Positions 1 to 64,000 of a DNA stretch of 64,000 nucleotides are shown here, piece by piece (within the stretch, counting starts at the first letter, position 1; the number at the start of each line of letters is the position of its first letter). The stretch covers positions 448,001 to 512,000 of the forward strand of contig CM000429.1 of the NCBI GenBank assembly GCA_000165345.1, in the 5' to 3' direction. A model generated the notes under the pieces. It did no database searches. It saw nothing but the letters and a program-made list of their open reading frames with translations, and was not told where the DNA came from. The position numbers and the translations under genes were made by a program.

Positions 1-1
1 G

Positions 2-3000
2 ATGGATAACAAATTGCTATTACTGCCGAAGAATAGATTACTTTGGCTTAATGACCAAGCTTTAAAAAGTACATTAAGCCAATTTGATCAACCAATTAAA
101 ATACTGAACAACCCAATTTTAATTGATTATTCTTTAAAGAGGGTTCTTACAGATGAAGTAATTATTTCAAAAAATGTCACTTTTACTTCTAATGATTTGG
201 TAGTGTTGACAACTTCAACATTAGATGATACTCAGGATAGAGTTAAACTATTATGGGATATATTAATTCATTTAAAAAACAAAGATGACTCAAAATTATT
301 GTCGAATAATGTAATTACTTGGATGGAAGATTGGGAAGATAAATTTATCTCAACAAAAGTAAAAGATAATGATAGTTTTGATCCTCGAATTTATGTTGAG
401 TATTTGAATACATATTCGTTTCCAAAAATCAAAAAGAAAGATATATTGGATTCTTCTAAACAGCATGATAAAAAAACAAAATTTAATTCATTACTTGAAT
501 CTCAACCTATTCAGTTAATGAGAGAATTTTTTGTTAAGTTGTATTCCGAAAGTATTTTTCAAAGAAAATATTGGCCTGTTTTTATAGGCACAATTCCAAT
601 TTGTGATTTGGAGCCTTCTAACCATTATTCTAGTTCCTCACTAGATTATAATCAGAGACACTCAGAGAATAAATCAATTTGTGATTCCCAATCATTTGTC
701 TCAAATTTAAGAGAAATGAATGCACCATGCAGTGTTTCATTTTGGCTATTCCCAATCAACCTTGACAAATATCAAGATAAATTTTCAATTTCAAATAATA
801 AAAAATTTGAAATCTATAAAAATAAAATAAATGGAGACTTTGAAGAGTGCAATTTATTTGAAACAAAAATTTTTGAATATAATAAAGATGGAAAATGGAA
901 ATTGATTGCATATAGAGGAATCACAGTTTCAACTATTTCATTTTGGATTACAGATATGGGAAACTTAGGTATTATAGTTAATTCACCAAACAAAAATTAT
1001 CCATTAAATCTAATGCTAAATAACAATACTGCTAACAATCATAGTCAAGTTTCAGAGACTCTAACATTTTCGTCGTTTATTCAGAATAAGTCATCAGCTA
1101 TTGAATTCCATACAACAATTATAATATCAAATCGAAAAATTAATTTGGATCAATGGAATCATATTACAGTTACGATTGGTTCTGAAAAAAAAACAGAAAA
1201 TTTTTCTAATTCTAGAATAGATAACAGTTATTCTGTAAAACTTTATATCAATGGTTTGTTTGATGAGTGTAAAAATATTCCAACAGAGAATATTCCCTTG
1301 ATAGGAGGTGATTTACCTTGGATTATTGGTTGTCACAAATATTTAAGAACAGATTCTTTGAATAATTACGTTTCTCAAAGTGCTCAAGATGATTCTTTAA
1401 TAAAAGAAATACCTAATATATTTTTGGGACAGGACATTAGCTCATCTAAGCTTTTAAGGTACTTAGGATCCAATAAAAATTATTTAAAATTGGTAACAGG
1501 GGAACCTTTGTTTGGCCTCGTAGCAAATTTCATTGTAATTCATTTTGAATGGGAAATAGAAAATATTCATGACTATATTAAAAAAACATTTGATGAAATA
1601 TTATTTCAAGACGAATTAGATGAAATGAATAACTCTGAAGATCTATTAAACAACTCAAATCCAAAAATTGCAAGAACATGTTCAAATTCAAAGTTTCGCA
1701 ATTCTTCAAAATACTCTAAAACTCTATTACATGTGTTTTCAAATAATTGGAAGAATAAACCAATTGTTTCTCATTTTAATAATATTTGGCAACAAGAATA
1801 CATCAATATTAAAATTAACTCAAATAAAGAAGTGAAAACAGAAGAAGTAAATAGAGAAAAGGAATTACTAAATATATCGATTCCAAAAATTTTCATGAAT
1901 AATAATATTTTTAATAGAAAAATGCACATTAAATTAGATATAGTCGTATTGGAAAAACTTGAAATTATCAGCTACGAAGAATTGATTAAAAAAAACAGAA
2001 AAACTAAGAGAAGCATGGATAAATGTTCATGCAAAGATTCTCCAATTGACACAATAGTTATTATTGAAAAAAATAACTTTGAAGGCTCCCTATTTGTATT
2101 AAGGTTAAAATACTTAAACAATTTATTTAGTGATTTAGTACTAAATAAACTGAAAAAAGAATTGGATGCTATATTTGAGAGAGAAGTTAGAACTCCCAAT
2201 AATGATTCATTTTCGAATAATGTGAATCATAATCTAAATATTTTGCATGATACGTACTCTAACCATGATATAATTAAAAAATTTGAACATTATTGTAATT
2301 TTAATAGTAAAAATACTAATAATATATTTATTCAAAAGGGAAGTATAGCTGAATATATTGAAAATAAACAAAATACAGAGTTAGAAGAACTAGAAAATAT
2401 ACAATTTAATGAAATTTCAAGTAAAGAAGTGCATGAAATAATACCTTCAGTTGGTGAATACATTAATTTTTTATTTAATGAAATAAAGTTATCGGAACCA
2501 ATTTTTCCAATACTTAATGATTTAAAACCATCTATATTTGAAGAGAAGGTTGGCTGTCAAAACTGCAAAGTTGTAATTCTTAACTATTTGAATATTTGTA
2601 ATACTATTTTAAAAAGAATTTCGATATTATTTGTCTCCATTTTCAGTTTCATTGAAATAGTATCGCCAAGACCAAGTATTTTCAAGTATTCTTGGTTAAA
2701 AATGACAAGAAGGTATTTGAGTTTATCCTTGAAGGAGGTATTGATTAATTTATGTCTCACAATAACTGAGGATTCAAAAGCTGATGGAAAAGTTAGAGTA
2801 GCCATTAATAGGACAAAATCAATAATAAGAAATAAAGAAATACTATATTTTGATGATCAATTTATATTCGATAGCGTATTTGGCCAACTTTATATTATTC
2901 TGGAAAAAGTGCCCATTTACAGGCTTCGTTGCAAAAAAAGACCTTGGTATGTTATTTATGAGGGCGAAGGTGGAATTGATGCAGGTGGGATATATAGAGA

Positions 3001-4321
3001 TTTGTTATCTCACATTTGTCTTGAACTTCAAAGCGATAAATTACCATTATTTGTTGTTTGCCCAAATTCATATGGATACGGAGAAAATCAGTTTTATTTT
3101 GTTCCAAATCCAAGTCTTGGAAAAAAATTTACTTTCAATGACAGTTTTAAAGTTGAAAAAAACACAAATACTAATTTAAAAGATATAAATACCGAAAAAA
3201 AAATTAAATATGGTAATTCTGGAGGCTGCATAAAGTTGATTTACGATTCATTATATACATTCATTGGAAGATTAATGGGAATATCTATCAGAACTCAAAT
3301 TCCATTAAACCTAGATATACCTAATATTATTTGGAAATTAATATTGGGCGAGAGTGTTTCACTAAATGATTTGAAACAAATTGATTGGTATTCTGTTAAA
3401 TTCTATTTAAAGTTAAAACAAATAGAATGTAATTGGAAAAACAGCGATATTAAGGACAAGAGTAGAAAAGGATTAATACTGGAAGAGTTTGATTCACTTC
3501 AATTAAATTGGTCCTGTTTAAATATTAATGGTGAAGTCGTAGAATTAAAACTTGATGGAGAGAAAATACCCGTAAGAATAGATGAGCTCGGAAAATACTG
3601 TAATTTGTTCAAAGAATATAAGCTTGAGAGAGAATTTTTACATGCAACAAATAACATTAGGAAGGGGATTACGGAAATAATTCCTGAAAACATTTTAGAA
3701 TTACAAACTTGTGAAGAACTGGAAAGATTGATTTGCGGAAACCCCTCTTTGGATATCGATGAGTTAAAACAACATACAAAATATACTGGCTATTCTTCAA
3801 ATGACAAAATTATTAATTGGTTTTGGGATGTATTATCGGAATTGACAGTGCTTCAACAACAAATGTTTCTTAGGTTTGTATGGGGAAGAAGCAGACTTCC
3901 AAGCAAAGGAGCTCAGTGGGAGTGCAATATGGAAATAGTCAGAGTTTATGCTTCTGAAAACACAATTCATGGCGGGGGAACTATTGTTGAAAATATTGAT
4001 CGAATACCTAGTTTCTCCAATTTAAATTCAGAAGAGTTTGATTACATAGAAGATGAATTAGAACACGATAATGATCAATTGAACACTGAATTGATCGATC
4101 AAACGTATTTCAGGGAGCAATCAACTTCGAATATCACATCAGGAGATTTATCTGTACATGGAAATAAGGAAGATCATTTACTTCCTACTAGTCATACTTG
4201 TTTTTTCCAATTAGAATTACCCGGATACTCATCTAAAAAAATACTAAAGGAAAAATTATTGTATGCAATTACTGAAGGAGTTGCAATTGACATAGACAAT
4301 GTAGTACTTGATAATAATTAG
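2..4321 (+). CDS. HECT-domain E3 ubiquitin-protein ligase; 5'-partial at window edge, C-terminal HECT catalytic domain
   Basis: 1439-codon uninterrupted ORF running off the 5' edge. The C-terminal ~350 aa has HECT hallmarks (..LPSKGAQWECNMEIVRVYASE.., ..TCFFQLELPGYSSKKILKEKLLYAITEGV.. with the catalytic Cys in the 'HTCF' context near the C-terminus). Stop TAG at 4319-4321. Confidence 0.8.
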   Translation: MDNKLLLLPKNRLLWLNDQALKSTLSQFDQPIKILNNPILIDYSLKRVLTDEVIISKNVTFTSNDLVVLTTSTLDDTQDRVKLLWDILIHLKNKDDSKLLSNNVITWMEDWEDKFISTKVKDNDSFDPRIYVEYLNTYSFPKIKKKDILDSSKQHDKKTKFNSLLESQPIQLMREFFVKLYSESIFQRKYWPVFIGTIPICDLEPSNHYSSSSLDYNQRHSENKSICDSQSFVSNLREMNAPCSVSFWLFPINLDKYQDKFSISNNKKFEIYKNKINGDFEECNLFETKIFEYNKDGKWKLIAYRGITVSTISFWITDMGNLGIIVNSPNKNYPLNLMLNNNTANNHSQVSETLTFSSFIQNKSSAIEFHTTIIISNRKINLDQWNHITVTIGSEKKTENFSNSRIDNSYSVKLYINGLFDECKNIPTENIPLIGGDLPWIIGCHKYLRTDSLNNYVSQSAQDDSLIKEIPNIFLGQDISSSKLLRYLGSNKNYLKLVTGEPLFGLVANFIVIHFEWEIENIHDYIKKTFDEILFQDELDEMNNSEDLLNNSNPKIARTCSNSKFRNSSKYSKTLLHVFSNNWKNKPIVSHFNNIWQQEYINIKINSNKEVKTEEVNREKELLNISIPKIFMNNNIFNRKMHIKLDIVVLEKLEIISYEELIKKNRKTKRSMDKCSCKDSPIDTIVIIEKNNFEGSLFVLRLKYLNNLFSDLVLNKLKKELDAIFEREVRTPNNDSFSNNVNHNLNILHDTYSNHDIIKKFEHYCNFNSKNTNNIFIQKGSIAEYIENKQNTELEELENIQFNEISSKEVHEIIPSVGEYINFLFNEIKLSEPIFPILNDLKPSIFEEKVGCQNCKVVILNYLNICNTILKRISILFVSIFSFIEIVSPRPSIFKYSWLKMTRRYLSLSLKEVLINLCLTITEDSKADGKVRVAINRTKSIIRNKEILYFDDQFIFDSVFGQLYIILEKVPIYRLRCKKRPWYVIYEGEGGIDAGGIYRDLLSHICLELQSDKLPLFVVCPNSYGYGENQFYFVPNPSLGKKFTFNDSFKVEKNTNTNLKDINTEKKIKYGNSGGCIKLIYDSLYTFIGRLMGISIRTQIPLNLDIPNIIWKLILGESVSLNDLKQIDWYSVKFYLKLKQIECNWKNSDIKDKSRKGLILEEFDSLQLNWSCLNINGEVVELKLDGEKIPVRIDELGKYCNLFKEYKLEREFLHATNNIRKGITEIIPENILELQTCEELERLICGNPSLDIDELKQHTKYTGYSSNDKIINWFWDVLSELTVLQQQMFLRFVWGRSRLPSKGAQWECNMEIVRVYASENTIHGGGTIVENIDRIPSFSNLNSEEFDYIEDELEHDNDQLNTELIDQTYFREQSTSNITSGDLSVHGNKEDHLLPTSHTCFFQLELPGYSSKKILKEKLLYAITEGVAIDIDNVVLDNN

Positions 4322-4502
4322 GAGTAATATTGGTTACATAACTTACTTAAATATATTCAATTTTTTGAACAATTATTTAGCGCTACAATTTCTTTAATAT
4401 TTATTTTCAAATTGTATAACTGAATAATTGAGTTAATGAATTAATGGAAATAAACAAAGATTTGGAAGAGGAATAAGGAAATTGAAATCAAACTTAAATA
4501 TT

Positions 4503-6030
4503 ATGAATTCATTAGTACAAAACTCTCCTTTTTCATCAATGATGAACTTTACTTTTTTTGACCAAGCAAAAAAGATATTACAATCAGAAGAATCTAATAA
4601 ATTAGAAAAGTATAAAATTTGGAAGGAAAACACATCATTACTCTATGAAAATATAATGACTCATATTTTGGAGTGGCCATCACTATCAGTACAGTGGATG
4701 TGTGAAAGTAGTATTTCTGATGTTGAAAGCTTTTACTCTGATGAAGGTATAAACGAAACATCAAAGTATTCTTTGTTAACAGGCACCCATACATCAGGAA
4801 TGGACCAAGATTATATTATTATATTGGATGTTTTATTACCAAATTGCCCCATTCCAGAAAATTGTAGGAAATTCGATTCTCATAGCGATTATGCTGGCTT
4901 TACAATACCACATATGGAAGCTGACTCAAATAATTTTAGTCAAAGAATCCTAATTCCACACGATGGAGAAGTAAATCGAGTTGTTAGTTCTCCCATGAAT
5001 AGGAACATTATTGCATCCAAAACTGTGGTGGGCAATGTTAATATTTACGATTTAAATAGCTTAGTGGACGAAAAAATGGTTAAAGGAACTGTTAAAACTG
5101 AAAATAATCCATCATTAATTTTATGCGGTCATGAGTTAGAAGGTTGGGCTTTAAGTTGGAATAAAATTAAAGAGTCCTATTTGGCAAGCGGTTCGGATGA
5201 TAATGTTATTTGCTTATGGGATATTCAAAGTAAACCAAATAATTATGAAAGGAAATTAAAACCGATTCTTAAATTCATGGGGCATGAAAAAAGCGTTCAA
5301 GATATCTCATGGAATCCTTCAAATGAGAATATTATGATTTCAGTTGGAGATGATGGGTTAATAATGATTTGGGATATTCGTGAATCAGCCTCACCATGCT
5401 GCACTATAAAAACGTTAAAAGAACATTGTTCTGACAATACAAAAATTAACTTTAATTTTAAAAAGTCGGTTGGATATTCTTGTATTGGCCATTGTAGTAC
5501 AAATATTAATAGCCTTAACACAATTGAATTCAATCCATTTCAAACAAACATTATTGCTGTTGGAGGGAGCGACCCCGTGATAGCGATATTTGATATTAGA
5601 AACATGAGCAAACGACTTCACTCACTTAACGGGCATTCTGGACAAATAAATCGTTTAAGTTTCCTCTTAGAAAATGAGTCATTATTGGCATCTGCGTCTT
5701 CAGACTCTACAGTTTCGGTAAGTTTAATTTAAGATTAAATTTATAGACCTAATTACGATAAACTTTCAGATTTGGGATTTATCAAAAATTGGAATGGAAC
5801 AAAGACCTGATGAAGTTGAAGATGGTGTACCGGAGCTAATTTTTACTCATAGTGGGCATACTTCTCCAGTAATAGATTTGTCTTGCATGACTAACTATTT
5901 ACAGACGACTACATTTGCAAGTATAAGCGAAAACAATTATTTGCATATTTGGAGCCCAGGAGAAGCTATGTTTCTTTCAGATGATGAAGATGAAGAACTT
6001 GAAAGGATAAAAGATATCCAAGTTGAATAA
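4503..6030 (+). CDS. RbAp46/48 (MSI1/Hat2/CAF-1 p48) family WD40 histone-binding protein. Two exons: 4503..5717 and 5770..6030, with a 52-nt intron at 5718..5769.
   Basis: The N-terminus EKYKIWKENTSLLYENIMTHILEWPSLSVQWM matches the RbAp48 signature ([28 protein letters not shown].QWLP). Exon 1 ends ..SDSTVS|GTAAGT, and the intron ends ..ACTTTCAG. Exon 2 reads IWDLSKIGMEQRPDEVEDGVPELIFTHSGHTSPV.., matching the RbAp48 C-terminus (VWDLSKIGEEQ..EDGPPELLFIHGGHT). The ORF-track start at 4482 is a TTG; the first ATG is 4503. Confidence 0.8.
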
Positions 6031-6101
6031 ACGTACATTTTATTCAGAAAAATTACATCAGATTTTGCGGCAAATTGACATTTTTCAATTAGCAATGAAT
6101 T

Positions 6102-6659
6102 ATGGAGTACACGAATAGAAAGCTTTACGGAGGAGCAATAACATTAAATATCCCAAAGGAATTTGATGATATCAGTAATGTGAGAGATGTTCCTGATCAT
6201 CAAGAGGTTTTTGTTGATGGGTTTTCAGAAAGTAGTATAATTGTTGAAATTTTGGATCCTATTGATTTTGCTGGATGCAGGAACGTCGCAGAATATTATT
6301 TTATGGATATTTCTGAATTCAACAGTTCATTAGATACGAGAATAATATATTCTGAACCACTGTCTACGTATTCCAATGATTTAGAAATTTCCAAATGTTT
6401 TGGTAATCAGAAATTAGATAAGAGATATCCAGATGGAATTCGAAGAGAAGAATTAGAATTATATTTGCTAGTATTGAGAGTTGTCTCAAAGAAGGCTGAC
6501 ATTGTTATATCTTTCAACAATCCAACGGGATGTGCAGCTGTCAAAAAATCTTTGCATACAAACACCGACGATAGAAGACATACAGAAAAGGAAATAAGAG
6601 AAATTATGGACGAGATATTAAGGAGCTTCATAATAAAAGATTATAATCTATTCTTATAG
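6102..6659 (+). CDS. MOG1: Mog1/PsbP-fold Ran GTPase-binding protein
   Basis: 185 aa. LYGGAITLNIPKEFDDISNVRDVPDHQEVFVD and ..ADIVISFNNP.. parallel yeast Mog1 (LYGGAITTVVPPGFIDASTLREVPDTQEVYV ... TDVVISINVP). It starts only 71 bp after the upstream stop. Confidence 0.55.
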   Translation: MEYTNRKLYGGAITLNIPKEFDDISNVRDVPDHQEVFVDGFSESSIIVEILDPIDFAGCRNVAEYYFMDISEFNSSLDTRIIYSEPLSTYSNDLEISKCFGNQKLDKRYPDGIRREELELYLLVLRVVSKKADIVISFNNPTGCAAVKKSLHTNTDDRRHTEKEIREIMDEILRSFIIKDYNLFL

Positions 6660-6723
6660 AATATTATATTTACATTAGAACAAAATTTTAATATTACTTA
6701 TCTAAAGCTATAGTAGTAGCGGA

Positions 6724-7965
6724 TTAGTTATTATTACTTCCCCTTACATCGACTTTACAAAGTGGGCAGATTACAGACATCTTGAACCATTCCTTAATAC
6801 ACTGATGGTGAAAGATATGCTGACAGTCTAATCTAACCACAAAATCTCCTTCATTAACCTCGGATAAGCAAACTGTACACAGCGGAGCATCATCTGATGA
6901 ACTACAAGTTTCATTCCCTTCTCCATAATAATATGATTTTTGTGTTATTTTATTTACGATTTCATTATTTATCCCTCGGCTATTATTGGAGTCAGCAGAA
7001 CCAAATATTCGATCGACGTCTGAAGGAGGGAGGTGGGCGAGAGCCTGCAATATTGAAAATGGCCTGCTTCTAGGGGGAAGGCGTATTATATTTTCTAATA
7101 AGTGAACAGGAAGAAGGTCAACAATCGATGGTGTTAGACTGCCTTGGCAATAAATTGTTGTATTATCACCTATCCGAGCTTTTACACCAGCAGGATCTGT
7201 TGCAATTATTTTAAATTGAACACCATTGTATGTAAAGCTTTCCCCTTCTGAAAAAGGGTGGAATGTATATCTCGATAGGAATGGTTTGAGATAGTCTTGG
7301 AATATATCAAATGAATATGTTTGAGGCAAAGTATCTGAAAATGGCATTACATGAATTCTTTTAAATTCACCAAAACAATCCCAGTTAATGTAAACTGCTG
7401 TATTTCCGTCAATAACGCCAACTTGAGTTGGCTCGCATGCCCATACGAGAAATGTTATCCCATCTATTTCCACTTTTCTTCCAACATATATAGGTTCTTT
7501 CCTCTTTTTCTGAAAGTATGGCTCAATGTAAAGTCTACAGAGCTGATCACTTCCACATAGATTTTCAACTTCAGAATTTGACACTTCAATTTCCCTTTCA
7601 AATTCTCTTTGATCTTGCAATAACCTGTTTAGTCGAATAGTAGAAACCTTTTGTGCAAGAGGTGAAAGCGCAGCATTAAATGGAGGCAGTGCCAAGAAGT
7701 GCACTTTTTGTAACGACATTAATGGCTTACCATTTGCAAATACTTGAGTTGACTCAGATAATGCGCCCCCTTCTACTGGATCGCAAAACAACACAACAAA
7801 ATAATTCCTTTCATCAATATAAACTTTGTCGAACGGTTTCAATACTCTGTTTTCTACCTCATACTTCCGTAATACCTTAAGCAGAAGCTCGATGTCATGC
7901 TGTTCCTTCCATGGAAGTAATTGTATTCTTGATAGAACATTTTTCAATTGTTCACCAGAATCCAT
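6724..7965 (-). CDS. RING-H2 zinc-finger protein (probable E3 ligase) with an uncharacterised N-terminal domain
   Basis: 413 aa. The C-terminus CTVCLSEVNEGDFVVRLDCQHIFHHQCIKEWFKMSVICPLCKVDV is a canonical C3H2C3 RING-H2. ATG at 7965. Confidence 0.6.
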   Translation of the reverse strand: MDSGEQLKNVLSRIQLLPWKEQHDIELLLKVLRKYEVENRVLKPFDKVYIDERNYFVVLFCDPVEGGALSESTQVFANGKPLMSLQKVHFLALPPFNAALSPLAQKVSTIRLNRLLQDQREFEREIEVSNSEVENLCGSDQLCRLYIEPYFQKKRKEPIYVGRKVEIDGITFLVWACEPTQVGVIDGNTAVYINWDCFGEFKRIHVMPFSDTLPQTYSFDIFQDYLKPFLSRYTFHPFSEGESFTYNGVQFKIIATDPAGVKARIGDNTTIYCQGSLTPSIVDLLPVHLLENIIRLPPRSRPFSILQALAHLPPSDVDRIFGSADSNNSRGINNEIVNKITQKSYYYGEGNETCSSSDDAPLCTVCLSEVNEGDFVVRLDCQHIFHHQCIKEWFKMSVICPLCKVDVRGSNNN

Positions 7966-8061
7966 TTTATAACGGTATGAAATAAATTTTAGTAATTTGC
8001 AAAACGCGCGGCCACATTTTTACCGCTCAAATAGTTCAAACAGTAATTTGAGATCAATATA

Positions 8062-8664
8062 TTAACTCCACCATGAGATCATGCCAAGCCCATCATTTTG
8101 AACATTTCCAACAACGACCATTGATGACACACTGTTGTCATGAGACTGGTCATTAAATACGACACTTGAGACTTTAAATCTTATTGTAGAATCGATTAAA
8201 TAACACAATTTGTGATTTTCATAGTCCCAAGACCATATTTTTGTGTTGGAGTCTATTGATTTGGGTTCCCTTAAATCATTACAAGGAATTTTAATGTCAC
8301 TAAAAAATCCAAGGCTAACAGTTAATCCTGTTGAATCTGAATCAATGACTACCCCTTCAATTACTTCACCAACATATGGTCTAAATGATATCATTTTAAA
8401 TGTAACACAAAATAACAATCCTCCTTCATCATTATCAATATCTGCATGATCAACATCATCAAACCCTACGAAATAAATCATTAATCCTGCATTTTTCACA
8501 ACTTTATTTAAGTACTTATCATTTATTCGATTCCTCAAAATAACCAAAGGGTCGTTAATTCTCGGGTTTATATTTTGTATATCCTTTAAATGAATTTCAG
8601 AGAAGTGATTTAACTCGTTAGGGAAGACATTAATTTGATCATCAATTGTAATAACTCCAAACAT
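8062..8664 (-). CDS. RNA polymerase subunit of the Rpb7/Rpc25 family (N-terminal RNP fold plus S1 domain), most like the Pol III subunit Rpc25
   Basis: 200 aa. MFGVITIDDQINVFPNEL.., ..VTFKMISFRPYVGEVIEGVVIDSDSTGLTVSLGFFSDIKIP (the S1-domain segment of the Rpb7 family), and a C-terminal ..NDGLGMISWWS matching the Rpc25 C-terminus (..DGMGLVSWWE). Confidence 0.6.
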   Translation of the reverse strand: MFGVITIDDQINVFPNELNHFSEIHLKDIQNINPRINDPLVILRNRINDKYLNKVVKNAGLMIYFVGFDDVDHADIDNDEGGLLFCVTFKMISFRPYVGEVIEGVVIDSDSTGLTVSLGFFSDIKIPCNDLREPKSIDSNTKIWSWDYENHKLCYLIDSTIRFKVSSVVFNDQSHDNSVSSMVVVGNVQNDGLGMISWWS

Positions 8665-9283
8665 AGTGTAAAAGCAATTTATATTATTATATCACTATAA
8701 TCGTATGATTATATTATTTACTATTTACTTTTGGTTATATATTTTTCAATGTTTTTTTGTTTCAAACCTTTAAATTCTGAAAATTATTTAGAAATAACTA
8801 GCGCCTTTTTAAATATTAAAAAAATCGCTTTTTAGCGAAAATAATAAATGCATTGGATTATTGACGGGCACTATATCCAATTTTCCAGTTAATTATAAAC
8901 ATTTTTAGATACAATATATAAACTTCATTTCTAAAATAGTTTAACTTGCTTTCATATCTTTTTTCAGTTACATAAATTAAGTCATAGTAAACTAAAAATT
9001 AAGGTTCTCAAATTCTAAGACTACCCGTCATACCGGCATAATTCTTGTTTCACTGGCGTTAGATGAGTCTCTATACTCGATTAGAAACTTGCATAGTTAG
9101 CAACAATTATACACAGGGATTGATTAGTGACTATAAATTTAAAATATATTTGTAAATGCTTGCCAAGAAAACTTGACAAATAAAATACCAAGCTGCACAG
9201 AATTGGACAAATATCGCATTCTATTTAGAAATTATTCAGAAAATATTCTGATTTAGATATTATATAGCTCCTATTAGTCTCAT

Positions 9284-9940
9284 TTATGCTAATCTATTAA
9301 ATCTTTCATTTGTATTCTCTCTAGAAAAAGAACCAGTAGAGTCTATTGAAATACCGGCTGCCTGAAGTTGATTTCTGCATCCAAACTGAACCATAATACA
9401 AATCACTCCTAAGAATGCCATGTAAGTTCCTGCAAATAATTCTAAAAAGTTTATTCTAAAGATAGACATAGCCAATATACCGGAAAGCAAATAGAGAGTA
9501 CCTTTCCCTGCAGGAACAGTCAAAAACTTTGCCCATTCCAAACAGAAATCTCTGAAAGGTTTCAATTTTTCAATATCTTTTGATTCAACTATCATTACTA
9601 CAATACCAAGCCCAAATAAGACGGCTTCAAACAAATAGCTTCCGGGTGATAAAAACAATTGACTAATACTAAAAATTCCAAGTAATGAGGCAAGAGAAAG
9701 GAAAATACCACCAACGAAACATAGCGCTCTCAATGGCTTGGGCCCTTCCCCTATTATGTGTGAATTTTGCAGATAGTCCCTTCCACTTCCTAATAATTGA
9801 TTACCACAGTTTTGAATCGTAGTTGCAGCCTGCCTTCCATAGTCATTAACCATTGTATATGCCTAAAAATCGAGTATTTATAATCAAAATAATTTAATTA
9901 AACTTACCATTTGGTTTGTAGTGTTCGATTGATTATCCAT
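9284..9940 (-). CDS. Small four-pass integral membrane protein (hypothetical). Main ORF 9284..9853, with a possible 33-nt 5' exon at 9908..9940 joined across a 45-nt intron at 9863..9907.
   Basis: A 189-aa ORF with four hydrophobic segments (LCFVGGIFLSLASLLGIF.., LFGLGIVVMIV.., LYLLSGILAMSIF.., YMAFLGVICIMV..). Upstream, ATGGATAATCAATCGAACACTACAAACCAAATG|GTAAGT...TTTTTAG|GCATATACAATG is in frame. I could not assign a family from sequence. Confidence 0.4.
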
Positions 9941-10428
9941 TATTTAATTAATTAATTTACATAAATTTTTATATATAACTCTGGCTTCAACAGGTATTAC
10001 GTTGCAGATATTCGTGATCAAAAAAAAATCACGGAAAAATGGCTTACAGTATAATTATATTAATTACACACTAACAAATTTGTATCACAACAACCTAATA
10101 CATGTCAATTCAAATATTAATTATAATTCCCCCATTGTTGATCTAAATCCAAATAGCACGTATTGCCTCAAGCGGGTTCATTTGTGGTTGGCGGTAATTC
10201 ACTAATTCCTTTATTTTTCTTGTAAATTGAAATTATCAAGTTAATTATATGTAATTTTAGACTTGATATGATACTGTCGTTCAATGATCCTTAATTCTAG
10301 AGATTTATTCCCCATTTATATCTACTTCCTTATTGATACTATATTTTTTTCTAATTTTTATGTTTTTTTTTCCCAAAACATAGCAATTGATTTTCCCTCA
10401 TTTCTCAATGTAAAACTAAATCGTCATT

Positions 10429-11922
10429 ATGAATAGCTTTGATCTCTTTCTGACAGACTTCGGCGTTTATCCTTGGTACGAGTTGGGGATGAATGAATAC
10501 AGGGGAGGACGGACTTTTGAAGATTGGATAAAATCCAAAGAAAATAGTCAGAATTGTTTCAAAAACTTTATTGAAAGTACATTTCACAATAACTTTTCGG
10601 ATTATGATGAGTCTGCAAATATTCAGGACAAGTTATTGAAGAGAAATGAACACCTCAAGTTTGTAAGAAGGATGAGAAAAACTGAATATCCAGAAAGCAG
10701 TATTGAAGGCGAATCAACAAGAATATTAATGATCTATTGGAGCATACACTCAGAAGAATTACTAACAAATGATAGTAGTAGATTATTGCTAGATTCGGAA
10801 GATGCTACTAATAATGAAGCATTTAATTCCAAAGCTGAAGAGATTCAACTTTTTGAAGATTCTTTTGACATTATAGCGACAATATTAAAATTCCAAGACG
10901 AGTCTGGTGGATTTGGTGGAAATTTTAGTCATATGCCCAACTTAGTTTCTACCTATTTAGCGGTTTCATCAATCATCATAACAGGAGATACCGAAGCTTT
11001 ACTAAAGATAGATAGATTTAAAATGTATCAGTTCTTCAAGAAATTGAGAGATTTTGAAACGGGTGGTTTCAAAATTCAGTTGGATGGAGAAGTTGATGTC
11101 AGAGCATTTTATTGCGTATCGGCCGTGGCAAGCATGCTGCAAATTGTTACTGAAGAATTGTTTTACGGTATTGAGGATTATATTTTAAATTGTAGCGGGT
11201 TTGATGGAGGTTACTCAGGGGATTTTGGTGGCGAGTCGCATGGAGGTTATACATATTGTGTTGTTTCTGGGCTTTGCATTTTAGGAAAGTCATCAATAAT
11301 AGATATAGACTCATTGCTATATTGGATAGTTCAGAGGCAATCTGGAATTGAAGGAGGTTTTCAGGGGAGAACAAATAAACTTGTTGATTCCTGTTATAGT
11401 TTTTGGTTTACAGGGTTATTATTTTGCATTGAAGAAATTTTGAGAATAAGGACATCTACAACAGAATCTTACATCCAAAGTTGTCTCTGTGATTTCCAAG
11501 CATTGGCATCATATATATTAATTTGTTGTCAACTTTCAGAAGGGGGATTAATTGACAAGCCAAAGAAACCAAGGGACTTGTACCATACTTGCTATGCATT
11601 AAGCGGGTTGTCACTTGCACAAAGGATGAACTCAATCTATAGAATATCTAATAAACAAAGTCCGCCTCCTTTTTTTGAATGTCAAGTTTTTGATGATAAA
11701 TATGTAGACAAATGCACCTCATACACCCCTTTTTACTCAATATCAATCAGCGAGGAGAACTCAATTAATACAACTGACCCATTTCTAAATATTAGGACTG
11801 ATAAAATACGAAAGTCTAGACTAATTCTAAATAGACATCCTTTAGTGCTCACAATAAATGGATGTATAGGAACAGAAGGAATTGGTTATAAAGAATACAT
11901 AGAAAATGCAAATGCCATATGA
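10429..11922 (+). CDS. Protein prenyltransferase beta subunit (farnesyltransferase or GGTase-I beta; alpha-alpha toroid prenyltransferase repeats)
   Basis: 497 aa. It has repeated prenyltransferase-beta motifs (GGFGGNFSHMPNLVSTYLAVSS.., ETGGFKIQLDGEVDVRAFYCVSA.., CSGFDGGYSGDFGGESHGGYTYC.., IEGGFQGRTNKLVDSCYSFW.., DKPKKPRDLYHTCYALSGLSLAQ). Confidence 0.75.
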   Translation: MNSFDLFLTDFGVYPWYELGMNEYRGGRTFEDWIKSKENSQNCFKNFIESTFHNNFSDYDESANIQDKLLKRNEHLKFVRRMRKTEYPESSIEGESTRILMIYWSIHSEELLTNDSSRLLLDSEDATNNEAFNSKAEEIQLFEDSFDIIATILKFQDESGGFGGNFSHMPNLVSTYLAVSSIIITGDTEALLKIDRFKMYQFFKKLRDFETGGFKIQLDGEVDVRAFYCVSAVASMLQIVTEELFYGIEDYILNCSGFDGGYSGDFGGESHGGYTYCVVSGLCILGKSSIIDIDSLLYWIVQRQSGIEGGFQGRTNKLVDSCYSFWFTGLLFCIEEILRIRTSTTESYIQSCLCDFQALASYILICCQLSEGGLIDKPKKPRDLYHTCYALSGLSLAQRMNSIYRISNKQSPPPFFECQVFDDKYVDKCTSYTPFYSISISEENSINTTDPFLNIRTDKIRKSRLILNRHPLVLTINGCIGTEGIGYKEYIENANAI

Positions 11923-12040
11923 GCTCTGCAAACTTTCATTCATTGCGCGACTAAGAATCAAAACTTCAAGTTAGATTTATAAAAACTAAACCGCTTTGCG
12001 GTAGCCAATTTAATAAATATTTAACTAGATAAATTAAATA

Positions 12041-13017
12041 ATGGCTTGTAGCAAATACGAGTATATTAAAACATACGAACAACCTAGTAGAATCGTAAAG
12101 AATTGTTGGTTCGTGGTTAGAATTGATGGCCACAGTTTTCACGAGTAAGTATAAGTCGTGTTTAAATTACAATAATTTCTTTAGGTTTACTAAAGATCAC
12201 GAGTTTCATAAACCAAATGACAAACGAGGACTAGACCTAATGAGTCGTTGCGCCGAAAATGTTATGAAGAACTTAGGTGACATTGTGATTTCATACGGTC
12301 AGTCGGATGAATTTAGGTAAGTTATTTGTAACGTTAAAATTTTCATTTTAATTTAAATGAAGCTTTGTTTTTAGGAGGAAAACAGATTTATGGAGTAGAA
12401 AAAATGATAAGATATTAACTCATGTCGTATCTTTGTTCACGTCTTCGTTTATTTTTTTTTGGGATAGTTTTTTTCCAGGAAAAAAGCTCTTGTACCCTCC
12501 AACTTTTGATGGAAGAATAATTATGTATCCGACTGATGAAGACATTAGAACATATCTTTCATGGAGACAAGCTGATTGCCACATAAATAATCTCTATAAT
12601 ACATGCTTTTGGTCTCTAGTGTCTATCAATAAATTGAATGAGAGAGAAGCAACGGAAAAGCTTAAATTTACAGATTCGTCCTACAAAAATGAACTACTAT
12701 TTAAGGAATTTGGAATAAATTACAACAATATTTCTCCACAATTTAGGAAAGGAACAACGATTTATAAGGCTAGGCCGAAAGAAAAGAAATCTAGGGATGA
12801 ATATTTATTGTTAAAAAATAATGATATTTTATTATTTGACAAGTGTAAAGAAGCGACAATTGAAACTGATCACAGAGATTATACTGAATTAGATAAACCG
12901 TTAAATCCAATATGGAAAATAGACGATGAAATGGTTATTATTAGCTGTATTTATAAGTGCCATTGTGACATAATTCAAGATAAATTTTGGCATGAAAATG
13001 ATCATCTTTTAAAATAG
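12041..13017 (+). CDS. THG1: tRNA-His guanylyltransferase (Thg1). Three exons: 12041..12144, 12185..12316, 12375..13017. Introns: 40 nt (12145..12184) and 58 nt (12317..12374).
   Basis: The spliced product MACSKYEYIKTYEQPSRIVKNCWFVVRIDGHSFHEFTKDHEFHKPNDKRGLDLM...ISYGQSDEFRRKTDLW...LLYPPTFDGRIIMYPTDEDIRTYLSWRQADCHINNLYNTCFW is colinear with Thg1 (RIDGRNFHKFS..FEKPND..YGDSDEYSF...PNFDGRVVLYP...YLSWRQ.DCHINNLYNTCFW). Both donors are GTAAGT, and the phases are consistent (2 and 2). Confidence 0.8.
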
Positions 13018-13234
13018 CAGTAGAAAAAAAAAGCTAATTACCATACCGCTAGCGCCTTAAGAAAACGTTCTAGTCTTTATTTGCTTTTTTTTAGAATTTA
13101 TACAGGTATTAAAAAATATCTTTATGAGATAATTCAAACAACGTTATGGATACCTTCTATACTCAAACCACGAATATTTATAGTTTTAATACTTGCTAAG
13201 ATATATACATCTTGTTTTGCTTTAAAGTTTCACT

Positions 13235-15328
13235 ATGAATCTCTTGAATGGGAAAAAAAAGGATGGTTCAAATGATCATGGAAGTACTATTGAGTATGAT
13301 AAATTAATAAATAATGTTTCTAACATAGTTTCTGAATCTCAATACTACAGAAAGGGCAATATGGGCAACTCGAACAGTTTTAATAATGAATTTACGAGCT
13401 CTAATTTTAATGAGAGTTCTGAATCTTCTGGTAAGGTTTGGAGCAAAGAAAAGATAAATATGAAAGCTACTATTGGCAACTTAATGGAGAACTTATCTGG
13501 GTCTGTTAAAACCAGGGAGGCTATTAACCAAATAAAGATGCTAGATACCAAACATAAAACTAAGAGTGAGATGACAGAATTTCTTCCACCTAATAAACTG
13601 TATAAATTAGAAAGAAAAACACAATATGATTTAACACAAAAAGAAATGAAACACTGGGGAGCAACTATTGAGCGGATAAATCGACAGGAAATCATTTCTT
13701 ATGGAGAACCTGAAAAGATGGATATTGTTTCAACTGGACAATTAGCAACTAATTACCAGCCTTTGGATGAATTTGAGCAAGAGTTTGATAACATATTAAA
13801 AGAGATGAATAGAGATGACCCAAAAAATGCTGAGATATTGGGACACTGTGATATTTCTCCCTGCAGTAAAATCAAAGATCAATCAGAAAAAAGTTTCATG
13901 AAAAAACTTAAATTCATTTTATTTCAACAGCAGAGAGAAAACAAAAGGTTAAAGAAGATTAAATCAAAGACTTGGAGAAAGAACCGTAGAAAACAAATGC
14001 AAATTGAGGAAGAAAAGTTGCTAAGTTTAGGAGAGGTTGAATATCCAGAATTAGTTAAAAAGATCAGGGAAAGGTATGAAGAGAAGAGAGCCAAGATAAG
14101 ATTAATGAGAAGACAAACTGCAAGGCAAAAATGGGCTAAGATGGCATTAAGATTTGGCGGAAATGAGTTACAAAAGAATATTTCGGATCAAGCTCAAAAA
14201 CAACATGAAGAAAAAAAAAGAATTGAGCAAATAATTCAAAATGTTTCAAAAAATCTTGATGAAGGAAGTGAACTCAGTGACTCCGATAATGAAACAGAAT
14301 CAAATTCACACTTCATTGAAAAATCTCGGAAAAATATTAATGAATTAAGGAATTCATCCAACAGCCTATTTGATTTGAAATTTATTCAGCGTGGTATTGA
14401 ATATAATAACGATCTATTAGACCTTGAATTAAACCAACTTGATCAAGAAAATGTTCAAGACAAAATTTTGATTAATAAACCGGAAGGGCATTTATCTAAC
14501 AATGTTTCAGATGGAATTATTCAGTTATCTAGACCTTCAGTAAATGAAGTAATGGAAACGAAGAATCAGATTCAAAGAGTTTCGAATTATAATCAAGATA
14601 TTATTGGGATTAATTTCAAAGATAACAACTTGAATAATCAGCTTGCATCAAATATGAACGATTCAAATGGTCTGAAATCTAAAATGAATGAAAAGAATTT
14701 AGATTCGATGACAAAAAATGTTGAAAAAAAGAGGAAAATATATTTGAATATTGAAGATGAACTTGAGAGAATGGCTAATATAGATATTGTAGAAAATCAA
14801 GAATATGCTCAAGCAAATAGTGAGTTATTAAAACATATTTTTATTGAAGGGAGCCCCGATCACATACCTAATAGCGTTGATATTGATAATTCATCCGAGC
14901 CAAAGAATACTATTAGATCTTCGAATAATAAGTCGGTACCTGGTTGGGGTAATTGGTGTTCATCCGTATCTAGAATTATGGACTTAAATATTCGAGAAAA
15001 AGAAGATTCGTCAGGGAAAGTAAAAAAATTAATTAATTCTAACAGATCAATTGATAAAAAAGTGAAAAAATATTGTGTTAATCAGGTACCTCATCCTTAT
15101 ACCTCAAGCGATTTATATGAAAGTACCTTTGGGCATCCAATCGGGCCTGAATGGAACACTACCGCGATACATAACAAACTTATCCAGCCAAAGATACAAA
15201 CAAGAATTGGAGCAGTAATTAAGCCTCTAGTATATTCAAAGCATCTAAAGAATATTCAAATTTCAGATTCCTTTTTAGAAAAATGGAACTTAACAAAAAA
15301 ATGTAATAGAGCCAAGGCAAGGTTTTAA
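13235..15328 (+). CDS. UTP14: U3 snoRNP / SSU-processome protein Utp14
   Basis: 697 aa, lysine-rich. The central segment KSKTWRKNRRKQMQIEEEKLL...IRLMRRQTARQKWAKMALRFGGNE resembles the conserved Utp14 block (KSKKYRR..KKEK....NSKWAKSMLKRG). Confidence 0.6.
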   Translation: MNLLNGKKKDGSNDHGSTIEYDKLINNVSNIVSESQYYRKGNMGNSNSFNNEFTSSNFNESSESSGKVWSKEKINMKATIGNLMENLSGSVKTREAINQIKMLDTKHKTKSEMTEFLPPNKLYKLERKTQYDLTQKEMKHWGATIERINRQEIISYGEPEKMDIVSTGQLATNYQPLDEFEQEFDNILKEMNRDDPKNAEILGHCDISPCSKIKDQSEKSFMKKLKFILFQQQRENKRLKKIKSKTWRKNRRKQMQIEEEKLLSLGEVEYPELVKKIRERYEEKRAKIRLMRRQTARQKWAKMALRFGGNELQKNISDQAQKQHEEKKRIEQIIQNVSKNLDEGSELSDSDNETESNSHFIEKSRKNINELRNSSNSLFDLKFIQRGIEYNNDLLDLELNQLDQENVQDKILINKPEGHLSNNVSDGIIQLSRPSVNEVMETKNQIQRVSNYNQDIIGINFKDNNLNNQLASNMNDSNGLKSKMNEKNLDSMTKNVEKKRKIYLNIEDELERMANIDIVENQEYAQANSELLKHIFIEGSPDHIPNSVDIDNSSEPKNTIRSSNNKSVPGWGNWCSSVSRIMDLNIREKEDSSGKVKKLINSNRSIDKKVKKYCVNQVPHPYTSSDLYESTFGHPIGPEWNTTAIHNKLIQPKIQTRIGAVIKPLVYSKHLKNIQISDSFLEKWNLTKKCNRAKARF

Positions 15329-15384
15329 TATATGAATTGAGATTTACTTAAAGCCTATTTCTACTTATACTAATAATTTTCAGT

Positions 15385-17283
15385 TTATACATCGTATTTA
15401 CTACTATCTTCAAGTGAAAAAAAGCCTTTTGAGGTAGTTTTAGTATTTTTTTCCTGGCTTTCTTTTATAATATTGAGGTTTGTTTTGAAATCTTTCATTT
15501 CTTGTAAGTCGTTTAGAACCGCCCTAAGAAGTTTTTCTCTATCATCTTTCAATTGCTGAACTCTTTGGTCTTGAGTCTTCTTCAATTCTTCGAGGGTTTT
15601 TCTAATATTACCATACGTACTTTGATCAATTTCAAGTTCATTCAGAGAGCCCTTCGTAATGGGTGAAGAGGGATATTCATTAAAATTATCGCTTAGGGGT
15701 GTAGCGGAATAATTATTCACTGTTTGGTCCTTTGCTGGCTCAACTATACTCTTGGAGTGGGATGAAGGACTCACCAAGTTTTTAATACTAGGCTCATTTA
15801 TTGGAAAAGAATTGTAGTTGGAGATTCTGGTTGGTTCTTCGCATTCTATCTGATTTTGTATTATTGAATTATTCTCAAGGCTTTGAGAGTCATAGCTTAT
15901 ATTATTACTTCCATGAAACATTGAATTTTTCATTTTACTCGAGTTGAACATTTCAACACTAGAAATAAATGAGTCATTTGGGGTTTGAACTTTATTATGA
16001 GATGACAAAATGTTTGAAGAGTAGGTATTTGGATAAACCATAGGGTTCGAAAGGCTATTCAAAACTGAATCACGAGGATTTAAATCATATCTGCGATTAG
16101 AAACATTGTAGGAAAGCCCAAGAGGAAATGAATTTGCATGACTATTTAATCCAGGATTGATTGTAACTGAATCTAAGGAGCGAATTCGTGCAGCAGGGTC
16201 GTATCTAACTCCATTATTAGATGTTTGATAGAAGCTGCTGTTTGAATGATGACTATTCGATGTATTCCTGTTTATTTCAGGTACAGGATACTTAATTAGG
16301 TGTTCTGATTGTGGTCTACTGTGTTTAATTACAATATTTGGATCGCTCTTTTGGTTATTTAATAGTTGGCTTCTATTATATGTGTTAGTAAAACTAGCTC
16401 TAGGCGTTTCTGATTGTCGAGAATATTCATTGTACTGAAGATGGTTAATATTACTGTAAATTTGCGGATATGCGTTTATATTTTGATTATGAATATTTAA
16501 ATCATTAGAAAAGTTTGAGCTAGATGGCCTAGATAGTTTGTAGGTAGAGGGCGATTGAGCTTCAGATACATTTCGACGAAAATTACTATTATTGGTATTG
16601 CCTTTGTAATTTCCTAGTATATTATCGTCAAAGTGTAAACTATCCTCCATGAATTGATTCATATCATCTCCATTAATATTTCGGAACTGCTCAGTTTCCT
16701 GACTGATCTTCGTTTGATGATTATTACTTAATGACTCGAGCAGCTTGCTTGAAACATCAGACAGAGAATTTTTTGCGTTGTGCAACTCTTTTTGTGTTTC
16801 ATCCCATCTTTTCTGGAATGTATCATTTAATTCAACTATGTGCAATTTTAATTTGTTGATTTCTTCTTGTTGTTTTGGACAATGGCTGCATGGAGAATTT
16901 GCGCCCTTGACACTGTTATGGAATAAATTAATTCCTTCTCCTCGCTCTAAAAAACTTATTTTTTTTTCTAAGCTTCTCACAACTCCTCGTGCCTTCTGTA
17001 ATTCAGTCATAAGGTCTACATTTCTTCTTAATGTTTCTTTTAATCTCTGGGCTGTTTCTATTTGTTTTAGCCTTAATATGTGTAATTCTGATACCTCTTT
17101 CAGATCTTTACCAGTTTTATCGAATACAAACCCATTAATTGGTTTAAAGTGGTTTCCTGTGCTTGCACTTTTTAATTGTATTCCTCTTGAAATCGACAAA
17201 TCTTTCTCTGCCTCTCTGATTTTTAAAGACAAATCGGAGATCTTCGAACTTTTACCAATGTTTTTTTGGCAGTTCTCTGGCAT
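15385..17283 (-). CDS. Hypothetical protein: N-terminal coiled-coil then a long S/N-rich low-complexity region
   Basis: 632-aa ORF. The N-terminal ~190 aa has heptad-like periodicity (..LKQIETAQRLKETLRRNVDLMTELQKARGVVRSLEKKISFLER..). The remainder is N/S/P-rich. No recognisable catalytic motif. Confidence 0.4.
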   Translation of the reverse strand: MPENCQKNIGKSSKISDLSLKIREAEKDLSISRGIQLKSASTGNHFKPINGFVFDKTGKDLKEVSELHILRLKQIETAQRLKETLRRNVDLMTELQKARGVVRSLEKKISFLERGEGINLFHNSVKGANSPCSHCPKQQEEINKLKLHIVELNDTFQKRWDETQKELHNAKNSLSDVSSKLLESLSNNHQTKISQETEQFRNINGDDMNQFMEDSLHFDDNILGNYKGNTNNSNFRRNVSEAQSPSTYKLSRPSSSNFSNDLNIHNQNINAYPQIYSNINHLQYNEYSRQSETPRASFTNTYNRSQLLNNQKSDPNIVIKHSRPQSEHLIKYPVPEINRNTSNSHHSNSSFYQTSNNGVRYDPAARIRSLDSVTINPGLNSHANSFPLGLSYNVSNRRYDLNPRDSVLNSLSNPMVYPNTYSSNILSSHNKVQTPNDSFISSVEMFNSSKMKNSMFHGSNNISYDSQSLENNSIIQNQIECEEPTRISNYNSFPINEPSIKNLVSPSSHSKSIVEPAKDQTVNNYSATPLSDNFNEYPSSPITKGSLNELEIDQSTYGNIRKTLEELKKTQDQRVQQLKDDREKLLRAVLNDLQEMKDFKTNLNIIKESQEKNTKTTSKGFFSLEDSSKYDV

Positions 17284-17672
17284 CTCTCACTGTTTAAAAA
17301 ATCATAAATATAATAAAAGATTATGTTCATACATATATCTTCCAAATAGCTTATATAAGTATAAATAAGTATTTACACTTATATTTTTTCTTTTGCAAAT
17401 TGTTGAATGCTTTGCAAAATATACAGTTTACATTTTCAATTGCTTGTGGGGAAACAAAATTCCTATCTAATTTTTGAATGCAATCCCGCTTATATAACGT
17501 TAATTTTTTTTTAAAGTCAAAATCAATAATAATTAATGAGTAATTTTTAAGCAATGAATATTCTTGAGCTATTAAATTGTCGTTTTAATCTTAGAAGTTG
17601 TTCCTTTAACATTTATTATTTAGTTTACTTGCTGAAATCTAAGGATTAGTAAGTTTGAATGGTTCCAATTCT

Positions 17673-18293
17673 TTACTTGCTATTTTTAGCTACTGAGTAG
17701 TATATTACATATGCGCTAATGACTGAAAGCGTAGTTGCAACCATCAAAAAAGTAATTGTAAATGTAGTTGCCATTGAATAATCTTCTTCAATCTTTTTTA
17801 ATTTAAACTCTTGCATTGAGCTTACGTTTTGTACAGTTGGAGAATTCCTCAACAATATATTCGATGCAATGTGAGCTTCTCCTCCCAGCTTATCTTCTCG
17901 GCATTGCATTAAAAATTGGAGAATATTTCCTCGATTTACAATTCTATTTGTCCTATCATTTTTTGGGAATTCGAACAGTATTCCAGTAAGTCCTGTTAAA
18001 TGCTCATATTCAAGTATTCGAATGAAAATTGGTGGCTGCGGTGGAGGGATTCCTCTATTAATACATAAAGTTAGTATTTCTCTAAAGAGCTTTTGATCTG
18101 TAACATCTTCAAAAAGAGGTGCCCATAAGGATATTTTTAGCCTAACAAATATCCCAATAGTCCAAGAATTTGTTATGAACGGAGAATTCTCAAACGAAGG
18201 ATAAAGATGTATTTGGTTTGGCCCAATTAACGAACTTAAATTCAACACAATCTTTGATAATATTAACGCAATAAATAACTTTATCATTTTCAT
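17673..18293 (-). CDS. Hypothetical type I membrane protein (cleavable signal peptide plus C-terminal TM anchor)
   Basis: 206 aa. N-terminal MKMIKLFIALILSKIVLNLSSL (signal-like). C-terminal TFTITFLMVATTLSVISAYVIYY hydrophobic anchor with a short tail. Family not assigned. Confidence 0.4.
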   Translation of the reverse strand: MKMIKLFIALILSKIVLNLSSLIGPNQIHLYPSFENSPFITNSWTIGIFVRLKISLWAPLFEDVTDQKLFREILTLCINRGIPPPQPPIFIRILEYEHLTGLTGILFEFPKNDRTNRIVNRGNILQFLMQCREDKLGGEAHIASNILLRNSPTVQNVSSMQEFKLKKIEEDYSMATTFTITFLMVATTLSVISAYVIYYSVAKNSK

Positions 18294-18574
18294 CAGGAAA
18301 GATAGTCATAGCTAACTTCATTCCTAATAATAATAATAAATATTCTATATTTCTAATCATTAATTTTTCTTAGTTTCTAACTATGTTCGAAAACGCGTAT
18401 AACGAATCTTGAGATTATAACAAAAAAATTCGGTTTTTTTTTTAAATGAAATTTGTTATAAAATTACCTAATTCCAAAACTAGAACAAAACCAACCAAAG
18501 AAGTATTCGTGATATTTTAAAATGATTAAATAACAATCTAACCAATTAATTTTTTTTTAATAAAGAATATATGA

Positions 18575-20131
18575 TTAATAATTTATTATTAATACAAATA
18601 GTCTCAAATTCATATAGATTAGACTTGCAGAAATTAATATAATAAGTATTCCGACTATTATTGAAGAAAGTTTATATTTTCTAACATAATAGTCAATAAT
18701 ATTTTTACCAATAAGGGTACAAATAACTGAAATAAAAAGTAGTAAAATAGCCAAATCAAAGTGAACTCTCCCTTCAAATAGGTATGTAAAAAAGCATGTC
18801 AAAGTTGATATGATCAAACAAGTGGAGTTATTTGCAGCAATTGAAGAAGGATCGACTTGAGAGGAATAGAAAATCGTACTTATCAGAATCCCCCCGCTTG
18901 CACCTGTAATTCCACCTATTAGTCCGACTGAGAGTACCTCCAAGCTTGCCAAAATATAGTTTGAAAAATTATTACAATATTTAGACCGAATATAAGACAC
19001 TATATCGATTGCGTTATAATCTTGGTTTGCCACATTACTGTGGAAAGTCTTTGCGATTTTTGCAAGCCTTTCTTGTGAATTAATTATTGAAGTTATCAAA
19101 TTCAAAGATCGTTTTGGAAGCGAAATGTTTGGGAATAGCAACAGTATAATCACGCTGGATAGCCACAATAGCAAATGAATACGAGATTCTTTTGAAAATA
19201 GTATGCCACTCTCTAAAATAGAGATCCAAACTGAGAAAAAGCAGAGCAAAATAAATGTAATCCACAGTTTGTAGTTTCTAAATTTTACCCATTTATCCTG
19301 ATGTAGTGGAGAAGCAATTTGAATAATGCTACTTTGCTCGTTAATGCTATTCATTACGATTTTCTCTACTCTAATAATAGATAAAGTATATAAATACAAA
19401 ATGACCTTTAAATTGTCTTTTATTTTTTCGCTATTTATCAATTGTTTTGTCTGAGAAATTGTGGGTGAAAGTAGTTCAGGTTCGCAATTTGGGTTTTTGT
19501 TAGTCTTTTTCTCAGACTCCCTTATTTTGTTAAACTTTGAAATTGATACTTTTAAAACATATAATAGTAAGGCATTTAAGACAAAGATTGATACTAAATT
19601 GGAAACATATCTCCCAACAAATACTCCACATAAACTTCCGAGTGTAAGAAGTGGAGCAATAAATAATACAATTTGAATATCAATCAACGGCGCCTTTTCT
19701 ACTGGCATAAACGAGAACGAGTATTCGTGGATTTGATTCTCAGTGACAGCCAGCTTGAGAAAAGTAGTTGCATCGTTATATTCCGGAACTGCCCGTTTAT
19801 ATTGTAATAAATTAGTTACCAATGCACAAATTACTCCTCCAAGTATAATTGCAGAAGAAAAAGTAACTGCCTGCGAAAATGGAACTCGCATAAGACCTAA
19901 AAAAATGGGCATTGAAATAATTCCACCTCCTCCACCAGCTGAGACAGCAATAGATGCAAAACATCCGACAATTAACAATGAAATGATATCCATTTGAGTC
20001 AAGTCACTAATAGATTTAATACGCTCATTTTGAAGCTTCGGACCGATAGCATCGCCTTCAGAAGCACAAAGCACCAAGAAAATAACTGTTATAAGACATA
20101 ACTTTCTCAAAATTACGATAATAGAACCCAT
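18575..20131 (-). CDS. TauE/SafE-family (sulfite exporter-like) multi-pass membrane transporter with an internal duplication
   Basis: 518 aa. Two repeats each carry the glycine-rich TM signature (..IAVSAGGGGGIISMPIFLGLM.. and ..LIGGITGASGGILISTIFYS..), typical of the PF01925 4-TM x 2 topology. Confidence 0.65.
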   Translation of the reverse strand: MGSIIVILRKLCLITVIFLVLCASEGDAIGPKLQNERIKSISDLTQMDIISLLIVGCFASIAVSAGGGGGIISMPIFLGLMRVPFSQAVTFSSAIILGGVICALVTNLLQYKRAVPEYNDATTFLKLAVTENQIHEYSFSFMPVEKAPLIDIQIVLFIAPLLTLGSLCGVFVGRYVSNLVSIFVLNALLLYVLKVSISKFNKIRESEKKTNKNPNCEPELLSPTISQTKQLINSEKIKDNLKVILYLYTLSIIRVEKIVMNSINEQSSIIQIASPLHQDKWVKFRNYKLWITFILLCFFSVWISILESGILFSKESRIHLLLWLSSVIILLLFPNISLPKRSLNLITSIINSQERLAKIAKTFHSNVANQDYNAIDIVSYIRSKYCNNFSNYILASLEVLSVGLIGGITGASGGILISTIFYSSQVDPSSIAANNSTCLIISTLTCFFTYLFEGRVHFDLAILLLFISVICTLIGKNIIDYYVRKYKLSSIIVGILIILISASLIYMNLRLFVLIINY

Positions 20132-20379
20132 ATTTTTTAAAATAATTCTACGAAATAATTACATTTGGTCAAAATTAATGGGACTGCGTTTAATAAGCTA
20201 ATACCTATTATTTTAGATGCGGCCAAAATAGAGCCAAAAATTTAGCGCAAAAAATATACAAGCAGATAGGTTAAAAAATTTATGGAAGTGCCCACAATAT
20301 CCAAGGTTGTAAATCAGTAATAATAAATTCACTTGCAACCAAATAGTTCTTAAGATATTTGCCCATATGAAATACAAAG

Positions 20380-21960
20380 TTAGGGGCACCTAACTATTTT
20401 CATAAGATTACACGATCCCGGACAGGACTCTTTAACGCCATGCACGGCGATAGCAAAATCTCCACTCTCAATAAGACTTTCCTCTTTCGCAAGTGCTAGG
20501 GCATTAGATATTACAACTTCACTATGATGGATTGAGTTTAAGACATAAGTCTTAACACCTCTTGCAATCTTTAGCCCTCTGGCTACCTCAGGTTTAGCTG
20601 TGCATGCAATAATGGTTTGACTTGGCCTGTATTTTGAAATGAGTCTTGCAGTATTCCCTGTTTCTGTGATTGTGATGATTAATTTTGCATTTACGTCATG
20701 GGCAGACTCAACTGCAGAACAAGCAATGGCTTCAGGGACAGCAACAGGCTTTGGAACTGAGGAATGTATTGCGTGGTATAACACTGGATAATCAATACAT
20801 GTCTCAGCTTGGGCACATACTCTGGACATTACATTTACTGCGTCAAATGGAAATGCTCCATTTGCAGTTTCTCCAGATAGCATAACACAATCTGAACCAT
20901 CTAAAACAGCGTTTGCAACATCAGTCATTTCTGCCCTTGTTGGCCTATTACTCTTAATCATGCTTTCAAGCATTTGAGTTGCAGTAACAACAGGCTTACC
21001 TGCAACATTGCATTTGGAAATCATACATTTCTGAGCAACGAATATTTTTTCTGGAGGAATTTCCATACCCAGGTCACCTCTTGCAACCATGATACCGTCT
21101 GACTCGCTGCAAATACTATCGAAGTTGATCACACCTTCCAAGTTTTCAATTTTAGAAATAATCTTTATTGAGCTTGGGATTCCATTGGAGTATTGCGTAT
21201 TTTCAGAAATAATTTGCCTACATAGTTGCACATCAGCTCCATTCTGCACGAAGGAAAGAGCAATAAAATCCAAGTTGTACTTAAGGGCAAAGTCCACAAT
21301 GTCATGTCTATCTTTATCCCCAATTATTGGTAAGTGGACCTTACAACCTGGTAGATTCATATTTTTCCTTTCACCGATAGTTACGCTATTCAATACCTTG
21401 CAGACAATGAAATCATCGCCAATTTCTAGCACTTGAGTCGATAACGAGCCATCAGCAATTAAAACAGTACTTCCAATTTGTACACTTTTAGGTAATAGAG
21501 AATAGCTACACGATATACATTCGGAGTTACCTAACATAGAGTAATCTGTTGTAATTTTTAAAGTTTGGCCTGCCTTCAATTCAATGGGCTTTCCACCTTC
21601 CAACATTCCGGTTCTGATCTCTGGGCCTTTAGTATCTAGCATTATCCCAACGGTAGAGTGAGGTCTTGCTTTAGCTGCCTCCCTGATATTTTGTAAAGTC
21701 TTGAAGTGACTCTCATGATCGCCATGGGAAAAGTTAAGTCTAGCAACACTCATACCTTTGTCAATTAAACCAATCAACGATTCTACATTATTACAGCTTG
21801 GGCCAATTGTACATATGATTTGTGTCTTCCTTTGGGTTACGTCATTATCTGCTAAAGGAGAGCAAATTTTGTCCATCCCTAAACAAGTTGCCTTTCCCAG
21901 TGTGCAACTCATTACTGCAGAAGTAGATGCGAGTCTTTTCAAATGATCGTTTGAAATCAT
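20380..21960 (-). CDS. Pyruvate kinase
   Basis: 526 aa. It has MLDTKGPEIRTG, IMVARGDLGMEIPPEKIFVAQK, and a CVMLSGETANGAFP-type C-terminal domain. These are canonical PK active-site motifs. Confidence 0.9.
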   Translation of the reverse strand: MISNDHLKRLASTSAVMSCTLGKATCLGMDKICSPLADNDVTQRKTQIICTIGPSCNNVESLIGLIDKGMSVARLNFSHGDHESHFKTLQNIREAAKARPHSTVGIMLDTKGPEIRTGMLEGGKPIELKAGQTLKITTDYSMLGNSECISCSYSLLPKSVQIGSTVLIADGSLSTQVLEIGDDFIVCKVLNSVTIGERKNMNLPGCKVHLPIIGDKDRHDIVDFALKYNLDFIALSFVQNGADVQLCRQIISENTQYSNGIPSSIKIISKIENLEGVINFDSICSESDGIMVARGDLGMEIPPEKIFVAQKCMISKCNVAGKPVVTATQMLESMIKSNRPTRAEMTDVANAVLDGSDCVMLSGETANGAFPFDAVNVMSRVCAQAETCIDYPVLYHAIHSSVPKPVAVPEAIACSAVESAHDVNAKLIITITETGNTARLISKYRPSQTIIACTAKPEVARGLKIARGVKTYVLNSIHHSEVVISNALALAKEESLIESGDFAIAVHGVKESCPGSCNLMKIVRCP

Positions 21961-22068
21961 CTTAGTGAATTTTTTGATTTATTGAAATTAATAAAAAATA
22001 AATCAAATGTTCTTAATTATCAAAGGATCTAGAAAAATTGGCGCTTCATATCTTATCTATGTTATTTA

Positions 22069-22084
22069 CTCCCCTTGTGGGGAG
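22069..22084. other. GC-rich perfect hairpin CTCCCC-TTGT-GGGGAG in an AT-rich intergenic spacer
   Basis: A 6-bp perfect inverted repeat with a 4-nt loop, seen directly. It lies ~120 nt downstream of the WD40-gene stop (22204) and ~110 nt upstream of the pyruvate kinase ATG (21960). Both genes are on the minus strand. Confidence 0.5.
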
Positions 22085-22203
22085 CAAATAATAATACTAA
22101 GTCCTCTCAATAGGGTTGAATTTTTTAATTGAGTTTATTATCCACATGCATATATAGACTATGATTTGATGGAAAATGGTGCGGTTGTATTTAAACGTAA
22201 ATG

Positions 22204-23436
22204 TTAGTTACTTATTTTCGCTCTTTTCAAATCATTGTTCTGTGCGGATTTAGTGAAGATATTCTTTTTAGGTTTTGTGGGGTGCTTCAGTGCGTCTGGG
22301 ATTATTGCGTAGCTCAGGTATCCACTTTCATTGTCGTGGCTCGAGTGCGAGTTTTTGGTATTAATTATTATAGGGCATGGTAAATTGTCGTAATTTTTGT
22401 ACCATAAAACGCATCCTACATCTTTAATATCAATTGAATCTTCAAATAATTTAAAGGATGTTTGAGCAGTGAGTTCGGTTATTTCAATTGAATAAGGAAC
22501 ACTGTTTAGATTTATTGTGGTTAATTCCTTCCGGAATCTAAACGTATTCTTTTCACATGAATCTAATTGAACAACAGTTATTCCACTTAAATCTTCACAT
22601 TTTATAAAAACTTTCTTCAGTGAAGAACTGAACTTTACTTCTAAGGGAATTGACTATAAGAAGTTATATTTAGCTCAAAATTGAATGTTACTTACCTCAA
22701 GGTTAATCGAATCTATTTCAGTTCCGTATAAATAGTCCCAAAGCTTGATTCTTTTATCAAGAGATGAACTAATAATTAATTTAGATGATTCTTCAGCGAT
22801 TTTTACCTCACATAGTGATGAGATTGCGCCACCGTGACCACATAATATTGAAAGTGTATTTTCTAAATGTTTTATATTAGAAACCCATATTTTTCCACAC
22901 TTATTCCCAGTAAACAAAAGTTTGGAGTCGTGGCTGACTATTGAACATGTAACTGTTGATAAATGACCCATTTTGGGGATTATACAATCAGCCATATCGT
23001 TGTTTAGTAGTTCTTCACTATCTGAGTGATTATCAAACGAGGGTAAATTTCTACCATTCTTAATCGCTGAGTGAATAGAAGAGGCATTCAATAAGTATAA
23101 ATCACCAAATTTATCACCTATAATCACTTCGTTTGTATCTGGTTTGAATATTGAAATATTTAACCTTTTTGAGTGTATAAATCGACCTATTAATTGAAAG
23201 CTAAAATTGCAAATCTTAATTATATAAATAACCTTATTGCTACTACAAGCAGTGGCTGTACCATCCATTGAAATATTTACTGAAACTAAAGTATCTTCTT
23301 CATTACCTAGAGCAATTTCTGATTGTTGATAATCAACGAGAGAAAGTGAAAATAACTTATTCTTTTGAAACCAAATAAGTTGGTCATTATAGTAGAAAAG
23401 AGAATTGTTTCCGGAAATTAAATCTATATTTCTCAT
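22204..23436 (-). CDS. WD40-repeat protein. Two exons: 22696..23436 and 22204..22653, with a 42-nt intron at 22654..22695.
   Basis: Exon 1 is the ORF-track ORF; its 'VSNIQF*' tail is intronic. The donor is GAG|GTAAGT and the acceptor CTTATAG|TCA. Exon 2 is a 149-codon open frame with no Met, so it is invisible to the ORF track (SIPLEVKFSSSLKKVF...KRAKISN*). WD-like blocks include ..IISSSLDKRIKLWD... Confidence 0.6.
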
Positions 23437-23573
23437 TATTCTCTCTATTTGTATGCATATATACTTAGGTTTATATCATCAGTTAAATGATATTATTTAA
23501 AGAACGTCAAACATACAATATTAATTAATTATACCGCTCAGAAATAATGTACAGGTTAAAGTGCTACTTTTTA

Positions 23574-24387
<814 letters not shown>

Positions 24388-24949
24388 ATTTTTCTGTTTT
24401 CACATTACAGTAAATAGCTTCATCATTTCCAAAAATTATTAGATTTCATCGTTCCCTCCTCGTTATTTTGAAAAAAAATATACGCGATTGATTATTAATT
24501 GCATGAAAAAAGTTATATAAATTCCTAAAGAATTTTTGTTGCTATTTTTAAATGTGATTTAATAAACATAGTATGAAAACAATCTATTCTGCTGCAAAAT
24601 ATATTTTAAGATTTATGATAATTCGGAATACTACAAAACATTAGATGCTACTGTATACAAGATCAGACATCATTCAAAAATAGTGCTCTGCAGTATAATT
24701 AATTTAACTTAAATAAAATAATCGTGAGCGCAGAAATAATTGCAAATTATGTGGAATTGCGCTGCAAAATTTATCAAACAAATAATTGGAGTTAATTTAG
24801 TAAAGGTTTTTCAACATTAAATATAATATTTTAAAGTCATGTATTAAAATTTTGATTTTGAATATGTATTAATATATTATTTGCCCAATATAATTGAATT
24901 ACTCTAAAGATTTGGAAGACTGATAATTTTGTTTTAAACTTAATATACG

Positions 24950-26449
24950 ATGCTTGAAAATGACTTTCCACATAATGAGTTGGTATGGTGGAGGATGACA
25001 AGGAAACAAAGGTATTTGCCTGGGCGTACAGTAACATTGGAATTAGAAAATAAAACAGTAGGAATAGAAGAAGAACATGAAAAATTACTTATGAAGTTAG
25101 TAAAGCAGGGCTCAGTTATTATTCATTCGTTTGATGATATGAAATATGCTGTTTGTAGTTCTAGTAATGTTAGGTTATATCCAGCACTTTCTGAGCAGGA
25201 GCAAAAGTCACTTGAAAAAGAATGCATTCGATCAACAAAGATGAATTACAGAGCTTTGTTACGTATTAAAAAAATAGTTGAACTCAGAAAATTAGATCAG
25301 GCACAATTTGAAAATAGTGAAACAAATATGTCTCTATTAGAGATTCGTATGATTCAATTTTTCAAAGACAGGGATAGCATCACCAATATTTCTGAGAGTA
25401 TAGAATATCTTGAAAATAACACTGCAATTGAATTACTAGGAGCAATTGTAAACAGGAAAACTTTGAAAACTATGATTGGCCAGAGTCCACAAGCTTTCTT
25501 TTATTTAGATAAGACTATATTTAATGAGAAAAGTAAACATCTATCTGAGAAAGAGGACATTTCAGTAGGATCTATTGATTCTAAGCACTGGCAAAATGAA
25601 TTAAATGAAATTATTGTTAATAGGAAAACAATTTGTGAATTATTAAGTTGTATACCGTTTGAATTGTTATCGAGCAGTCATAATGGTAAAAATAACATCG
25701 AATTAATGGCTGGCCGAATTTTTGTGAATGATCCTGAAGATTCATTGATTGAAGAATTTTGTGAAAAAAGTATTGATGCCATTTATCGTGGGAAGTTCAT
25801 TATGGAATATATTAAATTATCAATTTTGTATTTGCGTGTATTATCCAAATCAATAGCACTTAGAGTTGTAAGTGCAAATAAAAAGAAAAACACAAGACAG
25901 AGATCAATATTGGAATATGTTGTAGTTTTATCTCTTGAATTATTATTTTGTGATCCATATGAAGCTAAGATGCTTTCATTGACTAAATTAAAGCACGAAG
26001 AAACGAGCATTTCTAATGTAAACAATTGTTTGGTGTCCCTAAGTATTGATATTGATTCGAATAATTCATCCAAAAAAATGCCAGAAAACATTAGTAAGGC
26101 GGAGAAAAGTAATGTTCATGGATTATTGTTAAATTTTAAAACAACTGTCCCTAGTAGAGACTCTAAAGAAAATGAATTATATTATAAAGTTGACTTAAAT
26201 CGTATTAGTAGCCAGTTGGCCATTTCAGAAGAGTTACAAAACGCCTATAGTTACTACAATAAGAAATTTACCCTTAAAGAACTGGAACATCGCACCAAAT
26301 CGTTCCATGTTATTAAAACTTCGTGCCCTATAATGATTAAATTGTTAAGGGAATGGATTCTGAATGCAAATAGAGGCGAATTTGACCATATAGATAGTAT
26401 TGATCAACTTAAAAAAATAAAAGAAAACTTATTAAATGTTGATAAGTAG
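24950..26449 (+). CDS. Hypothetical protein (no recognisable domain)
   Basis: 499-aa ORF beginning at an ATG. Codon usage resembles neighbouring genes. Helical and lysine-rich, with no motif I can name. Confidence 0.4.
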   Translation: MLENDFPHNELVWWRMTRKQRYLPGRTVTLELENKTVGIEEEHEKLLMKLVKQGSVIIHSFDDMKYAVCSSSNVRLYPALSEQEQKSLEKECIRSTKMNYRALLRIKKIVELRKLDQAQFENSETNMSLLEIRMIQFFKDRDSITNISESIEYLENNTAIELLGAIVNRKTLKTMIGQSPQAFFYLDKTIFNEKSKHLSEKEDISVGSIDSKHWQNELNEIIVNRKTICELLSCIPFELLSSSHNGKNNIELMAGRIFVNDPEDSLIEEFCEKSIDAIYRGKFIMEYIKLSILYLRVLSKSIALRVVSANKKKNTRQRSILEYVVVLSLELLFCDPYEAKMLSLTKLKHEETSISNVNNCLVSLSIDIDSNNSSKKMPENISKAEKSNVHGLLLNFKTTVPSRDSKENELYYKVDLNRISSQLAISEELQNAYSYYNKKFTLKELEHRTKSFHVIKTSCPIMIKLLREWILNANRGEFDHIDSIDQLKKIKENLLNVDK

Positions 26450-26500
26450 TTCTAATAAGAAAATCAAACTTTCTCCAATTAACCTTCTTTGCTCGTTAAT

Positions 26501-27193
26501 TTAAGAAATTAATGAATATTTGCTATATTCACGATCTCTAGGTAATATTTTAATTAGGATAATTAATTCAGCAAACGTTAATGATAATATTCCAACTAAA
26601 GTATAGAATCCAGATCCTAATGAATGATATATCTTTTGAATGGTCGTGCTGTTATTTTCTGTCCTAAAAGTTTTTCCCCAAGAAAAGTGCATCGAAATCC
26701 AATAAAGCAACCCTGATTTGATAAATAAGACCGAAGCTCCCATTAAAATAATGGAAAATATATGTGCATATCTTTTGTTATGTAAGTATTCTTTAATTAG
26801 TAAAATAAGCGTTGAAAATGATAAAAACGCCAAATATGTTGCAATTAAGCATGTAAGTATTAAACTCGCATTCTGAATACTTGTGATTGTATTTTTGATT
26901 GATTTCGTTAAGGAATTTGTAGTTATACTGTTAAGCGTTTTGCTTGATCCGAAGTTTTCGAATTCAATAATTTCACTACAGTTTTCAAAGTCAATGACTG
27001 ATGTATTAATGCAAACCCCTTCTGAATAAATTCGATTCAAGCAAACGCTATACTTAACATTAGATCCATTTGAGAATCCCCACCTGTAATAACCAATATT
27101 TAAAAAAAATATCGTAAAAAACGTTGCTAAAATTAATAATGAATTTAGTATCAAAATTGCAAGTTTGTGCAAATTCTCTCTTTTTTTTTGCAT
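26501..27193 (-). CDS. Hypothetical multi-pass membrane protein (about 4 TM)
   Basis: 230 aa. Hydrophobic segments LAILILNSLLILATFFTIFFL, ILTCLIATYLAFLSFSTLILLI, IFSIILMGASVLFI and FYTLVGILSLTFAELIILI. Confidence 0.4.
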   Translation of the reverse strand: MQKKRENLHKLAILILNSLLILATFFTIFFLNIGYYRWGFSNGSNVKYSVCLNRIYSEGVCINTSVIDFENCSEIIEFENFGSSKTLNSITTNSLTKSIKNTITSIQNASLILTCLIATYLAFLSFSTLILLIKEYLHNKRYAHIFSIILMGASVLFIKSGLLYWISMHFSWGKTFRTENNSTTIQKIYHSLGSGFYTLVGILSLTFAELIILIKILPRDREYSKYSLIS

Positions 27194-27336
27194 ATTATAG
27201 AACCAACATATTACACAACTCTGATATCTTGTACAATAAGTACTTTGGTTTGAAAAACTTTAACTTGTAATTATTGGATCACTTAACGCGGGAGAGTATG
27301 TAAATCTAAGATTGTATTAAAATGTTTAAGAAATAA

Positions 27337-28449
27337 TTAATCTATTACTTTTCCAGTTAAGTTTAATATTTTAAGTAATGAATAGCACATTTGGCAATAT
27401 TTGTTGTCAATTACTTTATTGTGAATAATTCCGCATAATTTACAGAATATGTTTTCTTTTACATAGATTGAATATTTGTGTTGTTCATTATTGTTTTCAT
27501 TTAGCTTCATAAATATGTTAGTAATATTGCATATCTTCTCACTTTGAGAAAGAATAAATTTACTAATTTCATATTCAATGGGAGATTTATTTAAAGAAAG
27601 CTCTGCTCCAATCGAACTATTTAGAATTTTAGATATATTGAATTTCCAGTAAAGCATAACTTCTTTTGAAGTTAAGTTTCTTAGGGGACGAATGAAAAGG
27701 AGCGAAGATTTCTCAGTGTGAAATCTAAAATCAAGATGTTCATAAATTGATTTAATATGTACTCCACTAGCCAATGTCATATATTGGATAGACTCAGAGC
27801 CCAGTGACTCAGATGTAGATGCTATCACAAGACACTTTTGCCTAGAATGGTCTATACTATCTAAATAATGTTTAATATCCTTAAATATAATTAGTTGAAT
27901 AAGTAACTTAATGTGATCAGTTCCCCTATCAATATGAAACTTAATTTCATCTAAAATCGCTTGTCTTTTTTCTTTATCAGACTGAGTATCGCCTCTGATA
28001 ATGCTTGAACAGAATGGGATTATTTGTAACTTTGGTATAATTTGGAATCCGTTTGAATAGGCATTATGGCTATAGATTGATTGAATACATGCATTCAAAC
28101 TTTCGTAATATTCAGAAGGATCTCTATTAACCAATGGAGATGTATCGACATTAATAAAAGATTTAATAGAATAGTCGGGCCTTTTTCCTGTCTTTGGTAT
28201 TACTGATAGCAAGTTCAATAAAGCATGTGAATAAAATCCAAATCCAAGCGCAACATAAAGCTCTGATTTTAGAGGTTTTTTTGATTGGTAACTACTTTTT
28301 AATTCCTTCAACCTTTCAATTGGGCCTGTCCTTATTTCTTTTCTTACATTACCCTCAATATATGAATTAAAGCAATCAATACAGGATAGAAATCTGGTAT
28401 TAACTTCAGCTTTTTTTGATTTACATTTATAGCAAAATATAGTCTCCAT
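27337..28449 (-). CDS. Possible cytoplasmic tRNA 2-thiolation protein 2 (Ctu2/Ncs2-like): PP-loop-fold protein with paired CxxC motifs at both termini
   Basis: 370 aa. N-terminal CYKCKSKKAEVNTRFLSCIDCF (CxxC...CxxC) and C-terminal CKLCGIIHNK...CQMCYSLL (CxxC...CxxC). Size and Cys architecture fit Ctu2, but the assignment is tentative. Confidence 0.4.
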   Translation of the reverse strand: METIFCYKCKSKKAEVNTRFLSCIDCFNSYIEGNVRKEIRTGPIERLKELKSSYQSKKPLKSELYVALGFGFYSHALLNLLSVIPKTGKRPDYSIKSFINVDTSPLVNRDPSEYYESLNACIQSIYSHNAYSNGFQIIPKLQIIPFCSSIIRGDTQSDKEKRQAILDEIKFHIDRGTDHIKLLIQLIIFKDIKHYLDSIDHSRQKCLVIASTSESLGSESIQYMTLASGVHIKSIYEHLDFRFHTEKSSLLFIRPLRNLTSKEVMLYWKFNISKILNSSIGAELSLNKSPIEYEISKFILSQSEKICNITNIFMKLNENNNEQHKYSIYVKENIFCKLCGIIHNKVIDNKYCQMCYSLLKILNLTGKVID

Positions 28450-28884
28450 ATATTAACATTTCATTTACCAGTAATAGAATAAATGTAATTGATTACAGAA
28501 CTTAATCTAGATTAGTTTTGGCGGTATGAATTTAATATATTAACTCATTTCTGTTTTTTTACCTAGAGGAATGGGCAATTAAAAACTATATTATATATAA
28601 TAAAATTTGTTTCTGCATTGCTCTAATTATTAATTTGTTTGATAAATAATTTTAAACGGTCAGATAATATTCGCTACAATATTTTATCTATTTAGTAATA
28701 TATGATATCTATAGCTTAGTAAGATTTGAGTAACAGAGTTAACAAAAGCCATGAAATAACTGTTAACTACGAGTTATACTAAATTGCTAATTACGTAGTA
28801 TAATATATATTTTATCATGGAATGTTGATATCATTTTTGTTCAAAATTAACTTTGGAAGTAAAAAGTTAATTATTCAAAATGTT

Positions 28885-30547
28885 CTAATTCGATTCTTGC
28901 CTATTTGAGTTCTTGATTGAATCAAAGACCCAGAAATAGTAAAAGTAAAATGTGTAATATAATATGGGGAATATACAGATTAGGGAAGATAGTGCATGAT
29001 AGATGAACACAAGCTGAAGCTTGTCAAATACCAACCTTTGTACGAAAAATTCCAGAAAAAAAATTGTTGTCAGTCCAAAAATAAATAATATGTTGTGAAC
29101 GCTGTATTTTCTCAAATTAATATTTAAAAGCAATAATTCCAGTACATAATAAGTCATTATTATTACATATTTAATAATATTCTCAGGATATGTTTCTAAC
29201 AAAACCATGACAGATAAATTGGACCAATTACTTAAGTAAGTGTAATGAGCCAAGAGCTGTTGATCATTTTCACAAAATAAAATTGTGTAGATTCCTAAAG
29301 GTATAATAGCGTATAATATTTGTTTTTCGTGAATATGAAATCCAAATTGAAAAGCTATTAAAAGTGAGATTGAAGAAGTTATTAAAATAGACTTCGTTGA
29401 CTCTTTTATATTACTCAAACTATGCCATAGACGAACTAATACTGGAATTATAAATAGTATACAAATTAACATGCAAAAAATAGGTTTTACTGGTGGGATA
29501 CATTTCATCGATTTAATATAATGGCCTTCTGCGTCAAGGTGATGAATTTTGCAAAAGTTTAAGTTAAATTTTGCGAATACTTTATCAGCTATCGAATATA
29601 AAGTATATAAGTTTGATGCAGGAATAAAATGGATAAAACTTCTTGAAATGGGAAATAGCCTCGAAATAAATTGATTTAATTGTCCATAAAAAATAATTGG
29701 CGTGATTGCAAAAGCGGACACTGATAAAACAGAAAATAAAACTTTAAATGAAGAGATAATAAGAATAAAAAATTTCCCTTCAGATCTTTGAATGCAAGAA
29801 TTTAATAGAAAAATAAACCATATAGGAGCAAGCACAATAAAAAAGTGCTTTGTAAAAACTAAACAAGTGAATATTATGGCTGAATATATTGGATAGTTCG
29901 CTGTTAGATAAATTGATAATAGCAATATCCCCATGAGGAATCCATTGTATTGAAAATGTATGTGATCAACTATTACCAAAGATGCATTAAATATAGTAAA
30001 AAAAGTTGATAAATAAATAGAATTGGTTTCGGAATCTGATTCACTCTTGCATATTAGAATTATCGGTGGAACCAGCGATATTAATTCTGAAATTATTACG
30101 CTCAATCTTTGAAAAATTAGAGTTTTTTTTGTAAAAAATGGTTCTTTAGAAAGCTAAATTATTTATTTAATGTTATTAATATTGAGTTTTCAACTTACTA
30201 CAAGAATACTAGGATCGAACATATTAGCTAAAAAGCTAAGAACCAACTCAAAATATGCAAAAAAAATAGGGTAATCTAAAGTCCAAATTGAAGTTTCCTA
30301 AAAATAATTCTTCAAGTATTCAGGAGTAAAGAAAAAATCCGCTTACATCATAATACCATTCTTTTATTGGCTTATTAAAAGTGATGGCCATCCAATTTCT
30401 ATGTACTTCAAAGTCCGGACTGTGGCTAATTTCAATTCGCAATAAATCAAGAATATTTAATAATAAATCAACTTACTAAAGAGGGATCAACATAAGCTTA
30501 AACAGAATTGAGATAATTAATATCAACAATATTCGCTTCAACATCAT
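28885..30547 (-). CDS. ALG8: ALG8-type dolichyl-P-Glc:Glc1Man9GlcNAc2-PP-dolichol alpha-1,3-glucosyltransferase (GT57; ALG6/ALG8 family). Four exons: 30477..30547, 30347..30425, 30199..30297, 28885..30153. Introns: 51, 49 and 45 nt.
   Basis: The spliced N-terminus is [24 protein letters not shown]|[26 protein letters not shown]|[33 protein letters not shown]|[21 protein letters not shown].... This is colinear with human/yeast ALG8 (..[76 protein letters not shown]). The large 3' exon carries [16 protein letters not shown] (GT57 motif). Donors are GTAAGT, GTAAGC and GTAAGT; phases are consistent. The ORF-track start at 30105 is a TTG inside exon 4. Confidence 0.8.
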
Positions 30548-30876
30548 TATAACTATTTCATATATAGATTTGCTTATTGTATTAATTAATTGATTGCCAA
30601 ATTAGTATTGTTTTACGCTAAATCAAACTGGAAATATTTGTAAAGTTAGAACTGAATAAATATAATTCAAATTATTATATTAAGTTCAAAAAAAATTGAT
30701 AAAATTAAAAATATAGCTTCATTCTATACAATGAGATTAATAATCAGAAAAAAAAATAACATGGTTTAAACAAACATTTTTTTTAAAAAAAGGGGCAATT
30801 ATGCGTGAGGGAAACTAAGAATTTTCAATTTTTATTTTATAAATTAAATTAATTCATTAAATAACTATTTCTTTAT

Positions 30877-33800
30877 ATGGGAAATCTTCAATTACTTTCT
30901 TTGGACAATGAGGAAGATTTAAGCAATTTATTTTTAGAATTTAGCTGGCTTGAGGAAAAGGGAGAACTAATAAAAGAAAGCAGGATTTCATTCGATTTTA
31001 AAGTATTTGATCAAGAACGTAAATGCTATGAGATTTATAAATTTTTTGGAGGATTAGATAAATTTTTAAAAATTGACAATGGTAAAGAACTGGATAACGC
31101 AATAGAAAAATTAGACTCCCCTGCCTTGAATTTTGAGCACAATATCTTTTTTAATGAAACTCTATCGCAAAATAGCTTGAAATACTTTCCCAGTTTAAAT
31201 GGCATGTTTTTCGAAAAAAATGAAGACAATATTATGAATAAAATATTATCAGTAATTGAAATACAAAAAAATACCAAGAATAGCATTTTCTACCCAAATA
31301 TAATTTTTTATGAACAAGCTAATAAATCTAAAAATTATATATATTTTAAAAGAGTTATGTGGGAATCAACCATTAAAGATAAATTGGATGAGCTACCTAA
31401 AATTAATTTATTGAATAATGTACTTAAGAATTGGCTTGAATTTCAATCTTTAATGTCCATTGTTCAATTACATTCTTTAGAAATATTTCATGGCAATATA
31501 AAAACAGAAAATATGCTAGTTAATCACTTATATACCGTAAAAATAACAGATATTTCGCCTTGGAAGCCAGTTTTCATTGATAGCTCAGACCTAAGATTTT
31601 GGACCATTTTTTTTGAGGACCAAAATTGTAATGCTAGAAGTAATGTTTTGAGTTGCAATTTGTCTCCAGAAAGATTTTTATTAGAAATTGATACTAAGAA
31701 TATCGAGACTGAGCTTAAATGTGAAATTAAGAATAAATTATTTAGTATGGATATTTTTTCCCTAGGTTGTGTATTGAATGAGATAGAAAATGAAGAATCA
31801 ACATTTACGATCAATGAAATATTACAAATGTCGAAATTTGAAAAATATTGCTCTAATATAAGTAAAATTAATAATGATTGGATTAGAGAAATATTTCTAA
31901 ATTATAACTGGGAAAAAAGACCAGATGCATTTGGAACTTTATTAAAATTATTAAACATGAATAAAATAATACAAATAAACTCCTTAAACGCGTACCTATT
32001 CAGTCACTTAGAAAAAAAGAATTTTAATTTTTGCAGGTCATTTCCATTATTCTTTTATCCACTCTCAATAATTATGCAGAATAAAATGTTTAGTGATTTA
32101 AGGATTCAAGTAATAATTTTGAACATAATCTTGCCAATTTTTTTGGAGTTATTTATTATTAAAAATATTTATGCAAATAACATAGAACCAAATCAAAAAA
32201 ATATTTGCTTTGAAGAAATATTTTCAAATCTTAAAATCGAATATACTCATGGTTGGGATTTAAATAAACTGAAAAGCACTTTTCAAAACAAGTTTGATAA
32301 TGAATTAATGAAAGACCTGATTTTAAGTATTTTGATATCAGATCTTAATCACCAAATATTTGATGAAAAGACAAAACTAGAAAATATTAATTCAAACAAC
32401 TACTCGAATATTAAAGGCTTTTTTTCAATTTTCCAACTTTTACTTAATTTCTGGGACAATAAAAAGGCAGAATTTAGTGAGGATTTTAACTTAACTCACT
32501 ATATAAATTATATTATATTGGATGATAATTTTCAATTAAATGATAATTATTCAATTATTCAAAAAAATAGAAAATCTTTTTTTGCACTAATTAAAAAAAA
32601 TAATTTATATATTGAAGATTATAATAGTGCGTCCGCCTTGTATCTTCATTTCATAAATATTAGTTTGCGTCGCTTAACTCACCTTCACGCATGCAATTAT
32701 GATTCAAATAATCTTAATATGTTTGAAATATATAATAGTATTTATTTATTATCGATTAATACACTAAATATATTATTGGAAATTTTATCTGAAGAACATA
32801 AACAGGAAATTGCTGTAAAAGAAATACTACCAACCTTGATACAATTTTTATCAAATAGCAAGCATTTTAACAAAGACTCCTGCTTTACCCAATATCAATT
32901 ACGCCTTGATAGAGTTAATTCAGCAAATCATTCAAACGATTTGTCTGTAAAGTACAATTACAAAGAGCCCATAGTTATTTTTGAAATATTTAATTTTATT
33001 AATTCTAATATCATGAAATATGTAAAAATTCAAAATGAAGAACTAGTTCTTGATGAAATTAATAAAATAATAAATGACTTATTAATTATGAATATTGAAA
33101 AATGGATTTATCATTATGTGGCATTAAATGACAGTTTAGTAGTTAGCAAACTTCTTGAAATTGCTGATCAGATATTAATACTTATCATGAAGAATAAGAA
33201 AAATAAATTAAACATATGGGTTACTGAAATCTTAACATCAAAGAATTCTGCACTAAAAAAACTGATTGTAAAAAGGAGCGTGGATAATATGTCAATATTA
33301 TTCAAAATTTTAGATTACTTTTTATTAACGAATAAAACTGAGGTTTTTATATCTGAAATTTTTCCTTACTTAATAGATCAATTAAACGATAAAGATATCA
33401 ATGTCAAATATGAATTCTGTAAATTGATTATACATATTATGGAAAAAATGGAAATGATATTTATACTTCCCTACGGTAAATTTTGTATTGAAAAATGTTT
33501 AGGCGATAAAGAATTCATTATAAAATTAATTGGTTTAAGGTCAGCAAATAAAATATTTAACAGAATAATTTTTGTTGAAAACAAATTAGGCATTAATGAA
33601 TCTGAGATTATTATTCATGAATTAATTGAATCTATTATTACTAACCTCGAAAGTATACTATTTATTAAGTATTATCCACTTATTAAAGAAATTGGAATTA
33701 CATTAAAATACATATACAACTATTCAAGAAAATACAATGATTGGTTAGTCTTTTTTTTATTTTTGAATAAATTCTTTAGAATAAAAGAAAAGAACACAAA

Positions 33801-35550
33801 ATGTTTAATAAATATATTTAAACTAAGTAAATTTTCTAGAAATGAGTTTTTGATCTATTATTTCAAAGACATGTTTAAGGACGAAGATAAATCTGCAAGT
33901 GAAAATTACAAAATGGCATCTACAGTTAAACAAGAAAATAATCAGATTTATCCACCTACTTACACAGAATTAATATTGTATACCTTGCCATGTCTTATAA
34001 ATCAATTGAGTTTAAATGATAAATTTGAGCAGATTGTTTTTATTTTATCTTTGATTCAAAAAGAAGCGAAATATAATATTCGAAAACAATTTATTCATGA
34101 TGCATTAAAACTTTTAACAAGAAAAAAAATTTATAATCAATTGTGCGAGCCAGATTTTAAAAAGCCACTACCTATTATTAAAGGAGAATATTTAGGGTCA
34201 ATTTATAATCATAGCAAACTCATTTCTAAATATGATAACAATACAAACATAGGTAATGGATTTAATATTTATCAGAAACTTCTATATATCAATGAAGAAA
34301 TTTACTCTTGTTCTACAAATAATTCAATTAATGCTGGAATATACTTGCATAAGTTAAATGTTCATGATAAGCTTCATTATTGGAATTTAATTACTGATCA
34401 ACTTAATAATTATATTTTTAAATTCAATAATAATAGTTTTGTGACTAGTATGATGACATTATCAAATGAATTTAGCATTATTACAGGGAATAACATTGGA
34501 ATCTTATCCAAAATTAATATTGATACAAGTATAATAACGGTTAACGAGCATTCATATAAAAATGAAAATTTGTTATTTAAACAATGCAGCTTCTTAAATT
34601 CAAAATCCCCAATTATAATATTTGTTGGAAAGATAAAAATTTATTCTAAAGAATTGATTATTTCTGCATATAGTAACGGGGATATATATTTTATTGAATC
34701 AGAGAGGTTGCAAACAGAAATCAGTTTCTCAATTCCCCTATCTTTGGGGAGTGTAATTGACTATTCAGTTGACAATAATTCTAATGATCATTTAATTTCA
34801 TTCGCCACTGATGAAAATATAGTTATTATTATTGATTTATTTTATTTGAAGAGTATGAAAATTTGGAAAATTGATCATGAATTAAGAATTACAAATATTG
34901 GTAGTTCAAATATTAATGATCAATCTTCAAAAATATTGCTTAACTTTAATAGAAATGGTGCTTTTGCACTTTTTGATCCAATTAGTGGTGAAATTGATTC
35001 TAATGTAGATTTTAAATTCCGGATAACCGAAATAAAAGAAAAGTTCATTCATATTCACAGACCATTTTTGTTTTCATCAAAAATGGTTCACACAGACTTT
35101 AAAAGCATACAAAAGTGTAATTGTCTATATTGTCAAACTCAAAGAGTTAGAATTTTTGGAAATTATTTGAATCAATATCAAATAATGAATCAATACCATA
35201 ATACTACGGTTAAAAAGGAGCGTCTAGTTAATAGAAACATTATTGGGCCGTTTAGTACCACTCATAACAACTTCATAGGCAAAGGACAATGTGCAAATAA
35301 ATATTACATTTTTAATGATGAAATTGGTAACGTTTATCAACAAAGCTTCCTCGACTCTAATTTATGTTATACAGATTCATTTGATTGTATAATTAGTAAA
35401 TACTCAGCGCAGACAAGTTTAATTGGTGTAAACAACGAAAACAAAGGGCATAAAGACTTAATCACATCAATCAGCATATACTCATTTAGTAATGATGAAA
35501 TCGGATTACTTACATCTTCAAGAGATGGTATTATTTCTTACTGGAATTGA
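30877..35550 (+). CDS. VPS15: Vps15/PIK3R4-like PI3K regulatory pseudokinase (N-myristoylation Gly, kinase-like domain, HEAT-like middle, C-terminal WD40)
   Basis: 1557 aa. It begins MGNLQLLSL (compare Vps15 MGAQLSL). ..HGNIKTENMLVNHLYTVKITDISPWKPVFIDSSD...CNLSPERFL...DIFSLGCVLNEI parallels Vps15 ([33 protein letters not shown]...CYLAPERF...DIFSLGCVIAEL). The C-terminus has WD-like repeats (..LTSSRDGIISYWN). Confidence 0.7.
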   Translation: MGNLQLLSLDNEEDLSNLFLEFSWLEEKGELIKESRISFDFKVFDQERKCYEIYKFFGGLDKFLKIDNGKELDNAIEKLDSPALNFEHNIFFNETLSQNSLKYFPSLNGMFFEKNEDNIMNKILSVIEIQKNTKNSIFYPNIIFYEQANKSKNYIYFKRVMWESTIKDKLDELPKINLLNNVLKNWLEFQSLMSIVQLHSLEIFHGNIKTENMLVNHLYTVKITDISPWKPVFIDSSDLRFWTIFFEDQNCNARSNVLSCNLSPERFLLEIDTKNIETELKCEIKNKLFSMDIFSLGCVLNEIENEESTFTINEILQMSKFEKYCSNISKINNDWIREIFLNYNWEKRPDAFGTLLKLLNMNKIIQINSLNAYLFSHLEKKNFNFCRSFPLFFYPLSIIMQNKMFSDLRIQVIILNIILPIFLELFIIKNIYANNIEPNQKNICFEEIFSNLKIEYTHGWDLNKLKSTFQNKFDNELMKDLILSILISDLNHQIFDEKTKLENINSNNYSNIKGFFSIFQLLLNFWDNKKAEFSEDFNLTHYINYIILDDNFQLNDNYSIIQKNRKSFFALIKKNNLYIEDYNSASALYLHFINISLRRLTHLHACNYDSNNLNMFEIYNSIYLLSINTLNILLEILSEEHKQEIAVKEILPTLIQFLSNSKHFNKDSCFTQYQLRLDRVNSANHSNDLSVKYNYKEPIVIFEIFNFINSNIMKYVKIQNEELVLDEINKIINDLLIMNIEKWIYHYVALNDSLVVSKLLEIADQILILIMKNKKNKLNIWVTEILTSKNSALKKLIVKRSVDNMSILFKILDYFLLTNKTEVFISEIFPYLIDQLNDKDINVKYEFCKLIIHIMEKMEMIFILPYGKFCIEKCLGDKEFIIKLIGLRSANKIFNRIIFVENKLGINESEIIIHELIESIITNLESILFIKYYPLIKEIGITLKYIYNYSRKYNDWLVFFLFLNKFFRIKEKNTKCLINIFKLSKFSRNEFLIYYFKDMFKDEDKSASENYKMASTVKQENNQIYPPTYTELILYTLPCLINQLSLNDKFEQIVFILSLIQKEAKYNIRKQFIHDALKLLTRKKIYNQLCEPDFKKPLPIIKGEYLGSIYNHSKLISKYDNNTNIGNGFNIYQKLLYINEEIYSCSTNNSINAGIYLHKLNVHDKLHYWNLITDQLNNYIFKFNNNSFVTSMMTLSNEFSIITGNNIGILSKINIDTSIITVNEHSYKNENLLFKQCSFLNSKSPIIIFVGKIKIYSKELIISAYSNGDIYFIESERLQTEISFSIPLSLGSVIDYSVDNNSNDHLISFATDENIVIIIDLFYLKSMKIWKIDHELRITNIGSSNINDQSSKILLNFNRNGAFALFDPISGEIDSNVDFKFRITEIKEKFIHIHRPFLFSSKMVHTDFKSIQKCNCLYCQTQRVRIFGNYLNQYQIMNQYHNTTVKKERLVNRNIIGPFSTTHNNFIGKGQCANKYYIFNDEIGNVYQQSFLDSNLCYTDSFDCIISKYSAQTSLIGVNNENKGHKDLITSISIYSFSNDEIGLLTSSRDGIISYWN

Positions 35551-35769
35551 TCGTCAACATTTATTCGCGCCACTTCTTAGCTGTCTAGATAAATTATGAT
35601 GAGTTATATTAAGAGGGGTGTGAAAAACAGCTTGATCAATATTTGAAGTACTTTTCTAAGATCTAAAAGCATAACAATTTCTAAAATTGAATTTGAACTT
35701 TACTAAAATAACAATACAATAATTTTTCCGCAATTTTAAATGTATTACTTATGATTAAGAAATGAAACA

Positions 35770-38559
35770 ATGGCTGTTGGAAATATCAATTCTAATGACG
35801 AACTTGAAGCTGCTATGAAAAATATGAAGAGCCATGATTCAAATAAAAGAATACAAGGAATTCAGCTATTTGCTGACGTAATAAAAACAGATTGCAGTCT
35901 CTTATCAATTGAATACATTAAAAAGCTTCAAATTGTTTTTGAATGTGAGCACAATATAGAAGTGCTATTGCAACTTTCTAAATCGTGTACAAATTTGGGT
36001 TTGATTTCACTTTTCGAGGAGCAAATTTGTGGGTTAAATATTAATGAGTTTGATTTCTTTAGTAAGGGTTGTATTTTTAACGCTGCAAAACAAATCATAT
36101 ACAATGCCTACGATGATCTTTCGACTAGATTTCATACACATAAAAGAAAATCAAATAAAAATTCATTATTTACCATAGAAAAAATAATAACTTTAGTACC
36201 AATCTTACAAGACATTGCTGAACTTGATGACGTATATGTAAGGCTAGAAACAATGAAATCTCTCAAATCACTCATTAATATTATTACATTTCTTATTGAA
36301 GAAAACTTAAATAACATACACAAAAGTACTGAATATAACGAATTGGAATTAATATTCAATCATTCTCTTGAAATTTTTCAGAAGTTGGCAAACTCTGATA
36401 TTCTTAGCCACAAAATTCTATCATGCCATATTATTCCTTTAATACTGGAGCAGAAAAGACTTTCTGAAATTTTTGTTGATGAAAAAAATATTTTACTTGC
36501 TAAATATTCAGATTTTTGTGTCCATCCTGCACCTATTTTAAGAAAACATGCATCTAAAGTGTTCAATGCTATTTTGGAACAAATTGAATTTGAAGAAGGT
36601 ATTATCGAAATTCTCTTATTTCCAATCATTAGGAATTTCTGTTGCGATGAGCAAGAATGTGTGAGGCTAATTGCAATAGAAAATATAGAGGCATTTTTCT
36701 TACAAGTTTTCGAATTGGCCAACTCTAATAAAGAATATATTAAAAAAGTAATTATTTTTTTTGAAAAGCTACAACCTTTTATATTTATTCTTTATAATGA
36801 TGTAAGCTGGAGGATTAGATCTAATGTATCAAGGCCGATAATTAATATTTACTCAAAATTGTCTCGCTTGGTTACTTCCAGTGAAGCAGAAAATATTGAT
36901 ATTCATCGTATTAGAGAGCAATCAATAATTAAATCCAATCAAGTAAAAAATGAAAATCTAAAAATTGTGGGCAATGAGAACGAATCACAAAATTTAGATA
37001 TTTCAATCGATGGGGATAACTTGTGTTCGCATCCTTGCTCAAAAGATAATTCAAGCGTGAACGATATAGACTATTTAAATAAGCTAGCATTGATTCTAAC
37101 TCAATTATTGATGGATCTAGAGTCTGAAACAAGAATTAGCACCCTTTCAAACGTACTAAAAACAATTGAAGAACAAACAATTGAGTCCAGGCCCACTATC
37201 ACAGATGATAAATCACCAATCCCATATATTTCAAAAATTTTGTTTTATGATGTAATTATTCAACAAATAAATAATTCAAATACTCTCCTAACAGATCAAA
37301 ATGCTGCAGTAAGAATTAATCTATCAAGAATAACAAAAATTATAATGCTAGTTAAGACAAACTTTGAAATTGACGAATTTATGAATATTGAACTCGAAAA
37401 TGCCTTCGATCATTTAGTTACAAAATTGACTCATGATGAGGACGACCAGGTGCGACAAAGCGTTGTATTAGCTCTCTGCTCGGGAGTCTCCGAATCAACT
37501 GACATTAACTTTTTGATAAAAAAGATAGTCTTACCCCACTCAAGCTCAATGATTCAGGATAACTTTTGGCGAGTTAGGTATTGTTCCATTATTCTTCTCA
37601 TTTTATCGCTTTATAAATTGCTATCATCGTACTATGAGGAGGACGAAATTTGGAATTGCAAGATTAATTTTAACAATGATGAAAACACTAAAGATTTTTT
37701 GAATTATTATGAAGGAACTATAGATGTTTTGATAGAGCTCATAATTATGAATATTACAGACAAGACGAGCATCATTAGGCAGCTTACTTCCATTTTCTCA
37801 TTGCCATTATTATCTTCTTGGTTCGGACTTCAATGGACAAAAAACCAACTTTGGAGTAAGGATATATTACCAATGATAACAAACGAAAAATCATATATAA
37901 TGCGGATAACTGGGTTACTTTCAGCTAATTCAATAATATCGGGAGTATGCATTCGTTCATTCAAGGAGCTGCTAGATGTTATTAAGCACGTAATACAGCT
38001 TATTTTAATTGTAGCCCCTACACTAGATCCAGGAAACGAAGATTATCGGCCTTATCAAGAACATTTAGAAGTCATTAATAGCCAATTGACCGCGAATCAA
38101 AGTGGTCGAAATGAACTTATAAAAAATACCGAATTCTTAAATAGTGGTTTAGCGCAAAAGAATATATCTAGCTTGAGCTCACAAAGCAATCATCTAAATG
38201 AATACCTTCCTTTGATTAATGCTTCAAATCTAACTTTGTCTCTTAATCCATCAGACAAAAACCATAATACTAGAAAAAAATCTGAAAGTATCCCATTCGA
38301 CTTCAGTGAGTTCCAATTAGAGATTATTTCAGTGGTCCTACAATACTCTGTAAATGACATAGTTCCAAACGTTCGGGCAAAAGCGTTTCAAACGATTAAC
38401 TCGATCATTGATCGAAATGGATTAGGAAACTTCCAGAAATCAGTCGTCGACCAGGTAAAATATTCATATGAAAACGATCCAGATTCTGACGTCAGGACTT
38501 ATTGTCGATATATTTTGAAAAAAACCATGGAGGACGAAATAAATGAAGATTATAACTAA
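35770..38559 (+). CDS. HEAT-repeat protein related to the PP2A scaffold subunit A (PR65) / PP4R1 family
   Basis: 929 aa. ..CCDEQECVRLIAIENIEAFF...DVSWRIRSNVSRPIINIYSKL...NFWRVRYCSIILLI.. resembles PR65 HEAT repeats (..DEQDSVRLLAVEAC...SWRVRYMVADKF...HWRVRLAIIEY..). Its length is closer to PP4R1 (~950 aa) than PR65 (~590 aa). Confidence 0.4.
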   Translation: MAVGNINSNDELEAAMKNMKSHDSNKRIQGIQLFADVIKTDCSLLSIEYIKKLQIVFECEHNIEVLLQLSKSCTNLGLISLFEEQICGLNINEFDFFSKGCIFNAAKQIIYNAYDDLSTRFHTHKRKSNKNSLFTIEKIITLVPILQDIAELDDVYVRLETMKSLKSLINIITFLIEENLNNIHKSTEYNELELIFNHSLEIFQKLANSDILSHKILSCHIIPLILEQKRLSEIFVDEKNILLAKYSDFCVHPAPILRKHASKVFNAILEQIEFEEGIIEILLFPIIRNFCCDEQECVRLIAIENIEAFFLQVFELANSNKEYIKKVIIFFEKLQPFIFILYNDVSWRIRSNVSRPIINIYSKLSRLVTSSEAENIDIHRIREQSIIKSNQVKNENLKIVGNENESQNLDISIDGDNLCSHPCSKDNSSVNDIDYLNKLALILTQLLMDLESETRISTLSNVLKTIEEQTIESRPTITDDKSPIPYISKILFYDVIIQQINNSNTLLTDQNAAVRINLSRITKIIMLVKTNFEIDEFMNIELENAFDHLVTKLTHDEDDQVRQSVVLALCSGVSESTDINFLIKKIVLPHSSSMIQDNFWRVRYCSIILLILSLYKLLSSYYEEDEIWNCKINFNNDENTKDFLNYYEGTIDVLIELIIMNITDKTSIIRQLTSIFSLPLLSSWFGLQWTKNQLWSKDILPMITNEKSYIMRITGLLSANSIISGVCIRSFKELLDVIKHVIQLILIVAPTLDPGNEDYRPYQEHLEVINSQLTANQSGRNELIKNTEFLNSGLAQKNISSLSSQSNHLNEYLPLINASNLTLSLNPSDKNHNTRKKSESIPFDFSEFQLEIISVVLQYSVNDIVPNVRAKAFQTINSIIDRNGLGNFQKSVVDQVKYSYENDPDSDVRTYCRYILKKTMEDEINEDYN

Positions 38560-38594
38560 TCACGTGTTTGATCCTAATTCCTATTTATCTGCAT

Positions 38595-40517
38595 TCATAA
38601 ATTATTTTTCTGCACTTTTTTGGCTTCTTTGGCTAACTTTCTTGCTGCTCTCTCAGCTGCAATTTTTTCCCTGTTAGTGTGATAGGCATTCCTCCTTTCA
38701 ATGTCTTTAGTGTTTTCCCTAGCTCCCGATTCAGTAAGCATTTTGATTAATAGGTCTGGAGATTCTCCGAGCTGTACGGTTAGATTGTATACAAGATTAA
38801 TCTTGTCATTCTCTCGTTTAGAATCAACAATATCTCTTGTGAAGTAGCCTATTCTTTCGAATTGATATCTATTCATCTTTATTTCTCCTTTACTATTAAA
38901 AAATTCATCATTCAATAAGTTCTTTTCTGAAAAGCCATGTATTACTACAAGACTCTTGTTATTAATGAATTGCCTCCAATCTTTATCCTGATTTTCAGGC
39001 TCAGGAAGCGTAAAAAGACGGCCATAAAGCCTGAACTCAACATTAGTAACATTGCTTGTAGACAACCAATGTATCGCAGCCAATTTTTTCTTGTTAACAT
39101 TTGAATCATTTTCATTATCAGAGGAATGAATAATGCAATGTACTTCTTTTACTTCCTTAGTATCTGTATCAATTATAGCATTTTTACATGTGATTGCATA
39201 TGAATACTTTAGTCTAACTGAACCGCCAATAAATAGCCTTTTAAAATCACCAGGTGGCTGCTGAGAATCAATTTCTTGATTTTCATCGAACCAAAAATCA
39301 CTTTTTTCAATCCACAAATTTCTCGTCAAGTACAGGACTCTTTCGCCCATGTCAATATTATCATCAGGATGGTTTTTTACAGTTATTTCAACTGCTTCTT
39401 TTTGGAAACACTCATCCCAATTAATAATGACTACTTTTAGTGGTTGAATGCAGGCAAATCTTCTTTGGCATATGCTATGCAAATTTTCTTTCACACAATC
39501 CTCTAATAGTTGAATATGTATCATTTGATCTCTTTTTGAAGCGCCTATCTTATCGCAAAAGTCCCACAGAGACTGTGGAGGGTACCCCTTTCTCCTTACA
39601 GCAGAGAGGGTAGGCATTCTAGGGTCGTCCCAGCCAGCTACATGTTTTTCATTAACTAGTAAAAGAAGTTTCCTTTTACTTAGTACCAAATATGTCATAT
39701 TTAATCGTGCAAATTCAATCTGTCTTGTTTTGGTAATTTCTAGCTCAGATTGTAGCCAATCATACAACGGTCGATGAAGCTCAAACTCCAATGTACAAAT
39801 ACTATGAGTTATTCCCTCTATTGAATCACTTTGGCCGTGAGCAAAGTCATACATTGGATAAATAACCCATTTGTCGCCAGTATGGGGATGGGACTGTTTG
39901 AGAATCCTATATAAAATCGGGTCACGTAAATTTGGATTTCCATGTTTCATATCTATCTTTGCCCTTAAAACGCATTCGCCTTCATCACATTTTCCATCTT
40001 TCATTCTCTCAAAGAGTTCCATATTTTCGTTAATTGAACGATTTCTATATATAGATTCTACTGCAGGAGTATTTGAATCTCCCCTGTTTTTCCTAATTTC
40101 TTCTACTGTCTGATGATCAACATATGCCTTCCCAGCAAGAATTAACTTTTTTGCCCACTCATACAGTTGGTCAAAGTAATCGGATGCGTAGTATTTATGT
40201 TCGCCCCAGTCAACACCCAGCCATCTAACATCTTCTTCTATTGCGTCTATATACTGCTGCTCTTCAGAATATGGGTTTGTGTCATCATAGCGTAGGTGGA
40301 ATCTGCCATCATAAATCTTTGCTATCCCGTAGTTTAAACAGATTGATTTTGCATGTCCTAAATGAAGAAATCCATTTGGTTCGGGAGGAAACCTTGTGAC
40401 AATTTTGTTATGTTTACCATTCTTTAGATCATCTTCTACTATCTGTTTAATAAAATTTGTTGTATTTGATACAACATTAATATGTTCATTTTCAATTTTC
40501 AATCCTAAAGAAGCCAT
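38595..40517 (-). CDS. Glutaminyl-tRNA synthetase (class I; bacterial-like length without the eukaryotic N-terminal appended domain, with a Lys-rich C-terminal tail)
   Basis: 640 aa. [41 protein letters not shown] is almost identical in pattern to E. coli/eukaryotic GlnRS ([36 protein letters not shown]). It has a KMSKS-type LVLSKRK and an anticodon-binding beta-barrel region. The C-terminal ..[18 protein letters not shown] is K-rich. Confidence 0.85.
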   Translation of the reverse strand: [640 protein letters not shown]

Positions 40518-40648
40518 TTGTATAAATTGTATACTTGCTGTAAAATTCTAAAAACTGACTACAGATGTTTTTGCGGGGCAATCATGACAAGGTGAAAAAA
40601 AATATATTTTATTCACTTAAACATTACTCTATAGGATAAATAAATTTA

Positions 40649-41494
40649 TTATTCACGAAAATTAAACATATAGTTGCTATTATTATTTCCTGGGGGGAAA
40701 AACATATCATTATCAGGGATAGTAGTCCCGCCTGGAATGGAAGAAATGGGAATATTTTTTGGTTTACCGAATATTTTTGGTTGGTTTTTGAAAATAATAC
40801 TTTCTGGCCCTACTAAGCTTCCTCTAACACCATTACTATCAATTAAAGGGTCAACGCTCTTGCGAAAATTGTTTCCAATATATTCTTCAAAACTCCTCTC
40901 AGTTTCTAATAAAGGCTCACATTTTATTATAGGAATTTTATGCCCTTCTTCTATATTAATTTTTGAATTGTTATTATAAATTTTATTTCTATTAAAGAAT
41001 CCATCAATTTCATTTCTAATCAAACCTGATAATTCAAACATCAAAGATTCATTACTACTGTAGTTTTCTGATATTTTAAAGGGAAATTCCAATTTCATGG
41101 CTTCTCCTATTAGATTGCTCTTCACTGATAATTGAACCGATGTTTCAGAAGAGTTTAAGTCAAAGATTAATTCTGGTATTACTTTTTCGATCTTTTTAGA
41201 GCAAATTTTGCTTATATAAAATAGTCTATTTTTTTTGCTTTTTGACCTCCAGTTTGAAGGCAATAACTCCATTGAAATACTATCATCCCGTGAATTTATG
41301 GGAACTCCAAACTCTTCGCTAATGCATGTGTGATCTAGGGTGTTATCTATTTCGTCATCTTCACCTTTAATGGATTTAACTGGAATGAATCCAAGGTCTA
41401 ATAATATTGAATGAGTTATTACTAAAACATTCTCATATAAATCTTCTGGATTTGCGTGCTTAAATAAAATATGTATCCAAAATGATCTATCCAT
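40649..41494 (-). CDS. Hypothetical protein, possibly a proteasome inhibitor PI31-like (FP-domain) protein
   Basis: 281 aa. The N-terminal ~150 aa is globular (MDRSFWIHILFKHANPEDLYENVLVITHSILLDLGFIPV..). The C-terminus is a G/P-rich tail (..FGKPKNIPISSIPGGTTIPDNDMFFPPGNNNSNY..), reminiscent of the PI31 architecture. This is a weak call. Confidence 0.25.
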   Translation of the reverse strand: MDRSFWIHILFKHANPEDLYENVLVITHSILLDLGFIPVKSIKGEDDEIDNTLDHTCISEEFGVPINSRDDSISMELLPSNWRSKSKKNRLFYISKICSKKIEKVIPELIFDLNSSETSVQLSVKSNLIGEAMKLEFPFKISENYSSNESLMFELSGLIRNEIDGFFNRNKIYNNNSKINIEEGHKIPIIKCEPLLETERSFEEYIGNNFRKSVDPLIDSNGVRGSLVGPESIIFKNQPKIFGKPKNIPISSIPGGTTIPDNDMFFPPGNNNSNYMFNFRE

Positions 41495-41590
41495 TTAGTT
41501 TATATTTTCTTTATTATTCTTATAGTGTTATTTTTCTATTTCCACTGCCCACATCTTTGCGCAATATAAATTGAAAAAAAAAAAAATATC

Positions 41591-43660
41591 TTATTTTAAT
41601 TTTAGTTTATCCCCATCGTCGAGCATTTCCACAAAATTTGCGGTTTCAATGAAAGGCCTTTTTGTAATCCCTACGTTGGTTACAGAACATCCATGAGCGA
41701 ATGTGTGGCTTGTCTCGAACTCTATCTTTGATGGATTCGTAATATCGCTAATTGTCAATATCAAGTTGTATCGACTAATATTTAGTCTAACTTGCAATAC
41801 CATATTAGTTTTAAGAATTATTTGGTCTTTTTTCCCATTTTCATAGTTTATTCTAGATCTTAGATTATACACGTCATTAGTCTGAAAAGCACTACCAAAA
41901 CATCTTTCCATAAAATCATAGTAAAAAATTTTTGGTACTTGTGATGTATTTTTCGCTTCAGATGACCCCCTACAGCATACTCCTATCCTTATTCTACCCA
42001 TGTATGTCTTGCATACCTGCACCTGCCAAATCATGTCTGATACAAGTCTGTAATCGCCAATCGTCCATGCCCACTTGTATTTACCCGATACTGATGTCCT
42101 TCTTGCGAGTGAGATAGGATAAAGACCTAAATGTGTATTTGTTGTAAACTCGTTATTTTCCTTCCAAGGCACCAAACGCCCACTACCCTCATTTCCCAAC
42201 AACTTATTAAGTGCTGCGTCTAATAATAGTGAATCTAGCTCTTTTGTTCGGATTTTAAGCAAATCATGAGGTGCCATTTGTTCAAATCTAATGTTTTTTA
42301 AAAATTCTAGAGAGTTTTTTCTTTTATTTGAAAGTAAGCCCATGCTGCTTTCTCTCTGGACTAAGTATAACTTTAATGCCAAGAATATATCAATCTCTCC
42401 CATAATGATCCTTTCACTCTTCAACACTTTCAACAATACGTCAGGGCCAAGTGCTAAATGAGGTCCTTTAAAAAGAGCTTGTGCGCAATCTGCTAACAGA
42501 TAAACTGTTAGCTCTATCAATCCCTCCATTTCCAATGATTCTGCAACTGAAGACATCTGAACGATTATATCAATATTCAATGGAGAATTTAACATTTGAA
42601 ACAATTCTTCCTCTAGCAATTGCACTTTAAACCTTCTTGCTTCATGTAATACTGTTAGAATTAAATATGGATTTGCTCCTCGCAAAGAAGTAGTATGGCC
42701 ATAAATAAATAATAATAACATTCTGACTGCTTCAGGGTAAATCGCCTTTATTTTATATTCCGGTCTAAGTAAGCTGGCCTTAATTTTATCTAATTTATTC
42801 TGCAAATTTTGATCATCGTAATTTAAATTAAATTGCTCATTAATTTCCTGTCTGGATTCCATTATTTGATTAATCTCATCGCGCATTATCGGCGATGCCA
42901 AACTTAATAAATTACTATGCACTGGTATTCTTAAAGAGGATACTGGTGGCAATATTCTCGAATCCAATTCATCTAAAGATACTAATTTTGACCCGTTATT
43001 AATAAATTCATTTTGAGCCCTCTTAACTAAATCTCTAGTATTTAAACTCGGTAGTGAAATTAAATTATCATTACCTTTATTTTTCGATTTCGTGTACTCA
43101 CTGTCTACAAGCGAAGACGAAAATTGAATAGCCTTTATTTTTTTAATTTCCTCCATCTTCTTCATGTTCTTTTCAAATAACTCGGTTGCCTTATCATTAG
43201 GTATAAGTACAATATCAAGATCGCAAGTAGGCTCCTGAAGATAAATGTCTTTCGCCGGAATCCTTCCAATAGGGTCAATAGCTAAAGATTTGATCTGTAC
43301 TGAATCATCACTGTCATTCATATTCTTTTCTCCAACTGTATTATATAGTCTATTCAAAATAACCTCTTTTTCAATTGAAATAAGTTTTGGAATGATACTT
43401 TCAAGAGTTACATAATCTAAATCATCCACTTCTCTAACTAAAATACTTCCCTTATTATCGAAATATCCTTCATTAATCCATTTTATCATTGTGGAAGCCG
43501 AAAATGGTCCAATTAATTGATCTTTATCATCACGGAAATAATAACCCGATTCATTGGCCAGTTTCTTTGTCCTACCCCCATCCTTTCTCTCTAACCTTTT
43601 CTGAGAAGGTTTCATATTTGAGTTCTCCACTCTTTTAAATCCCTCAAGTTTGCCAACCAT
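41591..43660 (-). CDS. GYF-domain plus BTB/POZ-BACK protein with a conserved C-terminal domain (paralog A of a tandem pair)
   Basis: About 689 aa from the first ATG (43660; the track start at 43666 is a TTG). GYF signature YYFRDDKDQLIGPFSASTMIKWINEGYFDNKGSILV. BTB core ..LRIPVHSNLLSLASPIMRDE...PEAVRMLLLFIYGHTTSL..ANPYLILTVLHEARRFKVQLLEEEL. C-terminal block WAWTIGDYRLVSDMIW..GRIRIGVCC..KIFYYDF is shared with paralog B. Confidence 0.6.
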   Translation of the reverse strand: MVGKLEGFKRVENSNMKPSQKRLERKDGGRTKKLANESGYYFRDDKDQLIGPFSASTMIKWINEGYFDNKGSILVREVDDLDYVTLESIIPKLISIEKEVILNRLYNTVGEKNMNDSDDSVQIKSLAIDPIGRIPAKDIYLQEPTCDLDIVLIPNDKATELFEKNMKKMEEIKKIKAIQFSSSLVDSEYTKSKNKGNDNLISLPSLNTRDLVKRAQNEFINNGSKLVSLDELDSRILPPVSSLRIPVHSNLLSLASPIMRDEINQIMESRQEINEQFNLNYDDQNLQNKLDKIKASLLRPEYKIKAIYPEAVRMLLLFIYGHTTSLRGANPYLILTVLHEARRFKVQLLEEELFQMLNSPLNIDIIVQMSSVAESLEMEGLIELTVYLLADCAQALFKGPHLALGPDVLLKVLKSERIIMGEIDIFLALKLYLVQRESSMGLLSNKRKNSLEFLKNIRFEQMAPHDLLKIRTKELDSLLLDAALNKLLGNEGSGRLVPWKENNEFTTNTHLGLYPISLARRTSVSGKYKWAWTIGDYRLVSDMIWQVQVCKTYMGRIRIGVCCRGSSEAKNTSQVPKIFYYDFMERCFGSAFQTNDVYNLRSRINYENGKKDQIILKTNMVLQVRLNISRYNLILTISDITNPSKIEFETSHTFAHGCSVTNVGITKRPFIETANFVEMLDDGDKLKLK

Positions 43661-43735
43661 TATCAATATTTAAATTTTAACAAACCCTTAATATAAAAAG
43701 ATAACCACACATGCCGCCTATTCTGTTTTGACAAT

Positions 43736-45985
43736 TTATTTAGATCTATTGGTTTTTTGCTGCCTTGTTATAGTTAAAAACGATGGTATACCAAGCGAAT
43801 CTCCTGGATCCAGCATCTCAATAAATATTTTCGTTTCTATATAAGGTTTTTTACTAACTTCAAGTCTTTCCACAAGAAACCCGTGATCATAATAATTTTC
43901 GATGTAAGTTCCGCAATCAATACTTTCGATCCTTAATAAAACGGAATAATCATGAATTGAAACTACTAAATGGTACATTTGACCTTTTTCTATGCGGCTT
44001 TCAAATGCCATAGTTTGTTTATATAAATCTTGAACATTATCTTCACTAGTAGAACTTCGAAGCTTTGTGCCCGGCATCTCATTAATTTTGGAATCTTTAT
44101 TAGTTTTCCATATCGAGTTACCAAACCTGAAGTTGTTAACTTTAATATTCTCTCTTTTAATAACTGATGATCTAATCCTTGAAGTACATTGAAAAATATT
44201 ACTACCCAAAAATGCGGAAACAAACTCTTTTTCCGAAAAATCATAATAAAAAACCTTCGACATTCGAATATTTTGAGTTTCTGTTATCACAGGTTTACCT
44301 GTACAACAAACCCCAAGTCTAAGTTTTCCTCTGAAAGACTTTAATACCTTAAATGCAAATGTCATTTCGCTAATCAATCTCGAGTCTCCTGTCGTCCATG
44401 CCCATCTTGATTGGAATAATCCATTGCTATTTAGATTTAGCTTTCCAGATCTAACCAGCCCCACAGGATACTCACCGTCTCTATAAATTACATTATACTC
44501 TGAATTTGGTAGCCATGGTTTAAGTCTGCCTTCTTCTTCACAATTCGTCAACTTCTTTAATGCTGCATCCAAAATTAAACTATCAAGTTTTTTTACGCGT
44601 ATTGACTTTAATTCTTCTGCTGACATTTGATCATATCTGACAAATTTATATATTGCAATCTCTTTTTTATAATCACTTTGTTCAAAAGATTCTGTCCATA
44701 CTCCGACTTCAATTTCTTTTTGTTGTATAAAATGCTGTGTTGCATAAAACACTTGTATTTCGTCCATCATCACATAGTTATTTTTAATTAATTTTACATA
44801 AGCATCAACACTTAGTGCTAAATATGGTCCTTGAAGTATATAACTTGCACAACTTGCAATCATTGTTATAATTTCATCTACCAATTTTGGGAATTTTAAA
44901 ATTGCTGCTGCCGCTGCGATTTCAATCAAGTCAACAATATCTAGCTTAGTAGAAAATAAATGTATTAATAACTCATCTTCTAGTTTCTTGAACATAAAAC
45001 GCCTAGACTCTTTCCACATAGATACTAACAACAATTTATTCATTGATAGAACTTCGGATGTATGGCCATACATATAACGTATTATTGCTTGAAAGGCAAT
45101 TGGACAGTCAGATTCAATTGTAAGAACTGGATTAATCAAGCTTTGCTCTCTTTCTTCAATTGTGCATTGACCTGCTGCAACCCTTTCTCTAAGTCTGAAA
45201 TGTTCTTCGAATAGTGTTTTCATACTATTTTTAAGTAAAGGTGACGAGGTTGCCAATACACTGCTATGCACATTAATTTTTAATATGGGTGCAAAAGCAA
45301 ATGAATCATTATTTTTAAATTCTTCATTTCCAAAGAATTGTTCGGCATAATTTTCAAAATATGGAGCTGAAAGGTTATATTTTTCATCTTTAAATTCCAA
45401 TGGATTCCCCATAATTTTTGTATTAATTGCATTGACTTGATCTACGAAAATCGCTGTAATATTTGACCTTGTTGTATGCATTTGCGCTTGAATATCCGTA
45501 GCTTTTAATGATGGTTTAACTATTAATATTAAATCCTTATGTTGGTCATCATTCTCCTCTAATAATTTAATTTGGTCATCAATTAACGTTATTTCTTTAA
45601 CTTCAATAGGCTCCGCTTGTTTTTTTTTAATACTTGATGTTTTATTTGGGCATATTTTCCTTGAAAAGTTCATTTCAGCCTCATTTAGTAGTTCTGGAAG
45701 TATTTGTTCAAGGGAAACTCTTTCTGCAGGGCTACTTGTCAAATTTCGAAACAATAGGTCACCTTTACCATCAAAAAATCCATTCCTAATCCAAGTCAAT
45801 ATTTCGTTCGAACCAAATGGGCCTTGTTCGACACCCATTTCATCAACAAAACAATATTGACTGTTATTAGCTATATGCCCTATTTCCTTTTTATTTCTGC
45901 TTTTATTAAATAATGTCATTAAGAAGTCTTCATAAAAGGGTTTAATGAGATTTAATATTTCATGCAAATATTCGTGCATGCGCAT
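43736..45985 (-). CDS. GYF-domain plus BTB/POZ-BACK protein with a conserved C-terminal domain (paralog B of a tandem pair)
   Basis: 749 aa. GYF: QYCFVDEMGVEQGPFGSNEILTWIRNGFFDGKGDLLF. BTB: LKINVHSSVLATSSPLLKNS...PIAFQAIIRYMYGHTSEV..MNKLLLVSMWKESRRFMFKKLEDEL. C-terminus: WAWTTGDSRLISEMTF..GKLRLGVCC..KVFYYDF. Colinear with paralog A at roughly 30-35% identity by eye. Confidence 0.6.
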   Translation of the reverse strand: MRMHEYLHEILNLIKPFYEDFLMTLFNKSRNKKEIGHIANNSQYCFVDEMGVEQGPFGSNEILTWIRNGFFDGKGDLLFRNLTSSPAERVSLEQILPELLNEAEMNFSRKICPNKTSSIKKKQAEPIEVKEITLIDDQIKLLEENDDQHKDLILIVKPSLKATDIQAQMHTTRSNITAIFVDQVNAINTKIMGNPLEFKDEKYNLSAPYFENYAEQFFGNEEFKNNDSFAFAPILKINVHSSVLATSSPLLKNSMKTLFEEHFRLRERVAAGQCTIEEREQSLINPVLTIESDCPIAFQAIIRYMYGHTSEVLSMNKLLLVSMWKESRRFMFKKLEDELLIHLFSTKLDIVDLIEIAAAAAILKFPKLVDEIITMIASCASYILQGPYLALSVDAYVKLIKNNYVMMDEIQVFYATQHFIQQKEIEVGVWTESFEQSDYKKEIAIYKFVRYDQMSAEELKSIRVKKLDSLILDAALKKLTNCEEEGRLKPWLPNSEYNVIYRDGEYPVGLVRSGKLNLNSNGLFQSRWAWTTGDSRLISEMTFAFKVLKSFRGKLRLGVCCTGKPVITETQNIRMSKVFYYDFSEKEFVSAFLGSNIFQCTSRIRSSVIKRENIKVNNFRFGNSIWKTNKDSKINEMPGTKLRSSTSEDNVQDLYKQTMAFESRIEKGQMYHLVVSIHDYSVLLRIESIDCGTYIENYYDHGFLVERLEVSKKPYIETKIFIEMLDPGDSLGIPSFLTITRQQKTNRSK

Positions 45986-46064
45986 GCCAATATATTAAGA
46001 TAATCATGAGGAAAAAAAAAACAAAAAGTAAATAAAGGATCAGATTTAATAAATAATATTTATA

Positions 46065-47222
46065 TCACTCAAACCTTTTCTTTTTTCTAGAATCAGTATG
46101 ATTTGACCTTTCCTCTTTTTTGCATAGTCTGCAAGTGCATGTAAAATGATAATTCTGGATAAGGCTTGTTCGTTCAGCCAATGGAAGAGTGTTATCAACA
46201 TATGAAATAGTTAGTTCCTCCCCCTTCATAATATCTCTATTTGTTGTAACATATATTGTGCTGTCATCTATAGTATATACATGGCAATTCGGGTCACAAC
46301 TATGGTTGAAACATGATTGTATTACGCATATACACGCACCTTTAATAATTCCAATTGTAGGTTCATTATCAGATATGTTTCTATTATCTAACTTACCTGA
46401 AAGATGAAGACCCCAAATATTTAATCCTTGTGAATTAAGGGTTAATTGACCAACTATTTGTTCAATTGTCTCCCTACTAAGTAGTGAATCAATGATAAAA
46501 CTATCAGAGAAAGAATCATTTATTTGATCGGAAAGTACGCTATGAATGCAATTTATAAGAGAATTGAAGTTAATTTCAGGGAACAATGCTGTAGTTGGGG
46601 CTACAAAGTTTTCCATTGATTTAGTTCCTAATTTATATGCATGATACAAATTTTCGTCTTTCATACCCAGTTCTTGCCAATAAAAATAAATATCTGCAGC
46701 CATTTGGGCAATGCAACGGGATACTGCTTCAGCTGTTATTGGAATATCCCCTAATTTATCTACGGATCTTTGGTAATTTCTTAAATTCAAAATACCCTTT
46801 GTACCATTGATATAATAGCCCCATCCACTCCTTAATGAAGAGGAATTTGGATCATAATCTTCAAAGTTAACTCCTGATATTTTTTTAAAACAAGATCTAC
46901 TGCAGATCTTTTTTTCTAATCCGAGCGTACTTAACGATAAAAAACCACTATTTTCAGGGTAATTAATCTTTAGGCAATTTTCGCAAAAAATCAGATTTTC
47001 TAGTTTAGCAAATGAAGTTTTAATTGGCCATGAAATGTAGGGTACTTCTTGGAAAAAATTTGTACCATCTGGAATCTCCTTGCTAGAGTGAATATGTTTT
47101 CCTTTATTTTCTGAATAGAAAATATCAAAATAATTCTCATTCCCTGTCAAGGAATTTATTTCATCCAATAAAATGTGGTAATTATTTTCGATTTCGCACT
47201 TTCCCTCAATACAGCTATCCAT
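46065..47222 (-). CDS. SET-domain lysine methyltransferase with an N-terminal MYND-like zinc finger (SMYD/SET5-like)
   Basis: 385 aa. C-terminal NHSCDPNCHVYTIDDSTIYVTTNRDIMKGEELTISY plus post-SET Cys cluster FTCTCRLCKKEE. N-terminal Cys-rich CENCLKINYPENSG...CSRSCFKK. Confidence 0.65.
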   Translation of the reverse strand: MDSCIEGKCEIENNYHILLDEINSLTGNENYFDIFYSENKGKHIHSSKEIPDGTNFFQEVPYISWPIKTSFAKLENLIFCENCLKINYPENSGFLSLSTLGLEKKICSRSCFKKISGVNFEDYDPNSSSLRSGWGYYINGTKGILNLRNYQRSVDKLGDIPITAEAVSRCIAQMAADIYFYWQELGMKDENLYHAYKLGTKSMENFVAPTTALFPEINFNSLINCIHSVLSDQINDSFSDSFIIDSLLSRETIEQIVGQLTLNSQGLNIWGLHLSGKLDNRNISDNEPTIGIIKGACICVIQSCFNHSCDPNCHVYTIDDSTIYVTTNRDIMKGEELTISYVDNTLPLAERTSLIQNYHFTCTCRLCKKEERSNHTDSRKKKRFE

Positions 47223-47336
47223 TATACTGAAATATAATTTTGATATAATGGACTAGTTATCAATTTTTTTTAGGATGTTACTGTTGACGAATAATTGGCG
47301 GTTTCTACAAATATTAAAAATACAATCACAGAAATA

Positions 47337-49118
47337 ATGAGTTTACAGAATTTTCCAATAATCCCCATCATTTTGCCTAAGATTGATGCTATATATAAGT
47401 TTAATAAAGTCTCTCCCTTTAATAAAAAACAGTTCAATGCCAGCCATTACAATAAACCATTTGAAAATGAGAGCAATAATAAAGGCATAATTAACAAACT
47501 AATCTATATAGAGAAACAACTTCCATATATTTTATTGGCCAGCTGCAAAGCTTCAGCCATACCTGTCAAAGACTTTAAGGAATCAATTGAGCGTTTTTTA
47601 ACGATTTCAAAAGATAGTGTTCAGTACTACCCAGTTATCAACGAAACAGATGATTATGTAAGGGTTAATATCAAACTTCAAAGCCATAATCTTGCAAAAA
47701 AAATCGGTCATTTCTTAGATATCATTAATCAAAGCTATTCTAATCTTCAGAGTTCAACGATTATTAACAATTGGGAGATTTATGATGGCAATAATGGGAA
47801 AAAAATTACTATTGAAATAAACTCCTTAGACAATAGAGGAACAATTTATATTCAAATTCCTGCAGATAAAAGCTCGCCTGCAAATTTAGAATATGTTAAA
47901 TCAAAAAATTCCTTATCCAAGAATGATTTGGAAGCTATCCACTTCCTTATGAAACCTGTAATCGGCAATGGTCATTTAGAAGAAACAAATTTAGAAAAGA
48001 ATTTATTAAATAAACGTTTATTTTTGGATAAAATCAAATCATTTGGTAATAAACAGACAGAAAAAGAAATAATCGATAACTTAGACCGATTATTTGACAG
48101 TTTCAGCAAGGACCTTTTTACCGATACTTTAATTGATTTAAATACTGTTTTGAGTTCTGCGGAAAATAAAGCAAAAAAATTTGATCAACATTCTAGGGAA
48201 TCAGATTTTTTAAATACAGATAGCAGCTCAAATATTTATCACGATGATAGTGTCATACCTTTATTGGAAAATTTGGGTGTGCAAGTGTTTTTAAATCGAG
48301 ATAATTGCGATTCACATAGAAATTTATGGGACTCTTTGGGAGGATATCAAGATGTTAAACGCCAAATCGAGGAACACATACTATTAAGTTTCAAATATCC
48401 AGATGTTCTTGATAAGATTGTTAATGGAACAAGGGCGCAAAGTAATTCAAACAACAGGCCTAAATTAATCTTATTTGAAGGTCCGCCAGGAACTGGTAAG
48501 ACAACTTCTGCTAAAATAATTGGTAATTCAATTCAAGTGCCTCTAATATATGTTTCGCTCGAAAATATTGTCTCAAAATGGTATGGGGAAAGTGAAACCA
48601 AGCTAGCTCAGATCTTCGATATTGCAAAAAAATTTAATGAAGGGTGTATAATATTTATTGATGAAATTGACACTTTGGCATCTTCAAGAGATAAAACGTT
48701 TAGTATGCATGAAGGTTCAAAAAAAATACTCTCTGTGTTATTGAGAAAGTTGGATGGTTTTGATACATTAAATTCAAAGACTCTCTTGATTTGCGCAACA
48801 AATCGTAGAAGAGATATTGATGAAGCGTTTCTAAATAGAGTTGATACAACTGTACTATTTAATCTACCGAATGAAAATGAAAGGGAACTGATTTTCAAAC
48901 AGTATGCAAAACATTTAACATTTGAAGAACGAATGGTGCTTGCGAAAATGTCAAAAAAGTTATCTGGAAGGTCAATTCGTCACGTTTGCCTAGAAGCAGA
49001 AAGGGAGTGGGCTTCCATGATTTTGAAAAAGAAAGAAAAAGGCGAATACCAACGGGATGAAATTGAGCTACCTACAATTGAGATCTATAAAGAAGCATTA
49101 AAAAAAAGGGTTAGCTAG
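47337..49118 (+). CDS. AAA+ ATPase (single C-terminal AAA domain, unique N-terminal region)
   Basis: About 593 aa from the first ATG (the track start at 47295 is a TTG). Walker A LFEGPPGTGKTTSAKIIG, Walker B CIIFIDEIDTLASSR, and a second region of homology ..LLICATNRRRDIDEAFLNRVD... Confidence 0.7.
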   Translation: MSLQNFPIIPIILPKIDAIYKFNKVSPFNKKQFNASHYNKPFENESNNKGIINKLIYIEKQLPYILLASCKASAIPVKDFKESIERFLTISKDSVQYYPVINETDDYVRVNIKLQSHNLAKKIGHFLDIINQSYSNLQSSTIINNWEIYDGNNGKKITIEINSLDNRGTIYIQIPADKSSPANLEYVKSKNSLSKNDLEAIHFLMKPVIGNGHLEETNLEKNLLNKRLFLDKIKSFGNKQTEKEIIDNLDRLFDSFSKDLFTDTLIDLNTVLSSAENKAKKFDQHSRESDFLNTDSSSNIYHDDSVIPLLENLGVQVFLNRDNCDSHRNLWDSLGGYQDVKRQIEEHILLSFKYPDVLDKIVNGTRAQSNSNNRPKLILFEGPPGTGKTTSAKIIGNSIQVPLIYVSLENIVSKWYGESETKLAQIFDIAKKFNEGCIIFIDEIDTLASSRDKTFSMHEGSKKILSVLLRKLDGFDTLNSKTLLICATNRRRDIDEAFLNRVDTTVLFNLPNENERELIFKQYAKHLTFEERMVLAKMSKKLSGRSIRHVCLEAEREWASMILKKKEKGEYQRDEIELPTIEIYKEALKKRVS

Positions 49119-49256
49119 GCTTTTCATATTTTGCAACCAAAATTAGTTTATATATTTCACTTATCTCGACCATCTTTTTGTTTTTTCCCTCTTTGCGCCA
49201 AAGTTATGTAAATAGGAAAATTATTATTTTAATAATTAATATGAAATTTAACTCCT

Positions 49257-52190
49257 ATGAATTTCAAGACAGCCTTATCTAGCTTTCCAACACTAATTGT
49301 TCTTCTGGTAATAAGTTGCTTCACTCTATTCACGTTTGCAAAATCTCATAGAATTAAAACATCTAACTCGATTAATTATAATTCAGAATTTCATTCAAAA
49401 GGGGGATCTACCGACCAAAATGTTATTTCTAAAATACCTAATCTTCGCCCATCGTCTGTAATTCAGGCAACAAATTTAAACCCCACTAATGGGCCTATTA
49501 ACTCAATAGTAAGGATATCTATACATGGAATAGGTTTTTCATTGTTTCCAAAATTATTTGTACATTTTGATGTAACTGAAGGCCCTTATGAAGTGGTGCC
49601 AGTTACTACAATTTCAGACACGTTGTTGGAGGTTGATACACCATCCAGTTTATCTTATGGTGAATCAGGTAAATCAGTTCTGGTTAGTGTATTTTCTCAT
49701 CCGGATATAATGCTTCAAAGTTCCAATGCATTAATATTCCGCTTTTATGAGGTACCAGTGATTACACTAATTTCTCCTAGCCATGCAGGAATGTCTGGAG
49801 GATCAGAAATAAAAATCTTTGGAACTGGTTTATTTGCATCTGATGATTTGAAGTGTCTCTTTCAAAGCAAAGAAAGATCTAAAATCGTAGATGCAACCTA
49901 CTCAATGAGTAAATTTGATACTTTGACTATGAAAAATTTTCTTCATGAAAATCATAATAAAAATATTCTTGAAAATAATTTACTTACTCAGTTAAACAAA
50001 AATTTATCAGAAGTTGAAATTAAAACCATATTAGACAATATTCAAAATCATAGTCCAATGCAATCAATAATTTGCGAGTCACCATCATGGACTGTATCAG
50101 AAACAGCATCTCTCTCGATCTCATTTAATGGAGTTCAGTATCACATATGTACTGATAGATTTACTTTTGAGGAGGAATCTTCTCTTTTTGGAAATGTTGC
50201 TCATGTAGTTAAAGAACGAGATAATCCTTCTGAGATTGTTTCAGAAGATGAAATTGAATTGAAAAATTCACAACAAAAAACGAATAACAACAAGATTGTC
50301 TCTTCTGAGATCATCTTGAGAAATTTTAACTCAAAATCGAGTTCACACTACAATAATCATAACCATCATATAAACGATTTACACAAGCATATTGATAACT
50401 CAGGCAATACATATACATTAAGTAATTCTTCTAACGCTTCTTTGTTACACAGTGATTATGGGCTTTTCTTAGAGATTGTCATTTTATTTTACTCATCATT
50501 TATCTTCGGCACTATTTGCAAGTTTATTGGGCTGCCACTGTTACTGGGATACATTATTGGCGGATATGTAGTTGGACCTTCTGGATTTGGTTATATATCG
50601 CAGCCAATCCAAATTATATCAATTTCACAAATTGGTGTGTGTCTGATTCTATTCACATTAGGACTTGAATTTTCTCTTAAGAGAGTCCTTTCAATAGGTA
50701 AATCGGTCATTTACTGTGCAGTTTCTTCAATATTAGTTTTCGTTTGTTTATGCAGTGCATATTCTATTTGGATTGGAACCCCAATAAATGAAGGAATTTT
50801 TATAGGGTCATATATATCAATGAGTTCAACTGCAGTTGTAATTTGCGAGCTACAAATTGAATCAAACGAAAGTATGGTTACAATTGGAATTTTAATATTA
50901 CAAGACTTGCTATTAGGAATTGTGCTTGCACTAATTCCAGCTTTACAAACTAATTCTGTTGAAAGTGTGTCTTCAAAAACTTCAAATACAAATTCTTTCA
51001 CAAATGTTTTTAACCAGACAAAGGTTTATCAACTAATGGTTTTTGTAACTCATTTTTGTTTGTTTTTATGGAAGATCATTAAACCCTTTATAATACTTTC
51101 GATATTTATTTTGATATCATTTATCGTAAAAATAATAATTTTTCCAGTCATTCTTTTTGTTCTCACGAAAACCAAAAGTCGCGAAATTATCCTGATCGGA
51201 ATTGTAAGTATTGTGCTTTGTATTTCATCATTAACTGAATATCTGGGACTTTCTATGGAAATGGGCTCGTTTGTTGGAGGAGTAATTCTCTCAAGTCTTT
51301 TTGGTGAAGAGGATACATATAACTTTAAACACGACTTTATTCAATCTATAGAGTCATTAAAATGGGTTTTTTCGATGCTATTTTTTACGAGTATTGGACT
51401 GGTTATTGATGCAACTTTCATTTGGGACAATTATTGGACGATTGGATATGTTTGTTTATTCATATCAATAATTAAATTCTTCGTAAACTTTCTAATATTC
51501 TTTGCATTTGGGCACATGATTAAATTATCTGCTTTTACATCCTTCATGCTAGCAAATTTAGGTGAATTTGGATTTGTGTTAGCGTCAAAGGGAATATCAC
51601 TTGGAATAATATCCAGAAAAGTCTACCTTATTCTTGTAGCAACTACTGTAATTTCGCTTTTATCTACCCCAATTATTCTTAGGATATTCTCTATCATTCT
51701 GAAAAGAAGGAATTCAAATATTCCATCAAATGAAAATAACTATAAAAAATTTAATGTTAAAAATAATGAAATCACCTCAATTAAACAGAAGTTCAATTTT
51801 TCATTAGGTAGCTCGTTCTATAATGCAAATAAAAGAAGAGCACTTAATATAACAAACATTATAAAAAATTTGGGTATTTTTAGTGGAAATAGTCACAGCT
51901 TAGATTCTTCAACAAAAGATTATAAATTTGATATATATATTAGAAATAATTATTTGAATTCTCGTTTTCAAGAGGACAGAATTTCATATTCAAATGTCTT
52001 TGAAAATTCAAGAGCTAATCCAAACATTGACTTCTCATTAAATGAAAATGAATTGGAAGATCTAAGTCAAGATGTTGTTTCTAATGAATCAAAGTTTGGG
52101 TGTAAAACTTCAAGTATTAGTTTAGAGAAAATAGACGAATTTACACTTGCTCATGTCACTAATTTGGGCAACTCGTCCTCAAAAATGTAG
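49257..52190 (+). CDS. Fusion protein: signal peptide plus tandem IPT/TIG-like extracellular domains fused to a Kef-type CPA2 cation/proton antiporter membrane domain
   Basis: 977 aa. N-terminal MNFKTALSSFPTLIVLLVISCFTLFTFA (signal/anchor). The IPT/TIG repeats: PTNGPINSIVRISIHGIGFSLFPKLFVHFDV.. and PVITLISPSHAGMSGGSEIKIFGTGLF. The CPA2 core: GLPLLLGYIIGGYVVGPSGFGYI..ISQIGVCLILFTLGLEFSL.. followed by about 10 more TM helices (..LQDLLLGIVLALIP.., ..GSFVGGVILSS..). Confidence 0.65.
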   Translation: MNFKTALSSFPTLIVLLVISCFTLFTFAKSHRIKTSNSINYNSEFHSKGGSTDQNVISKIPNLRPSSVIQATNLNPTNGPINSIVRISIHGIGFSLFPKLFVHFDVTEGPYEVVPVTTISDTLLEVDTPSSLSYGESGKSVLVSVFSHPDIMLQSSNALIFRFYEVPVITLISPSHAGMSGGSEIKIFGTGLFASDDLKCLFQSKERSKIVDATYSMSKFDTLTMKNFLHENHNKNILENNLLTQLNKNLSEVEIKTILDNIQNHSPMQSIICESPSWTVSETASLSISFNGVQYHICTDRFTFEEESSLFGNVAHVVKERDNPSEIVSEDEIELKNSQQKTNNNKIVSSEIILRNFNSKSSSHYNNHNHHINDLHKHIDNSGNTYTLSNSSNASLLHSDYGLFLEIVILFYSSFIFGTICKFIGLPLLLGYIIGGYVVGPSGFGYISQPIQIISISQIGVCLILFTLGLEFSLKRVLSIGKSVIYCAVSSILVFVCLCSAYSIWIGTPINEGIFIGSYISMSSTAVVICELQIESNESMVTIGILILQDLLLGIVLALIPALQTNSVESVSSKTSNTNSFTNVFNQTKVYQLMVFVTHFCLFLWKIIKPFIILSIFILISFIVKIIIFPVILFVLTKTKSREIILIGIVSIVLCISSLTEYLGLSMEMGSFVGGVILSSLFGEEDTYNFKHDFIQSIESLKWVFSMLFFTSIGLVIDATFIWDNYWTIGYVCLFISIIKFFVNFLIFFAFGHMIKLSAFTSFMLANLGEFGFVLASKGISLGIISRKVYLILVATTVISLLSTPIILRIFSIILKRRNSNIPSNENNYKKFNVKNNEITSIKQKFNFSLGSSFYNANKRRALNITNIIKNLGIFSGNSHSLDSSTKDYKFDIYIRNNYLNSRFQEDRISYSNVFENSRANPNIDFSLNENELEDLSQDVVSNESKFGCKTSSISLEKIDEFTLAHVTNLGNSSSKM

Positions 52191-52381
52191 GTTTTTAAAT
52201 ATATAAATGTAGGATTAAATTCCGTGAATCACACTTAATCATATTGAATTTTATCTTAACTTTTATTTAAATTTCATTTACTCGAAGAATAATTAGAATA
52301 AAGCGCTGATAAAAATTGCAATTAATTAGATGAGTTTTTTTACACATTGAAACTGCACAAAAAAAAAGCAGCTCGCACAAA

Positions 52382-53755
52382 ATGGATGACTTAAAAACCA
52401 TTGTTTTGAGACAAAATGAAATTCTAAAAAAACTAGAAACTGCATTATCAAATGCAATTATTAGAATTGAAAGCATTGAAAGGTATTGTAATAAGGATAA
52501 TAACAGCGTTGCGGATAATTTATCACTAATTTTGCCCAAAGAAACTGAGTACGGCCTAATAAAAAACAACTCTTGTAAATCAAAGGATCTAAATAAAGAA
52601 ATTGGCAATTTTGATTTTAATGCAGTTAATTCTGCTTTTAAATTAATTCCAATCGACTTTTTAAAAATGGATTTTAATAATCACCCTATTAATTTGATTA
52701 ATAATAGTAATGTTAAGAGTTCACATTTTATTAAGAATTTAAATAGTAATAAGTTTGTAGTTAACTCCAATTTTTATCATTCTGCTATAAACACAGATTT
52801 TGATCATCAACGACTAGAAGATTTATCAGAAAACATGTTTGATAATACATCCACAAATATTACTTCAAAACTACCAGAACTAAAAACTAATATCAAACCT
52901 GAAAATCAAGAGCTTGAAATTTTTTGGGAAGATAAAGAAAACAATTCTAATGCCTCAAATAACAATTTTAAACTTCAAACATGCATATGCGAGAATGAAT
53001 CAAAATCTGATGATAAAGAATTTTTTCCAAAAGAAACACTCAATTTTATAGCAAATAAGCTAGATATGTTTAATATGTTCTACAATGGAAACAAAAATCA
53101 CATTCTTTCTAACTGTATAGGAAAAAACGCACTAAATATTAAATCATCAAATAAACTATATATTTTTGACGAAGAAGATAATTCTAGTATGAGGCTTGAT
53201 GATCCTCTAGATTTAGAGATTGCAGAAAACGAATTTTACTACTTAAAGGGGCATATTAAAAGAAGTTCTACAAGAGATCGTCCTAGAAGCTCTAGTCTAG
53301 ATAACTGTCATCTCTTTAATTGTCTATATCCTAAAACAAGAGAGATCAAGAATAGCTGCGATAATATTGACAATTTAGAAGTTTATTCTAGCAATCAGCT
53401 AACCCCAGTAGATAACAGTTATTTAATAAGAGAAATAAAGTACCACAAGCCCTATGAAAAGATTGTAGGGTATGTACAAATTCCTTACAATGCATTTTTA
53501 AGCAGATCTTTTGAAAGTTCTGGTCACGATAAGATTAAGAACAAAACTCCTTTGAAAGAAGTAAATTATTTAGATTCGCGCAACGTACATAAAAAGATCA
53601 GAAGTCCTTACGAAGAACGTAATATTTTTTCAAGTAATATTTATCAATATAATAGGCAGATCGCCCATATTAAAGTTAACTGCCCCATTTTTTATCAATT
53701 TTTTTGTTTTCAACGATACCCTATTTTAATTTTAAGGCCGCTTTTCAGTAATTAA
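52382..53755 (+). CDS. Hypothetical protein (N-rich, low complexity)
   Basis: 457-aa ORF from an ATG with an N-terminal coiled-coil-like segment (MDDLKTIVLRQNEILKKLETALSNAIIRIESIERY). No domain recognised. Confidence 0.35.
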   Translation: MDDLKTIVLRQNEILKKLETALSNAIIRIESIERYCNKDNNSVADNLSLILPKETEYGLIKNNSCKSKDLNKEIGNFDFNAVNSAFKLIPIDFLKMDFNNHPINLINNSNVKSSHFIKNLNSNKFVVNSNFYHSAINTDFDHQRLEDLSENMFDNTSTNITSKLPELKTNIKPENQELEIFWEDKENNSNASNNNFKLQTCICENESKSDDKEFFPKETLNFIANKLDMFNMFYNGNKNHILSNCIGKNALNIKSSNKLYIFDEEDNSSMRLDDPLDLEIAENEFYYLKGHIKRSSTRDRPRSSSLDNCHLFNCLYPKTREIKNSCDNIDNLEVYSSNQLTPVDNSYLIREIKYHKPYEKIVGYVQIPYNAFLSRSFESSGHDKIKNKTPLKEVNYLDSRNVHKKIRSPYEERNIFSSNIYQYNRQIAHIKVNCPIFYQFFCFQRYPILILRPLFSN

Positions 53756-53807
53756 TAAAGAAATGTCTGGTAATAATGCTAAAGCTTCTCACAGATTGCT
53801 ACTAAGT

Positions 53808-54167
53808 TTATTTTTTGCCATTTTTTGGAAAAACTTTCTTTTGACCTATTTCCTTTGTTAATATTGATAAAAACACATCGTTATTAAACTTTTCAGTTCC
53901 TCTTCTAACCTTAAATGATTGTTCTTTCTCTGGAAGATTCGGCTCTTTTAGGGGAGGGGGGGTCTTTGATCTAAATCTAAAAATATGCTCGTTTATATTT
54001 TGTGGAGAAGACCTATTATGCTTCATAGTAATATCTTTCATGATGTGTTTCCAAAGTCTGTCGTTTTCATCGAGTATCTCTAGTGTATATAACGCAATTT
54101 TTTTGATTGCTTCATTTTGTTCATTAACCTTCTCCTCGAGATTACTTATTCTATCAACTAACAACAT
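53808..54167 (-). CDS. Hypothetical small coiled-coil protein
   Basis: About 119 aa from the first ATG (the track start at 54173 is a TTG): MLLVDRISNLEEKVNEQNEAIKKIALYTLEILDENDRLW... No family assigned. Confidence 0.3.
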   Translation of the reverse strand: MLLVDRISNLEEKVNEQNEAIKKIALYTLEILDENDRLWKHIMKDITMKHNRSSPQNINEHIFRFRSKTPPPLKEPNLPEKEQSFKVRRGTEKFNNDVFLSILTKEIGQKKVFPKNGKK

Positions 54168-54405
54168 ATTCAAGGACTTTATACAAATTAATTATTTTAT
54201 AGATCACATATAATTACTTATAACGAAAAATATGGATTAATTCTTTGTACTGGACCTATTTTTTCTTAATATTATTTCTAATGGCCGATAAATATAGCGC
54301 CTTAGAAAGCATGGCTCATTTTTACCACAATTTTGATATATTAATTAATATTTCAAATTGGAAACGCTTTGATTAATTTATTATATTTAAGAAACTAAAC
54401 ATTCT

Positions 54406-55047
54406 ATGGAAACCAATCCCGAAGAGAGTAACCAATTGGTTAATACAAGCGCTGAAGTAATTAGAACATACCTTAATAAAATTGTAACCAATGATAACTT
54501 GGATACACTTACACCGAAAAAAGTCAGAGAAGAGTTGGAAAAAGCTCTTGGGCTTCCTTTGGATAGCTTAAAGCCAAAAAAAAACCAAATAAATGACTTA
54601 ATAGACGCCATTATTTTAGAAATAAAAGAAAAAAATTCTACCGATTCCCCAATCGAGCAAATTACGAACAACGTATCAAATGTTGATTATAAAGACGAAG
54701 AAACCAATGCCAATAACGATGAGGAACATAACGACTTAAATATAAACATCCCAGAAATAACTAAACAAAATGGAAAAGCAACAAAGAGAAAGCAAATTTC
54801 GATGTCGATTGAGGAATTTCTAGAAAAATCCCAAACGCTAAGCCTAAGTATCAATGGTTCAAGCGAAAAACTTGCTATTTCTCCGAGACAATTTAGCACA
54901 GGAAGTGTTGGTTGGTACTACGGAGGCAAAGTCCCGCTTCCGGTTGGAGACGATTTGGAAGTCTTGTGTCAAATTTCAATCAATTGTACAGTAGTAGGTA
55001 GCAAAACGTGGTCCCAAAACATATCCAAAAAGTCGAAAATTAAATGA
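54406..55047 (+). CDS. DEK-C domain-containing protein (chromatin/transcription-associated), acidic middle and uncharacterised C-terminal domain
   Basis: 213 aa. N-terminal SAEVIRTYLNKIVTNDNLDTLTPKKVREELEKALGLPLDSLKPKKNQINDLIDAII fits the DEK C-terminal (DEK_C) helix bundle pattern. Followed by an acidic D/E/N-rich linker. Confidence 0.4.
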   Translation: METNPEESNQLVNTSAEVIRTYLNKIVTNDNLDTLTPKKVREELEKALGLPLDSLKPKKNQINDLIDAIILEIKEKNSTDSPIEQITNNVSNVDYKDEETNANNDEEHNDLNINIPEITKQNGKATKRKQISMSIEEFLEKSQTLSLSINGSSEKLAISPRQFSTGSVGWYYGGKVPLPVGDDLEVLCQISINCTVVGSKTWSQNISKKSKIK

Positions 55048-55065
55048 TATAATTCTAGTATTTTT

Positions 55066-56262
55066 TTATTCAAAATCAAACCTCCACAAAGCAATCTCTC
55101 CATCATCTCCTGCAGAAATAAATTCTCCTCTTTTATTGTCGTTTAACCAAGAAACTGAGTTTATTTCGCTGTTATGAGCATTTGGTCTTTCACAAATATG
55201 TTTTAATCTTTTTGAATCAGTAACGGAAAATAAATGTAGGCTTTTGTCTGCTGATGAAACAATGATACAATTAATATAATTACACCACTCAATTGAATAA
55301 ATAGGATAGCTATACAACTCTTTATCATAATTATTTATGAATGAATTTGCTTGGTCAATTTGAATATATTTTGAAAGCCTCTTTGTATTTGGTGTATTGT
55401 AAAAGATCATTTTAAAAGTATCAGTTAGTGCAAAGTTTACTGAGTTCAAATTTTTAAATTTATTTTCATTCCCTTGATTACTGTTCCACAGAACAATCGA
55501 GGAATCATCTGAACAAGATAAAAGAAATTCACCATTTGGACTATAAGTAAAATCCCAAACAGTTGAAGAATGCCCATTGAGCGTGTATAACTTAACCCAT
55601 TCTAAGCCTTTAACTTCATCATGGCCTAATAACTGAGAAGAAGGCGCCCAAGCAATTATTGTATTATCATACGAGCATGATAACAATACCATAGGAATAG
55701 TTGGATGCCACTTAATCTTCTTTATGTCATTTGTATGCGCAGTTACTACTCCAATACAATCATATTCTATAAGTGTTCCCAATTTTCTATTTTCGCCTAT
55801 ATCCAATGAAAAAAACCAAATTGCTCTATCTCTACAACAAGCAGCCACAAAATTATTAAAAGGACTCCAATCAACGCATTTTACTTCGCTTTCAGGACCA
55901 AGAATCTTGCAAATACAAGCCCATCCAATATCCCTAGATACAAATTCCCAAACTGAAATTGAGCTATCGAAACTCGCGGAAATGATCATGCCTCCGCATG
56001 GTGACCAAGCAATCTTTCTAATTAGTCTCTTATGTTCCAAACTTCCAAATTCGTAGGCTTTAACCCAACTATTTCCGGCCATAGAACATTTATTTACAAT
56101 TTCTATTTCTTGGTACCACTTGTGGTTTTTTAACTTTGTATCCATCCAGACAACTATGCTACTTCCGCATGATGCAATAATTCTATCCTTTGGATGAGAT
56201 GCTACGCTCCAAATGGCACTATCTAACACTCCGATAATTCCTAGCTTCTCCAAGGAGCCCAT
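55066..56262 (-). CDS. CIAO1: CIAO1 (cytosolic iron-sulfur assembly WD40 protein)
   Basis: About 398 aa from the first ATG (56262). ..IRKIAWSPCGGMIISASFDSSISVWEF...KCVDWSPFNNFVAACCRDRAIWFF...IKKIKWHPTIPMVLLSCSYDNTIIAW.. parallels human CIAO1 ([25 protein letters not shown]...[25 protein letters not shown]...[25 protein letters not shown]). The stop lies only 18 bp from the convergent upstream gene's stop. Confidence 0.75.
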   Translation of the reverse strand: MGSLEKLGIIGVLDSAIWSVASHPKDRIIASCGSSIVVWMDTKLKNHKWYQEIEIVNKCSMAGNSWVKAYEFGSLEHKRLIRKIAWSPCGGMIISASFDSSISVWEFVSRDIGWACICKILGPESEVKCVDWSPFNNFVAACCRDRAIWFFSLDIGENRKLGTLIEYDCIGVVTAHTNDIKKIKWHPTIPMVLLSCSYDNTIIAWAPSSQLLGHDEVKGLEWVKLYTLNGHSSTVWDFTYSPNGEFLLSCSDDSSIVLWNSNQGNENKFKNLNSVNFALTDTFKMIFYNTPNTKRLSKYIQIDQANSFINNYDKELYSYPIYSIEWCNYINCIIVSSADKSLHLFSVTDSKRLKHICERPNAHNSEINSVSWLNDNKRGEFISAGDDGEIALWRFDFE

Positions 56263-56778
56263 TAACAATAAATTTGAAAACTATATAAGCATATATATGT
56301 ATGCGCCAAAGAAGAATATGGAATTCAATTCAATGTAATTCTCATGATTTTCCTCATTGTTACGTATGGTTTGCATTTTTCGATAAAATTCCCTCAGTTT
56401 TTGCGCTAAAAATTTTCCACAAGTAGAATTACTATGTATTCTTGACTTTTTGATTGCTGGACAATTAACAAAGCATGAATTAAAATTGTTGATTAATTCT
56501 AATTTATTGTTGTGCTTTATATATAGCCCAAAAACTTTATATTTTAATCATCAATTCCTGCTTCAAATTTTTAAGTAATGAAACATTGAATTTCAACTGA
56601 AATTTTATATTTATCCTAGTTTCGAGTAGAAAATTTTATTTCATGATATAAATAACGCTATATTATTGTAATTTGAGACTTTTAAAAACTTTTTACTGCT
56701 CCTATCCTTAAATATTTTCACTTTTCAAACTTTTTATCGGTCCACGCCGCATTATTTGAAAATGAATAATTGAAGGAA

Positions 56779-58056
56779 ATGTGGATCAATAAGTTAATAA
56801 GTGTGATACTTCAAATAATAATTGCGATTAAGCTATCAGTTGGGCGCATTACAATTAACGTTCACAATACAAAGGATGAAAATGGATATTATTTTATTAA
56901 TGCTTTTGTTGGGAATCCGCCTCAAAAGCAAACTCTAATACTTGATTCTGGCAGCTCCCAAATTAGCTTTACATGTATCACATGCATAAATTGCGGCTCC
57001 CACGAATATCCCCCGTTTGATATAATGAAATCAATAACTGGAAAGAATTGTAATAGAAAATTACTAGGAGGTGAAAAATGTAAATATTTCCATCGTTTCA
57101 ATGAAGGAAGTGTTATTTCCGGAAAATATTTTTCTGATACTTTGAGGTTTGAAGAAGTCCAACAAAATTCTGGAATTATTAAGGATCACTTTGAAATTAA
57201 ATATGATTATTTAGGTTGCAATGAGCTAGAAACTAAAAAAATTTACCGTCAACGCGCAACTGGAGTATTTGGTATTGGGCTAAAATCAAGTTTGGATGAT
57301 CATGTAAACATTATTAATTCTTTATTAACTTCTTTAGAAAGTAATACAAATATAAAAGGCTCTAATAATCTTGTTATTTCAATTTGCCTATTGTACTCTG
57401 GTGGAAGGATTGTAATTGGGGAACAAGATGAAAAAATAACCAATAGGAATTCAAATTTTTCAGAAAATAAACGCAATCATGTTTATTGGGTTCCAATTAT
57501 TTACCCATCGAATGTATACAAAGTGAGTTTGGAAGGGCTATCAATTGGAAGTGGAAAATTCAGTTTATTGGAAGAAGAAACATCTCTTTTTGCTATTGTT
57601 GATGTAGGTTCAACCTATTCGTTTTTCCCGTCTAATTTATACAACAAAATAATCAATAAATTCTCTAAACTCTGTGAATTGCTGAATAAACTCGATATTA
57701 ACAAATGTATTACAATTAATCAATCTTTATGTTTCTCTGATCCTGCAAAGTTGCATGCCCTACTTCCCATAATGAACATAAAATTTGGGGGGCAACCAAA
57801 TTTAATCAAATGGATTCACAGTTCCTACCTAATAAAAAGAGAAAGGGCTTGGTGCGTCGGAATAAAGGAGCAAACTTCCTATCAAAATCATATTATACTT
57901 GGAGTCAGTTTTATGAAAAAAAGACAAATTATTCTTGACCCTAGAAAAAAAAGAATTGGATTTAACTTAAATACAACTGCAAGGTGCAAGTATGAACAGA
58001 ATAAAACTATGACAAATCAAGTCAAATTACTTAACGAATATACTAGGTCAAAATAA
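56779..58056 (+). CDS. Secreted pepsin-like (A1 family) aspartyl protease
   Basis: First ATG at 56779 gives the signal peptide MWINKLISVILQIIIAIKLSVG. Catalytic motifs LILDSGSSQ (DTG/DSG) and AIVDVGSTYSFFP (second DTG-type Asp). Multiple Cys consistent with A1 disulfides. Confidence 0.75.
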   Translation: MWINKLISVILQIIIAIKLSVGRITINVHNTKDENGYYFINAFVGNPPQKQTLILDSGSSQISFTCITCINCGSHEYPPFDIMKSITGKNCNRKLLGGEKCKYFHRFNEGSVISGKYFSDTLRFEEVQQNSGIIKDHFEIKYDYLGCNELETKKIYRQRATGVFGIGLKSSLDDHVNIINSLLTSLESNTNIKGSNNLVISICLLYSGGRIVIGEQDEKITNRNSNFSENKRNHVYWVPIIYPSNVYKVSLEGLSIGSGKFSLLEEETSLFAIVDVGSTYSFFPSNLYNKIINKFSKLCELLNKLDINKCITINQSLCFSDPAKLHALLPIMNIKFGGQPNLIKWIHSSYLIKRERAWCVGIKEQTSYQNHIILGVSFMKKRQIILDPRKKRIGFNLNTTARCKYEQNKTMTNQVKLLNEYTRSK

Positions 58057-58131
58057 TCCTAATTATAATTTAATATAGAAATTCTCGACATTTTTTAGAA
58101 TATTTATTTCTTAATAATTCTGAACTGCTGA

Positions 58132-58497
58132 TCATCTACCAGATCTTCCTCTACTAGTTCCTCTAGATATAAATCTTGCTGCAAATGCCTTTTTGTTTCC
58201 AGCTGCTCCTAATACACTAGCTCTATTTTTTGCATTTGCAGCTAGCTTAAACATAGGGGCATTCTTTAACATATCTGGAAGTATGCAGAATCTGATTTGG
58301 CTTCCTCTAAGATAACACTGTTCAAGAGAAACTGGTTTGCCATCTCTCATAGTTGCGTTGACATGTTCCAACATACAGTTCATATTATCTTCAACATGTG
58401 TTAATGTCCCTCTATAAAGGTCGCCCGACTTTAATTCTATTGTAACAATATGCCCAAGCCCTTCATATAAAAGCTTTAGTGGAATTCCAATCGTCAT
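58132..58497 (-). CDS. LSM4: LSm4 (U6 snRNA-associated Sm-like protein) with a C-terminal RG-rich tail
   Basis: First ATG at 58497 gives MTIGIPLKLLYEGLGHIVTIELKSGDLYRGTLTHVEDNMNCMLEHVNATMRDGKPVSLEQCYLRGSQIRFCILPD. This is colinear with LSm4 ([64 protein letters not shown]). The tail ..FISRGTSRGRSGR is RG-rich as in LSm4. Confidence 0.8.
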   Translation of the reverse strand: MTIGIPLKLLYEGLGHIVTIELKSGDLYRGTLTHVEDNMNCMLEHVNATMRDGKPVSLEQCYLRGSQIRFCILPDMLKNAPMFKLAANAKNRASVLGAAGNKKAFAARFISRGTSRGRSGR

Positions 58498-58609
58498 GTT
58501 AATATGAAAAGTGAATTGAGCCAAAAAATTTTTTTTATAATAAATGCAAAGCTGAAGCGGGCTCTATTTATCTAATAAAAAAAATATTCTATGTACAAAA
58601 AAAGTCCCA

Positions 58610-59044
58610 ATGTCACTTCCTTCGTGCCTTTTTGAAGATAGATTTGTTATTAACAGCGTAGATAGCGGAAAGTTTGATCGAATTGGAAGGATCAGAGGTA
58701 GAAGTGTTGGCTTTGATGCAGATTTAATTTTAGATATAAATAATGAACTATTTCCTGTTAGAGAAAAAGAGAGCCTATACATCGGATTATCATCCCAAGT
58801 TTCAGTAAATCCTAATGATATTGTATGGGATAACTCTGGACCTCAAACTCTTATGGACCAATATGACTATGTAATGTATGGGAAAATATATCGTGTTGAA
58901 GAAAAGCAATCAGATAGAAGAAGCCTTTATGCATCATTCGGTGGTCTCCTAATGTCTCTAACAGCAGACAAAAACTTGGTAGGCGACTTCTCACTCGACA
59001 TGAGGTTGTACTGCCTAGTTAGGAGATCTGAAGATATCATCTAA
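58610..59044 (+). CDS. RNA polymerases I/II/III shared subunit Rpb8 (RPABC3)
   Basis: 144 aa. MSLPSCLFEDRFVINSVDSGKFDRIGRI...DINNELFPVREKESLYIGL...DQYDYVMYGKIYRVEEKQSDRRSLYASFGGLLMSLTADKN is colinear with Rpb8 (MSNTLFDDIFQVSEVDPGRYNKVCRI...DINVELFPV...DDYDYVMYGTAYKFEE...YYSFGGLLMRLEGN). Confidence 0.8.
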   Translation: MSLPSCLFEDRFVINSVDSGKFDRIGRIRGRSVGFDADLILDINNELFPVREKESLYIGLSSQVSVNPNDIVWDNSGPQTLMDQYDYVMYGKIYRVEEKQSDRRSLYASFGGLLMSLTADKNLVGDFSLDMRLYCLVRRSEDII

Positions 59045-59292
59045 ATACCGGCTACCTGTGCATTAAGTGCACGAACATTTTCTAAGTCGATCCGTAAAAG
59101 TTTTAATTATGGGAAAAGAAATTATCGTTTAGTACTAAAAATCTTAAACAAGTCGCAACTACCATATTAGGTCTACTATTTATAAGTAGTATTAAAAATG
59201 GTCGATCTAATGTGCACAACTGATAATTAAAAGAACATAAGTTCATATATAAAATTTTGTGAAAACACTGATTAGATCTTAGCTGTCAATAA

Positions 59293-59616
59293 CTAGACTT
59301 GAGCCTTAAACCTTTGAGAATTTGGATTAGCTCTTATCTTTCTGTCTGTTACACTTCTAACGCGAACAGTTCTCGAGTGAATAGCGCATGAAACGCAGTA
59401 ACACATCTTGTTGTACAACTTTGGGAGTGCATATGTTGAGTAAACTGATGCATCGCGGATATCCCTCTGTGATGAAGCATCGACAATATTCCTTACAACA
59501 AAACGCTTGATTGCTTTATCCTTTGATACGCACCTTCCGCAATTGCTGCATCTTATCGCTACTACATGGCCACGACCCTTCTTAGAACGACCATTATTTC
59601 GACGCTTGCTCGGCAT
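59293..59616 (-). CDS. RPS26: 40S ribosomal protein S26 (eS26)
   Basis: From the first ATG (59616): [89 protein letters not shown]. This is the canonical eS26 sequence pattern ([39 protein letters not shown]...[23 protein letters not shown]). Confidence 0.9.
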
Positions 59617-59886
59617 TGTCAACAAATTAACAATTAAAAAAACAGTTACTCAAAGTCAATTAGAAAAGATTCAAGACAATCTAAAATACTCGAAAGTCTA
59701 AAAAATCCCTTTAAGTTTTACAGTGAACTTCTTCAAAATTTAACTAAATTTCACGTCTCCAATGAATATATTTATTAGACAAATTCAGTTAAATGAAATA
59801 ATATAATCCGTCTCTAGCGCCTAAACTATTCCATTAACGCGCCTTGAAACGTTGGTACCGAACTTTATTTTGAAGGTTATTTCTGC

Positions 59887-60444
59887 TCATATAATGTGTG
59901 CGAGTTTAAATAAAACTATTTTTTCAAACTCACTGAACCTATCAATTATTTTATCTACGCGTGCGTGATTCAGTGCCCATCTCAAATTTCGTTTGTTTTT
60001 CTTGTATTCCTTGACAACTTTTGCTTCAAAATAGTCTTTGAATGCATTAACTAAGTGTATTGATTCTCTACGAAGCGACTCTAGATCCATTCTATCGCGT
60101 TTTTCCTTCTTCAACAGTCCATCTGTTTTGGAGGTATTCACAGTTAATGAACGATTGGAGTAAGAGTCTTGCCTACCTTTTTGTTGAAGTGTATTACTGT
60201 CATTCAATGACCAATACGCCTTCTCGAATCGTCTTCTCTCTATTTCATTGCACAAAAGCACATAAGAATCTCTCAACTTTGTGAAACTTTCATGAGCTGA
60301 TTTCTCGTGTTTCCCCCTATTCTTGTCCGGATGAACTTTCTTTGCCAAGCTACGGAAAGATGACTTAATTTCTTTGGTACTGGCCCCAACTTCTAACCCA
60401 AGGAGCTTAAATGCTGTTTGAAACCTATAAAATACACTATCCAT
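59887..60444 (-). CDS. DnaJ (J-domain) protein
   Basis: 185 aa. N-terminal J-domain FYRFQTAFKLLGLEVGASTKEIKSSFRSLAKKVHPDKNRGKHEKSAHESFTKLRDSYVLL, with the HPD tripeptide present. Confidence 0.65.
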   Translation of the reverse strand: MDSVFYRFQTAFKLLGLEVGASTKEIKSSFRSLAKKVHPDKNRGKHEKSAHESFTKLRDSYVLLCNEIERRRFEKAYWSLNDSNTLQQKGRQDSYSNRSLTVNTSKTDGLLKKEKRDRMDLESLRRESIHLVNAFKDYFEAKVVKEYKKNKRNLRWALNHARVDKIIDRFSEFEKIVLFKLAHII

Positions 60445-60852
60445 AACTTATTTTGAAAATTCAACGCATTTAATTCTTAATTTGTTAATAAAATAATTAC
60501 ATCGAATTAATTCATCTTAACTAAATATACAAGCCGCTAGTTGAAATTTTTTCAACACAAATATTTACTACTAAATTAATTAGAAAAAATAACAAATCAA
60601 ACATTTCAACTTCATTTATTTACTGTTTATATTAGCTATAACTATTATTTGAACCTAACTGTTATCTAAATTAACTTCTTCAGTTTCAGGACAAAAATTA
60701 TTCCTTTATTCACACAGTAATGTCTCTATTTAAAAAAAAATATATATATATATTGTGTGAGATTGATTTAGTGGATTTTAACAATGAAAGTAAAACCTTA
60801 ATACGTGTATTCTCAAAAAATAATTAAATATTCTTTCAATAATAAATATACA

Positions 60853-62844
60853 ATGGCTCTGCAAGATACAGCTTCAACTGCGGGGATACTAGCAGAGTTG
60901 AATAATAGATTAACCTCATATGAGAGCACAATACGTGAATTAAGGTCAAAAAATAGGGATTTCGTGAATAGGTTAAGAGACAACCAACAAATTAGAAAAG
61001 ATTTATGTATCAAAGTTAATAGTTTGCAAAATGACCTGGAAAAAAGAGATAAAGAATTGAAAGCGCAAAAGGAACAAAATAAACAACTTAAAAAAAGAGT
61101 TGCAAATTTAAACGAGTTAAATTCCAATTATCAAAATAAAATTGAGCAACTCAAATCTGTTTGTGAAAAATTACGCAATAATGCAAAAAATACTGAATTA
61201 AATTTCTCTGAGGATCTAAACTCATTAAATACCGAAAATACAAATATATCATCAATTAATAATATCAATGAAAAAAGATTATTCAAAAATACGAATGACA
61301 ATAACAATATCAATTGTAAAAGTACAGAAAATTGCAGCAAAAATGCCTCATCAAGTTCAAGTGTATTAAATGAAACTACTAATATTAATCTTCAATCAGC
61401 ATTGCAATCAAACCAAAATAAGTCGCTCTTAGTTAAGAAAGGCGACTTGAAGTTCTCAGTTGAAGAAATAAATGATTTGAATATGAAATATATTCCTGTT
61501 CCTGATGATCCAATAGACAGAGCAATTGCAACCTTTACAAATAGCAGGGAAAACAAAATTCTTTTTACTAGGGTTAAACAAGGCACATATGTTTATGGAA
61601 GGCTAATGGTTGAGGCAAAACTTGTAACAAAGCCAGGAGTTGACAAAAACAAACCTTTGCTACGTATTGTATCTAGAGGGAAGCTTTATACTCTTGCAGA
61701 TTTTGTAAATACACACGAAAACGAAGAACTTAATAATATCGAGGATAGTATACGAAATCAAAATGGTAATTTAGTATCAGATGGCCAAGCGTTAGTGGTA
61801 GCTTCTCCCCTTAATAAATTTAGAACAACTCAAGTTTTAACTCCATCTTCACCAATAAAGATTACAGCTTCACCTTTGCAACAAAATTCTGCAAATTCGG
61901 TGGCATCAGCTACGAGCATTCAGCATTACATGCAAAGCCCACTATCATATACTTCTAATAGGATTCCCATCATTGACCCAAAACATAATCAAGGAGTTAA
62001 TTTACAAAACTACATGGTTAATTATCCCAATAATACCCATGAGATGATGTTGTCAGCGCAAAATGCAAACTCAATTGTTACGCCAACATATTATAATAAT
62101 ATAAATGGTATGCATCAGCTTAGTCCTATCAATCATAAAAACGCATCGTTTATGCAATTACAATCTATTGTTCCACAACAACAGTTTCCTTACTACCACC
62201 ATTTAACTGAAAGTTCAAATTTAAATAATCAATTTAACCAAAATTTAAGTTATCATTCAAAATCAAATGTTCCAGTACTTGCACCTCCGCCTGTTGCAGA
62301 ATATATGCCCGTAACAACACCTATTATTATGGCAAGGCAACCGATAAATGCATTAAACTACTCAAATAATACTTCTGGTATTCAACAAATTCCAACTCAA
62401 AATAACTCACAAATAGGAACTAAGTCTAATGAAACCAAACCTCTATCAATAAGTAATAAATTAGAGTGTAATATTCAACAAGAAGAAACAGAAGTAAAGG
62501 ATTTAAATAATTCATTGTCGCTTTATTCAATTTCAAACACGAACCAACAGCAATATCAGCCATTAGAAAGTACTAATATTCAAAACACAAATGTAGTACA
62601 TTCAAATAAGAATGAAACAAGTTCAACAAAAGATATTGGTAATTATTCACACCTTGAAGATGATTTAACTTTAAATAAAAATAACTCATTAACTCAAAAA
62701 AGTCCCATTAAACAGACATCATCTCCAATAAAATCAGTAAGTGCTTCCACTATTGGAGAATGGTATAGGCAGGCTAATATTATGAAAAGATGTAATAGTT
62801 ATAGTTGTGAAAATTTTTCTGTTACATCTAATAAGAATGCTTAG
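60853..62844 (+). CDS. Hypothetical coiled-coil, N/S/Q-rich low-complexity protein with a possible GAR/Gas2-like microtubule-binding motif
   Basis: First ATG at 60853 (the track start at 60805 is a GTG). N-terminal coiled coil (..LTSYESTIRELRSKNRDFVNRLRDNQQIRKDL..ELKAQKEQNKQLKKRVANLNELNSNYQNKIEQLKS..). The mid-region ..ILFTRVKQGTYVYGRLMVEAKLV...LLRIVSRGKLYTLADFV has GAR-like spacing, a weak inference. Confidence 0.4.
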   Translation: MALQDTASTAGILAELNNRLTSYESTIRELRSKNRDFVNRLRDNQQIRKDLCIKVNSLQNDLEKRDKELKAQKEQNKQLKKRVANLNELNSNYQNKIEQLKSVCEKLRNNAKNTELNFSEDLNSLNTENTNISSINNINEKRLFKNTNDNNNINCKSTENCSKNASSSSSVLNETTNINLQSALQSNQNKSLLVKKGDLKFSVEEINDLNMKYIPVPDDPIDRAIATFTNSRENKILFTRVKQGTYVYGRLMVEAKLVTKPGVDKNKPLLRIVSRGKLYTLADFVNTHENEELNNIEDSIRNQNGNLVSDGQALVVASPLNKFRTTQVLTPSSPIKITASPLQQNSANSVASATSIQHYMQSPLSYTSNRIPIIDPKHNQGVNLQNYMVNYPNNTHEMMLSAQNANSIVTPTYYNNINGMHQLSPINHKNASFMQLQSIVPQQQFPYYHHLTESSNLNNQFNQNLSYHSKSNVPVLAPPPVAEYMPVTTPIIMARQPINALNYSNNTSGIQQIPTQNNSQIGTKSNETKPLSISNKLECNIQQEETEVKDLNNSLSLYSISNTNQQQYQPLESTNIQNTNVVHSNKNETSSTKDIGNYSHLEDDLTLNKNNSLTQKSPIKQTSSPIKSVSASTIGEWYRQANIMKRCNSYSCENFSVTSNKNA

Positions 62845-62988
62845 TGATATTTAGATTTTTTGTGTGATAAATTTAAAAATTCTGGGGAAATATCGATAAT
62901 AAGTATTTTATGATTAGCGTTAAAATTTGTGTGTAATTCGAGTGCTAAATTAATTGTATATCGTTTGCACTAGTCAAATTATAAATAG

Positions 62989-63335
62989 ATGTCGCACTTA
63001 ATTATAACATATTTCGAGAACCTAAATCCATCGCTTTGTAATGTAAGTTTTACAAAAAATTGATAACTAAAACTATCTTCTTCCAGATAAAATATCTATG
63101 TGATAATATTGTTCAAGGAAACTTGGATTGCGGAAACAAATCATTCGAAAGTATTAATTTTAGAGCAAAAAAAGGAATAAGTTCATTTAAAGGTTTAATG
63201 ACAAATAAAATTAACGAGAATTTTTTACAAGTGAAAGATTCAGAAAAGAAGAGTGAAAATATTGAACTACTAAGTGAAATGCTAAATGCAGCAAATAAAG
63301 CGAAACAAATAGTAAATTCTCTTAGAAAATCTTGA
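62989..63335 (+). CDS. Small hypothetical protein (~100 aa). Two exons: 62989..63042 and 63087..63335, with a 44-nt intron at 63043..63086.
   Basis: ATG immediately follows an in-frame TAG. Exon 1 reads MSHLIITYFENLNPSLCN|GTAAGT. The intron ends CTTCTTCCAG, and exon 2 continues in the ORF-track frame (IKYLCDNIVQGNLDCGNKSF...KQIVNSLRKS*). The C-terminal half is helical and Lys/Glu-rich. Confidence 0.45.
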
Positions 63336-64000
63336 ATTAAGTTTAAAATTCTAGGATGAATTAGAAATTCAAACAAAAATTTTGTGGTTTATATATAAAG
63401 GAAAGGGTTTTAGTATAAAACTAGAACTACCTTTTACTTTCTGTAGTTTATCTCCTTTATTCAGGTTATATTAAAATTTTTGCATGTTTAATTGCATTAT
63501 TTGGCGCTAATGTAATTTTATTTGACACGAAACTTAGGTCTCTAAAAACTTAATTTAAATAACTCTCGATTTCATTCAATAGATGAACAATTATGCCCAA
63601 ATATTAACCAATTTATAATACAAACTTAGTGGAATAAGATGCCTTTATCAAACTACCATAATGAAAGTATTAAAAATATTTGGTTTGGAAATTATTCTCG
63701 AAAAAATGGGCCTAGTCTAATAAAAAAAATCAATATTAATAAAAACACAATTTCATTCATTAAAACGGTATCTCAATTATTAATTATTGATATAATTTTT
63801 ATTATATCTAATATCTATATTAACAGATACATGCTTTCTTTTAAAAGCATTTTTATGTTGGCAATTAATATTCCAATAATATATTTATCTTTGTTTATTT
63901 CACAAAGATTAAATATTTGTTCCTCTGAATTTGTATCGAATCTGGAAAAAAAATTAAATTTTAATACGCTCGAGTCTGGGATTTCAAGTAACAAATTATT

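Follow-up and report, generated by a model that had tools for sequence, protein, structure and literature searches.

Gliding and host-cell invasion by apicomplexans are driven by an actin flow that starts at the preconoidal rings. One of these, the P2 ring, caps the conoid and carries formin-1 and myosin L, which serve gliding motility. In Toxoplasma, cryo-electron microscopy has placed PCR14 (TGME49_311880; PDB 9ya0, chains KA and KE) in this ring as a stoichiometric structural subunit (Zeng et al., Nat Struct Mol Biol 2025, PMC12819142). The ring has 20 identified subunits, with no cullin or Rbx among them, and the product of one PCR14 gene fills two non-equivalent, non-symmetry-related positions in each P2 repeat (PMC12819142). 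The same paper gives nothing specific on the contacts made by PCR14. It reports a positive CRISPR fitness score for the gene (+2.34; PMC12819142), so the role of TgPCR14 is dispensable in cultured tachyzoites. Chains KA and KE of 9ya0 differ in conformation, and the models of these PCR14 chains cover only 447 to 464 residues out of 728; since this is the size of the BTB-BACK-SPRY portion, the N-terminal part with the GYF domain is in all likelihood flexible. The composition of the preconoidal rings of Cryptosporidium is essentially unstudied; P2- and P3-like rings are present in C. parvum, as seen by cryo-electron tomography (PMC12819142).

The gene pair and its family

The window, by which we mean the whole 64,000-nucleotide stretch of C. 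parvum chromosome 1 that was analysed, contains two adjacent genes on the minus strand: paralog A at 41591..43660 (689 aa from its ATG; EAK88391.1, Q5CSL8, CPATCC_000195) and paralog B at 43736..45985 (749 aa in the older model, EAK88390.1, Q5CSL7). A 75-bp spacer (43661..43735, minus strand) runs from the stop codon of B to the start codon of A. Both window sequences are identical to the annotated C. parvum Iowa II proteins. In the list of open reading frames of the window, paralog A reaches further, to a TTG at 43666; newer models of paralog B start at Met23 (45919) and give 727 aa, and newer annotations name the product “BTB/POZ and GYF domain-containing protein.” An earlier note on this DNA had described two adjacent, colinear minus-strand frames 75 bp apart, and these, together with every motif string it quoted, were found again in the ORFs and their translations. 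It had put the identity of the pair at 30 to 35%; BLASTP aligned A and B colinearly from end to end with 29% identity over 726 columns (E = 3e-89), so that figure was slightly high, but the picture of an old, diverged pair with retained architecture held. Recent gene conversion between the two was considered and rejected: similarity at the DNA level consists only of a 27-nt stretch encoding WAWT.GD. No Rfam family was found in 40000..47500. The adjacent SET-domain gene (46065..47222) was entertained as a ring methyltransferase, AKMT2 or AKMT, in a “ring gene cluster”; it is SMYD-like instead, matching SMYD3 at 8e-9 and AKMT (6fnd) only at an E value of 0.29, with no match to the AKMT2 chain of 9ya0.

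Both proteins matched TgPCR14 (9ya0 chain KA, 728 aa) in phmmer searches, with E values of 3.5e-50 for A and 4.7e-48 for B, and each aligned to it in three colinear stretches, namely, the GYF domain, the BTB-BACK region, and the C-terminal domain. The family profile matched TgPCR14 at 2.2e-178 over profile positions 9 to 602, and the three-dimensional fold modelled for A is the same as that of the cryo-EM PCR14 chain. The family ranges over coccidia, piroplasms, Plasmodium (ortholog P0039), and gregarines, with a fragment in Chromera; at the 50% clustering level, the deep search contained one representative of the Toxoplasma/Neospora lineage. Homolog searches seeded by words (with A, B, and the A1 alignment) returned Cryptosporidium sequences only. 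Because homologs with this architecture occur throughout Apicomplexa, are already annotated, and include one with a solved structure, this is a known family by the refuting condition that the earlier note had set itself, and the novelty of architecture that it had implied does not stand.

In a neighbour-joining tree (571 columns, 200 bootstraps), the A sequences were monophyletic (100%), as were the B sequences (100%), and the two groups joined in a clade containing only Cryptosporidium (79.5%). A and B are equidistant from Eimeria and Neospora (1.80 to 1.83), conservation within each paralog is alike, and C. muris has the same tandem B-A order with the same genes on either side. The lineage-specific tandem duplication proposed earlier is thus borne out by the Cryptosporidium-only clade and the order kept in C. 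muris: judged from these alignments, it is Cryptosporidium-specific and falls on the genus stem, with moderate support for A plus B (~80% bootstrap by neighbour joining). Purifying selection has probably kept both copies since then.

Domains of the two proteins

Each protein consists of a GYF domain, a BTB domain, a BACK domain, and then a C-terminal domain with a SPRY fold, the fold in B being assigned by homology to A. The outline of GYF, BTB/BACK, and a conserved C-terminal domain drawn before this analysis was correct. The GYF domain of A, which is of the Smy2/GIGYF type, lies at 43361..43546 on the minus strand (residues ~39 to 100; pLDDT ~83) and scores 33.6 bits against PF02213, for which the gathering threshold is 25.7 bits. 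The corresponding domain of B (45668..45859, minus strand; residues ~43 to 106 of the 749-aa model) aligns to that of A and falls just under the cutoff at 22.6 bits; precomputed PF02213 matches exist in the B orthologs of C. felis and C. bovis and in P0010, a Cryptosporidium sequence assembled from public reads. Y40, D44, G51, P52, F53, W61, G65, and F67 do not vary in either paralog among 13 Cryptosporidium sequences, and the ligand-cradle signature GPF-x4-[MI]-x2-W-x3-G-[YF]-F can be read directly from the sequences. In the GYF literature, the Smy2-type subtype is recognized by the position of an Asp. A and B have Asp at this position and share “x-Y/F-x-D” and GPF...W...G(Y/F)F with GIGYF1, GIGYF2, and yeast Smy2, and the best GYF matches of the family profile were GIGYF2 (1.8e-6), GIGYF1 (3.5e-5), and SMY2 (0.033). 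Unlike these domains, those of Cryptosporidium have Tyr for the first signature Trp and Phe for the next Tyr, and the GIGYF proteins differ further in being translational repressors that lack BTB and SPRY domains. Within the family, the aromatic signature is complete in Cryptosporidium, but the GYF domain of Toxoplasma is degenerate (GPM, W to C, GFI); in piroplasm members the domain is wholly missing. Binding of a GYF ligand is thus not universal in the PCR14 family.

In the BTB/POZ core of A (42626..42940, minus strand; residues ~241 to 345), a helical insertion of ~30 to 40 residues comes after the “SPxxxx” helix; the next domain is BACK-like and helical (42191..42625, minus strand; residues ~346 to 490). 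The BTB-BACK region of B (44540..45289, minus strand; residues ~233 to 482) is colinear with those of A and TgPCR14. Scores against Pfam BTB (PF00651) were under the threshold of 20.5 in both proteins (19.0 bits for A, 12.8 for B), and Pfam BACK (PF07707) was not detected in either. Orthologs exceed the Pfam thresholds, for BTB in Selenidium (21.2) and for BACK in Eimeria (26.9) and P0030 (23.4). A BTB-BACK fold was found together with profile-level homology, the homologs including the CUL3 adaptors KLHL11, KLHL3, KBTBD2, KEAP1, and SPOP.

The C-terminal domain of A (41594..42190, minus strand; residues ~491 to 689) is a SPRY-fold beta-sandwich, and its counterpart in B (43739..44539, minus strand; residues ~483 to 749) has insertions of its own at residues ~624 to 641 and ~649 to 670. 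The common block previously picked out here (WAWT.GD...GVCC...FYYDF) is real and forms the core of the sandwich; the comparison suggested with the PHR beta-sandwich of BTB-BACK-PHR proteins (BTBD1/2/3/6) failed, the fold being SPRY-like instead. Structural matches to this SPRY/B30.2 fold include TRIM, SPSB, HERC1, and RanBP9/10 proteins; Pfam SPRY (PF00622) gave no match, the limit being E<=1 for the window proteins and E<=0.1 for ten orthologs. The AlphaFold model of A was built on a 27-sequence family alignment (pLDDT 73); a 13-sequence alignment restricted to Cryptosporidium gave 53 and was discarded.

A proposed role in the preconoidal ring and its alternatives

We consider it likely that A and B are Cryptosporidium-specific co-orthologs of PCR14, that is, ring bricks with GYF heads that were duplicated on the genus stem. 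By homology to the Toxoplasma cryo-EM structure, we infer that they reside in the ring in Cryptosporidium, where the rigid BTB-BACK-SPRY body would pack into the ~46-fold repeat as a structural brick. The BTB-BACK module, which evolved from the cullin-3 adaptor superfamily, would be used for assembly and not necessarily for ubiquitylation. The N-terminal GYF domain, of the Smy2/GIGYF type and predicted to sit on a disordered tether of ~130 to 140 residues, is likely to stand out from the ring, where it might bind a partner through proline-rich (PPG-type) sequences. More tentatively, A and B may each fill one of the two non-equivalent PCR14 positions, amounting to a transition from homo- to hetero-oligomer in the ring. 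The BTB-BACK region, taken to bear the interfaces, would then have diverged (positions fixed but different between the paralogs make up 20% of BTB and 17% of BACK) while the outward GYF heads would have kept their ligand cradle. If these heads bound a proline-rich component of the ring, such as the FH1 region of formin-1, the pair would tie ring architecture to actin nucleation.

The two copies could instead be functionally separate isoforms rather than partners in one ring: they might serve different stages (sporozoite, merozoite, or microgamete), or one of them might have moved to the P3 ring, to the apical polar ring, or to a role outside the rings. The retention of both genes across the genus at only ~29% identity, the SPRY-domain insertions private to B, and the short upstream region that each gene has for itself favor such a split, and the fixed differences in BTB and BACK are compatible with different partners. 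However, the equal divergence of A and B from the outgroups shows that neither is a fast-evolving, neofunctionalised copy, and we regard separate functions as unlikely. The short spacer (75 bp) and the conservation of the tandem order are neutral on this point.

Less probable still is a cullin-3 adaptor role, as the earlier note proposed. A and B would then serve a RING ligase of the cullin-3 type as its substrate adaptors, BTB-BACK binding the cullin and the SPRY domain, the GYF domain, or both recruiting proline-rich substrates for ubiquitylation. The homology to KLHL-type adaptors and SPOP speaks for it, as does the common use of SPRY domains, including those of the kinds matched here, to recognise substrates in E3 ligases; however, there are many BTB proteins to which no cullin binds. 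In KLHL3 and KLHL11, contact with CUL3 involves a phi-x-E motif in the BTB alpha3-beta4 loop, the 3-box being a further mark of such adaptors. At this spacing, paralog B has F-E-E, which fits, but A has M-E-S and most family members have phi-E-x; moreover, the model of A predicts a continuous helix followed by the 30- to 40-residue insertion rather than a canonical alpha3-beta4 loop. A third protein with a cullin domain, belonging to neither the SCF nor the CRL4 group, is present in C. parvum, but Plasmodium has only two cullins, of the SCF and CRL4 types (PMC10927090), and nonetheless retains the ortholog. Together with the fixed, stoichiometric place of the Toxoplasma ortholog in a ring without cullin or Rbx, this makes an adaptor role very doubtful.

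Comparison with described systems

Literature searches with the Cryptosporidium accessions, or for Cryptosporidium together with the GYF domain, turned up no relevant paper. What is new here is the Cryptosporidium-specific duplication alone; the PCR14 family had been published in December 2025 with its structure and its occurrence in C. parvum, and the gain is in that sense incremental. Co-orthology with PCR14 nevertheless suggests, for two hypothetical proteins known only as “GYF domain-containing,” a concrete location and role that can be put to the test, and the pair marks one of few points at which the subunits of the Cryptosporidium ring may depart from the Toxoplasma reference. The tempting annotation as a cullin-3 ubiquitin-ligase adaptor is probably wrong, the E3-adaptor-like BTB-BACK-SPRY arrangement being here, in all likelihood, a building block.

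Compared with the BTB-BACK-Kelch adaptors (KLHL11, KLHL3, KBTBD2, and KEAP1), A and B lack the Kelch propeller, have a SPRY-like C-terminal domain, and add an N-terminal GYF domain and a large BTB insertion at the cullin-contact loop; furthermore, the characterised PCR14 member is a cytoskeletal ring subunit and not a known E3 component. A conceptual precedent is offered by PCR4 and PCR5, a paralogous heterodimer in PCR-P2 in which the copies of a duplicated subunit occupy distinct positions (PMC12819142). The role proposed for A and B resembles this arrangement in concept only, since PCR4 and PCR5 are pan-apicomplexan and have no sequence relation to PCR14. As for PCR14 itself, where Toxoplasma has a single gene product in two positions, Cryptosporidium has two diverged tandem genes.

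The tandem pair and its domain architecture

Exact protein look-ups identified the window as part of Cryptosporidium parvum Iowa II chromosome 1, and the ORF listing showed long, uninterrupted ORFs densely packed at a GC content of ~30%. The two minus-strand ORFs described in the earlier note were found where it had placed them, with all of the motifs it quoted present in the translations. Paralog A (41591..43660, minus strand) encodes 689 amino acids (aa) and is identical to EAK88391.1 / Q5CSL8 / CPATCC_000195; paralog B (43736..45985, minus strand), separated from it by a 75-bp spacer, encodes 749 aa and is identical to EAK88390.1 / Q5CSL7. In newer annotations, paralog B starts at Met23, giving a 727-aa product named "BTB/POZ and GYF domain-containing protein." The mechanical ORF of paralog A opens at a TTG 2 codons upstream of the annotated ATG (window positions 43660-43666, minus strand) and comprises 691 aa versus 689 aa; the ATG model is the exact match to the deposited protein. 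By BLASTP, the two proteins align end to end with 29% identity (E = 3e-89). At the DNA level, a single 27-nt stretch encoding WAWT.GD is still recognizably alike, and no other is; thus, the duplication is old and the copies have not been homogenized.

Pfam assigned a GYF domain to paralog A (33.6 bits; cutoff, 25.7) and scored paralog B just under the cutoff (22.6 bits). BTB fell under the 20.5 threshold in both paralogs (19.0 in A and 12.8 in B), and BACK gave no match in either. A family profile built from 27 members, however, matched the BTB-BACK crystal structures of KLHL11 (4.8e-11), KLHL3, KBTBD2, KEAP1, SPOP, and gigaxonin as well as the GYF domains of GIGYF2 (1.8e-6), GIGYF1, and Smy2, and the Pfam thresholds were exceeded by the orthologs from Selenidium (BTB and GYF) and Eimeria (BACK and GYF) and by the family member P0030 (BACK). 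Judged by these profile comparisons, domain calls that are weak for single proteins become firm at the family level. An AlphaFold2 model of paralog A, computed from a 27-sequence alignment (pLDDT, 73; pTM, 0.63), placed a confident GYF domain at residues 40-100, the BTB-BACK region at 241-490, and a beta-sandwich at the C terminus (500-689), with disordered segments at 1-37, 105-141, and 175-240. Pfam, the family profile, and this model together give the domain order GYF, linker, BTB, BACK, SPRY-like domain. The GYF and BTB/BACK fusion proposed in the earlier note therefore stands, but its suggested comparison of the C-terminal domain with PHR fails, the domain being SPRY-like.

Correspondence to the Toxoplasma ring subunit PCR14

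Both paralogs match chain KA of PDB 9ya0, labeled "PCR14, TGME49_311880," with E values of 3.5e-50 (A) and 4.7e-48 (B), and in both cases the match is colinear across all domains. This match to a solved structure is the decisive result for the identity of the pair. The entry is the Toxoplasma gondii preconoidal ring P2 at 3.3 Å (Zeng et al., Nat Struct Mol Biol 2025; PMC12819142). The ring consists of ~46 repeats with 20 different proteins per unit, its contents including formin-1, myosin L and its light chains, AKMT2, PCR4/5, CGP, and SEC23/24, and has been proposed as the platform where actin polymerization for gliding motility starts (PMC12819142). PCR14 is among six newly named P2 subunits; each repeat contains 2 copies of it, and its CRISPR fitness score is +2.34; P2/P3-like rings have been seen in C. 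parvum by cryo-ET (PMC12819142). The structure models 447 to 464 of the 728 PCR14 residues, which is the size of BTB-BACK-SPRY less one disordered loop; because of this fit, we infer, from residue counting and not from coordinates, that the GYF-bearing N terminus is flexible and absent from the model.

The novelty implied in the earlier note does not hold, since this is a known family with existing annotations and a solved structure. The conservation table of the same study marks PCR14 homologs for C. parvum, P. falciparum, Babesia, Theileria, Eimeria, and Neospora (PMC12819142). The lineage-specific duplication that it described does hold. Three points are new: both C. parvum genes are explicitly assigned as PCR14 co-orthologs, the C-terminal domain is independently recognized as SPRY, and the tandem duplication is dated to the Cryptosporidium stem.

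Age, distribution, and genomic surroundings

In a neighbor-joining tree (571 columns, 200 bootstrap replicates), the A orthologs and the B orthologs were each monophyletic at 100%, and the joint A+B clade contained only Cryptosporidium (79.5% bootstrap). The deepest-branching gastric species carry both paralogs (A in C. muris; B in C. andersoni, C. serpentis, and C. muris), and gene order is the same in C. muris (AAA, SET, B, A, a 310-aa gene, GlnRS, HEAT). These three observations point to a single tandem duplication on the stem lineage of the genus. Neither paralog is a decaying copy; their distances to coccidian orthologs are equal (1.80-1.83), and their conservation within the genus is similar.

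When 1.84 billion representative proteins were scanned in full with HMMER, only about a dozen representatives with the full architecture reached E<1e-30, and all of the named ones belong to Apicomplexa (Eimeria, Neospora, Selenidium, Cardiosporidium, Theileria, and Babesia). Weaker-scoring matches came from Plasmodium, from transcriptomes of gregarines, and from the chromerid Chromera, the last being a fragment that contains BACK. All 13 Cryptosporidium sequences share the GYF signature residues without variation, and the signature is intact in both paralogs, whereas it is eroded in Toxoplasma, where several residues are lost, reduced to a degenerate remnant in the 880-aa Plasmodium ovale ortholog (P0039), and wholly gone, with the domain, from the 457- to 517-aa piroplasm orthologs P0023, P0024, and P0173 (Theileria and Babesia). 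Two full-architecture members on short contigs of public read assemblies, P0021 and P0026, form a sister pair at 100% near Selenidium; they could come from two species or reflect another duplication that arose independently.

A tandem palindromic GCATGCGCATGC lies at 45976-45987 (within window positions 45967-45996, at the minus-strand 5' end of paralog B), overlapping the ATG of the older 749-aa model and ~57 nt upstream of Met23 (45919), the newer 727-aa start. GCATGC-type motifs are reported to be ApiAP2-associated upstream motifs in Cryptosporidium; GCATGC is not enriched across the window (7 found versus 6.5 expected). The position of GCATGCGCATGC suggests a putative promoter element and favors the shorter B gene model.

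Immediately upstream of the pair is a SMYD-like SET-domain methyltransferase gene (46065-47222, minus strand; "SET domain containing protein with a cysteine cluster"). Because the P2 ring holds a SET enzyme, AKMT2, we tested this gene for a ring link; it matched SMYD3 (8e-9), reached only E = 0.29 with AKMT (6fnd), and did not match the AKMT2 chain of 9ya0, so that these searches gave no evidence of ring membership. One C. hominis annotation, P0200 (1102 aa, equivalent to window positions 43736-47222; "SET domain and MYND-type zinc finger protein 6"), joins paralog B to the SET gene in one protein, probably as a gene-model artifact, and this fusion drew unrelated 385-aa SET proteins into the 90% cluster of paralog B. 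Downstream of paralog A, a 281-aa gene (40649-41494, minus strand) matched the PI31 proteasome regulator N-terminal domain at 19.1 bits, under the Pfam cutoff of 21; its counterpart in C. muris, at the same position, encodes 310 aa.

Proposed role in the preconoidal ring

We consider it likely that paralogs A and B serve as structural subunits of the preconoidal ring in Cryptosporidium. In Toxoplasma, the BTB-BACK-SPRY body packs into the ring lattice; it would do the same in Cryptosporidium, and the GYF head would reach outward on a tether of ~130-140 residues, where its conserved aromatic cradle may bind PPG-type proline-rich motifs of a putative partner.

In Toxoplasma, one gene product occupies two nonequivalent positions per repeat, and the chain conformations differ (TM of 0.85 versus 0.76 to the same model). 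Each Cryptosporidium paralog might, tentatively, be specialized for one of these positions, as are PCR4 and PCR5, the paralogous heterodimer of the same P2 ring. This would fit, weakly, the concentration in BTB-BACK of residues fixed within each paralog but different between them (BTB, 20%; BACK, 17%; SPRY, 12%; and GYF, 10% of positions); BTB, BACK, and SPRY together hold 64 such differences. Paralog B also has insertions of its own in the SPRY-like domain (B residues ~624-670). That the paralogs are separated isoforms, stage-specific or in different structures, seems unlikely. The reading of the pair as CUL3 substrate adaptors, put forward in the earlier note, is improbable. In its favor, E3 ligases typically use modules such as BTB-BACK and SPRY, and a third protein with a cullin domain exists in C. 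parvum (PMC10927090); against it, the P2 ring is without a cullin, the family is kept in Plasmodium, whose cullins are of the SCF and CRL4 types only (PMC10927090), the phi-x-E cullin-contact motif is inconsistently present, and the loop that bears it is replaced, in the predicted structure, by a helix and a 30- to 40-residue insertion.

Follow-up and report, generated by a model that had tools for sequence, protein, structure and literature searches.

Cryptosporidium ranks among the major causes of diarrhoea in children; drug targets in it are few, and it has very few transporters. In a stretch of 64,000 nucleotides from this genus (assembly GCA_000165345.1, contig CM000429.1, positions 448,001 to 512,000 of the forward strand; hereafter the window), one open reading frame appears to join a secreted pair of immunoglobulin-like domains to a cation/proton antiporter. 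This raises the questions of whether the two halves belong to a single protein, what kind of exchanger it is, where the combination came from, and what such an ectodomain would do on a transporter.

The Gene and Its Product

The first-pass annotation, made from the letters alone, had read a single ORF of 977 amino acids here, and this is borne out by the frame, which begins at the first ATG past in-frame stops and runs uninterrupted, and by the identity of the product with a database protein (Table 1). The gene and its Pfam pair of TIG and Na_H_Exchanger domains are already in public databases, and literature searches found no paper on this gene.

Table 1. Features of the TIG-CPA2 gene, in positions of the window
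Feature	Positions	Strand	Remarks
Complete gene, TIG-CPA2 protein, stop codon included	49257..52190	+	Identical to C. parvum EAK88387.1
E2F-type site TTTGGCGC, candidate promoter element	49195..49202	-	Pattern search; 55 bp upstream of the start codon
Signal peptide or signal anchor (predicted), aa 1-28	49257..49340	+	Hydropathy peak 2.29; helix 2-25 in model
IPT/TIG domain 1, aa 67-165	49455..49751	+	
IPT/TIG domain 2, aa 166-304	49752..50168	+	Pfam TIG 33.4 bits (segment aa 166-308 scanned alone)
Post-TIG motif EEESSLFGNVAHVVKERDNPSE, aa 305-326	50169..50234	+	Nearly invariant in 11 Cryptosporidium sequences
Low-complexity linker, coding, aa 327-379	50235..50393	+	Predicted disordered, pLDDT below 40
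Juxtamembrane motif DNSGNTYTLSNSSNASLLHSDYG, aa 380-402	50394..50462	+	Immediately ahead of TM1
CPA2 (Kef-type) exchanger core, aa 403-815, 13 TM by homology	50463..51701	+	Pfam, phmmer, Foldseek; pLDDT 70-92
Ser523-Ser524-Thr525	50823..50831	+	Align with KefC S125-S126-T127, TM5a/b break; invariant in fused homologs
Gln549-Asp550, "QD" ion-binding motif	50901..50906	+	Align with KefC Q155-D156 (TM6); invariant in the fused clade
Cryptosporidium-specific insertion, extracytoplasmic TM6-TM7 loop, aa 564-590	50946..51026	+	Disordered in model
Lys740, TM11	51474..51476	+	Aligns with KefC K307 (NapA K305); invariant in the fused clade
Glu770, TM12 break	51564..51566	+	Aligns with KefC E337; at least 90% conserved over 51 CPA2 proteins
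Cytoplasmic Asn/Ser/Lys-rich tail, aa 816-952	51702..52112	+	pLDDT about 30; dN/dS 0.10-0.21
C-terminal 19-aa motif SISLEKIDEFTLAHVTNLG, aa 953-971	52113..52169	+	Invariant or nearly so in 11 Cryptosporidium orthologs

Leader, TIG Ectodomain and Topology

The N-terminus is signal-peptide-like, with a hydrophobic core at aa 10-28 (FPTLIVLLVISCFTLFTFA) followed by KS, and with possible cleavage after TFA. An equivalent leader opens a gregarine homolog of the protein, and this, together with the hydropathy peak and the modelled helix, supports the predicted signal or anchor sequence at the start of the ORF that had been annotated.

At least two IPT/TIG repeats had been proposed behind this leader, and two are confirmed, each with independent support. 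The Pfam gathering cut-offs are 20.9 bits for TIG and 26.2 bits for Na_H_Exchanger, and the whole protein matches TIG in two stretches at E 1.2e-08 and 35.2 bits; the first domain scanned alone (aa 60-165) reaches 19.0 bits, slightly below the cut-off. A profile built from the ectodomain picks up multi-TIG proteins, with E-values down to 1e-77, in matches that span the first domain and extend into the start of the second. As modelled, the ectodomain is an IPT/TIG fold, an E-set immunoglobulin-like beta sandwich nearest to known IPT/TIG structures; the models are moderately confident (mean pLDDT about 60), and the structural matches include receptors with TIG domains such as plexins and Met. 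A variable helical segment, about 47 residues long (aa 220-266, nt 49914-50054), splits the second domain; in the models it appears as three helices with beta strands on either side, and its dN/dS is 0.21-0.27 against about 0.1 for the strands. The TIG domains as a whole are under strong purifying selection (dN/dS 0.04-0.1).

The ectodomain had been placed on the lumenal or extracellular side, and the topological argument for this holds. KefC has 13 TM helices and a C-terminal RCK domain in the cytoplasm (PMC11150392). Because this number is odd, the N-terminus lies on the non-cytoplasmic side, and a signal peptide and ectodomain placed before TM1 would therefore require no added helix. The protein is most likely a type-I-like membrane protein made as a single chain.

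The Exchanger Core

The assignment of the core to Kef-type CPA2 exchangers is confirmed by sequence and structural comparison alike. Pfam Na_H_Exchanger matches aa 414-809 well above its cut-off (E 2.9e-44, 151.9 bits), covering profile positions 4-370 of 375, and phmmer aligns the core to residues 8-380 of the KefC chain in 8bxg, which is the whole membrane domain. Foldseek with the full-length model ranks KefC first (E 2.9e-14) and NapA next. In the AF2 model, helix breaks at 521-525 and 765-771 fit a 13-TM NhaA-type fold with crossed broken helices, a fold that E. coli KefC and KefB likewise have over the entire membrane domain; about 12 TM helices had been annotated, and homology to KefC and NapA gives 13. 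NCBIfam puts the core in CPA2 beside KefC, KefB and YbaL, and the equivalog cut-offs are not reached (about 121 bits for KefB/KefC, against cut-offs of 752 and 804). The match to TIGR00932 (2a37) takes in profile positions 2-275 of 275 at 126 bits, below the cut-off of 238.3; a match that is full-length and sub-cut-off points to a divergent member of the family, not a non-member.

Five of the six residues of the KefC K+ site are retained in the core (Ser-Ser-Thr, Gln-Asp and Lys740). In the KefC structure, S125-S126-T127, Q155-D156 and K307 bind K+ and mark electroneutral exchange, and QD instead of DD in TM6 defines the Kef/KEA type (PMC11150392). KefC/KefB and the Cryptosporidium protein share the QD pair, the crossover Ser-Ser-Thr and the lysine of TM11, and D550 is invariant across all 51 aligned CPA2 proteins. 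The site is not identical, since Gly769, next to Glu770, replaces KefC S336.

This replacement, the missed KefB and KefC equivalog cut-offs, and the naming of orthologs as sodium/hydrogen or even sodium:calcium exchangers might suggest that the core exchanges Na+ or another cation for protons, or that it is a transport-dead membrane anchor for the TIG domains. The comparison with Thermus NapA, which has the same fold and is the second-best structural and sequence match, makes this highly improbable. NapA is electrogenic, Na+-selective and without extramembrane domains (PMC11150392), and it has DD and Val where the Cryptosporidium protein has QD and, at the T127 position, Thr, which fit K+ binding. 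In addition, the essential Asp550 is invariant, and the low dN/dS of the core (0.05-0.09) is unlike that of a decayed transporter.

The core differs from KefC, from the gregarine protein and from P0179, a further homolog described below, in the insertion in its TM6-TM7 loop, which none of these has and which evolves fast (pN 0.10-0.32). The tail had been described as Asn/Ser-rich. It is disordered and rich in Asn, Ser and Lys, as described, but it ends in the 19-residue motif of Table 1, which is missing from the gregarine protein and P0179. In a Pfam search of the tail up to E 10, no family matched, KTN/RCK included, and neither TrkA_N nor TrkA_C was found in the whole protein.

One Gene or Two

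A transporter joined to a secreted ectodomain by about 95 low-complexity residues predicted to be disordered could be the product of a faulty gene model, in which adjacent genes for a secreted TIG protein and a CPA2 exchanger happen to lie in frame, or are set apart by an intron or internal promoter near 50300-50450. The linker, which matches no Pfam family, nevertheless evolves as coding sequence under in-frame purifying selection (dN/dS 0.13 against C. meleagridis and 0.10 against C. ubiquitum), and the two alternative frames are interrupted across aa 305-402 by 5 and 15 stops. Between residues 269 and 521 the frame has no ATG, and a separate transporter product would therefore lose TM1-TM4. 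The frame is free of in-frame stops in all five species read at the DNA level, all ten other Cryptosporidium orthologs are full-length, and two distant lineages carry the same fusion. A pattern search found no E2F-type site within the ORF, the only one near the gene lying upstream of 49257.

The motifs that flank the linker are also conserved across lineages. In the post-TIG motif (dN/dS 0.02-0.04), S309, L310, V314, A315 and R321 are retained in the gregarine protein and P0179 as well. In the juxtamembrane motif, D380, N384, L388, S389 and D400 are invariant in Cryptosporidium, the gregarine protein and P0179, and dN is 0 against both C. meleagridis and C. ubiquitum despite a dS of 0.34-1.8. 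We regard a gene-model error as so improbable as to be negligible, and a mis-merged model is rejected because the linker is constrained as coding sequence and no internal ATG is available. Judged by its reading frame, the fusion is not an artefact.

Distribution and Origin of the Fusion

A search for homologs with the same fusion, proposed with the annotation, was successful. The architecture occurs in ten other Cryptosporidium species, including the gastric C. serpentis, in Gregarina sp. Poly1 (EP01054_P002296, P0184), and in P0179, a protein of a third eukaryotic lineage. The latter two have the same order of leader, TIG, TIG, post-TIG motif, linker, juxtamembrane motif and QD-type CPA2 core, with a core identity to the Cryptosporidium protein of just 27-32% and without its loop insertion or C-terminal motif; P0179 carries long insertions inside and after the TIG domains. 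The CPA2 cores of the fused proteins form one clade against 31 bacterial homologs in 100 of 100 neighbour-joining bootstraps. The fusion arose once, having a single origin among the sampled sequences, and this one event would predate the split between Cryptosporidium and gregarines.

The database name of the protein includes the words "of possible bacterial origin", and one might think of a recent horizontal transfer of a bacterial Kef gene into Cryptosporidium, possibly one that was already fused to TIG domains. The best non-orthologous matches are indeed bacterial among those listed, the first of them in a search of 5.8 billion proteins being a Synechococcales protein with 29% identity. Word-index searches with the full protein and with a mixed alignment gave, among the matches listed, only Cryptosporidium orthologs and bacterial CPA2 proteins bearing KTN; these searches missed the gregarine protein and P0179, and the same search with P0179 as query returned P0179 alone. 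However, a gregarine and a third lineage of eukaryotes also have the fused gene, with monophyletic cores, and any transfer must therefore be older than Cryptosporidium. The bacterial relatives among the matches listed carry KTN/TrkA and are without TIG, and motifs specific to the family gave 0 matches in 185,579 prokaryotic species genomes. A metagenome scan yielded a single locus, a plain bacterial CPA2 starting at TM1 without an ectodomain. Furthermore, Chanroj et al. (2012) derived the KTN-less clade from cyanobacteria (PMC3355601), which implies an ancient origin. A recent transfer is thus very unlikely, and we reject it because the gene is also present in gregarines; the database label is to be corrected in that any bacterial or cyanobacterial source is old and not an acquisition specific to Cryptosporidium. 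A TIG ectodomain on CPA2 was seen only in the clade of the Cryptosporidium/gregarine type, and in none of the bacterial relatives examined.

Two minor observations concern gene neighbourhoods. The metagenome CPA2 locus adjoins a D-Ala-D-Ala carboxypeptidase-like gene, and L001 shows no synteny with the window apart from the gene itself.

Comparison with Known Exchangers

E. coli KefC and KefB have a C-terminal KTN/RCK domain and the Cryptosporidium protein has none, so that gating by glutathione or nucleotides would be absent. Compared with them, it adds a signal peptide, two TIG domains, a linker and the extra TM6-TM7 loop. CNNM metal transporters and the anthrax toxin receptor also have an Ig-like ectodomain, but their membrane domains are unrelated and the likeness is one of fold only.

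Animal TMCO3 is named for its coiled-coil domains. Going by published descriptions, TMCO3 and plant KEA4-6 have the same plan as the protein studied here, namely a signal peptide, a hydrophilic N-domain and a CPA2 core without KTN. Proteins of KEA clade II lack KTN and start with a signal peptide that leads into a hydrophilic domain, and apicomplexan members were reported in 2012 (PMC3355601); the Cryptosporidium protein likewise lacks KTN and has such a domain with a predicted signal peptide. The N-domain of KEA4-6 was described merely as a hydrophilic stretch of 157-235 residues (PMC3355601), whereas here it is a pair of IPT/TIG beta sandwiches. The architecture had been called unfamiliar from canonical KefB/NHX-type proteins. 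This stands for the TIG pair as N-domain, which is specific, but not for the overall plan of signal peptide, N-domain and core, which is known from KEA4-6 and TMCO3 (PMC3355601).

Proposed Function

From these sequence features, the protein is probably a Kef/KEA-type CPA2 exchanger that swaps K+ for H+ electroneutrally, located in the secretory pathway or at the surface, with a lumenal TIG pair and without KTN. The signal peptide would direct the N-terminus into the secretory pathway and bring the two tandem TIG domains to the lumenal or extracellular side. The KefC-like core would work by an elevator-type exchange of one K+ per one H+ at the Ser-Ser-Thr/Gln-Asp site, with the cytoplasmic KTN/RCK gate missing. 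Because the plan is like that of KEA4-6 and TMCO3, its most likely job would be a K+-coupled proton leak by which a secretory or endosomal compartment has its pH and K+ content set; the plasma membrane is a second possible location. The TIG pair and the two motifs before TM1 would most likely form a module with a structural or regulatory task, on the outer face of a homodimer. This module could help to hold the dimer together, by analogy with other IPT/TIG domains, or could pack against the transporter; that it acts as a receptor for some external ligand is less likely. The sequences show the architecture, its conservation, the K+-site residues, the lack of KTN and the single origin within the sample, and from these we infer the ion selectivity, the stoichiometry, the location in the membrane system and what the TIG pair does. 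No unusual mechanism is indicated, and the TIG-CPA2 finding is a lead for experiments, not a discovery.

The annotation had suggested ligand- or adhesion-coupled regulation of ion exchange, which is speculation. In its full form, the suggestion would make the protein a surface sensor or adhesin-coupled exchanger at the parasite plasma membrane or host interface, where binding of a host or parasite ligand by the TIG domains gates K+/H+ exchange. TIG domains are known in receptors, as the structural matches to plexins and Met illustrate; a juxtamembrane motif with a dN of 0 is what would be expected if a signal passed to the core; and with the bacterial-type KTN gate missing, some other regulation would be needed. 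However, the TIG domains are strongly constrained, and they are found in parasites whose hosts differ widely, among them the gregarines of invertebrates; this argues against a host-specific ligand. In addition, KEA4-6 are endomembrane pH regulators, and related KTN-less eukaryotic exchangers are described as endomembrane proteins (PMC11150392). We consider such a sensor unlikely.

A further proposal, quite unlikely in our view, is that the TIG pair and the strictly conserved juxtamembrane motif form a lumenal or extracellular gate in place of the cytoplasmic KTN gate of bacterial Kef proteins, so that exchange would be switched from the non-cytoplasmic side, in response to a lumenal or host-derived ligand, to pH or to a rearrangement of the dimer. 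If true, CPA2 exchange would be regulated here in a way peculiar to Cryptosporidium and gregarines, and might offer a drug target specific to the parasite.

The predicted K+/H+ exchanger is conserved throughout the genus and, if essential, would offer in its ectodomain an accessible parasite-specific handle. Having no KTN gate on the cytoplasmic side but an Ig-like module on the other face, it is also an example from nature that could help to explain the poorly understood lumenal N-domains of KEA4-6 and TMCO3.

Upstream Region

The candidate E2F-type promoter element lies within the 138-bp intergenic spacer. By pattern search, the window contains 3 such sites against 0.9 expected, a difference that is not significant. 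The site before this gene is kept in C. meleagridis and C. canis and is degenerate in C. ubiquitum.

One gene with a continuous reading frame

At about 30% GC, the window is rich in AT, and long ORFs without introns lie close together along it; one of these, on the plus strand, encodes a 977-residue protein 100% identical to C. parvum EAK88387.1 / QOY43409.1. As the first-pass annotation had claimed, this is a single ORF: it runs uninterrupted from the first ATG past in-frame stops, and the frame is open end to end in the orthologous DNA of C. meleagridis, C. ubiquitum, C. canis and C. serpentis. The low-complexity linker between ectodomain and transporter (aa 327-379) has dN/dS values of 0.13 and 0.10 (Nei-Gojobori), similar to the 0.04-0.1 obtained for the TIG domains and the 0.05-0.09 for the core. 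In addition, the two alternative frames are rich in stops, and the stretch from residue 269 to residue 521 offers no Met codon at which a transporter-only product could start. That two genes have been joined by a gene-model artefact is therefore very unlikely.

An AAA-ATPase gene lies 138 bp upstream of the ORF, and the distant gastric species C. serpentis keeps the C. parvum order of the surrounding genes. A canonical E2F-type site 55 bp before the start codon is also kept by C. meleagridis and C. canis, and the minus-strand ORF 55066-56268 has another copy about 35 bp ahead of its start. The window holds three copies against 0.9 expected, a number that alone is not significant, as at least three occurred in 9 of 100 shuffles.

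Features of the TIG-CPA2 gene, its surroundings and its distant homologs
Feature	Position	Strand	Remarks
TIG-CPA2 ORF	49257-52190	+	977 aa
TIG2 insertion	49914-50054 (aa 220-266)	+	about 47 residues, three predicted helices, variable in length and sequence between species
TM6-TM7 insertion	50946-51026 (aa 564-590)	+	Cryptosporidium only; Ser/Asn/Thr-rich, in extracytoplasmic loop
C-terminal motif	52113-52169 (aa 953-971)	+	SISLE(K/N)IDEFTLAHVT(N/H)L, at the end of an otherwise disordered, fast-evolving tail
Conserved gene order	46065-49118 and 52382-56268; L003 (C. serpentis locus)		SET/MYND protein - AAA ATPase - TIG-CPA2 - 457-aa protein - DEK_C protein - WD40 protein
E2F-type site	49195-49202	-	TTTGGCGC
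Further E2F-type copies	56303-56310 and 63500-63507
P0184, Gregarina sp. Poly1 homolog			797 aa, EukProt
P0179, third-lineage homolog	3950-7555 of contig L001		1201 aa; 11,736-bp (11.7-kb) Logan contig, run SRR25454953, 45% GC, gene-dense

The transporter core

HMM searches for PF01833 and PF00999 recovered both parts of the fusion proposed in the first-pass annotation. For the Kef-type CPA2 core, Na_H_Exchanger matches aa 414-809 (E 2.9e-44), and in a phmmer search of the PDB aa 406-813 align to KefC residues 8-380, which is the entire KefC membrane domain, with NapA second. The same ranking, KefC and then NapA, is given by Foldseek for the full-length model, in which the core has a pLDDT of 70-92. 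CPA2, KefC, KefB and YbaL are the top NCBIfam ranks, every score being far under its cut-off, and the protein is thus, by its sequence, a divergent CPA2 member rather than a KefB/C equivalog.

In KefC, the K+ ligands are Q155, D156, T127 and the carbonyl of S125; S336 is close by, K307 braces the broken helices, and a QD motif instead of DD marks electroneutral K+/H+ exchangers (PMC11150392). In the phmmer alignment these positions of the C. parvum protein are S523, S524, T525, Q549, D550 and K740, none of which varies within the fused family, whereas S336 is replaced by Gly769. The TM6-TM7 insertion evolves far faster than the remaining core; an extra hydrophobic stretch follows it (aa 590-608), merged with TM7 into one 52-residue helix in the model.

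Because KefC spans the membrane with 13 TM helices and ends in a cytoplasmic RCK domain (PMC11150392), its N-terminus is extracytoplasmic. A signal peptide and ectodomain before TM1 would therefore be compatible with KefC topology with no added helix, and a Lys/Arg-rich stretch past the last helix is consistent with a cytoplasmic tail. Pfam detects no KTN/RCK domain in the protein, and the 160-residue C-terminal tail has no Pfam match and is predicted to be disordered. The motif near its end, invariant in 11 of 11 Cryptosporidium orthologs and missing from the gregarine protein and P0179, may serve in sorting or as a peptide that binds a partner.

The TIG ectodomain

The TIG-like repeats were likewise borne out, as Pfam TIG scores 35.2 bits on the whole protein (cut-off 20.9) over two stretches. 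Scanned alone, TIG2 scores 33.4 bits, above the cut-off, and TIG1 19.0 bits, slightly under it. An ectodomain profile searched against 1.84 billion representative proteins brought up giant multi-TIG proteins, with E-values as low as 1e-77; in many cases the match spans TIG1 and enters the beginning of TIG2. The ectodomain's closest non-orthologous relatives, P0071-P0115, come from metagenomes and SRA assemblies and have 2,000-7,800 aa with 10-34 TIG repeats, and arrays of this kind may be the source of the TIG pair.

A helical interruption such as that of TIG2 is uncommon for an IPT/TIG sandwich. Cysteines C200, C273 and C298 of the ectodomain (window 49257-50468) all lie in TIG2 and are invariant within Cryptosporidium, while P0179 keeps only the C273 position and the gregarine protein none; their odd number makes an intermolecular disulfide conceivable.

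Distribution and origin of the fusion

Searches for homologs with the same fusion, a step proposed in the first-pass annotation, found full-length orthologs in ten more Cryptosporidium species, intestinal and gastric (57-95% identity), with Pfam TIG and Na_H_Exchanger both recorded for nine of the ten. The ectodomain search added two proteins below 50% identity, P0184 and P0179, in which Pfam confirmed both domains. The EukProt entry for Gregarina sp. Poly1 is presumably a transcriptome assembly, and if so P0184 derives from one transcript. In the core tree, 82 of 100 bootstraps place P0179 together with the gregarine protein, and the P0179 contig may come from a gregarine-like apicomplexan. 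The neighbouring genes on that contig encode CDC50, Isy1 and thioredoxin-like proteins.

All three lineages share one order of parts, namely leader, TIG, TIG, post-TIG motif (SSL..VA....R), linker, juxtamembrane motif (D...N..LS...........D) and a QD-type core with FIWDN. In a neighbor-joining tree with a purely bacterial outgroup of 31 homologs, other eukaryotic CPA2 proteins being left out, the fused cores form a single clade in 100 of 100 bootstraps. The family motifs occurred in no prokaryotic genome scanned, and the sole match of a metagenome scan was an ordinary bacterial CPA2 beginning at TM1. This three-lineage distribution, single core clade and lack of a carrier among the prokaryotic genomes scanned together indicate that the fusion is old and eukaryotic. 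The words "possible bacterial origin" in the gene's database label can accordingly not stand for a recent acquisition by Cryptosporidium, since the fusion also occurs in the gregarine and P0179 lineages.

Two clades of Kef-like eukaryotic proteins were described by Chanroj et al. in 2012: clade I (KEA1-3) has a KTN domain, and clade II, comprising KEA4-6 and TMCO3-type animal proteins, lacks it and carries an N-terminal hydrophilic domain of 157-235 residues with a signal peptide at its start (PMC3355601). Clade II genes were reported in Apicomplexa, with the C. parvum genome cited, and a cyanobacterial origin was proposed (PMC3355601). By its plan the C. parvum protein is a candidate clade II member, the N-domain in its case being a TIG pair. 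Its best bacterial match is a Synechococcales protein, and the deep nodes of the core tree are uninformative.

Possible mechanism

KEA4-6 are endomembrane pH regulators (PMC11150392). The TIG-CPA2 protein is probably an electroneutral K+/H+ exchanger in a secretory/endosomal membrane or at the cell surface, and would act as a K+-coupled proton leak, with the TIG pair on the lumenal or outer side. Conservation is extreme in the post-TIG and juxtamembrane motifs (for aa 380-402, dN is 0 against two species, with saturating dS), which suggests that the ectodomain is functionally coupled to the transporter. Going by those IPT/TIG domains that dimerise, the TIG pair is possibly a dimer-stabilising or gating module in place of the missing KTN gate. 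Ligand- or adhesion-coupled regulation, the idea of the first-pass annotation, is a possible but hypothetical alternative; the TIG domains are under strong purifying selection and occur in parasites of very different hosts, both of which make a host-specific ligand somewhat less likely.

Public databases already list the gene with its name and both Pfam domains, and a KEA without KTN was reported from Apicomplexa in 2012 (PMC3355601); our literature search found no paper on the TIG fusion or on this C. parvum protein. Public names are inconsistent (P0007, P0008, P0009, P0070): the C. felis ortholog is called a 'sodium:calcium exchanger', probably wrongly, those of C. xiaoi and C. ryanae are each a 'hypothetical protein', and the C. 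hominis TU502 entry among these records is a 224-aa fragment.
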